Source: Guillardia theta CCMP2712
Lineage: Eukaryota > Protista > Cryptophyta
Length of the DNA stretch: 64,000 bases
Direction: 5' to 3'
NCBI RefSeq assembly: GCF_000315625.1
Contig: NW_005434657.1
Location: 286,045-350,044, forward strand
This document shows positions 1 to 64,000 of this stretch, piece by piece. Made by a program: the position numbers and the translations under genes. Positions within the stretch are counted from its first letter, which is position 1; each line of letters opens with the position of its first letter. The notes below the pieces were generated by a model. The model saw nothing but the letters and a program-made list of their open reading frames with translations. It was not told the origin of the DNA and did no database searches.

Positions 1-615
1 GCTCAAGCATCAGCGTCGGGTCGTCGCTGCTCGGGCTCACCTGCTACTTGCGTGCACCTGTACACTGAGCCGTCTAGGCTACATGCTCGACTTTGGCGCC
101 GAGTTTTCATCTTGCTGTTCAAGCCATGAAGGCTGGCAGGCCGAGGGTGGGAGAGGTAAGTCAGCACCGCCGCCTGCAGCACCAGCATGCCTCCCCCTGC
201 CCCTGTCAGCCAGCTCAGCCGCCCACGAGGGCATTAGCGCTTTCCCGGACCTACGAGGCAAGTCCGCCCCATGATCATTCATAGACAGAAAAACAATTTC
301 ACAGGACAAAATCTCAACAAGCGGGACAGCGAGGAGGACGTACGCTTACATGGTGCTGTAGGTTCGTTCTCCTCCTCCTCCTCTTCCTCCTCCTCCTCTC
401 CAACACTTGCGTCCTCTGGGTGTGCGGAGCAATTCTCTGTCAAGACACTACTCAGGCTCGTGCTCTCCGTCGCAAAGTGGCCTGATCGAGCCTGATCCAT
501 GTCTGCAGCAGACATGTCTGCTTGACAGCAGACGTGGAGGAGGTGGAGGAGGAGGAGGAGGAGGAGGAGAGGGAGGAAAGAGGAGGAGGAGGAGGAGGAG
601 AGGGAACAAGACCTA

Positions 616-3422
<2,807 letters not shown>

Positions 3423-3699
3423 GTCAGACAGCTGAAAGCATCAGATCCTTGCGGCACAAACTCGAATCGTAAGGAAAGGAGGCGGTGATTTCAATTTCCA
3501 CATCCTTTCCCTCTTGAAGTTCTCAAACGATCCTGCCTCTTGGCCTCTGAGTCTCGCATCACTTCTTCTTCTCTCCTCCATCTCCATCCTCCTTCGCCTC
3601 CGCTCCTCCCCCTCCCTCTTTCCACGCCCCCTCTCTTGCTCACCGCAACATTGCCATGGCGTCCTTATATCCCGGGATGATCCACCTCCCCCCACTGAC

Positions 3700-3935
3700 C
3701 TCGTCCCAAGCCCGGGCTGAAGCCCGGGCCTCTGCCGCCCGGGCACTGCGGCAGGCGGAGGCTCTGCCCGGGTCTGGCCTCGGAGGCTCAGTCCCTGTCG
3801 CCGGGAGTCCGGGCCAGTCCCCGCACTCGGAGGCCGCCGCGACCGTCCGAGGGGGCAGCCGCCGCCGCCGCCCGGGCAGAGGATTTGGCACAGGCCCGGC
3901 GGACTCCGGAGGCTCATCGGGCTGTAGCCGCTGAG
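3700..3935. other. Very GC-rich CCGG/GGCC island in a divergent intergenic region
   Basis: Dense cccggg/gccgcc/ccggg tracts. Similar islands at ~45580-45630 and ~54870-55245. Confidence 0.5.
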
Positions 3936-4183
3936 CACACCGTTAGCCACCAGACCAGCTCCCGAGTTGCATCCATGAATGGAGGCAGTGCTTCCATATT
4001 CGGAGCCTACTGCAGCCTGAGACTTCTTTGAGTAACAAATAGGTCCAGGGGTACTTCCGAAATGAGGGGTGGTTAGTCTATAGATTTGTTAGAAAGAGGG
4101 GGGTGAAGTGAGGATGGGGGTGGGGTTGGTGGGGGCCTGAAGGGGGGTGAAGGGGTTTGAGAGTCCCCGACACGGGAGACCTC

Positions 4184-4276
<93 letters not shown>

Positions 4277-4445
4277 TCTCTGTTTCCTGCTCCCGCTCCT
4301 CCCACTCCTGCTCTTTCTATTTTCCCTCAAGTTGGTTGCAAGACAGATTCCACCTTCACCTTACAGCAAACTTTGAAAACAGCAGCGTTGACTCTCGCGG
4401 TACAGGATCACATTCACAGCTCTGAATTCCTTCGCGTCAGCATAC

Positions 4446-4919
4446 ATGATAACTTTTCGCATTCCCTTCGAGACATTTGCACTGCAAAGAATCTTCTTCT
4501 TAGTTGTCTGCACACAGATTTTGGTTACAGTCTCGGCTGTACCTTCAATGCTGAATTGTAATCCTTTGACTCCAAACTTGCAGTACAGTCCCCACGGTGC
4601 AGTGACTATCGCGTCAAGCTCTTCCATCGCGTTCGTTCAGAATGGACAGACGTTCTCCTGCGGATCGAGTCTGCAAGCAGGAGGTCAGGCCACTGTGAGC
4701 TTTTCCAACCCTGGGAGGCAGTATCTTGTAGACGTCCTCTTCTCTTCCTCCGGTACTCCCATCAGCGGCGGGAGCTGCGGCGGCACAAGGATCATCAACA
4801 GCAACCCTACCATCAGTGTCCCTGCGTCAGGAACCATCACCATCAGAGCTGCCTGGGCCTCAAGCTCCGGGGGCAGAATCATGAGAACAGCTGATTGCAC
4901 GTTTCAAGTACAAAGCTCT

Positions 4920-4963
<44 letters not shown>

Positions 4964-5861
4964 CTCAACAACTACCTCCTCTTCATCTCCAGCTTCTTCC
5001 TCCAGCACTGGTTCTACAGCAGAATCGTCATCAAACTACAACTACGTCGAGTTCGTCTATAACTTGCCGTTGCCGTCCACACAGTTCGCAGGTAAGACGT
5101 GGTGTACCCCAGGTATTTGCTGACTTTTGCCTCCAGCTGCTGAGCAGAAAGCATACATCAAAGCTGTGGCCACAGCGGCTGAGGTCGCAAGCAGTCAGGT
5201 GTTTGACTTGAAATGTGGTTCTGAGCTCGCTGACATGCTGAGGAGGTGGTTATCTACTCAACTTCGCAGCTCATCATGCGAAGGAGGTATATATAATACA
5301 TCGGTTTGTTTCCGGGTGTTGGGTAAAGATGCCTTGCCAGTGTATCAGGGAAAAAGTTGCTGTCTGTCTCCCTTGCCGTGGATACTCGGGTACTACCTCT
5401 CTCCTAGATCGCTCGCTGTACTCACCTGTCAATCCCAGGTAGCTTCCACGGCTCAGACGTACGCCACGGTGATGCCGAGGACCAGCAAGCTGTTCAGTTC
5501 TGATTTCAACTGCGCAGGTACAAGCCAAGTTGACTCCGTCAAGAATAACGCAGGCGATTGTCAGTGAGGTAACTGGCGCAGTCATTCCTCCTCTTTCGGC
5601 TCGATTTCGCTGAGACTGTGCGAAGGGACTTCCTGCTGGGAAGGTCTTGAGCGGGGGAGCCACGTCAGGTATGGACCCCTCTCCTGCTGCCCCTGCTCGC
5701 TCCTAAACTTTCCATGCTACAGGAGTGCGCTCGCACCACAAAGAGGCCAGTCAAGTTGTTGGCTGCCTGCCCACGATTCCTAACATGCCTTGTTTCAGGG
5801 CCTGAGCTTTCTGCTCATTTCTTCAGTCGTTAGCGTGTTGTTGTTATCCCTGCACCTGTAA
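4446..5861 (+). CDS. Secreted/surface protein: signal peptide, Reeler-like domain, Ser/Thr linker, SEA-like module, hydrophobic C-terminus (GPI signal or TM)
   Basis: IFFLVVCTQILVTVSA signal; C..L......HG start and ITIRAAWASS end resemble Reeler; poly-Ser linker; spliced FAAAEQKAYIKAVATAAEVASSQVVI; last exon LSFLLISSVVSVLLLSLHL* (TAA 5859-5861). Confidence 0.6.
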
Positions 5862-6099
5862 GTCCCTTGAGTTCATGTGTAATCATCTCTTTATTCCAAC
5901 GCTCTGTTTTCTTTTGTGTAAATGTTTCATATCAAGGCCCGGCTGTTGTTTCCCCCCTGGAAACAAACTGAAAAAACACAGACATAAATGATTGCTCCAT
6001 CCGGTCCCGTGATTTGCTCTATCCCTGAACGGCGGACTTGGTTTCCATGACTTCCATGATAGCCCGATCATCGGGATCCCGATGTTCTTTGAACACCAG

Positions 6100-7720
6100 G
6101 TGCTTCACTAAGATCGATCGTCAAGACCAGAATCTCAGTGACCGAACCTACCTTTTTTGGAATTGAAAACGATCGAGACGCAAATCAGCAGAATAATGTA
6201 CAACGTCAACCTGTTGCAAATGGTCAAGGGCAGGTTTAACGACGGTCAGTCCTCAACCAAGGGATTCACAAAGTATCTCTCACCTCGTCTGCCGTGCGTC
6301 AACGAGCTGTATCCTTCTCGCGTCCACTAGCTCATGGGCATAATCCAGCTGGGCCTGTCCGTCAGTTCCCGACCTTCCACCTCACCCTCACCTTCTGATT
6401 GAGCAGGAACATTCGATGCCCCAACTCGAACTCAACCCATATCCGGTTGTACATCTCCTCCAATTCTGCGCGCTTTGTGATGAAACCAGCACTTTCGACT
6501 TCATGGAGTGTACCTGGTTTGTTCCAGTATGCTTTGGGTGTTTCCAGGCACCCTCGTAGATTGAGAACATCTCGTAGATACAAAATTTCTCCCATCTTCT
6601 GCAGAACGCGCCTAACAAAACACCTCTTCAGCCCGACACAGGTAGCGAGGCCAATCAGCGATGTTGCATACTTGTGGCCGGACTCTGAATGAGGGACAAC
6701 GTTCAGAATGATGTCCTGAGGCATGGCTTTCAAACTAGAGGACATCGTGAGCAGACAGCTTCCAAGGAGCACTGTGACATGTTCACCTCCTGACCAGCGA
6801 GTTCATGTAGATTTCCAATCTATCCATCTTCACGCTCCTTTGCAAACCATGCGAGAGCGCAACCTGCAGCGCTTGAAAATAGATTCGAGCACCGGTCGTC
6901 GACAGCACCTTCTCTAGAGTGTTCTGCTGTATGCTCCACGTCTCGTTGGACGTCTCGTCATGGTGTGACAGGACAAGCATGTCCAACGCTGATGCAGGAA
7001 TCAGGTGCTAACAACGTGCTTGCCAAAGAGTCTAAGAACCTTTGTCATAACCAAACTTCTCTCCGAAGCACCACTTCAGCTCCTCTCTCGAAGGCCCCTG
7101 GACTGGACAACAGATGAGGAGCAATCACCATCTGCAGTTCAAACCACCAGCCCCGATGATCGAAGGGAGGAACAGCTCATCTGTTCGAGTTTCCCGGAAA
7201 GGTTGAACGATAGATAGGATCTTGTTCTCATATTCCGCAGGAAACCCCCACAGCACCTGGTAGCCAAAAGATGAGATCAGCATGGCAGCGGCAGCTCATG
7301 GAAGCACGCTACACCATGGACCCGTCCTTGAAGATGAAGATGTCGCTGTTTCCGGTCTGGAAAGTACATCGTCAGAACGCAAACTTTCCTCACGCTGTTT
7401 CATCCCACCTTGTCGTCCATCGCTGGTGCCTTCTTACGGCTCGCGGAAGTCTTCTTCCCCTGGTTCAACGACACCGCGATGTGTGCCACCTCCGAGAAGA
7501 AAAGTTTGGGAATGCCGCCGAAGGTGTTGTTCAAAGCGTGAGCCGCTCCATGGAAGTCGAAGCCCTCGCCAGTAGCGCTGAAACAGAACGCCACGAGCCA
7601 TCTAGGGTTGCAGCTGTATCGATCCTCTTTCGACGATGTCAGGGTGGAGATCTTCATGGCGTTCAGAGGTCGAAACAGGCGCCTCATCCCCAGCACGCTC
7701 GCCTTTGTGCACGACATGTG
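6100..7720 (-). CDS. Multi-exon hypothetical protein (N-terminal part weakly FIST-like)
   Basis: Coding-like ORF segments 7400-7777, 6783-6986 and 6362-6772 bounded by GT/AG. WLVAFCFSA..FDFHGAAHALNNTFGGIP loosely resembles FIST_N. Confidence 0.5.
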
Positions 7721-8619
7721 GTCCGTTGGAAGAGCGAGGGGTGTGAAAGGATGACAGAGAGGAGAGGAGAGGAGCAAAGGAGGAGGGAAGGAGGGGATAT
7801 GGAAGGGAGGAGGAGGAGGAGGAGGAGAGACGGTAGGAAGGAGGAGGAGGGGAGACGGTAGGAAGGAGGAGGAGGGGAGACGGTAGGAAGGAGGAGGAGG
7901 AGCTGCTACGTTCTCATCCCCCTCACCCCTCCTGCGCAGTCGCCTGCACCTGCATTCCTGAAGGCTCCGACAGCCGCCGTAGGTTATTCAGGCTCCCCTC
8001 AGAGCATTCAGTAGAATTTGGAAAAGGCAGAGAAAGTGGAGTGGTACAGGGGGTACTACATGAAGGAGGGGTAAAAAATAAGGGGTGGTCAGGGTCAGCA
8101 AAGAAATCATCAATGTACAAAGGGGTACAATCATACGAAAAATAAGGGGTAATGGTGGTATAGAAAGGACCTATAGGGTAGGTGGATTGATTAGCAGCTC
8201 ACGGGTAGGGTGGGGTACCTCTTGAGAGAAAGGCAGTAGAGGATCCTTGTCAAACATGTCGGATGCAATCGAAGAGTTGCGGGGGAGGGGAGGAGGAGGA
8301 GGAGAAGGAGGAGGAGGGGGGGAGGGGGGGGTGATGAGAGGGAGGGTGGAGGATGAGGATGAGGAGGAGGAGGAGGAGGAGGAGGAGGGAGGAGAAAGTC
8401 AAGACGGGGAGAGAGGGAGGAAGAGAAGGAGGATAGGGACAAGAGGGAGGAGGGCAAAGAGGAGGTTAAGGTATGTGAGAGTGAGGGTTGTGTTTACAGG
8501 GCCAAAGGAATTAGCAGAGTTAGGTAGCAGAGTTCAGGAAGTACTTTGAAACGCTTCTCTGATCTCGTTTGGCAGCTCAGTAATGTTGTAATCCCCATCA
8601 CCAGCAATCTTGTGGAGCG

Positions 8620-11600
8620 ATGGATCGTCGGCAGCTCATCGCCATTACTTTGGCCTTTGTGTGCTTGGGGATCTTGATAGCTGAACTGCTCGTCTACAAC
8701 ATCGGCAGAAGCTTAAGGATCCTCAAGGAGCCGCCGCAATGGGGGCTGACCAAGTTCCTGATGCGCCTCGGGCTCCTGCGAGCGAGGGGAAGGAATGAGG
8801 TGCGAGTAAGCTCACGCCCCTTGCTTCTTCATCACCCCCGTGCTCTTCCAGCTGCCGCCGCCGAAGATGACGAAGGAGGAGAAGTTCGTCATGGTGGTGA
8901 CCATTCTTGAGCTGGCCCTGGGACTGGTAAGTGGTGCTGTGCCTCTGATTCCTTGTTGTTGTCATGCCATGTGAAATGCTCTCCCCGATTGCAGGTCAAC
9001 TTCGTCGCAGCATGGCTTGCCACGAGCTTGCCGCTGTATGGCATCCAGAAGACTTGCGATTACGGGATAGAGATGGAGAACAAGTGCTCTGACATGCAGA
9101 AGGGTTGCAACCTGAGGTGCGGGGGGCCAGACTTCAAGACCTGCGGGTCTCAGACCTGCAATGTGGACTTCTGCTCTCAAAACTTCGGCCTGATCTTGGA
9201 GGTGTGCCCACTGAGAGGTTATGTGGTGAGCGAGCGCTGACTTGACATCTTGCAGCCGATCGCCGACGCTTCTGACTTGTGGAGCAAGCTGAACAACGAG
9301 ATCACAAACGTCCAGTGTATCGCCAACCTCATCGGTGTCCTCTTGTCTTGGGCCATCGTCGCCGTTCCGGGCCTTCTTGCAGCTCTCCGCACGTCAGTGG
9401 AAGCTCTGATGTTTGCCAACATGTCTTCGGCGTGCTGCTCTCCCCTCTTCCTGGGGCTGGGACTCTGGATTATCATGTACACCAAACAGATCAAAGACGC
9501 GTGCGGGAAGCATCCCAATAGCCCCACGCTCTCGTGCAGTGACTCGATCGCCGAGGGCCTCTTCGATGCGCTGTGCGCACAGAACGACTTCGGGATAGGG
9601 CTGACGGAGTCCTACATCCTGCTGTCCTCCGTCACCCTCATCATCCAAGGGTTCGCTTGCGCCATCTTCTCCACGGTGATGTACCTACAGCGGAACGCGT
9701 TCGTGGCGCACAACAAGAGGAGGCTGGAGCTGTTCAAGAGCGCGGTCTCGTTCGAAGAGATGATTCGGAGCGAGAAGAGGCAGAACGCGCAGCGGCAGCA
9801 GGAGCGAAACATAATCGACAAGACTCTCGTCTTCAACGAAGGGTTCGTCCAGTTCCCCGGGCTGCTGCAGATCTTCAAGGGCCACACCCGGGGCGTGAGC
9901 TGCATGCAAGTGGTAGAGTTCAACGGCAGGTCGTGCATGATCACAGGCAGCCAGGACGGCAGCATCTTGATCTGGTCGATGGAGACAGGTACCTACCTTC
10001 GCAGGATCTCCGCGCACTTCTCCTCGGTGGTCGGCGTGAAGGCCTTCTGGAAGTTTGACGTCAACCGGCAGTGCAGGAAGTCGCGGGTGATGTACAAGAC
10101 GACATCCCCCATGTGGGACGAGACGGATGCTCAAACGTTCCACATCAAGTCGGACAACCAGCTCATCTGGGTCAACCTCTATGACGCGAAGAGGTATGGC
10201 AACGACGAGCTGATCGGAACTTGCACGTTCCTCCTCTCGGAATACAAGAAATCTTCCAGAGATTTCACGAACGTTTTGTCTTTGAAGTTGTACGACTTGT
10301 CCGAGTTCGCTGGGCAGACGACGCAGGAAACTTCTGACAAGCCGATGGAAAGTCACCAGGTGAAACCCTCCACCTCCTTTCTCGTCTTCCTATGTCTAAT
10401 CGCCTCCTGCTTCTCCTCCTCTCGGTCCTTTCTGCCCCCTTCCCGCTTCGTTCCTTGTCTCGTCCTCGTTCGCCTCTTTCTCCTCCTTCCTCTGCCTTTC
10501 TTCTCGTCCTTCTCATCCTTCGCCAGATCTTCTCCTATGGCAAGTTGGTCGCCGGGATGAGCAGCCAGCCTGAGAGCAACAAGACGTCTGGACTTCCGCC
10601 TGCTGTCCCGTTGGTGGGAACGATCGTGTTGAGGCTGGACTACAAGGAAGATCCGAAGAGCTTCAGCCTGGTCCCCTTTGAAGCCAGGATCATGACGGAG
10701 GGTTTCCTCTCCTCTTGCAACCCTTACCTCCAGTTCAACGTGGAGGAGACTCCGAGCCAACACTTCGTGTCGGCGGGAGATGACGAGTGCAAGCTGTGGT
10801 GCATGGAGACCGGGAGGTGCCAGATGGTGTACAAGGGCCACTCGAACCTCGTGACGTGCGTCGAGGTGCTGAGAGTGATGAACAGGGACGGGGAGAGGAA
10901 CTTCCTCCTTTCTGGCTCTCAGGACTGTACCGTCCGCCTCTGGAGCATGCTCAAGGGAACGTGTCTGAAGATCTTCACAGGGCACCTCGACTCCGTGACT
11001 TCCCTCTGCATCCACAACAAGTTGGACAAGGAGGAGGAGCAAGTGGACTACACGGACTACCAGGAGGACGTGGAGGTGAGGATGAAGCTCCGGTGCAGGG
11101 AGAGGGAGAGCGCGGATCGCATCTCCTACACCGTCGACGTCAACATCGAGAGGCTGCGAAACACGCAGAGGCTGGTCGACAAGGACGTGAAGAGCGTGTG
11201 GCTGACAGTTGCGTGCGGCTCCTCCTCCTTCTCCACCAGGTCGAGCTCTCTCCGATCCAACTGGATCTTCGAGGAGAAGTACACCTTCGAGGAAGTGAGC
11301 AAGTTGGACCAGCTGGTCTTCGTCCTCTATGCTGGGGGGAAGCTGGGGATGAAGAAGTACCTGGGATACGTCGAGTTCGAGGCAGAGGAGGTCATAGCTA
11401 ACGGAGGGGAGGAGGTGGACGAGGACTGGTACCCCGTCAGCTTCTTCCCTAGGAGCAGCTTCTCCCTCTTCACCGGCACGGGGAACGCGGAGGGCAAGGT
11501 TCGGATGTTCGACGTCCGGACGGCCGTCTGCGTCACGGAGGCAGGGGCGCATTCGAGCATGGTCAGCGCCCTGGTGATCGCGGACATGTACGGGAAGCAG

Positions 11601-12530
11601 AGGCTCTTCAGCTCCTCCTGGGACCGCACGATCAAGATCTGGAAGTTCACCCCGAGCTCCATGGAGTGCGTCCGCAGCATCGCGCTGGAGACTGACGTGC
11701 TGAGCATCTGCGTCGACCGCCTGCAGACCCCCTACACGTGGGTCATCACCGGATGCAGCGACTGCACTGCCAAGATGGTGAAGCTGCCGGTGGAGGACGT
11801 CGGGAGCTCGCGGTGGAAGAAGGTGCTGGGGAGCATGCTTGACAGCCCGAGGCTCTTCTTCGTCATCATGACTTGCATCCTGGTGGACATGATGTCCGGG
11901 ATCCTGACGGACTTCGCCATCTCCTCGGACAGGAAGGACTGCTTCGGGAGAGATTCCTACGTCTCCCTTGCCATCACAGGCTCCATCCTTGCTTTCTTCC
12001 TCATCGAGCTCCTCCTGCGCATGCTCGTTCACGGCAAGAGCTTCTTCGTCCCCTGCTCCAACTGCCTGTGGAACTACCTCGAGGTCCTCATCATTACCGT
12101 CAGCATCGCCGTTGTCGCCTTCAAGGCTTACAGTGACTGGACCACGAGCGTCCCAGCAGGAGCAGAGCACCCGGTGATCAGCTGCCACAACCACCCCGAA
12201 CTGTGCGGAGACGCCTGCGCCACCACCACCACCACCACCACCACCTCCACCTCCTCCTCCTCCTCCTCCTCCTCGCCGATCAATCTCAAGGCCATGCAGA
12301 AGTCTTTTACAGCTGCGAGGATCATCTCGAGAATCGCCATCGGTCTCAGGATCCTCCGCATCATCGCAAAGGCCTCGCAGCTCGCTCGCTCCTACCTCGG
12401 CAAGACAGTTGCGACGTTCCATGGGCACGAGAAGCGGGTGAACGTGGTGGCTGTGGCAGGAGGAAGGGAGCAGCGGATCTTGACAGGCTCGGAGGACGGA
12501 TACGTCCGCCTATGGGATGTGGCGTCTTGA
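8620..12530 (+). CDS. Membrane protein: ~5 N-terminal TM helices with Cys-rich loops, then a 7-blade WD40 propeller with two inserted C2 domains and an inserted S1-S4 voltage-sensor domain
   Basis: Introns at ~8800-8851, 8927-8994, 9202-9255 and 10360-10526 join the ORFs. WD repeats start GHTRG, AHFSS, GHSNL, GHLDS, AHSSM, (LETDV) and GHEKR. C2 motifs KTTSPMWDE..VNLYD..DELIG and IFEEKYTF..VFVLY..KYLG. VSD S2 FFLIELLLR, S3 WNYLEVLII, S4 ARIISRIAIGLRILRIIAK. Confidence 0.85.
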
Positions 12531-12962
12531 GGGGGAGGAGCCGGAGAAGAGGAGGGGAGAGGAGAGAGAGCGAGAAAGTTGACAGAGAAAGGTGGGTCAA
12601 AGGAAGAAACGCGAGGGAGAGAGACGAGGAAGGGGAGGCCTGACACGTAGGACAGACAGATGCGATGGTGCTTGAGGAGGAAGAGGAGGAGGAGGAGGAG
12701 GAGGAAGAGGAGAAGGAAGAGGAGGATGAAGAGGAGGATGAAGAGGAGAATGAAGAGGAGGAGGAGGAGGAGGAGGAGTCATAAATGGATCATAAAATGA
12801 AGCGTCAGCTCATAAAAATCTTTATGTGTGTAGAAATCGGTCGTCCTCGTCGGGCGCGCTCCTTGGGGAAAGAGAGGCATCCATGCTCTATGAGGGGAAG
12901 GGTTGTGAGCATCGGGAGAGTAGGAAGGGAGCAAAAGTAGTGAAGGAGACAGAAGGGAAGAA

Positions 12963-13238
12963 GAGGAGAGGAAAGGAGTGAAGGCCATAGATGGGAAGAA
13001 GAGGAGAGGAAAGGAGTGAAGGCAATAGATGGGAAGAAGAGGAGAGGAAAGGAGTGAAGGCCATAGATGGGAAGAAGAGGAGAGGAAAGGAGTGAAGGCA
13101 ATAGATGGGAAGAAGAGGAGAGGAAAGGAGTGAAGGCCATAGATGGGAAGAAGAGGAGAGGAAAGGAGTGAAGGCAATAGATGGGAAGAAGAGGAGAGGA
13201 AAGGAGTGAAGGCAATAGATGGGAAGAAGAGGAGAGGA
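12963..13238. repeat. 38-bp minisatellite, ~7 copies
   Basis: Unit gaggagaggaaaggagtgaaggc(c/a)atagatgggaagaa starting at 12963, 13001, 13039 and so on. Confidence 0.95.
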
Positions 13239-13517
13239 GTGTAGAGATTAAATGAGGTGTGATGAGAGAGGAAGGGAGAGGAGGAGGGAGGAGAGGAAGA
13301 AGGGGAGAGGAGGAGGGAGGAGAGGAAGAAGGGGAGAGGAGGAGGGAGGAGAGGAAGTAGGGGAGGGGAGGAGGGAGGAGAGGAAGAAGGGGAGGGGAGG
13401 AGCTTGCCTGAAGGCTTCGGACGCTGGAAGTGTCGGTGGTTGGACGGCCAAGGGGAGTAGAAGCGGAAAGGCTAGGTGGATTCTGCTTCTTTCCTGCAGG
13501 AAGCCGAGTTTCAGAAG

Positions 13518-23380
<9,863 letters not shown>

Positions 23381-23839
23381 TTTATAGTTACAATGCGCTA
23401 CCTGGGCATTTCTTTACTTGAAGGACGATGTCAAACAACATGGTGAACCAAGCCATTTCGCTGTGATCGGTGAAAGTAGCCTGTCAAAAAGCAGTGTCAA
23501 CACTAAAAAACAATTCTATCCATGCATTGTCACACTCAGGCTTACACTCCTTGTTTGTCCTCCTCAAATCATCAACCAATGTGATGGTTGAGGGTCAATG
23601 TCAACTGATCTGTCTAGTTTGGTTGACGCAGTGGTGTTCCTCCTCCACCCCCTCACTTCCCCCTCCTCCTCCTCTTCCTGCACCCCTCGCTGTCCGTCCC
23701 CCTCCTGTCTCGGCATCGGCCGGGAATCGGACACAGTGACAGCTTGTCACTGACCGTTATGAAAAGTTTGACTGAAACATTTAGTTAAAAAAAGGTGATT
23801 CTCGTCGATTCAAATTGATTCAATTCATTTTAGTTTTTG

Positions 23840-24640
23840 ATAGTCCACCCCTGCCACTCGAACCACATGTACCCCCCCACGCACCAGGCCTACCCCTCCT
23901 CCATAGGAAACCTAAAAGTCCCACCCCAGAAGGTCCCTGTCGGAAAATGAAAATAGACTGGGGCTGACCCGAATGCAAGGGGTGGTGGATAAAAGGACTA
24001 GCGAGAAGGGGTGGTCGGGGGGGTGGTTGTTGGCGGATGGGATACGGGTGGGGTCAGCTTTCTGTTGGTATCAGTAGCGGTACCCTTGAGACGGGGGTGA
24101 TGAAAGCTGGAGGAGATGGTAGGGGTAGCAGGTGTTGACATGTGAAACACTGGAAGGCGGCAGAAGGCCGAGTAGGGTAGGTAGTATGCGTCGTGAAGGG
24201 GTGGTTGAAACTACACTGGTGGGGTTATGGGGAAGTAAAGTAGGTGGGGGAACGGGGTGGACAGAGGAATCGGGGGTCACAGGACCCCTGGAAGGGTTCA
24301 ACTACCACGGGTCCCTGATAAAAGGTTTCGAGATAATCGAGATGCTGGTATGCATGGGTAGGGTAGGTTGGTCCGTTGGTGCACCAGGGTTGTTGTGTGC
24401 CCAGGAAGGGACGGAACGGGGGTGGTTTTCGTTTCGGAAAGATGGGTACTAAACATCCTTTATAGGGAAAGGGGTGGGTGGTATATTCGAACGGGTGTAG
24501 TCCTCCGCAGGGGTAAGGGGTGGGGGGGGGGGTAGTGGGTGGGGTGGAGAGGGGAATTTGAAACAGCAGAGGGCGGGAAGGCATGGCGGTTGGTGCAGCG
24601 GATGAGAGCGGGGTACCGCTTGCTGGATGAGAGAAATGAT
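23840..24640. other. GGGGT(A/G)-rich non-coding block (largest of seven in the window)
   Basis: Dense non-tandem ggggta/ggggtg/gggtag motifs. Similar blocks at ~4045-4160, 7920-8230, 32690-33310, 42600-43020, 45860-46140 and 55290-55435. Confidence 0.7.
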
Positions 24641-24989
24641 TGGGGTTAATGTAAGAAGAGCAAATAACGCAGCTAGCTATCTTCCTCTCATATCTGAGGT
24701 AGCAGTTGGATGTCTCATGGAAAGCAAAGAATAGCACATAGCAATTTTTTGACGAATGGCGAAGCGAGGGCAACAGTGAGGGTCCGCTCAACATATTGCA
24801 GAGGCACCTCATATGAAGAAAATGAGATGCGCACATTAACATCTTCTTCCTTGCATCCTAGTATTAGATCAAGTTGATGAGAAACATGGAAACACATGGA
24901 AACAGACCAAGATTTCTTCAGCTTTCTATGCGGTGATTGACATTCTTTACCTAGGTTTCCTGCCCGATTGGATTGGATAATTTGTTACA

Positions 24990-25722
<733 letters not shown>

Positions 25723-25869
25723 ACTCTGGCTTCGATGTTAACAATGGGGAGTTGTCGATGGTTGTGTTCTCGCCGTTCAGCAACGGGGTGTTGTGCAGCC
25801 TAAATCTACTAACAATTTAACCGCTCCTAATAAACGATGCGTTTAAAGCTTATTGGTGCACAGAAGCAT

Positions 25870-26574
25870 TTATTTTAGAACTTCACATTTGGTCCCAAAC
25901 TCTTTGAAGTACAACTTCTGTATCTCTTGGTCACCTAACCTATTCGGTGATTTGTCTATATGGGGCGGGATAAACAGAGCCAAATGATATGCCCGTTGAT
26001 ACTTGCCACCCATCGCCCCACAACAACATCCACGACTGATCTCTATGGAATTTTGCCAAAGAACATCACAAGTCCAATTCCCGTTCACTTTAATAATCTT
26101 TCCCACATCGTCTGGCATATGTCGATCGGAGTTTTTGCTTGCCCAATGATGTGCAGTTGGACCTAGCGGCACTTTTCGAGCCAAGTTTCTTCTTTTCAAA
26201 GCTTCCTTCGTGAAATATACTTGCATGCCCTCGCGCGGCTCGATGTCTCGTCCTATCAGAATGTCTCGGTCAATGTTTTGTAGACCGAGCAGAATTCGTC
26301 TGAACGATGAATTCTTTCCCAGCGCAAGAGTGTCTCTGTCCGAAACCTTGCCAATCTGCTCCAACAGAGAGGTTATGGGAGCCCCATCGACCAGCGCGTA
26401 TTTGTAATGGTTGAACTCATTGTTTGCATCTCGTTGATCTCTCCCATCCCATGCTTGAAGGGCCTCCGCCTTCTTTCCATACATGTAGGCTCTTAAGTTT
26501 GACCCGTACTGGTTTGTCGCAGCATTGCAATGCTGACACCTCTGCTTCGCTTCTCCGTGCAGGCACTTGAGCAT
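25870..26574 (-). CDS. Intronless 234-aa protein with C-terminal MIB/HERC2-like domain
   Basis: GMQV...GPTAHHW...D....DVGKIIKV..NWTCDVLWQN...CGAMGGKY...YHLAL follows the MIB/HERC2 pattern G.RV.RGPDW.W..QD..G.V...V.WDNG..YR.G..GKYDL. Confidence 0.6.
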   Translation of the reverse strand: MLKCLHGEAKQRCQHCNAATNQYGSNLRAYMYGKKAEALQAWDGRDQRDANNEFNHYKYALVDGAPITSLLEQIGKVSDRDTLALGKNSSFRRILLGLQNIDRDILIGRDIEPREGMQVYFTKEALKRRNLARKVPLGPTAHHWASKNSDRHMPDDVGKIIKVNGNWTCDVLWQNSIEISRGCCCGAMGGKYQRAYHLALFIPPHIDKSPNRLGDQEIQKLYFKEFGTKCEVLK

Positions 26575-26584
26575 GGAATTATGG

Positions 26585-26706
26585 ATCCGTTGACAGAACG
26601 ACCGTTAAACGACGTTGCGAAAGTTGTTGCAACCGTTTCATTCACCAACAGCGTTTCGTTAACGGTTATTCTTCGGTCGTTATTTTATAACCAAAGTAGT
26701 AACGGC
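26585..26706. promoter_or_regulatory. Cluster of AACGG/CCGTT (MYB/MSA-like) sites in a divergent promoter
   Basis: Cores at ~26587, 26602, 26633, 26661 and 26701, immediately upstream of the ATG at 26574. Confidence 0.5.
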
Positions 26707-27316
26707 GATGCAACAAGTATTTTCATGGCGAGAGCGATCCTTGAGGAGACGAAGAGAGAGGAAGGGAAGGGAGAGGGACGAGGCAGGAGATGGAGGTGTC
26801 TTCTCGTAGCATCGGATGTCAGTGAACAGGAGAGAGGATGAACACGGGCAAGAGAAGGATCGCGCAATGGAAGGGGCAATGGAGGAGGTGGAGATTGGTA
26901 TGAGTTTGGGCAGCGCATTGCTCAACAGGAGCACAAGAGAGTTGCTGAAGAGTTAGAAATGTTATCAAGGACAAGGGCATAGAACAACAAGGAACACGTG
27001 TTGAGCGCAGGGTTGGAAAACGAGGACTTATGGGATATAGAGAAGGGTGTATGGCACAATTGGCGGAAGAAGTCCAAGCAGGGAAGAAAGTGGGAGTAGA
27101 TGCGGACGAGGAGAGTGGAAGGGTGTGAGTGCGGTCAAGAGGATTGTTCTGATGTTGCCCACAGATCCGTCGCTTCTCGTGGCAGGAGAGCATGGAACGG
27201 TATGACATGTGAGTCTGAACATGCGATGGGGAGGTGCGAGCTGCCCCTCTGTCTGGCCCTCAGCTCGGAGAATGTCTGTGGAGCCTTGATAAAGGTCTGA
27301 AGGTCTGAGGACGTGG

Positions 27317-30300
27317 ATGACTCATCCCAGCACCGCAAACAAGTCAGACCAGGGCCCATCGCGCGAGCAGATGTTCGGGCTGTTCTCGAGGAGCCCGGGG
27401 GATTATGACGGTTCGTCAGCCCACTCCTCTCCCAGCCTGGGAAACTTTGAGCGGAGCCGTGAGCCGAGGCTGAGCCAGGACTGGCTGCTGCTGAATGGCA
27501 CGGACGACACAGACCTGTTCTCGCAGGAGTCTCCTGACCTCTCCTGCCTGGGTAAGGTGACCGAGGGTGGGGTTGACGATGAGACTGAGCAGCCGACGCT
27601 CTCCAAAGAGTACGATCCCCACAGCAATTTCCGGGTCTACGTCGGTGAAGATACATACCTGCTCGTGCCTCTCATCAGACTGGATCGAGGGAAGGCTGCA
27701 GGAGCGGAGGAGGACATCCAGAAGAGTGTCGTCGTCGACAGGTCGGCGAGGACGGTGACTGGAGTGTCCGAAGGCCATGTGAATCACCTCAAGGCTCGCT
27801 GTAGGGATGTGATCGTAGCCAAGGGCCTCTTGGGGATCGTCAAGCTTGAGTGGGACTCCTACCTCGTGCTCCTGATGGCGTCGGAGCTGGTGGGGAACCT
27901 GCCGCAGGGGGAGCTGAGGAGGATCTCAGAGACGAAACTCCTTCCGATGAACCTGGACAGTAGGCTCAACACGCCTTCCAACGACCCCAGCCGCATGAAT
28001 GCGAACAATACAGGAGCTGGCAGCAGCAGCCCCGCTGACCTGAGCATGGGAGTGCTGTCAAAGCACTCCTTCATCCATCGGAGCTTCAAGGACCTGCTCA
28101 AGTCAGGATGGCTGATATTCTCTTGGTCCTTTGACCCTACTCTCTCACAGCAGCAGCATGGGAGTAGGTCCCTCCGCCAGAGTGCCAACCAGGCAGCTGA
28201 GTTCGAGGGCGGCTGGGAAGGGTTTCAGCACACCAAGGACAGCTATGCAAAGTACGAGAAGGATTGGGGGTGGAACTCAAGGTTTGTGTGGAACATCTCC
28301 TGGCTGAAGCCGTTCCTGGAGGCGTCGGAAAGACACCCAGCGGTCAAGAAGTTCGTCCTTCCGGTGATCTATGGCTATGCAAGGATCGTCAAGTGCAAGC
28401 TGGACAACGTCCCCATCCAGCTCTCGTTGATCGCCCGCAGATCGCGCAAGAGAGCAGGAGTCCGGTTCTTCCGCCGAGGGATCGACGATGAGGGCAACGT
28501 CGCCAACTTTGTGGAGACGGAGCAGGTATGATTCTTGCTCGTGGTGCCTGCGGCGTCTCCCCTGACTCCACCTGCAGGTCGTCCAGGTTGCCAACATGAT
28601 CAGCTCGTTCGTCTGTGTTCGTGGCTCTATCCCCCTCTACTGGAAGCAAGAATCCTCGGACTGGACGCAGCTGAAGCCGAGGTTGGATCTCGATCATGGA
28701 AGCGACCATGCTGCGCTGGCTCCAGGAAGCAACGACCGAGCAGAGACCCCAGCTCGGTCAGAGCAGCCGCAAGGCACAGGGACGATGAAGTTCCGTCAAA
28801 ACGTGTTAGACCGGAACTTCAGGTTCACTTCTCAGGCCTTCCCCTCGGTCTTGTTCAAGCTCTTCTCTCTCCTTTCCTCACGTTCCCCTGTGTCAGCTGC
28901 TCCACTCCTATTGATGCCTCCTCAGACCGCTTGCTCTCGCAAACTCTCTCTCCCTGTCCTTTCTCCCGATCTCGCTCTCTCGCTCACTCCGATCGCAGTG
29001 CTCTGCAGTTACACTTCGAGCGGCTTCGCGAGTACTACGGCTCGATCCTCGTGCTGAACCTGGTAGAGCAGCACGGAGGCGAGGCCCAGCTAGGCGCTCT
29101 CTTCAAGCGCACGCTGTCCATGTATGTGAACAGCGTAGCATCGCCTCGTCCTCCCTCTCCTCCTCCTCCTTCTCCTCCTGTCCCCCATCTTCACGCTGCC
29201 TCCTCTTCTCCTCCTCTTCGCTGGTCAACTACGCATGCTCTCTTGCCATACGTGGGCTCGACGTCTCCAGAAGATCATGTGGGCGATCTGCAAAGGGCGA
29301 GGGATAGCAGTGAAGAGGAGGTCGAGCAGTACGGGCATCAAGCCGCGCGTGGTGAGGATGAAGGGCAAGCGGTGAAGTACTACGAGTTTGCATTGCATTC
29401 GAAGCTCGAAGGAGTAAGTTGGAGGGAGGAAGGGAAGAGGGAGCGTGGAGGGGATGGAGCGCAATGAAAGAGGGAGAGAGGGGAATGAGCTGAATCGAAT
29501 CGAAGGATAACTTGAGAAGGCGCCTTAAGCCGATACTTCCTGACTTGTGTTGCTTCGCGTAGGATTGGAGCCTGGGCCAAGTTGAGCTGCAGTCGCTGTT
29601 TGGGATCGGACTGTCGGAGGTTCATGCCAATTTGCTGCTCCTGCGCTCCGTCATTGAGCTACTTTGGCTTGCAGCTCTTGGATTGCGGCGTCTTCATATC
29701 GAGTCTGGAAAAACCAGAGAAGGAAAGTCTCTCCTTCCGAACCAAGAGAACTTTCTGCGAGATTCTTGGACAGCAGACGGGTGAGATGAGACCTCCCTCC
29801 CTCCCTCCCTCCCTCCCTCCCTCCCTCCCTCCCTCCCTCCCTCCCTCCCTCCCTCCCTCCTCTTCTTTCTGCCTTCCTTTCTGTTTTGGTTCAGATGTGG
29901 TTCCAGGCGTCTTGCGAGTCAACTGCATCGACTGTCTGGACAGGACCAACGTTGCTCAGTCGATCGTTGCTCGGTTGACCTCTTGGCATCTCGTCTCTTC
30001 TCACCTTTCTCCCTTCAACCAGCTGGATGTTAGCCAAGCAACTTGAGCTCATGGGTGTGATCATGGATGAGGAGGTAAGAAAGATTCCCGGGCATATCTC
30101 TCCTCTTGGTTAACTTCCCCCTCCTCCTCCTCCTCCTCCTCCTCCTCTGCCTCCTCCTCCTCCTCCTCCTCCTCCTCCTCCTCCTCCTCCTCCTCCTCCT
30201 CTTCATACTGCATCTGCTGCTTGCTGCTTGCTGCTTGCTGCTGCTGCTGCTGTACTGGCACTTGCATGCTCCTCATATTCTCTCAGGGCAAGGCGATCGC

Positions 30301-31341
30301 GCGAGGCGACACGTCCTGTTTCCCAGCTCTTCAGGTGAAGTCGAAAGGGATGTGGAGGAGGATGTGACAGCTCCTCTAGGACTCCCTGGTCCATCTTTGG
30401 GCGGACCACGGCGATGTCCTCTCCCTCCAGGTCCTTCGGTCAACTTATGTCTTGGAGGAGGAGTGACGTGGAGCTTGATAGTACGCCGGCTCGCAAGCTC
30501 TCCAATCAGACGTGACGAGGTGCCTTAGCAATATCTTGATTTGCTCCTCTGACATGCTGTCAAGGACGGGAAGGAGAACACTGCACGGTCTGCTTGTCGA
30601 CAGGTGTGGAGCATAGGACAGACACCTCCTGCTTCCGCTCCCGCTCCCGCTCCTTTCACTCCTCTACTCTTCTTCATGTTTTCTGCTGCTGAACTTGATC
30701 AATCAGCGTGTTCTCGATGCAACGATTCGTGCAGCGATCGTTGTATGACAGGTTTGCATTCCTCTCCTCCTCCTTCCCTTCCTGTGACCGCCCTTGTAGC
30801 TCCATCCAAGAAATGCTTGACTGGATCCTCAACGAGACATGGCCTCCGCTTCTGCTAGAGCTCGAGGATGCCGATACTCTGGGCAAGGGCCAGCGCCTCC
30901 GGGCTCACGGCGAGCAGGAGAGGGGGGGCGGAGGAGGGAGCATTCAGCAGGAGGAAGTTCGACGAAGCACCAGGGAGGAGGAGGAAGTTCGGAGGAAGTC
31001 AACAGGGTTCGCTGCCCTGCTTGAGCCAACACAGGACATGCCCAAGAACCTGGTCAACATGAACTGGCTGGACCTCGCGGGCAAGTACGTAGCCGCCGCT
31101 CCTCCCCGCTCCTCCCCGCACTCACCTGTCCTCCTCCCCAGCCTCGGCTTCCGCCATGGCAGCCAGCTCCAGGGCAACGATCAGGTGGCTGCCTCCTCAC
31201 ATGCTGCGATGCCTCATTGATGACGTACTGGTCCAGAATTCTCCTCGTGCTGCTGCGGAGCCGCGGGCTGCGTCGCCCTCGGCGAACATCACGTTTGCCG
31301 AGGACAGCGAAGAAGGCTGGGAGATGATCCTTACGTTTTGA
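27317..31341 (+). CDS. SAC-domain phosphoinositide phosphatase (Sac1/Fig4/INPP5F family), multi-exon
   Basis: GLLGIVKL..YLVL, RFVWN, LIARRSRKRAGVRFFRRGIDDEGNVANFVETEQ, SFVCVRGSIPLYWKQ, catalytic RVNCIDCLDRTNVAQ (~29915-29960) and LWADHGD.LS.QY.GS. Confidence 0.95.
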
Positions 31342-31422
31342 AACGAGATGCTCGATCATGGGGGCTGAGCAGGAGCAGGAGCAGGAGCGACAGGGGCGGG
31401 GGCAGAAGGGGAACAGGGGAAT

Positions 31423-31467
<45 letters not shown>

Positions 31468-31769
31468 TATCGTCTTGAGCCGCGGAGAAGCATGCAGAAG
31501 CGATATTCTTTCAAACTCTCAGCAACCAAAAAGCACCAGGGCGTTGGGAGCTGTAACTGTTGTACACTATGAACGGCGGCCAAGGAACAGGCGGGTAGAG
31601 AAAATCCTGCACCAATGTAGCAAATAGGGAGGGAGAGACAGGCAGGACGCGGGTACCAGCAACTTCGCAGACACAACAACTGTATTCTACGACAAACAAA
31701 CACCTTTCTGCAATCTTGTATGTACACTAGACCGCCGAGCGTCGCGGCTCCTCTAGCACCAGTTCACAT

Positions 31770-32054
31770 TCAACCGATGAAGTTGTTCTTAGTATCTGGC
31801 CTCGCGATCCCACTCACCACAGTCCTCACGGCCGAGCTGTTGGCCACACGATGAGCCACTCGAGCTGTCAGCGTGGTGCCTGAAGTCAGGAAGACTGCGC
31901 TGGCAAGAGCCAGTCCAGCCGGCTTCTCGCTCGCCATGCGCTTCGCCTGGTTCTTGAGGAAACCGTAGAGGGCACAGTGACCTTGGTTCTCAACCGCTGG
32001 AAGAAACTTTTTGACCAGACAACAGAGGGTGAACTGGGAACGGAGCTGGGACAT
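31770..32054 (-). CDS. Small hypothetical protein (94 aa)
   Basis: ATG-initiated, non-repetitive ORF convergent with the SAC gene. No family recognised. Confidence 0.35.
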   Translation of the reverse strand: MSQLRSQFTLCCLVKKFLPAVENQGHCALYGFLKNQAKRMASEKPAGLALASAVFLTSGTTLTARVAHRVANSSAVRTVVSGIARPDTKNNFIG

Positions 32055-33800
32055 GCGCGTTGTTGCTCTTGCTGGCTAACGATGGCCGTTTCAACTGAAC
32101 CCACTATCCGCCTTTCCTTGCTTTGATTTTTCTCAAGATGCGTCCTAAACTTCCTTTAAGCCTCGATAGAATCCGCCTGAAAAATCAAATTTTGCGTGAA
32201 TGAAAACTTGAGCAATGTCAAAGGCCTCATCTCCTCCCCTTGAATTAAACTGCGAGTCCTCCTCGAGGCTGCGAACGTTTCGTATTTCACCACTACCTAT
32301 CCCTCATTCATCTGCTTCCGATTACTCTGCTGTGCCCTGCTGACTTCCCTGTATCCCAACCTGGCTGGCCTCCTCTCACTAAAATTGAATTCTCTTCACA
32401 CGACTATCATGCTCCCTGCCCCTCTGCCCCCTCCTCCTTCGCCTCCCTGCCTCCCTGCCGTCCTGCCTCGCCTCGCCTCGCCTCGCCTCGCCGTCGCCTC
32501 GCCTCGCCTCGCCTCGCCTCGCCTNNNNNNNNNNNNNNNNNNNNNNNNNNNNNNNNNNNNNNNNNNNNNNNNNNNNNNNNNNNNNNNNNNNNNNNNNNNN
32601 NNNNNNNNNNNNNNNNNNNNNNNNAACATTCTTTTAAACCCATCGAAACTACGTCTTTTGCACTGATGCGGCTGGAGGATACGTAAATAATACACCCCCA
32701 CCTACTTTTCAGCAGTCTTAAGGAGGGGTATGTTATGAAAGGGCATTATCAGTTTCCATATTTTATAGATTTTTTGTATAATTCGTGGTACAACATGAAA
32801 ATCCTGTGATCATTCTTTATAGCGGAGGGGGCGGTACAGAAAGGTGGTCCACCGTGGGGGGATAGAGAGGAGGGGTGGTAAAGGATACACATTCGTGTAA
32901 CGGAGGGGTGAGGGTAGTAGAGTAGGGGTACAATTCATTTTTCAACATTGCTTTCGAGATGTGGTACTCTTGTAAAATGTAGGGGTGGGGTACTTCAGGG
33001 TAAGGTAGGGTGGAATTTAATGATTTGCAGGATGGGGTGGTGGACTATTGAAAGTTGTTAGCAGGAAACTGTCAGCACCTCAAATTTGGCAAAAGGGAAG
33101 AGAAAATTGGGGGTGGGTGGAAAAGGTCTATGGGTAGGGGTCGTACTTACCAGGGGTGACCAATGCCTCAAGGTTGAAATATTCAATTTAAGCGGGGGTA
33201 TTTTTATGATTAAGGAGGGGTTGCCATAGATAGGAGGGGTATACGGAATATTTTGTCATACATAGCGGGTAGGGGTAGTACGTGTTAAGGGTAAGGCAGT
33301 GAGGGGGATTTTGTAGCCAGTGCGCATGCAGGTAATGAAAGGGAGGCGAAGAGGAGAAGAGGAGAGAGGGGAGGAGGAGAGAGGAGCGAGGGAAGAATAT
33401 GCAGGGAGATGGCATGGTAAAGTGGGGGGAGAGACACGTGCAAAGAAGGGAGGAGGAGCGAGAGAAAGGAAAGAGGAGGAAGGTGGATGTGGGGGGGGTG
33501 GTAGGGGGCATTGCGCAACTTTCGATGTATTTCGCGTGCGCACCGAATCTGAGAGGTTGGAACGGTGTTTTAGTGTGGTCAAGCTATGCAGTGCAAGGAT
33601 GGGTTGGCATGTTGTGGATTCACGTTTACATGTAACGGCAGAAACCATTCTTGGTTTGTTACTTGAAGGAACTCTTGAAAACAAGTCGGATAAGTCCATT
33701 TTAGTACCTTTCACGGTCTTCAATCACAATCGGTACTGCTTGAGACCTCTCACCCCTCGCTGCAAGAAATCTGACTGTCCTCTGACAGCACGAGTTGAAC

Positions 33801-35997
33801 ATGTCGAAGAATAAAGGCAGGAGGAGCAGGGAGGACGACGAGGACACGTTTTCAGATTGCTCCACCATCTCCCTCCCATCTCAGAGGAATGGGACGAGCG
33901 GAACGTCGGAGAGGTGCTTATCCCCTACTTCCGTTCTCCCTACATCAGCCTCCTCCTCTCCGCCTCCTCCTCTCCGCCTCCTCCTCTCCGCCTCCCCGGC
34001 CTCTGCCCCTCGGCCAACGCATGCTCAAGCTCAGCAGCTGCATTCAGATGCTGATGACTGTGTTGTGTGCAGCGACGATGAGACGAACGAGTTGTCGGGA
34101 TTTCTGGATGGGCTGACAGAGAAGAGGGCGACCACGAGGGAGTGGGCGTTCAAGGGCCTCTGCGAGGTCATGAGGAAGGAAGTCTCGTTGGGCGAGCTGG
34201 AGGAGCGATGCGATGACCTGTGCGGTCAAGCGATGAACGCGCTGAAGAAGGGGATGAGCAAGGAGGCGGTGAGGAGCATGTGAGGTGGTGGATGTGGAGG
34301 GGTCGCCTTAGCCCTGCTGCAGCTGCTGGCGGCCGACTTCCTGTCCCTCCTGTTCGTGTCGTTCTCGGATGAGTGCTTGAAGGTGACCGTTGCTTCCTCA
34401 CGCTGTGCGAGAGGGTCTGAGGGACGTCGCAGATGATGGAAGAGGTTGAGAGCTCCTTGTCGTACCATGCTGTCCATCACAAGTCAGCAGCAGTCCGCGG
34501 GAAGGTGAAGTTGCTGACAATGTCCCTCGTGCCTCCCTGAGAGCTCGTGGGCAGGTTGCTGAGCTCCTAGCGTTGGGGGCATTCATCTCAGATAAGCCTG
34601 AGAGAGAAACAGCGTCCTTGATGACTTCCCTGCTGAAGCTGTGAGTGCCCTTCCTCGTCCTCGTCCTCCCTCAGCAACCTCCTCCTGCCCACTCCTTCTC
34701 CCCATTCAACTTCCTTCTCCTCCTTTGACTTTCCCGGGTTCATTGAGTGGTTCAGGATGACGCAAGGAAAGTTGGTCAAAGATTTCGTCGTTCCCGGTCT
34801 TGCCACCTCCACACTCGGTCCTCTCAACTGACATGTGACCTCTACAGGGCTTCATGCCTGGGGGTTAATGTGTACCTCGCTCTCAGATTCGTTCATCAAC
34901 AATGGGGACGGGGAGAGGATTGTATCGTGGTTGCAGTCCTTGGACCCTCTCTTGGAGTGTACTGAGGTACTCACAGCGTCTATGAGTCCTCCCTCCTCTC
35001 ATGCAGGTGGTGCAGGTGGACGTCCGGATCGCCGCCTCTGAGAATGCTTGCATCCTGTATGAATCCTGCTGGTGATGGGTGTCAGTGCCCGTGGTGGAGC
35101 TGACTGGTTTGTCCTCAGGAGGTATGACCCTGAAGCAGCGAAGAAGTTGATTTCGAAACTAGAGAACTCACAGCACCATGATGATTGGCATGATGGTGAG
35201 GCTTGCGCTGAGAGGAGAGTTCATCTAATGCCCGATCCGATAGACGGGAAGGAAGTGGATGACCAAGAGGACAAGTCAACCGAGAAGGGCTGCACGGTCC
35301 ATTCTTTCACGAGCGTCCGCAAGATCGCCAAGGCCGATCGCACGAAGGTCAGCTGCTGCTGGAAGCAGGACGGGGTCTTGTGCTGAAGCAGCCTGTAGGA
35401 GAAGAATGTCATCAGGCAGGCATCTGCAGTCTTGGAGCGGGGAGAAGGTCCCCCGACTGAGAAGATCAAGGTCCGTCCTCCTCCCTCCTCTGCCCACCCT
35501 CCTGATCCTTGTGTTCTGCCAGCTGAAGCATTCCTCGTTGGAGATCGCTTCCTGGCGCGACAAGACGCGGCTCGCCTTCTTCAGGCAGATCCTGCAAGGA
35601 GGCTTCCTCCCGCACATGACCCACAACCCGATCCTCCACGAGGTGAGTTGCTGCTGGCCGCCTGCTGGTCTGTCGTGTGTGCTGGGGCTCATGCGTTGGG
35701 AGCAGATCTTTGGCATCGAGGCTGTTCCAGACGAGCCGACGTGAGAAGGGGGGAGGAGGGAGGGAGAGAAGGAGTGGATGAGGGAGGGAGGAAGATGGAG
35801 GGAGGGGGGGGTTGGGAGGGAAGGCAGCCTGACAGGACGGCAGTCTGTCGGCGGACATGTCAAGGATGCAAGTGCGATCGCAGAAGGCGAAGAACGCTGC
35901 CAAGTGAGAGCATGAGGAGGAGGAGGAGGCGTTTCTGTTGTGACTGGATGAGAGCAGGATGAAGGGCAGAGAGAAGCAGATTATGCGGGCAAGGTGA
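33801..35997 (+). CDS. IFRD1: Interferon-related developmental regulator (IFRD1/2-like), multi-exon
   Basis: MSKNKGRR..DTFSDCST; FLDGLTEKRATTRE..F; C-terminal RKIAKADRTK...LEIASWRDKTRLAFFRQILQGGFLPHMTHNPILHEIFG and terminal KAKNAAK..KGREK. Confidence 0.85.
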
Positions 35998-36352
35998 GGA
36001 GAATTCGAGGTTGGTGAGAGTGCTAAGTGGGTGGCAGGAAGGAGAGGAGCGAGCAGTGCGAGCAGCTCGACCTCATGGACTGACATGCGAGCCAACCGAG
36101 TGGTTGGGCCATGTCGCCGTTACCCTCTTGTGGGTGTTGAGTGGCAACGAGCAAACATAAGACGTGGAGTCGGATAGAGATCTTCTGTCCTCGACGTTAG
36201 CAACACTGAAGATTGCAGAACGATGATGAAGCTTTAGGTCGTGGGATATTCTTTGATGCAGATGTCAAAATGCAGGTGTAGATGTAAAAGAGCCAACTTG
36301 AAGCTGTCAAGATGAATTCAGCGATAAATAAATCCTCACGTGAAGGAGGAGC

Positions 36353-37093
36353 TCACAAGACCCTTGGAGACGTTGGATGAAGGATAGATGGCAGATCTGA
36401 TCCATTCTCAGTGAGAGAGAGGAGCAGGAGCAGGAGCAGGAGCAGGATTACCTGTCGTCCCATGCGATGGAGATGGGAGTCTTGAAAAGCTCGGCTGTAG
36501 CGATGATCAGGGGGAAGGAAAGAGACAGAGGTGAAAAGGAGGACGTGGAGGAGGGCAAGGGCGTCAAGGGGAAGGAGGAAGTACCTTGTGTTGGTTTGGC
36601 ATGCACGTAGGACAAATCTTGCAGCTGATCCCTCAGGTCACCTAGCCTCCCGTCCTCCTCCTGCTAAAGATCGATTCACGATTCTTACCCCCCCCCCCCC
36701 CTCCCCCACTTCTCCTCCTCTGGCTACAGAAAGTACCTGGTATCCCCGATGCTGGCGAGCGTCGGAGAAGACTTCAGCAGCGCTCCAGCTCTCCCTTCCC
36801 CTTCCATGTTGGAACTGCCTGCCAACCTCCTCCGTTCGGCCTGACCGCAGCGGGGGAAGGAGGGAGATACTGCCGGGGGCGCCGAGACTGAAGCTGAGGA
36901 GGGATCGCCTGCTGTCAGGCATCATGTCTCCTAGCTGCATCTCCAGCTGCTTCAGACGATCTACGGGCTTGGTAGCTGCAAGTGAATCGTCACAACCAAG
37001 TCCTCGTCCTCGTCCTCGTCCTCGTCCTCATCCTCATCCTCGTCCTCGTCCTCGTCCTCTCACTTCCCTCGTCCCCCTCAACACCCTTCACCT

Positions 37094-37188
<95 letters not shown>

Positions 37189-38082
37189 CTTCCCCACCCC
37201 CCTTTTCCTGCTGTTTTCCACTTACCTTGGATGGGAACGCTGCGTTTCTGCTCTCCTACTTCGTTATACTGGAAGATCCGTTCCCTCCTCTCGCTTTGCT
37301 CCTTCACGCTACCCACGTTCTCAACCTCCTCCCATAGCTCCTCCTCCCTCCAGCGATTCTCCTCCTCTCTCCATCCCTTCTCCTCCTCCCTCCATCCCTT
37401 CTCCTCCTCTATCTTGTAGCTCGTCTCTGGACGGAAGGAGGAGGAGGCATTCTGGTAGTTGCTAGCGGGAGGCTCGCGCGGGGTGATGATCGGAGGGTCA
37501 GGAGGAGTCGAGACGTGGCGATGGTGGAGCTCTTGAGGATGCGATTGGATGATTGGGGACAACTGAAGGAGAAATGAGAGTGGAAGAGAGGAGGAGAGGA
37601 GATGCAGAGGTGGAGAGAAGCGGAGAGCAGAGAGGAGAAGAGGAGCAGCGCAGCAAGAAGAGAAGGGAGGGAGGGGAGGCGACCATTGGAAGGAGGGTGA
37701 AGGACGCGAGGTCAAAGCAAGAAACAGGAAGGGTAGAGCAAGAGGAATAGAGAAGCAAGGGGAGCAAGGGAGAAGGATCAGGAGCGGGAGCAGGGGGAGC
37801 AGGGGGAACAGGATCAGGAGCAGGGGCATTCTGTACCTCGCCAGCCTCTTTCGGTTCAACATGCGGCCGGATCATCTCCAGCAGCTGCAGCCAAGAGGGT
37901 GAGAGGGAGCAGGAGAGGAGGAGAAGGCTTTCACTTCCGCCTTCTGAGCTTGGAAGTCCTTCTTGCGCTGAAACAAGCTCTCGATCTTCTTCTTGGACGG
38001 GCCCTCAAGAGTCTCGAGTGCCTGAGAAGACCAGTGAGGGAGGGAAGAGGAAAATTGAGGAGGGGAGCAAGAGAGCAGGAGG

Positions 38083-38123
<41 letters not shown>

Positions 38124-38400
38124 GCTGGGAGGAGGGGCATGCTGGTGTTGGAAGAAATGAGACAGAAAGAAGTACGTGCAGCAGAGGAGCAGAGTAGGAG
38201 AAAGAGAAGAGAGGAAGAGCGAGGAGCGAGGAGGGGGAGTGAGTAGGAAGGGGACAATCAGGAGGAGGGAGGGAGGAGGCAAGGGAACCAGCTCGAGCTC
38301 TTTCAGTCTTCTCGAAGGATCATGAGGGACCGATGCTGTACGCTTGCTCGTCGTGAGGACAGCTCCTTGGTAGGGTAGCGAACTTCTCGTCGTCATCATG

Positions 38401-38440
<40 letters not shown>

Positions 38441-41400
38441 CGAAGCCGTTGACAGCTCTGGTCACGTCATTCGCTCCCCTTCTTGGATGCTGCGGCAATG
38501 TCATGAGGCTGACAACAGTCTCTCGATCCCCCACCTGCTCCTCCGCCTTCACTTTTCCTCCTCCGTTCGCAAGGGGCAGGTTGTCTTGCACATCGTCAGT
38601 CACGCAGCGAGCCTCCTTGCTCGCTCCCTCGCTCACCTGGTTTGAGCTGCCCGCTGCATCCCTCTCCCTCCCCCTCCCGCGCGTCAGCAGCTTGCTTCAT
38701 GGTCGGGAAGCTCCTCCTTACGAAAGAGGAGACTGAAGAACCTGAGACGGGTTGAGGAAGGGGAGGAAGGGGAAGGAGAGGGAGAAAGAAAGGGAGAAGG
38801 GGAGAGGAGGCATATGAGAGGAGGAGAGAAGGAGCGAGCACAGAGATGAGGCATACTTGATGAAACAATCTTCGATGTTAACGTTGACGTGCAAACAAAG
38901 TGAGCCAGAGCAGAATGAAACAAAGTTAGAGAAAGACAGGAAGTAGGAGAAGAACGCATAGGAGGAGAACAGCGAGCACGGGACAAAGAACACACGAAAA
39001 TGACGGAAGGGCTCAACAGAAATACAGTGATGAAGAATAATTGGAAAGACGAGAAGAGGATATCACAAAGGAAAGTTTTACCTTGTTGTTGACAGGTTCC
39101 ACGTTCTCACTCTCCTGCGACTTGCCCGAACTCACTTCCTCTGCTGATGTCGCCTGGCACATCTTGACTCAGACTGAGAGAAAAAGCGCCAACATCTACT
39201 CGCCTCCTTCTTGGCCTTAGCCCTCAGCCTGTATGACTCGCGCATCTGCAACTTCTGTCAGAAATGATGAGGGCATGTTGAGAAAGTGAAAAGGGGAGAG
39301 GAGAGGAGAGAGGAGAGGAGAGAGGAGAGGAGAGAAGAAAGGAGAGAGAGGAGGAGGGAAGAGGAGGAGGAGGAGGAGGAAGGTGGACATGAGAGGAGGA
39401 GGAGGAGGAGGAGAGGGAAGAAGGAGGGAAAGAAAGATATGTTACAATCTTGCGCTGATCCTCGTCGGAGATGCCAATCTTGCTCAGTCTGAACAGCAAA
39501 GACCCTGCGGTCAATCAGCGACGAGCACAAGGACAAGAACAGGAACAAGAAGAAGAACGAGAACGATGAGAAGCAAAACACAACACAGCAGAACGAAAGG
39601 AAGCTGAACAGACTGTCAGGACGCCAGCAAACATTGAAAGGGCTACAGGTACAACGTCAAGATTCCAACTCGAACAACAATGGGAAAAGACTTTCTCACT
39701 CTCGTCTGGTCCCGGTTTAAACATCATGAGATCTTGCACCTTCTTTACCCCAAATTCAATCTTGACCTTCAGCGCAATGTGCTCCAACTTTGCCTGTTTG
39801 CAGGCATGTCATGTTTGCAGGCATGTCGTGTCGGATCACGATCGTCATCTTGAACACGTGCCATCGTGAATTATTCATCATTGTCATCGCCAAAATCAAC
39901 AACAAGGACAAGGACAACGACCTTCTTCAAAAATGCCAGGAGCTGATTCCACTGATCGATCTCTGATTCTACGTTGATGTCATCGAGCTTTTCCTCAGCC
40001 TTCACGTCGTCTCTTTCATTCTTCTCCCGTTCCTCTTCGCCCGTTGGCTTTCCTGGCTCCTCCAAGGACGAGCGATTCTGACGAGACGAGCTTCTGACGG
40101 GATTCGAAGATGCGTGACAGTCGGGCTTCGCAGCATTCCATGAGAAGTCGTATCTGCATGCCAACTTCATCGTCACTATCCTCCTCCTCTTCCTCCCCTC
40201 CCTTCTCTTCCTCCTCGTCCCCTTCATCGTCCTCATCCTGTCACCTTGTGTTCGATGCCAGATCGTCTCGATGAAGTTGGCTTCGGGAGGAGGAGAATGC
40301 ATCAGCAGCACAACCTCGCCATCCGTCTCCTCATCACCTGATAACAGCTTGCAGGATCCTCTGCATCTCCGGGTCGACGTTGCCCTGAAGAGCTCAAGGG
40401 TCAGTCCGAGCAGATCACACACGAAGATCTTGATGTCTGCCAGGAATGGCCATCCACTTGGATCAGGGACTTTCATCACCGATTCCTCTCGTCATGTGCA
40501 TCACGGACGAAGAGGACGAAGACACAAGACAATCATGTGGACATAATCATCGTCATCGTCATCATCGTCGTTGTCATTGCCATCATCATCGTCATCGTTA
40601 TCATGCTCCTCATGGTCATCAGCCATACAGTCATATTCCTATGAATGAACACCAACACCATCCATTCTCATCTCACCTTTCTGACCAAAAAGTCCACGAG
40701 TTCCCAGGCAGCAGCGTTGTTCACACCTGAACGAGGATCAATCATGACAACCTGACAGCTTACTTTCTACCAGGGTATTCATTCGCAAGGTACAAAGCAT
40801 CTGAGAGGAATCTGTTCCCCTATACACGAAATAAGATGAAAGAGCAGAACAAACGAAATATCGAGGAACCTGCGCAACCTGCATCCATGAACAAAAGGTC
40901 AGCATGATCAATCGACAAGCTCTTTCAGATGCAGCAAGACGAATGCACCTGAATCGGCGAGGAGTGCAGGACAGCAAGACGCATACCCATGTTGACAAGA
41001 GCTTGAAGCTTAAGGGGAAAACTCATGTAAGTATTGCTTTTCAACTGCTACAACCACCTTCACCTGCTTTCCACGATCTTGAAACTCTACGGAATCGTCA
41101 AGAGTGCAGAACGAGCTGCTGCTGCGGGGTGGAGGCGTCGGTCCGTTCCTCCGGTCCGACTGTGACTTGTGTCCATAGGAAGAGTCAGGGCTGAGAGCGC
41201 ATCCGTCAAGTACGATCATTGCGAGGGTGCAAAAAGAGAGCCGAGGCTAAAGGGAGACCTCTTCGAGAGACTGGACGTGTACGCCTGGACATTCAACGAG
41301 CTCGGAACATCTCGTTTGTTTGCCTCCACTGCGACTTCCATAACCTGGTCTCTCTTGTCAAACTTGTAGATCGTGGGAGCAAGAAGAGGATCTGAGAGAG

Positions 41401-42210
41401 TAGCGGGTGGGGGCTGGCTGACCCTGTTGAGCTCTTCGGAGTTGCCCTCAAGATAACCGGAGGCGAGAAGAAGCCTGGCGGCTTCAAACAAGATGCTGAA
41501 AGAACAGCAGCTGTTTAGGACCCTCGCGCTTCATCACTCGGTCAAACACAAACCTGTCCGGGATATCCGACGACGACCTCGCTCTCGCCCAGGCTTTCAT
41601 GAGGTATCTATCCCAGCAAGCGTTCAGAGAACTGATGGAGAAGGAGAACTTTGTGCGCACAGACACGTCAGTACCTCTTGGCTGGGATGTGGTTCCCTTC
41701 AACCATCATCTTCTTGGCCAACTCAAGCTCCGCCTACTTCATGTCAACCTCACCACATGAGTACGAATCAGGACCTTGATTGTCTGCTCCTCCTCATTCT
41801 TCATCGAGAACATGCTGGAATGATCGCGCGAGGCTGGGCACGCATACCCTCAAGATCTGTAGCTTCATACAGGTCCGCAACTGACCTTTGGTAGCACTGA
41901 AGTCATTCGAAGATCCTCTCAGGAGGAGCTCGAGCCTCTCAACGTCCCTGAGCAAGTGGTAGCCGCGTCAAGTTGCATCGGAGGAGGTTAGTCACGTTGA
42001 CATCACCTCCGTATCAGCTGCAGCTCAGCGATGCCACAATCTTGCACATCAAACTCAACGCGCTGCAGCAGAGGGGTGTCAATGGATCAAGTTTTATACA
42101 GTCGCCCAGACCTCGGGGACTTCCGAACTGAATGTGATGATGGGCTCTACTATATCTGAGCGAGAATCAGAATCAGTCGATCCTTCCTCAACAGCAGCAC
42201 TTACCTTCAT
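36353..42210 (-). CDS. Large multi-exon hypothetical protein (possibly more than one gene)
   Basis: ATG AAG|gtaagt at 42210, then many short coding exons (FVFDRVMKREGPKQLLFFQHL, GWPFLADIKIFVCDLLGL, LKVKIEFGVKKVQDL..RLSKIGISDEDQRKI, the last SAM-like) and a low-complexity S/P/R-rich tail. Confidence 0.6.
37095..37183. repeat. (CT)n microsatellite
   Basis: About 44 perfect CT units. Confidence 0.98.
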
Positions 42211-43188
42211 GCTCGGAGCCTGAGAAATAGTATGACGGCATCGGCTCTACTTAGTCGTCAGAATCTGGGGTTGAGATGCATCCGATCGATTGAGGACCGT
42301 CTGATGGTTGAAGCACTGCTCCTAATCTCATTGTATGCACTTCAACACAGCTCGCTCATGTTTGCTTCTTCTCGCTACTCCAACTCTTGATTTCTCCTTC
42401 TCCATCTCGCTCTCAGCTTACTTTCGTCTCGCTCTATCCAAGTTCCCTCCCAGATACTACCTCCTCCTGCTCAGCGGCTACTCCAGCTTCACAGATCATC
42501 AAGACTATCCATCATCTCACTAACCTCTGCTCGCCCTCCTCACTGCCTCTCTCCCCGTATGACCTTCCCTGCTTCCTCTGCATGATTTTACGTGGGCATT
42601 GATTGAATCAAACATCCCGTACCCTATCACCCCACCCCTCCTCTCCATGACCCTCATCAAATATCCCCCCACCCCCTCAAGATCCAGGCAGACAACCCTC
42701 ATCTTCTCAAAGTACTTTGACCCCACCCCATGTTGGATCTCGTCACCATGGAAACCCACCCCATGGTCGCTCCGTAGGGTGATGAAGGGATCACTGATCA
42801 CCCCTACCCTACTGCAAGAAGATCCGTTACCCACCCCCATCACTTCCCGACCACTCCATTTGAGCCTAAAGACCACCCTACCTGTTTTTTAACACTATGA
42901 TGTACCCGTCCATATACATCAGGAGACTACCCACCCTTGTTGAAAATGTACCCCCACCCCATGCCATGACGTCCCCTACCCAGTTGTTGTTTCCACAAGG
43001 GACTAGAAAGGTACTGCCTTGCAGTTTTCAAGTGAAATTAACTAAAAAGCTAAGTAGGAATTTTCATAGGCGGCATTTTAAAAAAATAAGGAGTCCTAAG
43101 TAATTAAGTAATTAATTACTCATTTTTCCTAATTGATTTTCCTAATTCGGTGTGGTTCAGTGCGTTACATTCCTGTAACGGACCTGCC

Positions 43189-45484
43189 ATGGAGCCGCAA
43201 GCCCCGACCAATGCACCTTCCCTCGCCGCCCGAGCGCATGCAGAGGCGATCGAGGTGGGTCAGGAGGTGGAGCTGAGCAACAAGGTGTACTGCCGGCACA
43301 AGCAGGTCAGGCATGTTCTTATGCGGACTCATGGAGCAGAGTGGAACAAGTTGAAGTTGAAAGGTCGGGTGACAGCAAAAGGAAGCGGGGATAAGTGGAT
43401 GGTGGAGGTAGAGGTGCAAGATGAAAAGATCGTCCTCGGGGTGAAAGAAAACCTGATTTCGAATCTTGATGAGATGCAGACAGATAGCATGCTGCAAGAT
43501 CCTCCTCTGAAGGATTATTCTCAAGATGACCTAACGAATGCAAGGGAGGACTGGGATTCGGAGGAGTCGGAGAAAGAGGAGGCGGGTCTTGATCCTGACA
43601 GGGGCTCTCTAGTTGCATATCTAGATGGGGAAACGGTGACATGGGAGAAATGCGACCCAGGGGGAATTGCAGAGAAACTAAGTGAGAGGGCGGATCGACC
43701 GTCACGTTTGAAGTGGTCGCCTTCCCTTGAAGACCGGAAGCATCGGAATGAAGAAGAGTGCTGGAAATTCCTGTTCCCTTGGGATTTCTTCTTTGACACC
43801 AACAGCTCTGAAGGATGCTGCCTGGTCTGGACGAATCAGACTCTGCCAGAGGGCGAGAAACCGTTCACTGTCCATGAGTGGCTTCAATACATCGCAGTGA
43901 TATACGCGAAGGATCTCTGCTCCAAAAGGGAGGCCAGGGAAGTCTGGGAGACAGGATCGGAGGGGATCTTGCCTCCTCTGAATCTCTCAAGACGGTTCAA
44001 CGTGAACTTGGCGAGATTCGTCATATGGAAGAAGAATCTGAAGCTGTGGCCACCATCGGCGGAGAAATCAGAGAACAAGTTCGATATGATCCGTCCTCTC
44101 ATCTGTGCGTTCAATCAGAACAGAGCTTTGAGAGTTGATGTGGGATCGGAGATGATTGCCGACCAATGCAGCGGGAGATGGATCCCCACCTTCGAGGTGG
44201 TGAACTTGCTTGTGTCCTGACTTGTCCTTCTTGACCGTTCAACAGGGTTTGTCCGAGGGGATGAAAAACCTTGTAGCAACCATTCAGAGCACTCGAGATG
44301 CAGGTTCAGACTTCAGGTCCTTATTCGAATGCTCGTTCGGGCTTGTGATGGCCTTGGACCTCCATGATGATCACTCAGCCCAGTCGGAGTCCACTACGAG
44401 GTACCCCAAACATACTTGTGCCATTCTTAGACTAGGACAAAACTACCTCGGCAAGCATCGAACAATCTATGCGAACTCTCAATTCTCGTCCCTGGCAACT
44501 GCCAAGGCTCTGCTGGAGAACGGAACTCACTTCATGGGTGAGCTCGGTCAGTTTTCCAAGGGGGTTCCAACGGCATTGTTGAAGCGCGATGTGCGGCACG
44601 ATGGCTCTACAAAAGGGGCTGCCGAAACCGGTAGAGTGAGTTTGAAAGTCAACGATGAGGACAGAAGAGTGTTTGTACATTCTTGGAGCGAAAGCAGCAC
44701 GTCATGCGCTCACAGGAGGGTTTTTGTTTCCACGCTCGATGATTGCCTCGCACTGGACTTTCACACAAAGAGCAGGTGGAGAATCGATCCTGCCACGGGC
44801 AACAAAGAAAGAGTCAAGCGGACTGTCTCTGCTGTTCAATCGGTGAAGTCCTACTTGTCAGCTTGTGCGGTTGTAGAGGTGCACAAACACCTGATGGAGG
44901 AGATTGAGAGGATGGCACATTGCAGGGACGCTGGGGAGTGGTGGTTGAGAATGTTCTGTCACGTTCTTCTACTTGTCGAAGTTGACGCCTTCAAGATTTA
45001 CTCTGCAGAACGCGATGCTGCTAATTCAGGATCACACTCGAAATTCTTGGACAAGCTTTGTGCCCAGCTCCTTGCAAACTCTCGAGACGGCTCCACATCA
45101 GCCGAAGCCCCGCAGCATCCCAAGCGGGAGAAGAAGCGAGCGAGGGTATGTACAAGGGAGGCGGAGAACGGCGCTGGAAAACAGGACGACCAGCATGTCT
45201 TGATCACCATCCTCGACTTCATGAAACAGAATCACAACTACAACCCGAGCGCCAGCGATCTCAAGTGGGGGAAGCGCGTTCGATGTAGGATGTGCAAGGG
45301 CACGCAAGGATGGGGCAGCATAGCAAACTTCTGCTGCCAGCTCTGCAGTAGCAAGGATCCGAACAAGAAGCCGTTCGGGATCTGCGGCCCAGGAACAGGA
45401 AGGGACTGTTACATGAAGCACCTCTCCAATGTCAGCCAGCACTGCAGAATTGAAGGGTCGGATATTAGTATGATACCAAGATGA
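43189..45484 (+). CDS. piggyBac-transposase-derived protein (PGBD-like) with degenerate catalytic triad and C-terminal Cys-rich domain; one intron ~44197-44245
   Basis: FLFPWDFF..WTN, IRPLICAFNQN..VGSEMIADQ, RTIYANSQFSSLATA..L...GTHFMG, YL..CAVVEVH, WWLRMF and RCRMC..FCCQLC..IC...GRDCYMKH. Confidence 0.8.
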
Positions 45485-46477
45485 GTTTCAGCGTCATGTT
45501 TGTAAGTTTACACGTCTTGGAAAATGAAGTCCGGGCTGCAGTGTGTGTGTGCATTACGAACTCAGTCAATTCTCAGACAGCGGCCGGGCCCGGGGCCCGG
45601 GGAGTTTCTACGCCGGGCCGGGCCGGCCAGTTGGCAATCTTTACTCAAAGTTAAGTTAAAGCAATAGTCCGTGAGTTCAGTCGCCCTATTATTACCCCAG
45701 TACTTGTGTGATGAGTAAAATTTGTACGAGATCAGTGTGGTAGTGAGTACTGATGAATGNNNNNNNNNNNNNNNNNNNNNNNNNNNNNNNNNNNNNNNNN
45801 NNNNNNNNNNNNNNNNNNNNNNNNNNNNNNNNNNNNNNNNNNNNNNNNNNNNNNNNNNNGTGTTGGGGGTGGTGGGGGGTGGTGGGGGGTGGTGGGGGGG
45901 TTGACAAGATGGTCACGGAAAATAGGGAGGTGGGGGTCTGAGAGTCAAAAGGGGGTGGGGTACCTTTATTCCTCAAAGGCTAGGGGTTGGGTGTCATAGA
46001 GCAGGTGTTGGGGTAGGGGGTAGTTTCAAAAGGGTCATTCAAAGACAGAAGGGGTGCTTCTGTATATTTATAAAGGGGTGTGCCAGGAAGGGGTAGGGTA
46101 TTTTGACTGAAGGGTAGGGTAGTAGGTCAGAAGGTGAAGGAGCAAACTTGTCAAAGATGAGGGGGAACAGGCAGGGAAGGAGCAAACATGGACAGCCTGG
46201 CATGGAGGAGGACGGAGGAGGGAGGAGGGGAGGACGGAGGACGGGGGATGGAAGGAGGGGGAGGAGGGAGGAGGGGAGGAGGGGAGGACGGGGGACGGGG
46301 GATGGAAGGAGGGGGGGGAGGGAGGAGGGAGGAGGGAAGGAGGGAAACGAGCTCAACGCTAGGAAAGGTTGTTGGTTCTCAAGCAAGACTGTATTTGGCA
46401 GTAAGTCAGGAATAGCCGAGCAAAATCATGTTGTCCATCAGTAATCAGGCCGTTTTCACAGATAGCGCTCAAGTACA

Positions 46478-48281
46478 ATGCTGGCGAAGAGGAACTCTCC
46501 TCCTCGACTCTCCTCGTCCTCGAAGCATCGGACCAGCAACAGGCGAGGCTCTATCTCCATGTCGCCCGAGCGAGGACGGGGAGGGAGGCACGAGGAGGAA
46601 CGCTCGTTCGAGCGGACGAGGAGCAGCCACGAGGACTCTGGCATGTTCCAGAGAACAAGAAGCAGCGCAAGCAAGGGCGGTAGGGAGCGAAGACGGTCCA
46701 TCTCCTACTCCCCGTCCCGTCATTCAAAGCATCGGAGCAATAAAGAGTCTCATGGCCATGAGCTGGTAGCAGGCAGGAACTCTCCTCCTCGACTCTCCTC
46801 GTCCTCGAAGCATCGGACCAGCAACAGGCGAGGCTCTATCTCCATGTCGCCCGAGCGAGGACGGGGAGGGAAGCACGAGGAGGAACGCTCGTTCGAGCGG
46901 ACGAGAAGTGATGAAAGCAGTAGGAGCAGATGGTCAGACACTGGCGAGTCGAATCCATACAAGGTAAGACATATCGATGTTGGAGCATTTGACTTGAACC
47001 TGCAGGACTTGGCGTTGGAGCAGAGGAGACGCGCGATCCTGAATGCGATGGAGAGGGAAGAGGATGCTTTCAGATTCAGTGATTCAGCATTGCGCGACGA
47101 CGACGACTTCATGCGGCAGGCAGTGAGCAAGTCAGGATGGTTTCTCAAGTACGCTAGTGATCGTATCCGAGACAACCCAATCATCGTCAACGCTGCCATC
47201 TCAAACGATGCCAAGTCTCTCAAGTATGCGAGCTCGGGTCTGCGAGACAACTACAGCATGGTTGCCAACGCCATCGACTTGCTCCCCGGGGTCCTTCAGT
47301 ACGCGAGTGCAAGGCTGAGAGATAACAGGAGCCTTGTGCTCAAGGCTGTGTCGGTAGATGGGAATGCCCTTCGGTTCGCAAGCCATGAGCTGAGAAAGGA
47401 TCGCTCGCTGGTGTGGAATGCTGTCTCGTCGTGCAGGGAAGCCATCCAGTACGCCGACAGGCGTGTTGCTAGCTCCATCGACCTTGACGGTCTCGATGAA
47501 GTTGAGAGGAACAAGATCGGTCATGCAGAAAGGTCGTGGAAAGGAGGGGATCAGTCGCACGAAGATTCTGGTCTTGACAGCCTGCTGTACGAGATTTCTC
47601 GAGTGCCAGCCCAGAAAATGTCTCGTTGGGGCATGATCGAGCAGGACAGGATTGTGCTCGACGCTGAGTTCCTGCGGAATCAAACTAGTTTTGGATCCTG
47701 CTGCAGGGTGGCAGAGAAGGAGGAGAAGAAGGAGGAATCCGAAGCTCAAGCACTCCAGGTCTTCTTTCGTTTCCTCCCTCCTCCTCCCTCCTCCTCCCTC
47801 CTCCTCCCTCCTCCTCCCTCCTCCTCCTCCTCCTCCTCCTCCTCCTGCTCTGCTCCCTGTGTTCCGCTGCTCCTCCGCTCTTCTGTTGACTATCCTACAG
47901 CGCAAGGTCGACATCCAGCAGCTCAGGAGCCGAAGAAACGACTACCCGGTCGTGCGAGACACAGAGATTCGGTACCGACATCCTCGGCATCCACTGCCGC
48001 TGAAGCGAGTTGGCAGGCAGAACCTGGAGAGGCAGATCAAGCAGCTCGAGCAGAAGTCAGCACAGAAGATCTGGGAGGAAGACATCACCAAGGTCAGGAC
48101 AGCTGAATGCTCTTCGTCCCTGCTGACATGTCCACCAGCCGAAGACAACATGGCAGCGCAGCGAGGCGAGTCAGAGGGAGATGATGCTTGCGCGACTGCC
48201 CAAGGAGGAGAAGCATGTAGAGAGCAAGTTCAAGGCCGTGCGATGGAAGCTCAAGTGGAGCGAGAAGACGCCGGTCAATGA
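46478..48281 (+). CDS. DUF4116-repeat protein with RS/SP-rich N-terminus
   Basis: Five ~25-aa repeats of type LRDD..V..AV...G..L.YAS (~47050-47460). N-terminal RNSPPRLSSSSKHRTSNRRGSISMSPER block is duplicated. Confidence 0.8.
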
Positions 48282-48355
48282 GTGGAGAAGGCTGCGCGAT
48301 ACGGGGGGAAAGAAGGTGTGAGAGGAGGAGGAAGGGCAGGAGTAGCAACAACAGG

Positions 48356-48387
<32 letters not shown>

Positions 48388-48451
48388 AATATCTTGAGAG
48401 TGTTGATTCATGTACATTGGCTTACTTACAACATCTGTTTCACATCCACCG

Positions 48452-51400
48452 CTACCTTGTGCCCTTGCTCGCTTCCTCCGCCTCGTCGATCAGAAACTGG
48501 ACCCACTCGTGCCCAATCTCTGCCTCCGTGATGGTCTCCCATGTGGTCACCGGAGCACTCAGCAGCCCGTACAGCCCCCACTTGCTCGGCTGCAACAAGA
48601 TCAGATACGCTTGCTGTCTTCCTCCTCCCTCATCCTTCCCTCCTCCTCCTTCCCTCCTGCCTCCTCCCCCACTTCCTCTCCTCCCCGTCGCCTCCTCTCC
48701 CTCCCCGTTCTCGTCCCTTCTTCCCCTCCCGTCTCTTCCTCCTACCCTGACCTGCTTCAGTCGCTTGGCCCCGTGCTCCATTTTGTGCATCTTCTCCTTG
48801 TCCATACCTGCATCCGATCAGCTCACCGACGCCTCGACCCACAAAAAATCGAGAGTAGGGAGGGAGGAGGAGGTAGCGAGAGGGAGGAGGGAACGAAGGA
48901 GGTGGGAGGGGAAGAGGGGGAAGACCGTAAGATGCTGCAGAGCAGCTTGAGGACTTCGTCGCTTCCAGCCTTGTTCCCATCGAAGTACGAGATCATCACG
49001 TTGCTGACGAGCCGCCTGCTCCACCTCAGGCCTGCTTNNNNNNNNNNNNNNNNNNNNNNNNNNNNNNNNNNNNNNNNNNNNNNNNNNNNNNNNNNNNNNN
49101 NNNNNNNNNNNNNNNNNNNNNNNNNNNNNNNNNNNNNNNNNNNNNNNNNNNNNNNNNNNNNNNNNNNNNNNNNNNNNNNNNNNNNNNNNNNNNNNNNNNN
49201 NNNNNNNNNNNNNNNNNNNNNNNNNNNNNNNNNNNNNNNNNNNNNNNNNNNNNNNNNNNNNNNNNNNNNNNNNNNNNNNNNNNNNNNNNNNNNNNNNNNN
49301 NNNNNNNNNNNNNNNNNNNNNNNNNNNNNNNNNNNNNNNNNNNNNNNNNNNNNNNNNNNNNNNNNNNNNNNNNNNNNAACTTCTTCCAGCCAATTCTTAC
49401 GGTTTCATTCCCTCACTCCGTGACTGCCTTTATGCCTTTTTCCGTCGAACTCCGCATCCTCTTCCTCCTCCTCTTCCTCCTCCTGTCTCCTCAACCCCCC
49501 CCCCCCCCCTCCCTATCTCCTCGCCCTCAGACTTCTCTCTTTCCATCATTTATTTGCTCCATCACCTCAAGCTTCGCCGACTTGTCTTGCAAGTCTTGTT
49601 GAAGCTGTTCAACCGTCAACTCCCTAAACGTCCTCAACTTCATCAACCTGTCCGTTGAGCTTCCGGAGCTTTTCAACCTGCAAAGCAGCAAGATCACTGA
49701 CCCGCATCATCCTCAATGTCTTGCTCAACCTCCTCCTCCTCCTCCTCCTCCTCCTCCTCCTCCTCCTCCTCCTCCTCTCCTCTTCGACCGATCCCCTCCT
49801 CTCACCTCGAAGTTCGACTCTGACATCTGCTGTTCATGGAACTGACGCGCAAGGATAAGCAAAATGTCTCCATATGCTGACGTCATCACCTGCTCGAGGA
49901 CCTGCTGGATGCGATCTCTCTCAGCTAAGCTCCTGCACCACATCCGTGAGAAGAGAAGGGAGGAGGAGGAGGAGGAGGAGGAGGAGGAGGAGGAGGAGTA
50001 TCACTTGTCTCTCTCTCCCTCCAACGTCTCGCACGACAGCCTGAGCTCCCTGATCTCCGCGTCCCTCTTTTCCATTTCCTCCTTGTGCTGGCTCTCCGCC
50101 TCGTATAGCACCTGCTCGGCCTGTGCTGTGGTTGAGCGGCGAGATGGCAAAATGTGAGGAGCGGGGAACCTCTTCCTTCTCCTCCCTCAGCCGCTGCAGC
50201 TCGTCCTCAAGAATTTCAACTTCCTGTCCTCTCACTTCATTGTCTTCCGACGTCTTGGCCACTTGCGACTGCGACATCATCGTCGTCACCTCAGCGCGAC
50301 CTGCTACCTCCTCGCATACCTTGAGCCGCTCTAGAGCTCCCCGCAGTACCAGCACCTCCTGCGCGAACCGCTCCTCTGCCTCGGCAGCAGCATCCTGCTT
50401 CACCTCCTGCTCAGTCAGGTCACGACAGGCAAGGAGAATGCAGGAGGAGGAGCCGACTTGCACTAGGCGATGAGCCTCTTGGAGCTGCTCTGACAGGTCG
50501 CGGACCTGGCCCTTGAGGAGGTTGACTTCCTTGTCCCGGTCGTCGAGCTCGTCCTGTAGCTCTTGGATCGTAGCGCGGAGAACGGACGACTGGAGGACGA
50601 GGAGTGAGGAGGAGGCGGAAGGAAAGGGGTGGCATGTGCACGCACCTCGGACATGAGCCTCTCCGTCATTTCCTTGGACTTACCGGCGGCCCTCTCCTGC
50701 TCCCTCACCATCTCCTTGTACTGCTGCAGCTGATTGGTCATCTCCTCCCTCTCGACCTGCGGGGCGTCAGTCGATCCTCAGCGCTCCCGCCGTGCACGTC
50801 GCCAACCTCGTCCTCCTCGTTGGACATCTGCTGAGCTCGGAATGCCTCCAGCTGCTCGATTTTGGAGATGAACCTTTCGATCTGCTGCTCCTTGTCCTTG
50901 AGCTCCTTCTCGATGGCCTCGATCGCCGTCAAAGCGTCGCCGCTCGGGCAGCGGATCGAGAGAGAGCTGCAGACAGCTCGAGTCTTTTCCACGACACGCG
51001 ACATCTGCTGGACAGCAGTCATGCACGGAGACTCTAACAAGGTCAAAGCCAAAAGCAGCAAGTATAGTCACCTCCTCGCTCTGTTTTCCCCTGCTGCCGT
51101 CCTCCAACAACCTCTTGTGGTTGGACCTGACGGAGCCCACGAGCTGCTCCACATTAACACTGAAGTTGTCCGGGCGGAAGGGGAGCTCCAGGAGAAGGCA
51201 CATCTCCTCAACGTCCTTCATGAGCTGCGGCACCTGAAGGAGGGAGAACGATTTGTGTGACTCCATGAGGCGGACCAGGTCGTCCACATCGCACCCCACA
51301 GCCTGTGAGATCTGCCAACGCAGCTGACTGACACTTTCACTGGACGAATTCGTACTCTCAATCAGCTCCATCTGCTCCTTCAGGCTCGCCTGTAGCTTCT

Positions 51401-54320
51401 CCCCTAGGCTCCGCTTCCCCGCCTCTGCCGCCGACACCTCCTCCTCTAGCGCCTTGATCCTCTCCTCCATCGCCCCCTGATCTGCCCCTGCCTGCTCGCC
51501 CTGCCTCTTGAGCCCCTCGCACTCCTCCTCTGCCCTCTTCAGCGCTGCCTCGAGCGACTCTACCGTCTCCGTCAGCTTTTGCCTCTCTGCCTCTGCGGTC
51601 GCCGCTGCCGCCTCCAGCTCCCTCCTCCCCTCTGCCTCCTGCGCTGCTTCTGCACGCCGCTCCTCCTCCCTTGCCAGCGCTCTCTCCTCCGCTGCCCCCA
51701 TCGCCGCCCTCAGCGCCTCCAGCTCTGACGCTAGCCCTGCCCTCTCCTTCTCTGCCTCCTCAAGCTTCCGTGATGCCTCTGCTGCTGTTGACGACAGTCG
51801 CTCCTTCTCCTCTACAGCCGCCTTCAGCTGGGACGACATCTCCCTCACCGCTGCCTCCTCCCCCGCTGCCAGCGACGACATCTGGTCCTCCAAGCTCCCC
51901 TTCGCCTTCTCCAGCTCCTCTACCTTCCCGACCAGCTCCATCTGCTCCTTCAGGCTCGCCTGTAGCTTCTCCCCTAGGCTCCGCTTCCCCGCCTCTGCCG
52001 CCGACACCTCCTCCTCTAGCGCCTTGATCCTCTCCTCCATCGCCCCCTGATCTGCCCCTGCCTGCTCGCCCTGCCTCTTGAGCCCCTCGCACTCCTCCTC
52101 TGCCCTCTTCAGCGCTGCCTCGAGCGACTCTACCGTCTCCGTCAGCTTTTGCCTCTCTGCCTCTGCGGTCGCCGCTGCCGCCTCCAGCTCCCTCCTCCCC
52201 TCTGCCTCCTGCGCTGCTTCTGCACGCCGCTCCTCCTCCCTTGCCAGCGCTCTCTCCTCCGCTGCCCCCATCGCCGCCCTCAGCGCCTCCAGCTCTGACG
52301 CTAGCCCTGCCCTCTCCTTCTCTGCCTCCTCAAGCTTCCGTGATGCCTCTGCTGCTGTCGACGACAGTCGCTCCTTCTCCTCTACAGCCGCCTTCAGCTG
52401 GGACGACATCTCCCTCACCGCTGCCTCCTCCCCCGCTGCCAGCGACGACATCTGGTCCTCCAAGCTCCCCTTCGCCTTCTCCAGCTCCTCTACCTTCCCG
52501 ACCAGCTCCATCTGCTCCTTCAGGCTCGCCTGTAGCTTCTCCCCTAGGCTCCGCTTCCCCGCCTCTGCCGCCGACACCTCCTCCTCTAGCGCCTTGATCC
52601 TCTCCTCCATCGCCCCCTGATCTGCCCCTGCCTGCTCGCCCTGCCTCTTGAGCCCCTCGCACTCCTCCTCTGCCCTCTTCAGCGCTGCCTCGAGCGACTC
52701 TACCGTCTCCGTCAGCTTTTGCCTCTCTGCCTCTGCGGTCGCCGCTGCTTCTTGTAGATTCCGGATTATTTTATCCTTGCGCTTGTTTTCAGCACTCTGA
52801 TCAGCCGCGTTATTGTTTTCTAATTGGCTCCGATTCATATCCACAGTTTGAAACGGTTCGCTAGATTGGGCGGTGAAGGAACTGCGGAAGCTGCTGAGCA
52901 GCTCTCGGACTGACGCAAGCTCAGGCTTCAGTTTTGGTTTGTCTTGCGTATAGACTTCACAAAGACTGGTCGCTTGTTCGATAGTGTTCAGAAGCAGCTC
53001 TATGTTTTCTGTAGAAATCCCCTTCACCTTTGGAATCTTCCTCTCTCGCTCTTGTTGCAACTTGAGCAGGAGTTCTTCCTTTTCGGTTTGAAGTTGGCTC
53101 ACCTGTGCTTGGAGATACTCTCTCTCCATCTCCAGTCCTTCCACTTCCATAGAAATCCCTTCATGTGCCGATATCATCTGTATTCCTGTGGAAGTATGTT
53201 CCTCGGGACCATCAACTCCAACACCATTATGGTCGCCTTCGGAATAACGATTGTCTTCCGCATCCTCGGCTGCTAACTTGGTGAAAGTGCTCGACATTTC
53301 AGCGAGCTCTTCTCTCATTGCATGAGTCACATCCTTCGTGACTGATTGAATCGATCTGCTCACAGCCGACGATTGCTCCCAAAGCTTACTCCCCATTTCT
53401 GAGAACTTCACGTTCGACGTTACAGCTCTCATCAAAGGGGCTGATGGTCCACTTGAACCCTGATCAGCCTGGCCACGCACGCTGTCCGGCTCATCTTGTT
53501 TCCAGTCATCATCTTGATACGGAACTTCATGAAAGCCAGTCACTTCTTCTAAGCCGTCACCGTGAGTCATCGGAGCTTCGAACGGGATCCATTCTTCATC
53601 CTCTTCACTCTTTGTATCTTGGTTGCCAACCTCTCCATCGTCCGCCCATTCTTCGTCATCGTTGGATATCGTTGTTATAACTTCTTTAAATCCCTTCATT
53701 CCCACTCCCACCGTGCTTGACATCCCCACGATTTCTTCTTTCATCGCTGAGGCAACATCCTTCGTTACGGCTGAGATGGAGTTTCGAACAATCGATGATC
53801 GCTCCCACAGTGTACCTCCGACCTCGCCAAGAGGGAGTTTCACGTTTGACTTGACTGAGCTGAGGGCGTTGGTGCCTCCCGCATAAACTTTTCCCAGCAA
53901 CCCTTTCATGGGGGAGTTTTGCACTCCCTCGTTGCCCTTGTTTGCCGTGGTTTCCAGAGCGATGCTTTGAAATGGAGCATCGTACGCGTCAACTGCTTCC
54001 TGTGCCTCAAGAAAACTCTGAGCTTGAGAGTCGACATGTTCCCTCTCATCTTGATCCCACTGTTCAGGGCTCAAGTGTTGCCCGTTTCCACCAGCCGCCT
54101 CATTCAAGTTTCCTAGTAAGATTTCCATGATGTCAATGAGCAAGAAAGCAAGGTCAATCAGCACAAGCAAGAAGGACCTTCAGGAGAATCCTCTCGTTCT
54201 TCGATATCGTCTTCATCTACCACAAGAATTCAAATCAGACTTCGTCGACGCTGCAGAGTGATCAGAGTCGTCAGAGGATCACCTGTCAACTCCTCATCTC
54301 CGAGGTTTGCAACAATGGCA
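48452..54320 (-). CDS. Golgin of the GMAP-210/Rud3/GC3-GC4 class: long coiled coil with C-terminal GRAB domain and GA1 motif
   Basis: More than 1100 aa of E/K/A coiled coil. Exon ~48928-49015 reads RRLVSNVMISYFDG...EVLKLLCSIL (GRAB). Last exon has IGHEWVQFLIDEAE (GA1-like). Spans an N-gap. Confidence 0.75.
51363..52748. repeat. 570-bp in-frame tandem repeat (~2.4 copies) inside the golgin
   Basis: cagctccatctgctccttcaggctcgcc recurs at 51363, 51933 and 52503. Confidence 0.97.
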
Positions 54321-54869
54321 TCTCTAGCCGCCTGCTCGCGCGTGCAGTGAGATTCGTGGCGCACGCAAAGACAACACAACCTGGTCCAGAGATTGAATGG
54401 CGTTCGAAAAGCCTGATGTCAACCCGCTCCACATGCTCTCTTTGTTCAACAAAGCATCGCTAGACAAGAAGTAGCAAATGGTCAGAACGTGTATGGATGT
54501 TTCATATCATGTGAAAATTCGAACGTGGCCATGCTATCATTGACAAGGAAGACGGACTGCCGTAGAATTTCTACTTCCGATAGGAAGGCAGGAGAATGGT
54601 GAGATGAAAAGAAGTGGAACAGGAGAGGTGGGAAAGAGGTAGATAGGAGGAAGGAATTGTCACAAAGAAAATGATCAAGTGTAGAACGAACACAGTGTGC
54701 AGCGAGATGAGCAGCTCGACCGGATTCACACGGAAGGTGGGGTCGACCCAAAACAGGACAAGCACAGGGACCGTGTAGAGATACAGCAAGTAAGAAGGAA
54801 GAATAGGTATGATCAGTGATGAGCGATGAGTGATGAAGGAGAGTGAATGGTGGAGCGACGACATGAACG

Positions 54870-55245
54870 CCGGCGGCGGCGCGGGAAGGGGCAGGGCGGG
54901 AGTTTCCTTTTGTGTGCATTGGAAAACTACGTGGTAACGAATACAACCAATTTAAATCTAAAAATTTGAATCGATTAAAGTCAAGTGGCTGCGGGGGCCC
55001 GCCGGGGCGCGGCCGGCCCGGCCCGGGGCGGGGGCGGCCTGCGCAGTGCGACAGCCTGACTCGTTCACCGGGCCGCCGGGCCTCCCCGGCGGCGACTCTG
55101 AGTCCGGCTTAGCGGCCGCGGGCGCGTAACCGTGGCAGCGTCGGCCGGACCCTGCAGTAAACACTGAATGAATCTTGAACTGGTTGACTTGCAGTAAACA
55201 CTGAATGAATCTTGAGGTTCGGACTTGCAGGCCCCGGGCCCAGTA
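54870..55245. other. GC-rich CCGG island plus a short direct repeat
   Basis: ggcccgccggggcgcggccggcccgg tracts; tgcagtaaacactgaatgaatcttga occurs twice (~55153 and ~55190). Confidence 0.55.
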
Positions 55246-55643
55246 AATCAGTACGGTAAATCATGCTTTACTTGAGTGAGCCTGCCGCGAGTCTGACCCT
55301 ACCCCCTCGTTTCAGGGAGGATTTCATCTGCAAATGACCCCTGCCATGTTGCGCCCTCACTTCATATTTCCCTCTATCGTCTTTTCACCCCTCCTTTATA
55401 GGAGAATTGCATGAGGAAAAGTGGGTGGGGTGAGTTCGATTGTCAACACGCTACGGCTTTTGCGATAAATCGCGATAGAACTATCTTGAAAGGCAGGAGG
55501 GGAGGAGGGGAGGACGGGAGGAGGGGAGGAGGGGAGGAGGGGAGGACGGGATCTGTGTGGGACAGGAAGGACGGTGTGAAGTCCACTTGCTCTTGATACT
55601 TGCTGCAGGTGCTGCTAAATCGCTCTCAATTCCCGCACAACTC

Positions 55644-56120
55644 ATGGAGACGCTTTCAACTTTCTGGGCTGGTTATCATCTGAAGTGAGAACAGAGGAAG
55701 CAGTGGAGAAGAGGAGGGAGGAGGAAGAGGAGGAAGAATGGGAGATTGTGCAGGTAGAAGATAACGAGGGAGGGAGAAACAAGGCGACTGAGCCGGAAGC
55801 GAGAAAGGCGAGGAAGGAACTGAAGCAAGCGATTACCAAAGGAGATGACAACACAGTGAGACGGCTGGTTGTGAGTAGTGTGACAGATCGACTGGAGCAA
55901 GAGTACGAAGTGGACCCAAACAAAGTGATGACCATAGTCAGCGGCAGCAGGGACAACAAGTTGCGAGTGTGGGATCTTGATAAGATGGAGCAGAAGGCTT
56001 GTCTTAATGGTCATGTTGGTGCAGTGAGGTGCATGGCCATCAGCAAGGACGGGCAGACGCTGGTCAGTGGGAGTGAGGATCGCGTTGTGGGGGTGTGGAA
56101 TCTTGAGACGATGGAGCAGA
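55644..56120 (+). pseudogene. 5' fragment with an ankyrin-like helix and WD40 repeats of the same family as 60113-60830
   Basis: ELKQAITKGDDNTVRRLV then IVSGSRDNKLRVWDL..KACLNGH..ISKDGQTLVSGSED..VWNL. No in-frame ATG; ends mid-repeat. Confidence 0.7.
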
Positions 56121-56848
56121 CATCACAGCAATGTAACATGTGTTGTGATAAGCAAGGACGGGCCGGAATCTCCGGTCCCTTTATGTCTTGAAGCTATGTC
56201 ATGACTTATCCCTGCAAGAAATTACTTTCCTCCTCCTCACACCCCCTGCTCCTTCCTTCCTTCTCGTCCCTCCTCCTCCTCCTCCTCCTCCTCCACCACC
56301 ACCTCCAAGTCACGATGGGATGACAAGGAGGACGGTACGAGGAGATGGGCCAGGACGAAGGTGGCGAGGGAGATGCCAAGGAGGCAGGTACGTGGAGATG
56401 ACAGGGGAGGGACNNNNNNNNNNNNNNNNNNNNNNNNNNNNNNNNNNNNNNNNNNNNNNNNNNNNNNNNNNNNNNNNNNNNNNNNNNNNNNNNNNNNNNN
56501 NNNNNNNNNNNNNNNNNNNNNNNNNNNNNNNNNNNNNNNNNNNNNNNNNNNNNNNNNNNNNNNNNNNNNNNNNNNNNNNNNNNNNNNNNNNNNNNNNNNN
56601 NNNNNNNNNNNNNNNNNNNNNNNNNNNNNNNNNNNNNNNNNNNNNNNNNNNNNNNNNNNNNNNNNNNNNNNNNNNNNNNNNNNNNNNNNNNNNNNNNNNN
56701 NNNNNNNNNNNNNNNNNNNNNNNNNNNNNNNNNNNNNNNNNNNNNNNNNNNNNNNNNNNNNNNNNNNNNNNNNNNNNNNNNNNNNNNNNNNNNNNNNNNN
56801 NNNNNNNNNNNNNNNNNNNNNNNNNNNNNNNNNNNNNNNNNNNNNNNN

Positions 56849-58036
56849 GTGATCCCGCTGAAAGAGAGAGTCCAGATCTTCCAGCGGCTGATCGAAGAGG
56901 AGAAGAAGAGCCAGCAGTGGCCGACCTCCCTTGTCAAGATCAGGAGGCAGAGGATAGTGGAGGACGGCTTCAACAAGCTCGGAGTCCTCAGGGAGGAGCT
57001 CAAGGGGGTGGTCAAAGTCCTCTTCGTCAACGAGAGCGGGCTCGACGAGTCCGGCATCGACATGGGGGGCCTGTACAAGGAGTTTCTGACCCATTTCATC
57101 GAGCGAGCCTTCCATCCTGACTACGGCCTCTTCAAGTACTCAGCTGAGAGGCAGCTCTTCCCTAACCCCCACAGCCACATGATGATTCACTCCCACTTGG
57201 ACTACTTCGCGTTCCTGGGGAGGATGCTGGGGAGGGCCATGTACGATGGCATCCAGATGGACCTCTCGTCCTGCGGCTTCTTCCTCTCCAAGCTCCTGGG
57301 CAAGCACAACTACCTCGACGAGCTGCCGTCGCTCGACCCGGCCCTGCACAAGAATCTCATGTACCTCAAGAACTACGAGGGGGACGTCCGTGACCTCTCC
57401 CTCGACTTCACAGTCACCATCGATGAGATGGGAGGAGGGGAGGTGGAGGAGCTGGTCCCAGGAGGCTCCAACATCGAGGTTACCTCCTCCAACAAGGTCC
57501 AGTACATCCACCTCGTGGCCGACTATCGTCTCAACAAGCAGATCAAGCGGCAGTGCGAAGCCTTCCTGCGAGGCTTCCAGGACGTGATCCGCGTGGAGTG
57601 GATCAGGTTCTTCAACCCGGTGGAGCTGCAGGTGCTGATCAGCGGGGAAGACGACGGCGGGTTCGACGTCGAGAACCTCAAGGCTCACACGGTCTACTCT
57701 GGGGGATATACCTCCCTCGACAGCACTTGCCGGAGGTTCTGGAAGGTCGTGGCGCAGTTCTCGAGCAAGGAAAAGTCAGCTCTCCTCAAGTTCGTCACCT
57801 CCTGCCCGCGCCCTCCCCTCCTTGGCTTTGCCTCCCTCCAGCCTCCCTTCACCATCCATCGCGTTCACTCCGACAAGGGCTTCTGGGACTACATGACGGG
57901 CAAGTCGGAGGATCGCCTTCCGACCTCTAGCACCTGCATGAACCTCCTGAAGCTCCCTCTTTACCCGAGCTCCTCCAACCTCCGCGACAAGCTCCTCTAT
58001 GCCATCACGGCTAACGCCGGGTTCGAACTCTCGTGA
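56849..58036 (+). CDS. HECT E3 ubiquitin ligase C-terminus (UBE3B/UBE3C/UPL6-7 type); 5' part missing at a gap
   Basis: IRRQRIVEDGF, V.FVNESGLDESGIDMGGLYKEFL, LLKFVTSCPRPPLLGF, RLPTSSTCMNLLKLP (catalytic Cys) and AGFELS*. Confidence 0.95.
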   Translation: MIPLKERVQIFQRLIEEEKKSQQWPTSLVKIRRQRIVEDGFNKLGVLREELKGVVKVLFVNESGLDESGIDMGGLYKEFLTHFIERAFHPDYGLFKYSAERQLFPNPHSHMMIHSHLDYFAFLGRMLGRAMYDGIQMDLSSCGFFLSKLLGKHNYLDELPSLDPALHKNLMYLKNYEGDVRDLSLDFTVTIDEMGGGEVEELVPGGSNIEVTSSNKVQYIHLVADYRLNKQIKRQCEAFLRGFQDVIRVEWIRFFNPVELQVLISGEDDGGFDVENLKAHTVYSGGYTSLDSTCRRFWKVVAQFSSKEKSALLKFVTSCPRPPLLGFASLQPPFTIHRVHSDKGFWDYMTGKSEDRLPTSSTCMNLLKLPLYPSSSNLRDKLLYAITANAGFELS

Positions 58037-58859
58037 GCATGCCATGACTCCGATGAAAGTACTTGGTCTTTCAAGTTAGTTGTACATACAGCAGTCGCGG
58101 TCTAACAGTAACTTGAGTAACTCCGGCCCGTGCGCGATCCGGCATGTTAACATGATGTACGGCTACTATGATGATGGACTACCGACTCCGTGGATCTTGA
58201 AGTCTCCTCTTCCTCGGAGTTCATACTGGTTCCACTCATTTACAACAAGTAGAGATGCTGACTGTACAGTAACAAGTCATCACACTCCATGAGTTGAAAG
58301 TTAGAATGATGCGGCACTACAAGGTTGAATTCACTATGGTGCAACCGCCCTGCCGCTATTGTGAGACAATAAAATTGACAAAAACTAAGGAAAGTATGAC
58401 CTACTTTGATCCTACTGACATTTTATCTTTGTTCATTTTCTGNNNNNNNNNNNNNNNNNNNNNNNNNNNNNNNNNNNNNNNNNNNNNNNNNNNNNNNNNN
58501 NNNNNNNNNNNNNNNNNNNNNNNNNNNNNNNNNNNNNNNNNNGTAGCACTTCGCGCCCCGTTGGCTCGAGTCTGAGTTACTAGTTAGCTTCATCTTCTGC
58601 AAGCAGACACACTTGGGGACGGACACTTGAAATGATTCCCTTGAGATATCTGCTTCTTGGCCTGGTTCCCGTCAGGGACGTCAAGTTACTAGCATCGCGG
58701 TCCCACTTGTTTGCCTGGTCAGCTACGAGGATGAGCTTGGGTCCTAGGACCTCACTCAGAGCACTTGACCCAACCTTGTCAGCTACGAGGATGAGCTTGG
58801 ATCCTAGGACCTCACTCAGAGTACTCCCAACCTTCTCAGCCGCTCGCGGGCGGGCAAGG

Positions 58860-59594
58860 ATCTCAGCCACAAGCTCTTGGAATTCATATCTCAATCTGGT
58901 GTGCGGGATACTGGGGGTTGATGATGCGGCGAAAACGAGCTTTCATGTGTATTTTGTTGCACTGGAGCTGCACAAAAAGGACTTGGAAAAGGAGCTGGGG
59001 CTGCAGAATGAAATGGAGGACAAGATGCAGAGGAATCAAAAGTACCTTGCCCATTACTACAAGCGTGAAATATCCACCTTCACTCAAAGGTGTGCGTCTT
59101 GATTGAGATCTGCAGAATGATATTGATAACGCAGATGCGTCCTTGAGGAGCTGTTCAGGGAAGTAGTGTGCATTGTTCAAGATTCCGAGGATCATGCGCT
59201 TCAATCTATGTTGCCGAAGACGGTTCTCAATACGATGCAGAGAGGAGAGATTTCTATGTCTGACGTATTTCGGCTCTTGAACGATCCGGAACACGCAAGC
59301 TTTCGACGGAATGTGTGGAAAACGATCGGGTTACCACAGGACCTTGTGTTACCCCCGTTTGATCCAAGAACGATGATGTATGTGCAGCTCGCTGAAATGA
59401 TACGCTGTTCACCAAGAAAGTATGTGTTTCTACATTCAAATGCAGATGACAGAGAGATCAGATTTTTCAGCGAGGTTGCAAAGCGTTTCGAGAAGAAGGT
59501 AGACTATTTCGACCCCGTGTCGGCATTTGCGGGAGAGATGATCCTGGAAGCGGATGATTACTTCCCGCACAACCGAACGAATTTTGAACCCTAA
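58860..59594 (+). CDS. Hypothetical two-exon protein or remnant
   Basis: ORFs 58632-59102 and 59166-59594 are joined in frame by a GT-AG intron at ~59090-59134. No family recognised and the start is unclear. Confidence 0.45.
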
Positions 59595-60112
59595 ACCCAG
59601 AAGTCCAGGCCATGACTGGGACGGTCGGTTATCGTCTTCCCTTGCCGTGCATCGGGTTGTTCCGAGTCGGCCTTGTGCTCGGAGTCCTACCGCAGCAGTG
59701 AAGTGCTGCAGGGCCCGGGAGAAAGGCAGGATGTAGACGTCACGGTGTTGTGTGAGGTGTTGGAAGTAAAGAGTTAGTTTTGTTGCTACGGAGTCTGAGC
59801 ATGACTAGCCGACTAGCCGTACCACTGCGGCAGAGTGACTCAGCTTCCGCCGGTAGCATTCAAGTGTCGCGGCCACGATCTACTAAGATGATATTCAGGT
59901 AGCGGCCCGTCAGCGGTACCGTGCCACTGACGGAACTTGGACACACTGACAAGTGAGAGAAACCCGACGATCGCACCGTGACTGCACTGCCTGCCGCACA
60001 ATCATCGGATACAGGGATACCGTACGAATAGACTCGGCGAGTCGGAGAGCTGTCAACTGATAGCTGACTCACAAGGGAATCACATAATGCCGCAAACCGT
60101 GGTGACCGGACG

Positions 60113-61994
60113 ATGGCAGTGAGTGCGAGTTTGGACAAGTCGATCTTCGTGTGGGATCTCTGCAAGCTGAAGATGAAGGCTTGCCTCACGGGTCACGTCG
60201 GAGGTATCAGGTGCATGGCGATGAGCACCGACGACCAGACGGTTGTTAGCGGGAGCGAAGATCACACGTTGAGGGTGTGGGACCTCAAGAAGTTGAAGCA
60301 TAAGGCTTGTCTGACCGGACATGTCAGTGGTATCACTTGCGTTGTGATCAGCAAGGACGGGCAGACAGTCATCAGTGGAAGTGACGATCGGACACTGAGA
60401 ATCTGGGATCTTGCGTCGACGCTGCAGAAGGCGTGTCTCACTGGTCATAACGATTGGGTCAGTATCGTCGTCATCAGCAAAGACGGGCAGACAGCCGTAA
60501 GCGGGAGCTGGGACAAGACGATCAAGGTGTGGGACCTCAAGGAGATGAAGGAGAAGGCTTGTCTGACTGGTCACACTTAAGGAATAAGTAGCCTGGTGAT
60601 AAGCAAGGACGGGCGGAGAGTTGTGAGCGCAAGCAACGACTACACTCTGAGGGTGTGGGATCTTGCGTCGACGCTGCCACAAGCGTTGTCATGAGCAAAG
60701 ACGGGCAGACAGCCGTAAGCGGGAGCTGGGACAAGACGATCAAGGTGTGGGACCTCAAGGAGATGAAGGAGAAGGCTTGTCTGACTGGTCATGGGGATTG
60801 GGTGTGGACGCTCTCCCTCCATTCGCGCAAGAGGACCGTTGGCTCGACGTTACACGTCGCAGCATCGCGAGGGTCCTGGCCTGTCTGCCAGGCTCTGCTG
60901 GAGCTGGGGCAGCAGAACTAGGAGAGCTGCGAGACTCGCTAGGACGGACAGCGGCAGAGGTAGCGCGTGAGAGGCACAATGAAAAGCTTGCGCAGCAGAT
61001 CGAAGATTGGATGCGAGAGAAAGTGATCGAGGAGAGAGCGAGAGGTCTGGTAGACCAGTACCGGGCAGCGGACAGCCGAGGGCAGAGGCTGCTGAGCGTG
61101 GAGGAGTACGAGGCGTTGGTGATGCACACGCTGCGGGCGATGGGGGGAGGAGGAGGAGACGAGAGGCTCGACGAGCGGTTCATGTCGGACTCGAAGACTC
61201 TCGTGTGCGGGGAGTTCAAGCATGCGGCGCGGGGGCTGGAGCAGCTGCTGCAGGTACCGATGAAGGAGGTTTACAGCAAGGTGCAGGACGCGATCAAGAA
61301 CATGCGGCAAGAGGTGGAAGCTCACGGGAGCAAGGAGCTGAGGAGAGACCTGGAGTACGTGCTGTCGGAGGCAGCGAGGGAGGAGGTGACGAGCAAGGGC
61401 GTTCGGGACCAGGGTCATGAAGGAATGAGGCTCTGCGACTTCCTGTGCCACAAGTCCGCCAGAGTCGCGCGGCTGCGGGAGGAGGAGGTTGCGGCGCTGC
61501 GACTCTACACGCTGCCGAGCTTCCCGCACATCAACGACCCGCTGAGGGACCAGGGGCGGATAGAGAGGAGGGAGCCGCACCCGCTTCCTCTGATCACCTT
61601 CCTCATCGTCGAGGGGCTGAAGAAGCTGCGGGGCGTCGAGACCTCAAACAGTGTCGGGATGGAGTCTCGGGTGCTGTGGCGGGGGATGAAGAACCTGTCT
61701 GTGTCCCACGGGTTTGTGGAGAGAGGAGGGACGGAGCTCGTGCCGATGTCGACTTCGACTGAGCTGCAGGTCGCAGCAGCATACGGGATGAGCCGGGAAA
61801 CGCTGATCTTTCGCTTCAGAACCAAGAACAGCCTGCAGCGTGGTGTGGACGTGTCTTGGCTCTCGGCGTTTCCCAAGGAGGAGGAGGTGCTGTACCCTCC
61901 TCTGACGTACATGCAGCCCACAGGAAGGGAGCAGGAGGTTCAGGTTGGGATCGCGAGGTACAGGATCGTGGAGGTGGAGCCGACGACAGTCTGA
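60113..61994 (+). pseudogene. WD40-array, ankyrin, mono-ADP-ribosyltransferase (R-S-E class) gene with disablements
   Basis: Near-identical WD40 repeats; STLHVAASRG..VCQALLELG..DSLGRTAAEVA (ankyrin); ART motifs ALRLYT, VLWRGM, PMSTS and SAFPKEEEVLYPP. In-frame TAA at 60578, deletion/frameshift ~60680 and frameshift ~60908. Confidence 0.85.
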
Positions 61995-62399
61995 GATGCA
62001 GCACGAGAGCGACCTGGAAGGAGGAGGAAGGGGATGGGAGGGTGGGGAAGAAGAACGAGGATGGGGAGGAGGAGCTGGTGCAGCACAGCAGCAATTGTGG
62101 GGGAGAGCTGGTGCCATGAAAGAGCACCTGACAAGTTTGTTGCGGGTTGTCATGGCCGGGGAGCGGAATCAGGGGAGGGAGGGAGAACGGTCGGAAGGAG
62201 GAGCTGCAGTCAGGCGGATAGGCAGACATGGGGGAGTTGCAGAGAGGGGAGAAAGGAGCGAGGAGGGGAAGGAGGATAGGAGGATAGGAGGAGGGCTGGA
62301 CGAGTCAACTCTTGACGTCATCGGCCCCATCGGGTCAGAATCTGATCTCGCAGCGTCCTCGTATGGCAGCAGAGAAGGGCAGGGGGTACCAGCCGCTCA

Positions 62400-63273
62400 G
62401 GACTGAAAGGTGTCAAGGGATGTACTGAAAGGAGGAGGAGGAGGAGGAGGAGGAGGAGGAGGCGGGGGAGGAGGAGGGGGAGGAGGGAGGGGGAGGAGGA
62501 GGAGGAGGAACGAGAGCACGAGCACGAGTACGAGCACAAGGATGCTACTGGCGACGGGGGTCGGGGCCGCTCGAGGAGACGACGATGTGTAGATGTCGAG
62601 GGGAGGAGGCAGAGGCCTCGAGCAAGGAGAACAGACCGTCCTCGAACGATCGCGTCCACTGCGAGGGGCGTCAGGAAGCTGGTAGAGGATACGAGGAGCC
62701 TACCTGAGAGATGTCGAATAAACTGTCCTCACTCCCGCTCCTCCTCCTCCTCCTCAGCTCTGACTGTCGGAGCGGCAGTAAGTCTCCTCCTGCAACCTCT
62801 ACCTCCTCTCACCCGCATCCTCTTCAAGTGTCGTCGTTCCCGCAGCAGCCTACGAGCATGTCAGCGCACCTTCCTCGCCCATCGCCCCGCTGTCTCACCT
62901 GACCGCCACGTCCTCCATGTCCCTGGCTTCGCGAGCCACTAACGCCGACATGCCATGAGCCAGCAGCAGACTGGAAGCGACCTGCGAGACGCAATGTTCA
63001 TCGACACCAGCAGGATCAGTGGTGGTGGTGGAAGAGACAAGGAGGCAGAGGAGGAGGACCAGGGGAGGCAGAGCAAGAGAAGGAGTAGAGAAGCAGGAGC
63101 AGAAGCAGGAGGATGGAAGTTACCCTCGCAGTCATCTTGAGCTCAGGGCAGGTGAGGACAGGGACGTTCGCCCAGATCAGCTCGACTGCGGTGCTGTGCG
63201 CATTGTAGGCGAGAGAGTCCAGGAATACATCCGTAGCTTGCTGCTTCCTGCCGGACACATCGAGATCGTGTGT

Positions 63274-63322
<49 letters not shown>

Positions 63323-63404
63323 AGGAGGAGGAGGAGGAGGAGCAGGAGCAGGAGGAGGAGCAGGAGCAGGAGGAGGAGGAGGAGGAGGAGGAGGAGGAGG
63401 AGGA

Positions 63405-63435
<31 letters not shown>

Positions 63436-64000
63436 ATCAACATCAAGTACTCACGCGATCAGATGCGTCTCACTCGGCAGCAGCCCCGTAATGACGACGC
63501 GGGAGGCATCGACACCCAGGGACTGCAAGATTGACTTGAGCGAGTCTGTTTGACATCTGTCAAGCTCTTCCTGCCCTCCTCCGACGGCACCTGACGGCCC
63601 CTCGTACGGCAACATCGACATCAGCCAAAGGATCGAGTTCGGAACCTCCCCCATGACCTTGGCCCACACCTGCAGCAGCGTGACATGTGGACAGTCGGCG
63701 GAAGGGGAGCTGAGAAACCCTGAGAGTTCGCATGTCGAGCTTCTTCCAGTTGTTGAAGTTTGCGATCACGACGTCTGTGCTGACCCCCCCGGATCGCTTG
63801 ACCCCCCGCTGCTCCGACTGAGCCCTGGCAACCTCCACAATCTCCCTCTTATGGGGAACCGAAAATTCTTCGTCCTAGAAGGGGGGGGGGGGGGGGAAGA
63901 GAGTCACAGGGGCCGGATGTCAAGGGGAGCAACCTGAAGACATTCAGGGTGCGTCTCTGAATAATCCTCGGTGACGTAGAAGCTGGGAAAGATTCAGCGT
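62400..64000 (-). CDS. GT41 O-GlcNAc transferase/SPINDLY-family catalytic C-terminus; 5' part lies beyond the window
   Basis: VVIANFNNWKKLD..WAKVMGEVPNSILWL, GVDASRVV, DVFLDSLAYNAHSTAVELIWANVPVLTCP..KMTARVASSLL. Confidence 0.9.

Follow-up and report, generated by a model that had tools for sequence, protein, structure and literature searches.

A predicted pore-less voltage-sensor domain within a WD40 propeller carrying two C2 domains in the cryptophyte Guillardia theta

Introduction

Known pore-less voltage sensors act on an enzyme (VSPs), on an exchanger (SLC9C1) or by conducting protons (Hv1). A gene in the 64,000-nucleotide stretch of Guillardia theta DNA analysed here (the window) raises the question of whether a voltage-sensor domain (VSD) could also act on a pure interaction scaffold, which would mean that membrane potential is readable directly as protein recruitment. 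An earlier sequence-only reading of the locus had placed N-terminal membrane helices, seven WD40 repeats, two C2 domains and a VSD in one protein. We asked whether these parts form one chain, whether the four-helix segment is a VSD, and what its movement might do to the propeller.

Methods

Searches took the window one exon at a time; the structure of a whole protein was predicted on the database ortholog P0006, a transcript-derived Geminigera cryophila protein, rather than on the window protein. The open frame at 10392-12527, in which codons 1-45 belong to the intron, was used solely for a length range; the scored region lies within exon 5. RNA coverage of the locus was very low: one 2026 run contributed 4 reads, and three older runs contributed contigs only.

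Results

The predicted gene at 8620-12530 on the forward strand comprises five exons encoding 1,189 residues with no internal stop, and all four of its introns are GT-AG and in phase 0 (Table 1). Exons 1, 3, 4 and 5 match P0006 in order, at 43, 38, 29 and 34% identity (E 7e-13 to 4e-108), while exon 2 (25 aa) gave no match when searched alone by BLAST; relatives run continuous through the sequence corresponding to the position of intron 4. P0006 has all the corresponding parts within a single chain of 1,208 residues, and this one-chain architecture is also present in the transcript-derived P0056 and P0103 and in the intronless genomic ORF P0013. The earlier proposal to look for the architecture in other cryptophytes was fruitful, as it occurs in Geminigera and in further relatives from transcriptomes and metagenomes, where full-length orthologs and paralogs have identical domain order. 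The locus is therefore predicted to encode one protein that combines N-terminal membrane helices, a WD40 propeller, two C2 domains and a VSD, as the sequence-only reading had it: the VSD and its flanking WD repeats share one exon, and P0006 holds every part in a single chain.

Separate genes, a mis-assembly or chance hydrophobic helices could in principle mimic such a protein. No splice joint was seen among this organism's few RNA reads, no DNA contig spans 12209-12303, and the window VSD taken alone has no Pfam match. The single exon noted above, the DNA contigs that otherwise cover 8400-12596 except for short gaps, and the full-length relatives of the same order all argue against an artefact, which we regard as largely refuted already and very improbable. 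Three short X1 contigs from the RNA check fall within exons. One X1 contig begins 4 letters before exon 5; since these letters are compatible with the end of the intron as well as with that of exon 4, it proves nothing about the splice joint.

Table 1. Predicted features of the gene, in window coordinates
Feature	Positions	Strand	Description
Exon 1 (residues 1-60)	8620-8799	+	Start codon and TM0 (about 8635-8697), then a basic cytosolic loop; 43% identity to P0006 1-60
Exon 2 (residues 61-85)	8852-8926	+	First half of TM1; GT-AG flanks, phase 0; lies where exons 1 and 3 leave a gap in P0006 alignment
Exon 3 (residues 86-154)	8995-9201	+	TM1 end and Cys-rich first outer loop; 38% identity to P0006, E 4e-16
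Exon 4 (residues 155-522)	9256-10359	+	TM2-TM4, then a helical linker, WD repeat 1 and the beginnings of repeat 2 and of C2a
Intron 4	10360-10526	+	Pyrimidine-rich; length of 167 nt not divisible by 3; connects two long open frames
Exon 5 (residues 523-1189 and stop)	10527-12530	+	WD repeats 2b-7, C2b, entire VSD in a single unbroken reading frame
Four-helix membrane bundle, TM1-TM4	8885-9687	+	AF2 model pLDDT 60; putative tetraspan-like fold, two Cys-bearing outer loops
TM2	9319-9384	+	Part of N-terminal bundle
TM3	9409-9477	+	Part of N-terminal bundle
TM4	9610-9687	+	Part of N-terminal bundle
WD40 repeat 1	9862-9981	+	Pfam WD40; first strand (d) closes ring with last repeat; model range starts at strand d
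WD40 repeat 2	9994-10799	+	Strands d, a 9994-10050; b, c 10758-10799; a-b loop split by C2a
C2a	10066-10742	+	Circularly permuted, interrupted by intron 4; Pfam C2 E 5e-8, model positions 24-95 only
WD40 repeat 3	10815-10946	+	Pfam WD40
WD40 repeat 4	10962-11513	+	Strands d, a 10962-11018; b, c 11460-11513; a-b loop split by C2b
C2b	11070-11444	+	Divergent; aligned with canonical second C2 of P0013/P0015
WD40 repeat 5	11529-11645	+	Pfam and ortholog model
WD40 repeat 6	11667-11786	+	Degenerate, no GH; VSD after strand c; model strands 592-636
Pore-less VSD	11808-12398	+	S0 11808-11846; S1 11847-11915 (D976); S2 11955-12026 (F1013, E1016, R1020); S3 12066-12131 (W1037, E1041); S4 12309-12398 (R1120, R1124, R1130, R1133, K1137, R1143)
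S3-S4 outer loop (lid)	12132-12305	+	Long; C1075, C1082, C1086
WD40 repeat 7	12402-12530	+	Strand d completes blade 6, a-c form closing blade; stop codon; 50% identity to P0006

Pfam WD40 matches lie in exons 4 and 5, and the AlphaFold model of P0006, built from a shallow alignment (17 rows; pTM 0.66), superposes on the seven-blade propeller of LIS1 (Z 37.8, 2.1 A, 294/313 residues, model range 19-871). In this model the seven repeats form a closed ring in which the repeat after S4 closes the propeller, in keeping with the seven repeats counted earlier. Sequence and model together place one C2 domain in the a-b loop of repeat 2 and the other in that of repeat 4, the two blades that had been described as split, and the VSD in the loop between strands c and d of blade 6. 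Strand c of the P0006 model (630-636) gives way to a helix from 638, and its S4 helix (790-828) to a strand at 832-836; S4 thus extends as a single long helix to about three residues before the strand that completes blade 6. Because the VSD occupies a c-d loop, closing-blade strands follow only after that strand, and the closing blade consists of one strand after the N-terminal membrane bundle and three after S4. The sequence-only reading was accordingly right that the VSD lies between repeats 6 and 7 and that a short link follows S4, but structurally the sensor sits inside blade 6, and the link leads to that blade before the one that completes the propeller.

The a-b and c-d loops of WD40 propellers form the bottom face (PMC3419727), so all three inserts would leave that face toward the membrane, with the top, partner-binding face free and toward the cytosol. 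In its modelled closed ring of seven blades the protein resembles LIS1, G-beta, COPI and RACK1 (Z 35-38, about 2 A across about 290 residues); it differs from them in having three whole domains in bottom-face loops, one of which would cross the membrane four times.

C2a is circularly permuted such that the strand bearing the calcium-loop-1 Asp stands last, and P0013 aligns without interruption to the second half of synaptotagmin-1 C2A and on into the initial part of C2B. C2b of this gene has no Pfam match and is all-beta in the P0006 model. The calcium-ligand positions of C2a are incomplete (E580, N587, D464, K466 and E472; 3/5 acidic and not conserved in orthologs), and calcium loop 3 of C2b has A791, G793 and K799 in place of the Asp, Asp and Glu of relatives, leaving no loop 3 ligand. 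With the ligand set lost, any lipid docking by these domains, which have 20-26% identity to P0006, would be calcium-independent. Like synaptotagmin/PKC-type C2 domains, they are eight-strand sandwiches with relatives that keep all five calcium-ligand acids; unlike them, the copies in this gene are without the set, and C2a represents a third circular permutation, in which the opening falls between the loop-1 strand and the strand after it. The family falls into two subfamilies: that of this gene, with the N-terminal bundle, and a second (subfamily II), which retains the whole propeller-C2-VSD unit without the bundle and keeps all five ligand acids in its C2 domains.

Hydropathy of the window exons gives five N-terminal hydrophobic segments (TM1, across the exon 2/3 junction, was read from the sequence), and P0006 likewise has five peaks, in line with the roughly five helices of the sequence-only reading. 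The first outer loop, in exon 3, has six Cys common to P0006. The bundle matched nothing in Pfam or among PDB sequences, and its model nothing in Foldseek at E < 0.1. The best VIA matches of this model (pLDDT 60) were FceRI-beta (Z 15.7) and sarcospan (Z 15.0), on a scale where de novo bundles reach 14.9, and MS4A, tetraspanin, TTYH, TARP-type and LRRC8 chains are included at Z 10-16; language-model matches to MS4A/sarcospan/tetraspanin-type proteins were weak (0.76-0.78). Those proteins likewise have four membrane helices, a short inner TM2-TM3 loop and two Cys-bearing outer loops, whereas here the first outer loop is larger, inspection of the second loop found no tetraspanin CCG motif, TM0 is extra and no sequence match links them. 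Kinship with Tweety/TTYH was considered because of a shared arrangement of five helices, recurrent weak Foldseek rows and Z 12.9, and rejected as without sequence support. The bundle is single-copy, with no paralog in this genome; homologues elsewhere are P0006, Geminigera-like metagenome copies and exon pieces of a third lineage, giving conservation in at least three lineages.

The hallmark residues of a voltage sensor (PMC13095418) that the sequence-only reading had named are present at D976, F1013, E1016, E1041 and R1120/R1124/R1130/R1133/K1137. Across the family, the S1 Asp occurs in 17/17 members, the S2 Phe in 18/19 (one Tyr), the S2 acid in 19/19 and the S3 acid in 20/20, and the four S4 Arg in 15/15, 14/15 (one Lys), 15/15 and 13/13. 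The charge-transfer centre is thereby complete, with the aromatic F1013 (aromatic in 19/19) and the acids E1016 and E1041. Outside the membrane, D993, C994 and R997 of the S1-S2 loop are invariant (18/18), and C1082 of the lid, present in 14/16 relatives, is likely the disulfide partner of C994. The VSD, S4 and the last WD repeat are the best-conserved parts of the protein (46, 52 and 50% identity to P0006).

A Pfam search with the window VSD segment alone gave no match, and its PDB matches were weak (TPTE2, E 0.023; mouse Hv1 chimera, E 0.22); Ion_trans, a Pfam family that had been suggested for the check, was matched by 12/20 family members. A profile of the 20-member family matches Cav/Nav sensors, Hv1 (E 5e-8, 2e-5) and TPTE2 (E 6e-5), all over S1-S3, and the four helices are present in the P0006 model; the concern that they might fail to align or fold as a VSD is thus answered. 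The S4 arginines of a lidded VSP relative align with those of TPTE2 9c49. Judged from these comparisons, the segment is a real pore-less VSD of the S1-S4 superfamily, which may sense voltage. Its S4 follows the canonical every-third pattern in part: basic residues stand at positions 1, 5, 11, 14, 18 and 24, with arginine spacing 4-6-3-4 and only 11-14 and 18-21-24 in step. Position 21 is basic in most relatives (Arg/Lys) but Gln here (Q1140), and the register against Ci-VSP is ambiguous: either the R3/R4 positions of Ci-VSP are neutral, or R3 is Gln (Q1140).

What follows S4 sets the protein apart from established families. As the sequence-only reading had stated, S4 leads neither to a pore nor to a phosphatase: one WD40 repeat comes next, with the stop codon (12528-12530) directly after it. 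Neither the window gene nor its full-length relatives have a hydrophobic S5-P-S6 segment downstream of S4, and no PTEN-like phosphatase with C2 follows; membership among 6TM channels and VSPs was rejected on these grounds. The Trp before the second Arg of the Hv1 S4 signature (PMC4621752) is absent in all members (L1132 here; Leu/Val/Ala/Ile across the family), and Hv1 membership was rejected. SLC9C and TMEM266 were rejected likewise, with no exchanger or CNBD matches in Pfam and no Hv-type Trp, which TMEM266 carries (PMC4621752).

Discussion

The reading that best fits our data is a voltage-adjusted membrane scaffold that may sense voltage, a reading to which we give as much credence as doubt. 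TM0, the four-helix bundle and the VSD would together make a nine-helix membrane protein with the propeller held flat beneath the membrane, and voltage would drive the S4 arginines past the S2 Phe, in the manner of VSPs. Since the sensor is anchored at each end in adjacent strands of a single blade, S4 movement would most likely tilt or lift a rigid propeller, together with its C2 feet, relative to the bilayer, or else strain the closing blade. Such a shift would alter access for a partner protein or lipid, and the output would be binding, neither catalysis nor ion flow. The C2 domains of the subfamily to which this gene belongs would serve as calcium-independent lipid or protein contacts, while the calcium-type C2 domains of the second subfamily would join calcium to voltage. 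That S4 movement repositions or strains the propeller and thereby switches partner binding at the membrane, making a voltage-controlled scaffold, is a possibility we rate slightly below even. One-chain relatives, ring closure in the model, fixed gating-type residues and the S4 pattern of cryptophyte VSP-like proteins speak for a scaffold. The 4-6-3-4 spacing, Q1140 and an ortholog model with 17 rows and pTM 0.66 speak against it, as does the nature of WD40 propellers, which are rigid scaffolds and seldom allosteric.

Alternatively, the VSD may be blind to voltage, serving as a membrane anchor or as a receptor whose disulfide-held outer loops sense an external ligand, metal or pH and relay the signal via S4 to the propeller. 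This could account for the irregular S4 spacing and Q1140, for the extramembrane position of the most invariant loop residues (D993, C994, R997 and the frequent C1082) and for the retention of a long S3-S4 lid in WD40, ankyrin and some VSP fusions; TMEM266 and mammalian TPTE offer precedents as VSDs without known voltage-driven output. We nevertheless consider voltage blindness unlikely: an anchor has no need for four fixed Arg, three fixed counter-charges and a charge-transfer Phe across several cryptophyte lineages, and in the receptor version ligand and voltage sensing are not mutually exclusive.

Two further alternatives make the protein a channel, and each seems to us improbable. The VSD might conduct protons or other ions, by an Hv1-like or omega current, with the propeller and C2 domains as regulatory or targeting parts. 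An invariant S1 Asp at the position of Hv1 D112, the presence of Hv1 among the best single-domain PDB matches of the family profile and neutral inner S4 positions that could open a gating pore point this way; however, Ci-VSP carries the same S1 Asp and is non-conducting, the Hv1 signature Trp is missing from every S4 in the family, and true Hv-type sequences sit apart on a long branch of their own in our tree. The N-terminal bundle might instead oligomerise into a pore, or bind a channel as an auxiliary subunit, and the VSD would then gate it from across the propeller, so that the whole would be a voltage-gated channel assembled from unrelated components. Conservation of the bundle and its fold matches to MS4A, tetraspanin, TTYH, TARP-type and LRRC8 chains would suit this, but the model behind those matches has a pLDDT of 60, such Z values are common among helical bundles, and Foldseek returned nothing at E < 0.1. 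Moreover, the second subfamily keeps the propeller-C2-VSD unit without the bundle, which argues that the unit works without it.

The scaffold reading is best placed against known systems by what follows the sensor. Ci-VSP, Dr-VSP/TPTE2 and TPTE share the pore-less VSD with S1 Asp, S2 Phe/acid and S3 Trp/acid, and an S4 that continues into a cytosolic effector; here the PTEN domain and VSP linker motif are absent, the effector is a non-catalytic propeller, the sensor lies inside the effector fold and is tied at both ends, and a Cys lid and five extra membrane helices are added. Hv1 has in common the stand-alone VSD fold and the Asp at its selectivity position (D976), but this protein has another Arg spacing, no signature Trp and no C-terminal coiled coil, and its S4 is followed by a WD40 strand. 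TMEM266 and SLC9C1 likewise carry VSDs without a pore domain, and in SLC9C1 the VSD drives a non-channel effector within a multi-domain chain (PMC13095418); the present protein differs in lacking the exchanger and CNBD of SLC9C1 and the Hv-type Trp and coiled coil of TMEM266.

If the scaffold reading is true, recruitment would be a further class of voltage-sensor output, in addition to pores, proton conduction, phosphatases and exchangers, and the architecture would point to electrical signalling among cryptophyte algae. Even if the sensor is voltage-blind, the architecture is real, conserved and undescribed in the literature searched: a search covering the architecture, cryptophyte/Guillardia VSD diversity and permuted C2 domains, with subscription papers mostly outside its scope, found no WD40/C2-coupled VSD, in agreement with the sequence-only reading. 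Its topology is unusual, with a four-helix membrane domain tied at both ends within one propeller blade and a new circular permutation of C2. It offers a natural test case for the coupling of S4 motion to a soluble fold and an obvious starting point for designing voltage-dependent recruitment tools.

The S4 pattern and lid motif are common to cryptophyte VSP-like proteins, in which S4 runs straight into PTEN domains. The family groups with these proteins, apart from Hv-type and 6TM-channel sensors, on a tree that unites VSP and ankyrin fusions (96/93) adjoining the WD40 groups, has its root on long branches and includes no animal VSP; on such a tree the sensor appears to belong with cryptophyte VSP-type sensors, not Hv1. 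This protein would then be one of several cryptophyte sensor fusions (WD40/C2, ankyrin and PTEN) made from one lidded VSD. The lid of the Guillardia protein also includes a Thr/Ser microsatellite tract (12222-12275) that is absent from orthologs.

Gene model and propeller

The candidate five-exon model of the WD40/C2/VSD gene rests on clean splice sites (all four introns are GT-AG and phase 0) and on its match to P0006, a 1,208-residue ortholog from a Geminigera cryophila transcriptome whose sequence matches exons 1, 3, 4 and 5, in that order, with 29-43% identity. None of the splice joints was seen in RNA reads. The window was searched exon by exon, without a joined protein, and Pfam assigned WD40 repeats to exons 4 and 5. 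An AlphaFold model of P0006 residues 335-1208 (17 alignment rows, pLDDT 76.5, pTM 0.66) yielded a ring whose alignment with LIS1 covers 294 residues at 2.1 A (Z 37.8) and runs from the ring's first strand through the repeat that follows S4. Since this alignment reaches the repeat after S4, the repeat beyond the membrane segment is predicted, on the ortholog, to close a seven-blade propeller, consistent with the seven repeats counted in the sequence-only reading. The closing blade of the model combines one strand after the N-terminal bundle with three after S4.

The C2 domain C2a interrupts repeat 2 and C2b repeat 4, each in the a-b loop, splitting the two blades originally named; the voltage-sensor domain (VSD) follows strand c of repeat 6, ahead of the next strand d. 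The bottom face of a WD40 propeller is made by its a-b and c-d loops, and most partners dock on the top one (PMC3419727). All three inserts occupy these bottom loops and so emerge on one face, presumably the membrane side. In the P0006 model, helix S0 begins one residue past strand c and S4, a single 39-residue helix, stops three residues short of strand d, so the sensor is anchored in blade 6 at both ends, through adjacent strands. The direct connection first proposed from S4 to the blade completing the propeller stands, in the model, as a short, three-residue link, but the first strand after S4 belongs to blade 6.

C2a is circularly permuted: the relative P0013 aligns unbroken with the latter half of synaptotagmin-1 C2A followed by the first portion of C2B, and the exon 4 Pfam match is limited to model positions 24-95. 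Calcium ligands are largely lost from the C2 domains of the window gene (E580, N587, D464, K466 and E472 in C2a; A791, G793 and K799 in C2b) and its orthologs, while P0013 and P0015 retain the full set in both.

Voltage-sensor domain

Searched alone, the VSD segment gave weak matches only. Searching 1.84 billion representatives brought up 37 relatives, and a 20-sequence profile drawn from these and the genome's paralogs aligned over S1-S3 with Cav/Nav sensors, mouse and human Hv1, and TPTE2; the match ends before S4 because the long S3-S4 loop breaks it. The hallmarks originally noted in the sequence proved near-invariant: S1 Asp D976, S2 F1013 and E1016, S3 acid E1041, and S4 arginines R1120, R1124, R1130 and R1133 are fixed or nearly so across the family, and such residues are components of a working sensor (PMC13095418). 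Conservation of the VSD, S4 and last repeat is about twice that of the C2 domains. An invariant Asp-Cys-x-x-Arg motif in the S1-S2 loop and a nearly invariant S3-S4 loop Cys suggest an outer lid held by a disulfide.

The 1-5-11-14 spacing of the S4 arginines is common to cryptophyte S4-PTEN proteins, several of them encoded in the Guillardia theta genome, and a VSD-ankyrin fusion (Ion_trans E 1.5e-7, Ank_5 E 9e-6; relatives P0014 and P0024). Three VSP-like proteins with a Cys lid (P0021, P0032 and P0041, one from Rhodomonas salina) appear by sequence to link the lidded sensor to phosphatases. In a tree whose root is unreliable, Hv-type and 6TM sensors stand apart from the rest, VSP and ankyrin fusions group together (96/93), and two WD40 groups lie beside them. 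Separately, P0030, P0036 and P0040 carry at least two tandem Hv-like sensors, whose S4 has the Trp but a single Arg and a single Lys in the signature.

Proposed mechanism and alternative readings

We consider a voltage-adjusted scaffold the most likely reading, at about even chances. S4 would move as in VSPs and tilt, lift or strain the propeller, and this shift could alter its binding partners or the contact of the C2 domains with the bilayer. A VSD serving as a voltage-blind anchor or ligand sensor is a distinctly less probable alternative. When the 1-5-11-14 arginines of the lidded Rhodomonas VSP-like relative are aligned with R153, R159 and R162 of TPTE2 9c49, S4 positions 21 and 24 fall on R168 and R171, and the window gene has Gln where 8 of 13 relatives have Arg or Lys; counting back from the phosphatase start instead puts neutral residues at the inner canonical S4 positions. 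Conduction by the VSD itself seems improbable, and the Hv1 signature Trp is absent from its S4.

We give similarly little weight to a pore formed by the N-terminal bundle. The roughly five helices first noted before the repeats were recovered as TM0, a basic loop and four helices with two Cys-rich loops; the charge distribution fits an outer N-terminus and Cys-rich loops with the propeller inside. Geminigera and a third lineage have kept the bundle, which is single-copy in the Guillardia theta genome and matched no family in sequence searches. Its low-confidence model (pLDDT 60) is similar to bundles of the MS4A (Z 15.7), sarcospan (Z 15.0) and tetraspanin (Z 12.9) type, but designed bundles match it as well. 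An artefact is very improbable; the central claim is independent of splicing because WD repeats 3-6, C2b, the VSD and repeat 7 share one exon.

Sequence and model show the architecture, conservation and predicted fold, while voltage sensing, its coupling to the propeller and partner binding are inferred; we class the protein as a pore-less VSD with a cytosolic effector and putative voltage coupling. By their defining tests, it falls outside the VSP, Hv1, 6TM channel, SLC9C and TMEM266 groups; if working, it would resemble a VSP with a scaffold in the enzyme's place. A 2024 review lists channels, Hv1, TMEM266, SLC9C1 and VSPs as the only VSD proteins, and no paper describing a WD40/C2/VSD layout was found in the literature searched (most subscription papers lay outside its reach), in line with the novelty first suggested. 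Were voltage coupling true, the protein would represent a new class.

Subfamilies and other features

Relatives of the same architecture occur among cryptophyte transcripts, P0006 included; where the source has a name it is a cryptophyte (such as Geminigera cryophila or Rhodomonas salina), and many other matches are metagenomic. Subfamily I (the window gene, P0006, P0001 and P0008) combines the N-terminal bundle with calcium-blind C2 domains. Subfamily II (P0013, P0056 and P0103) has mostly canonical C2 domains, and its full-length database proteins have no N-terminal bundle. P0013 is an intronless genomic ORF of 929 codons, and P0015 comes from 3.3-kb contigs with the whole ORF. The contig-31 paralog is closer to subfamily II and showed no match to the bundle. 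The P0013 cluster also includes P0053, 92 residues on a 279-base contig, which is filed as Klebsiella pneumoniae and is probably contamination.

Coordinates of the window gene, related loci and neighboring features
Feature	Location	Strand	Description
WD40/C2/VSD gene, exons	8620-8799, 8852-8926, 8995-9201, 9256-10359, 10527-12530	+	5 exons, 1,189 codons
Repeat array	12858-13313		about nine 38-nt repeats, directly 3' of the gene
Arg/Trp-rich frames	13989-18909	-	long, repetitive; one block internally duplicated
DUF4116-repeat protein	46478-48106	+	E 7.5e-40
Long frame	50778-54170	-	1,130 codons; weak, short TelK_N match (E 2e-4)
Contig-31 paralog	L006:2800-6175; G000:C31 ~476800-480200	-	many introns; same WD40/C2/VSD order and lid motif
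VSD-ankyrin gene	L005:1-3940; G000:C44 ~437500-441400	-	lidded VSD, then ankyrin repeats, not propeller
VSP-like genes (at least 5)	L012-L015, L018 (G000 C150, C14, C4, C21)		1-5-11-14 S4 arginines leading into PTEN-type start

The Arg/Trp-rich frames downstream had no Pfam match; their repeats recall Sfi1-type centrin-binding repeats.
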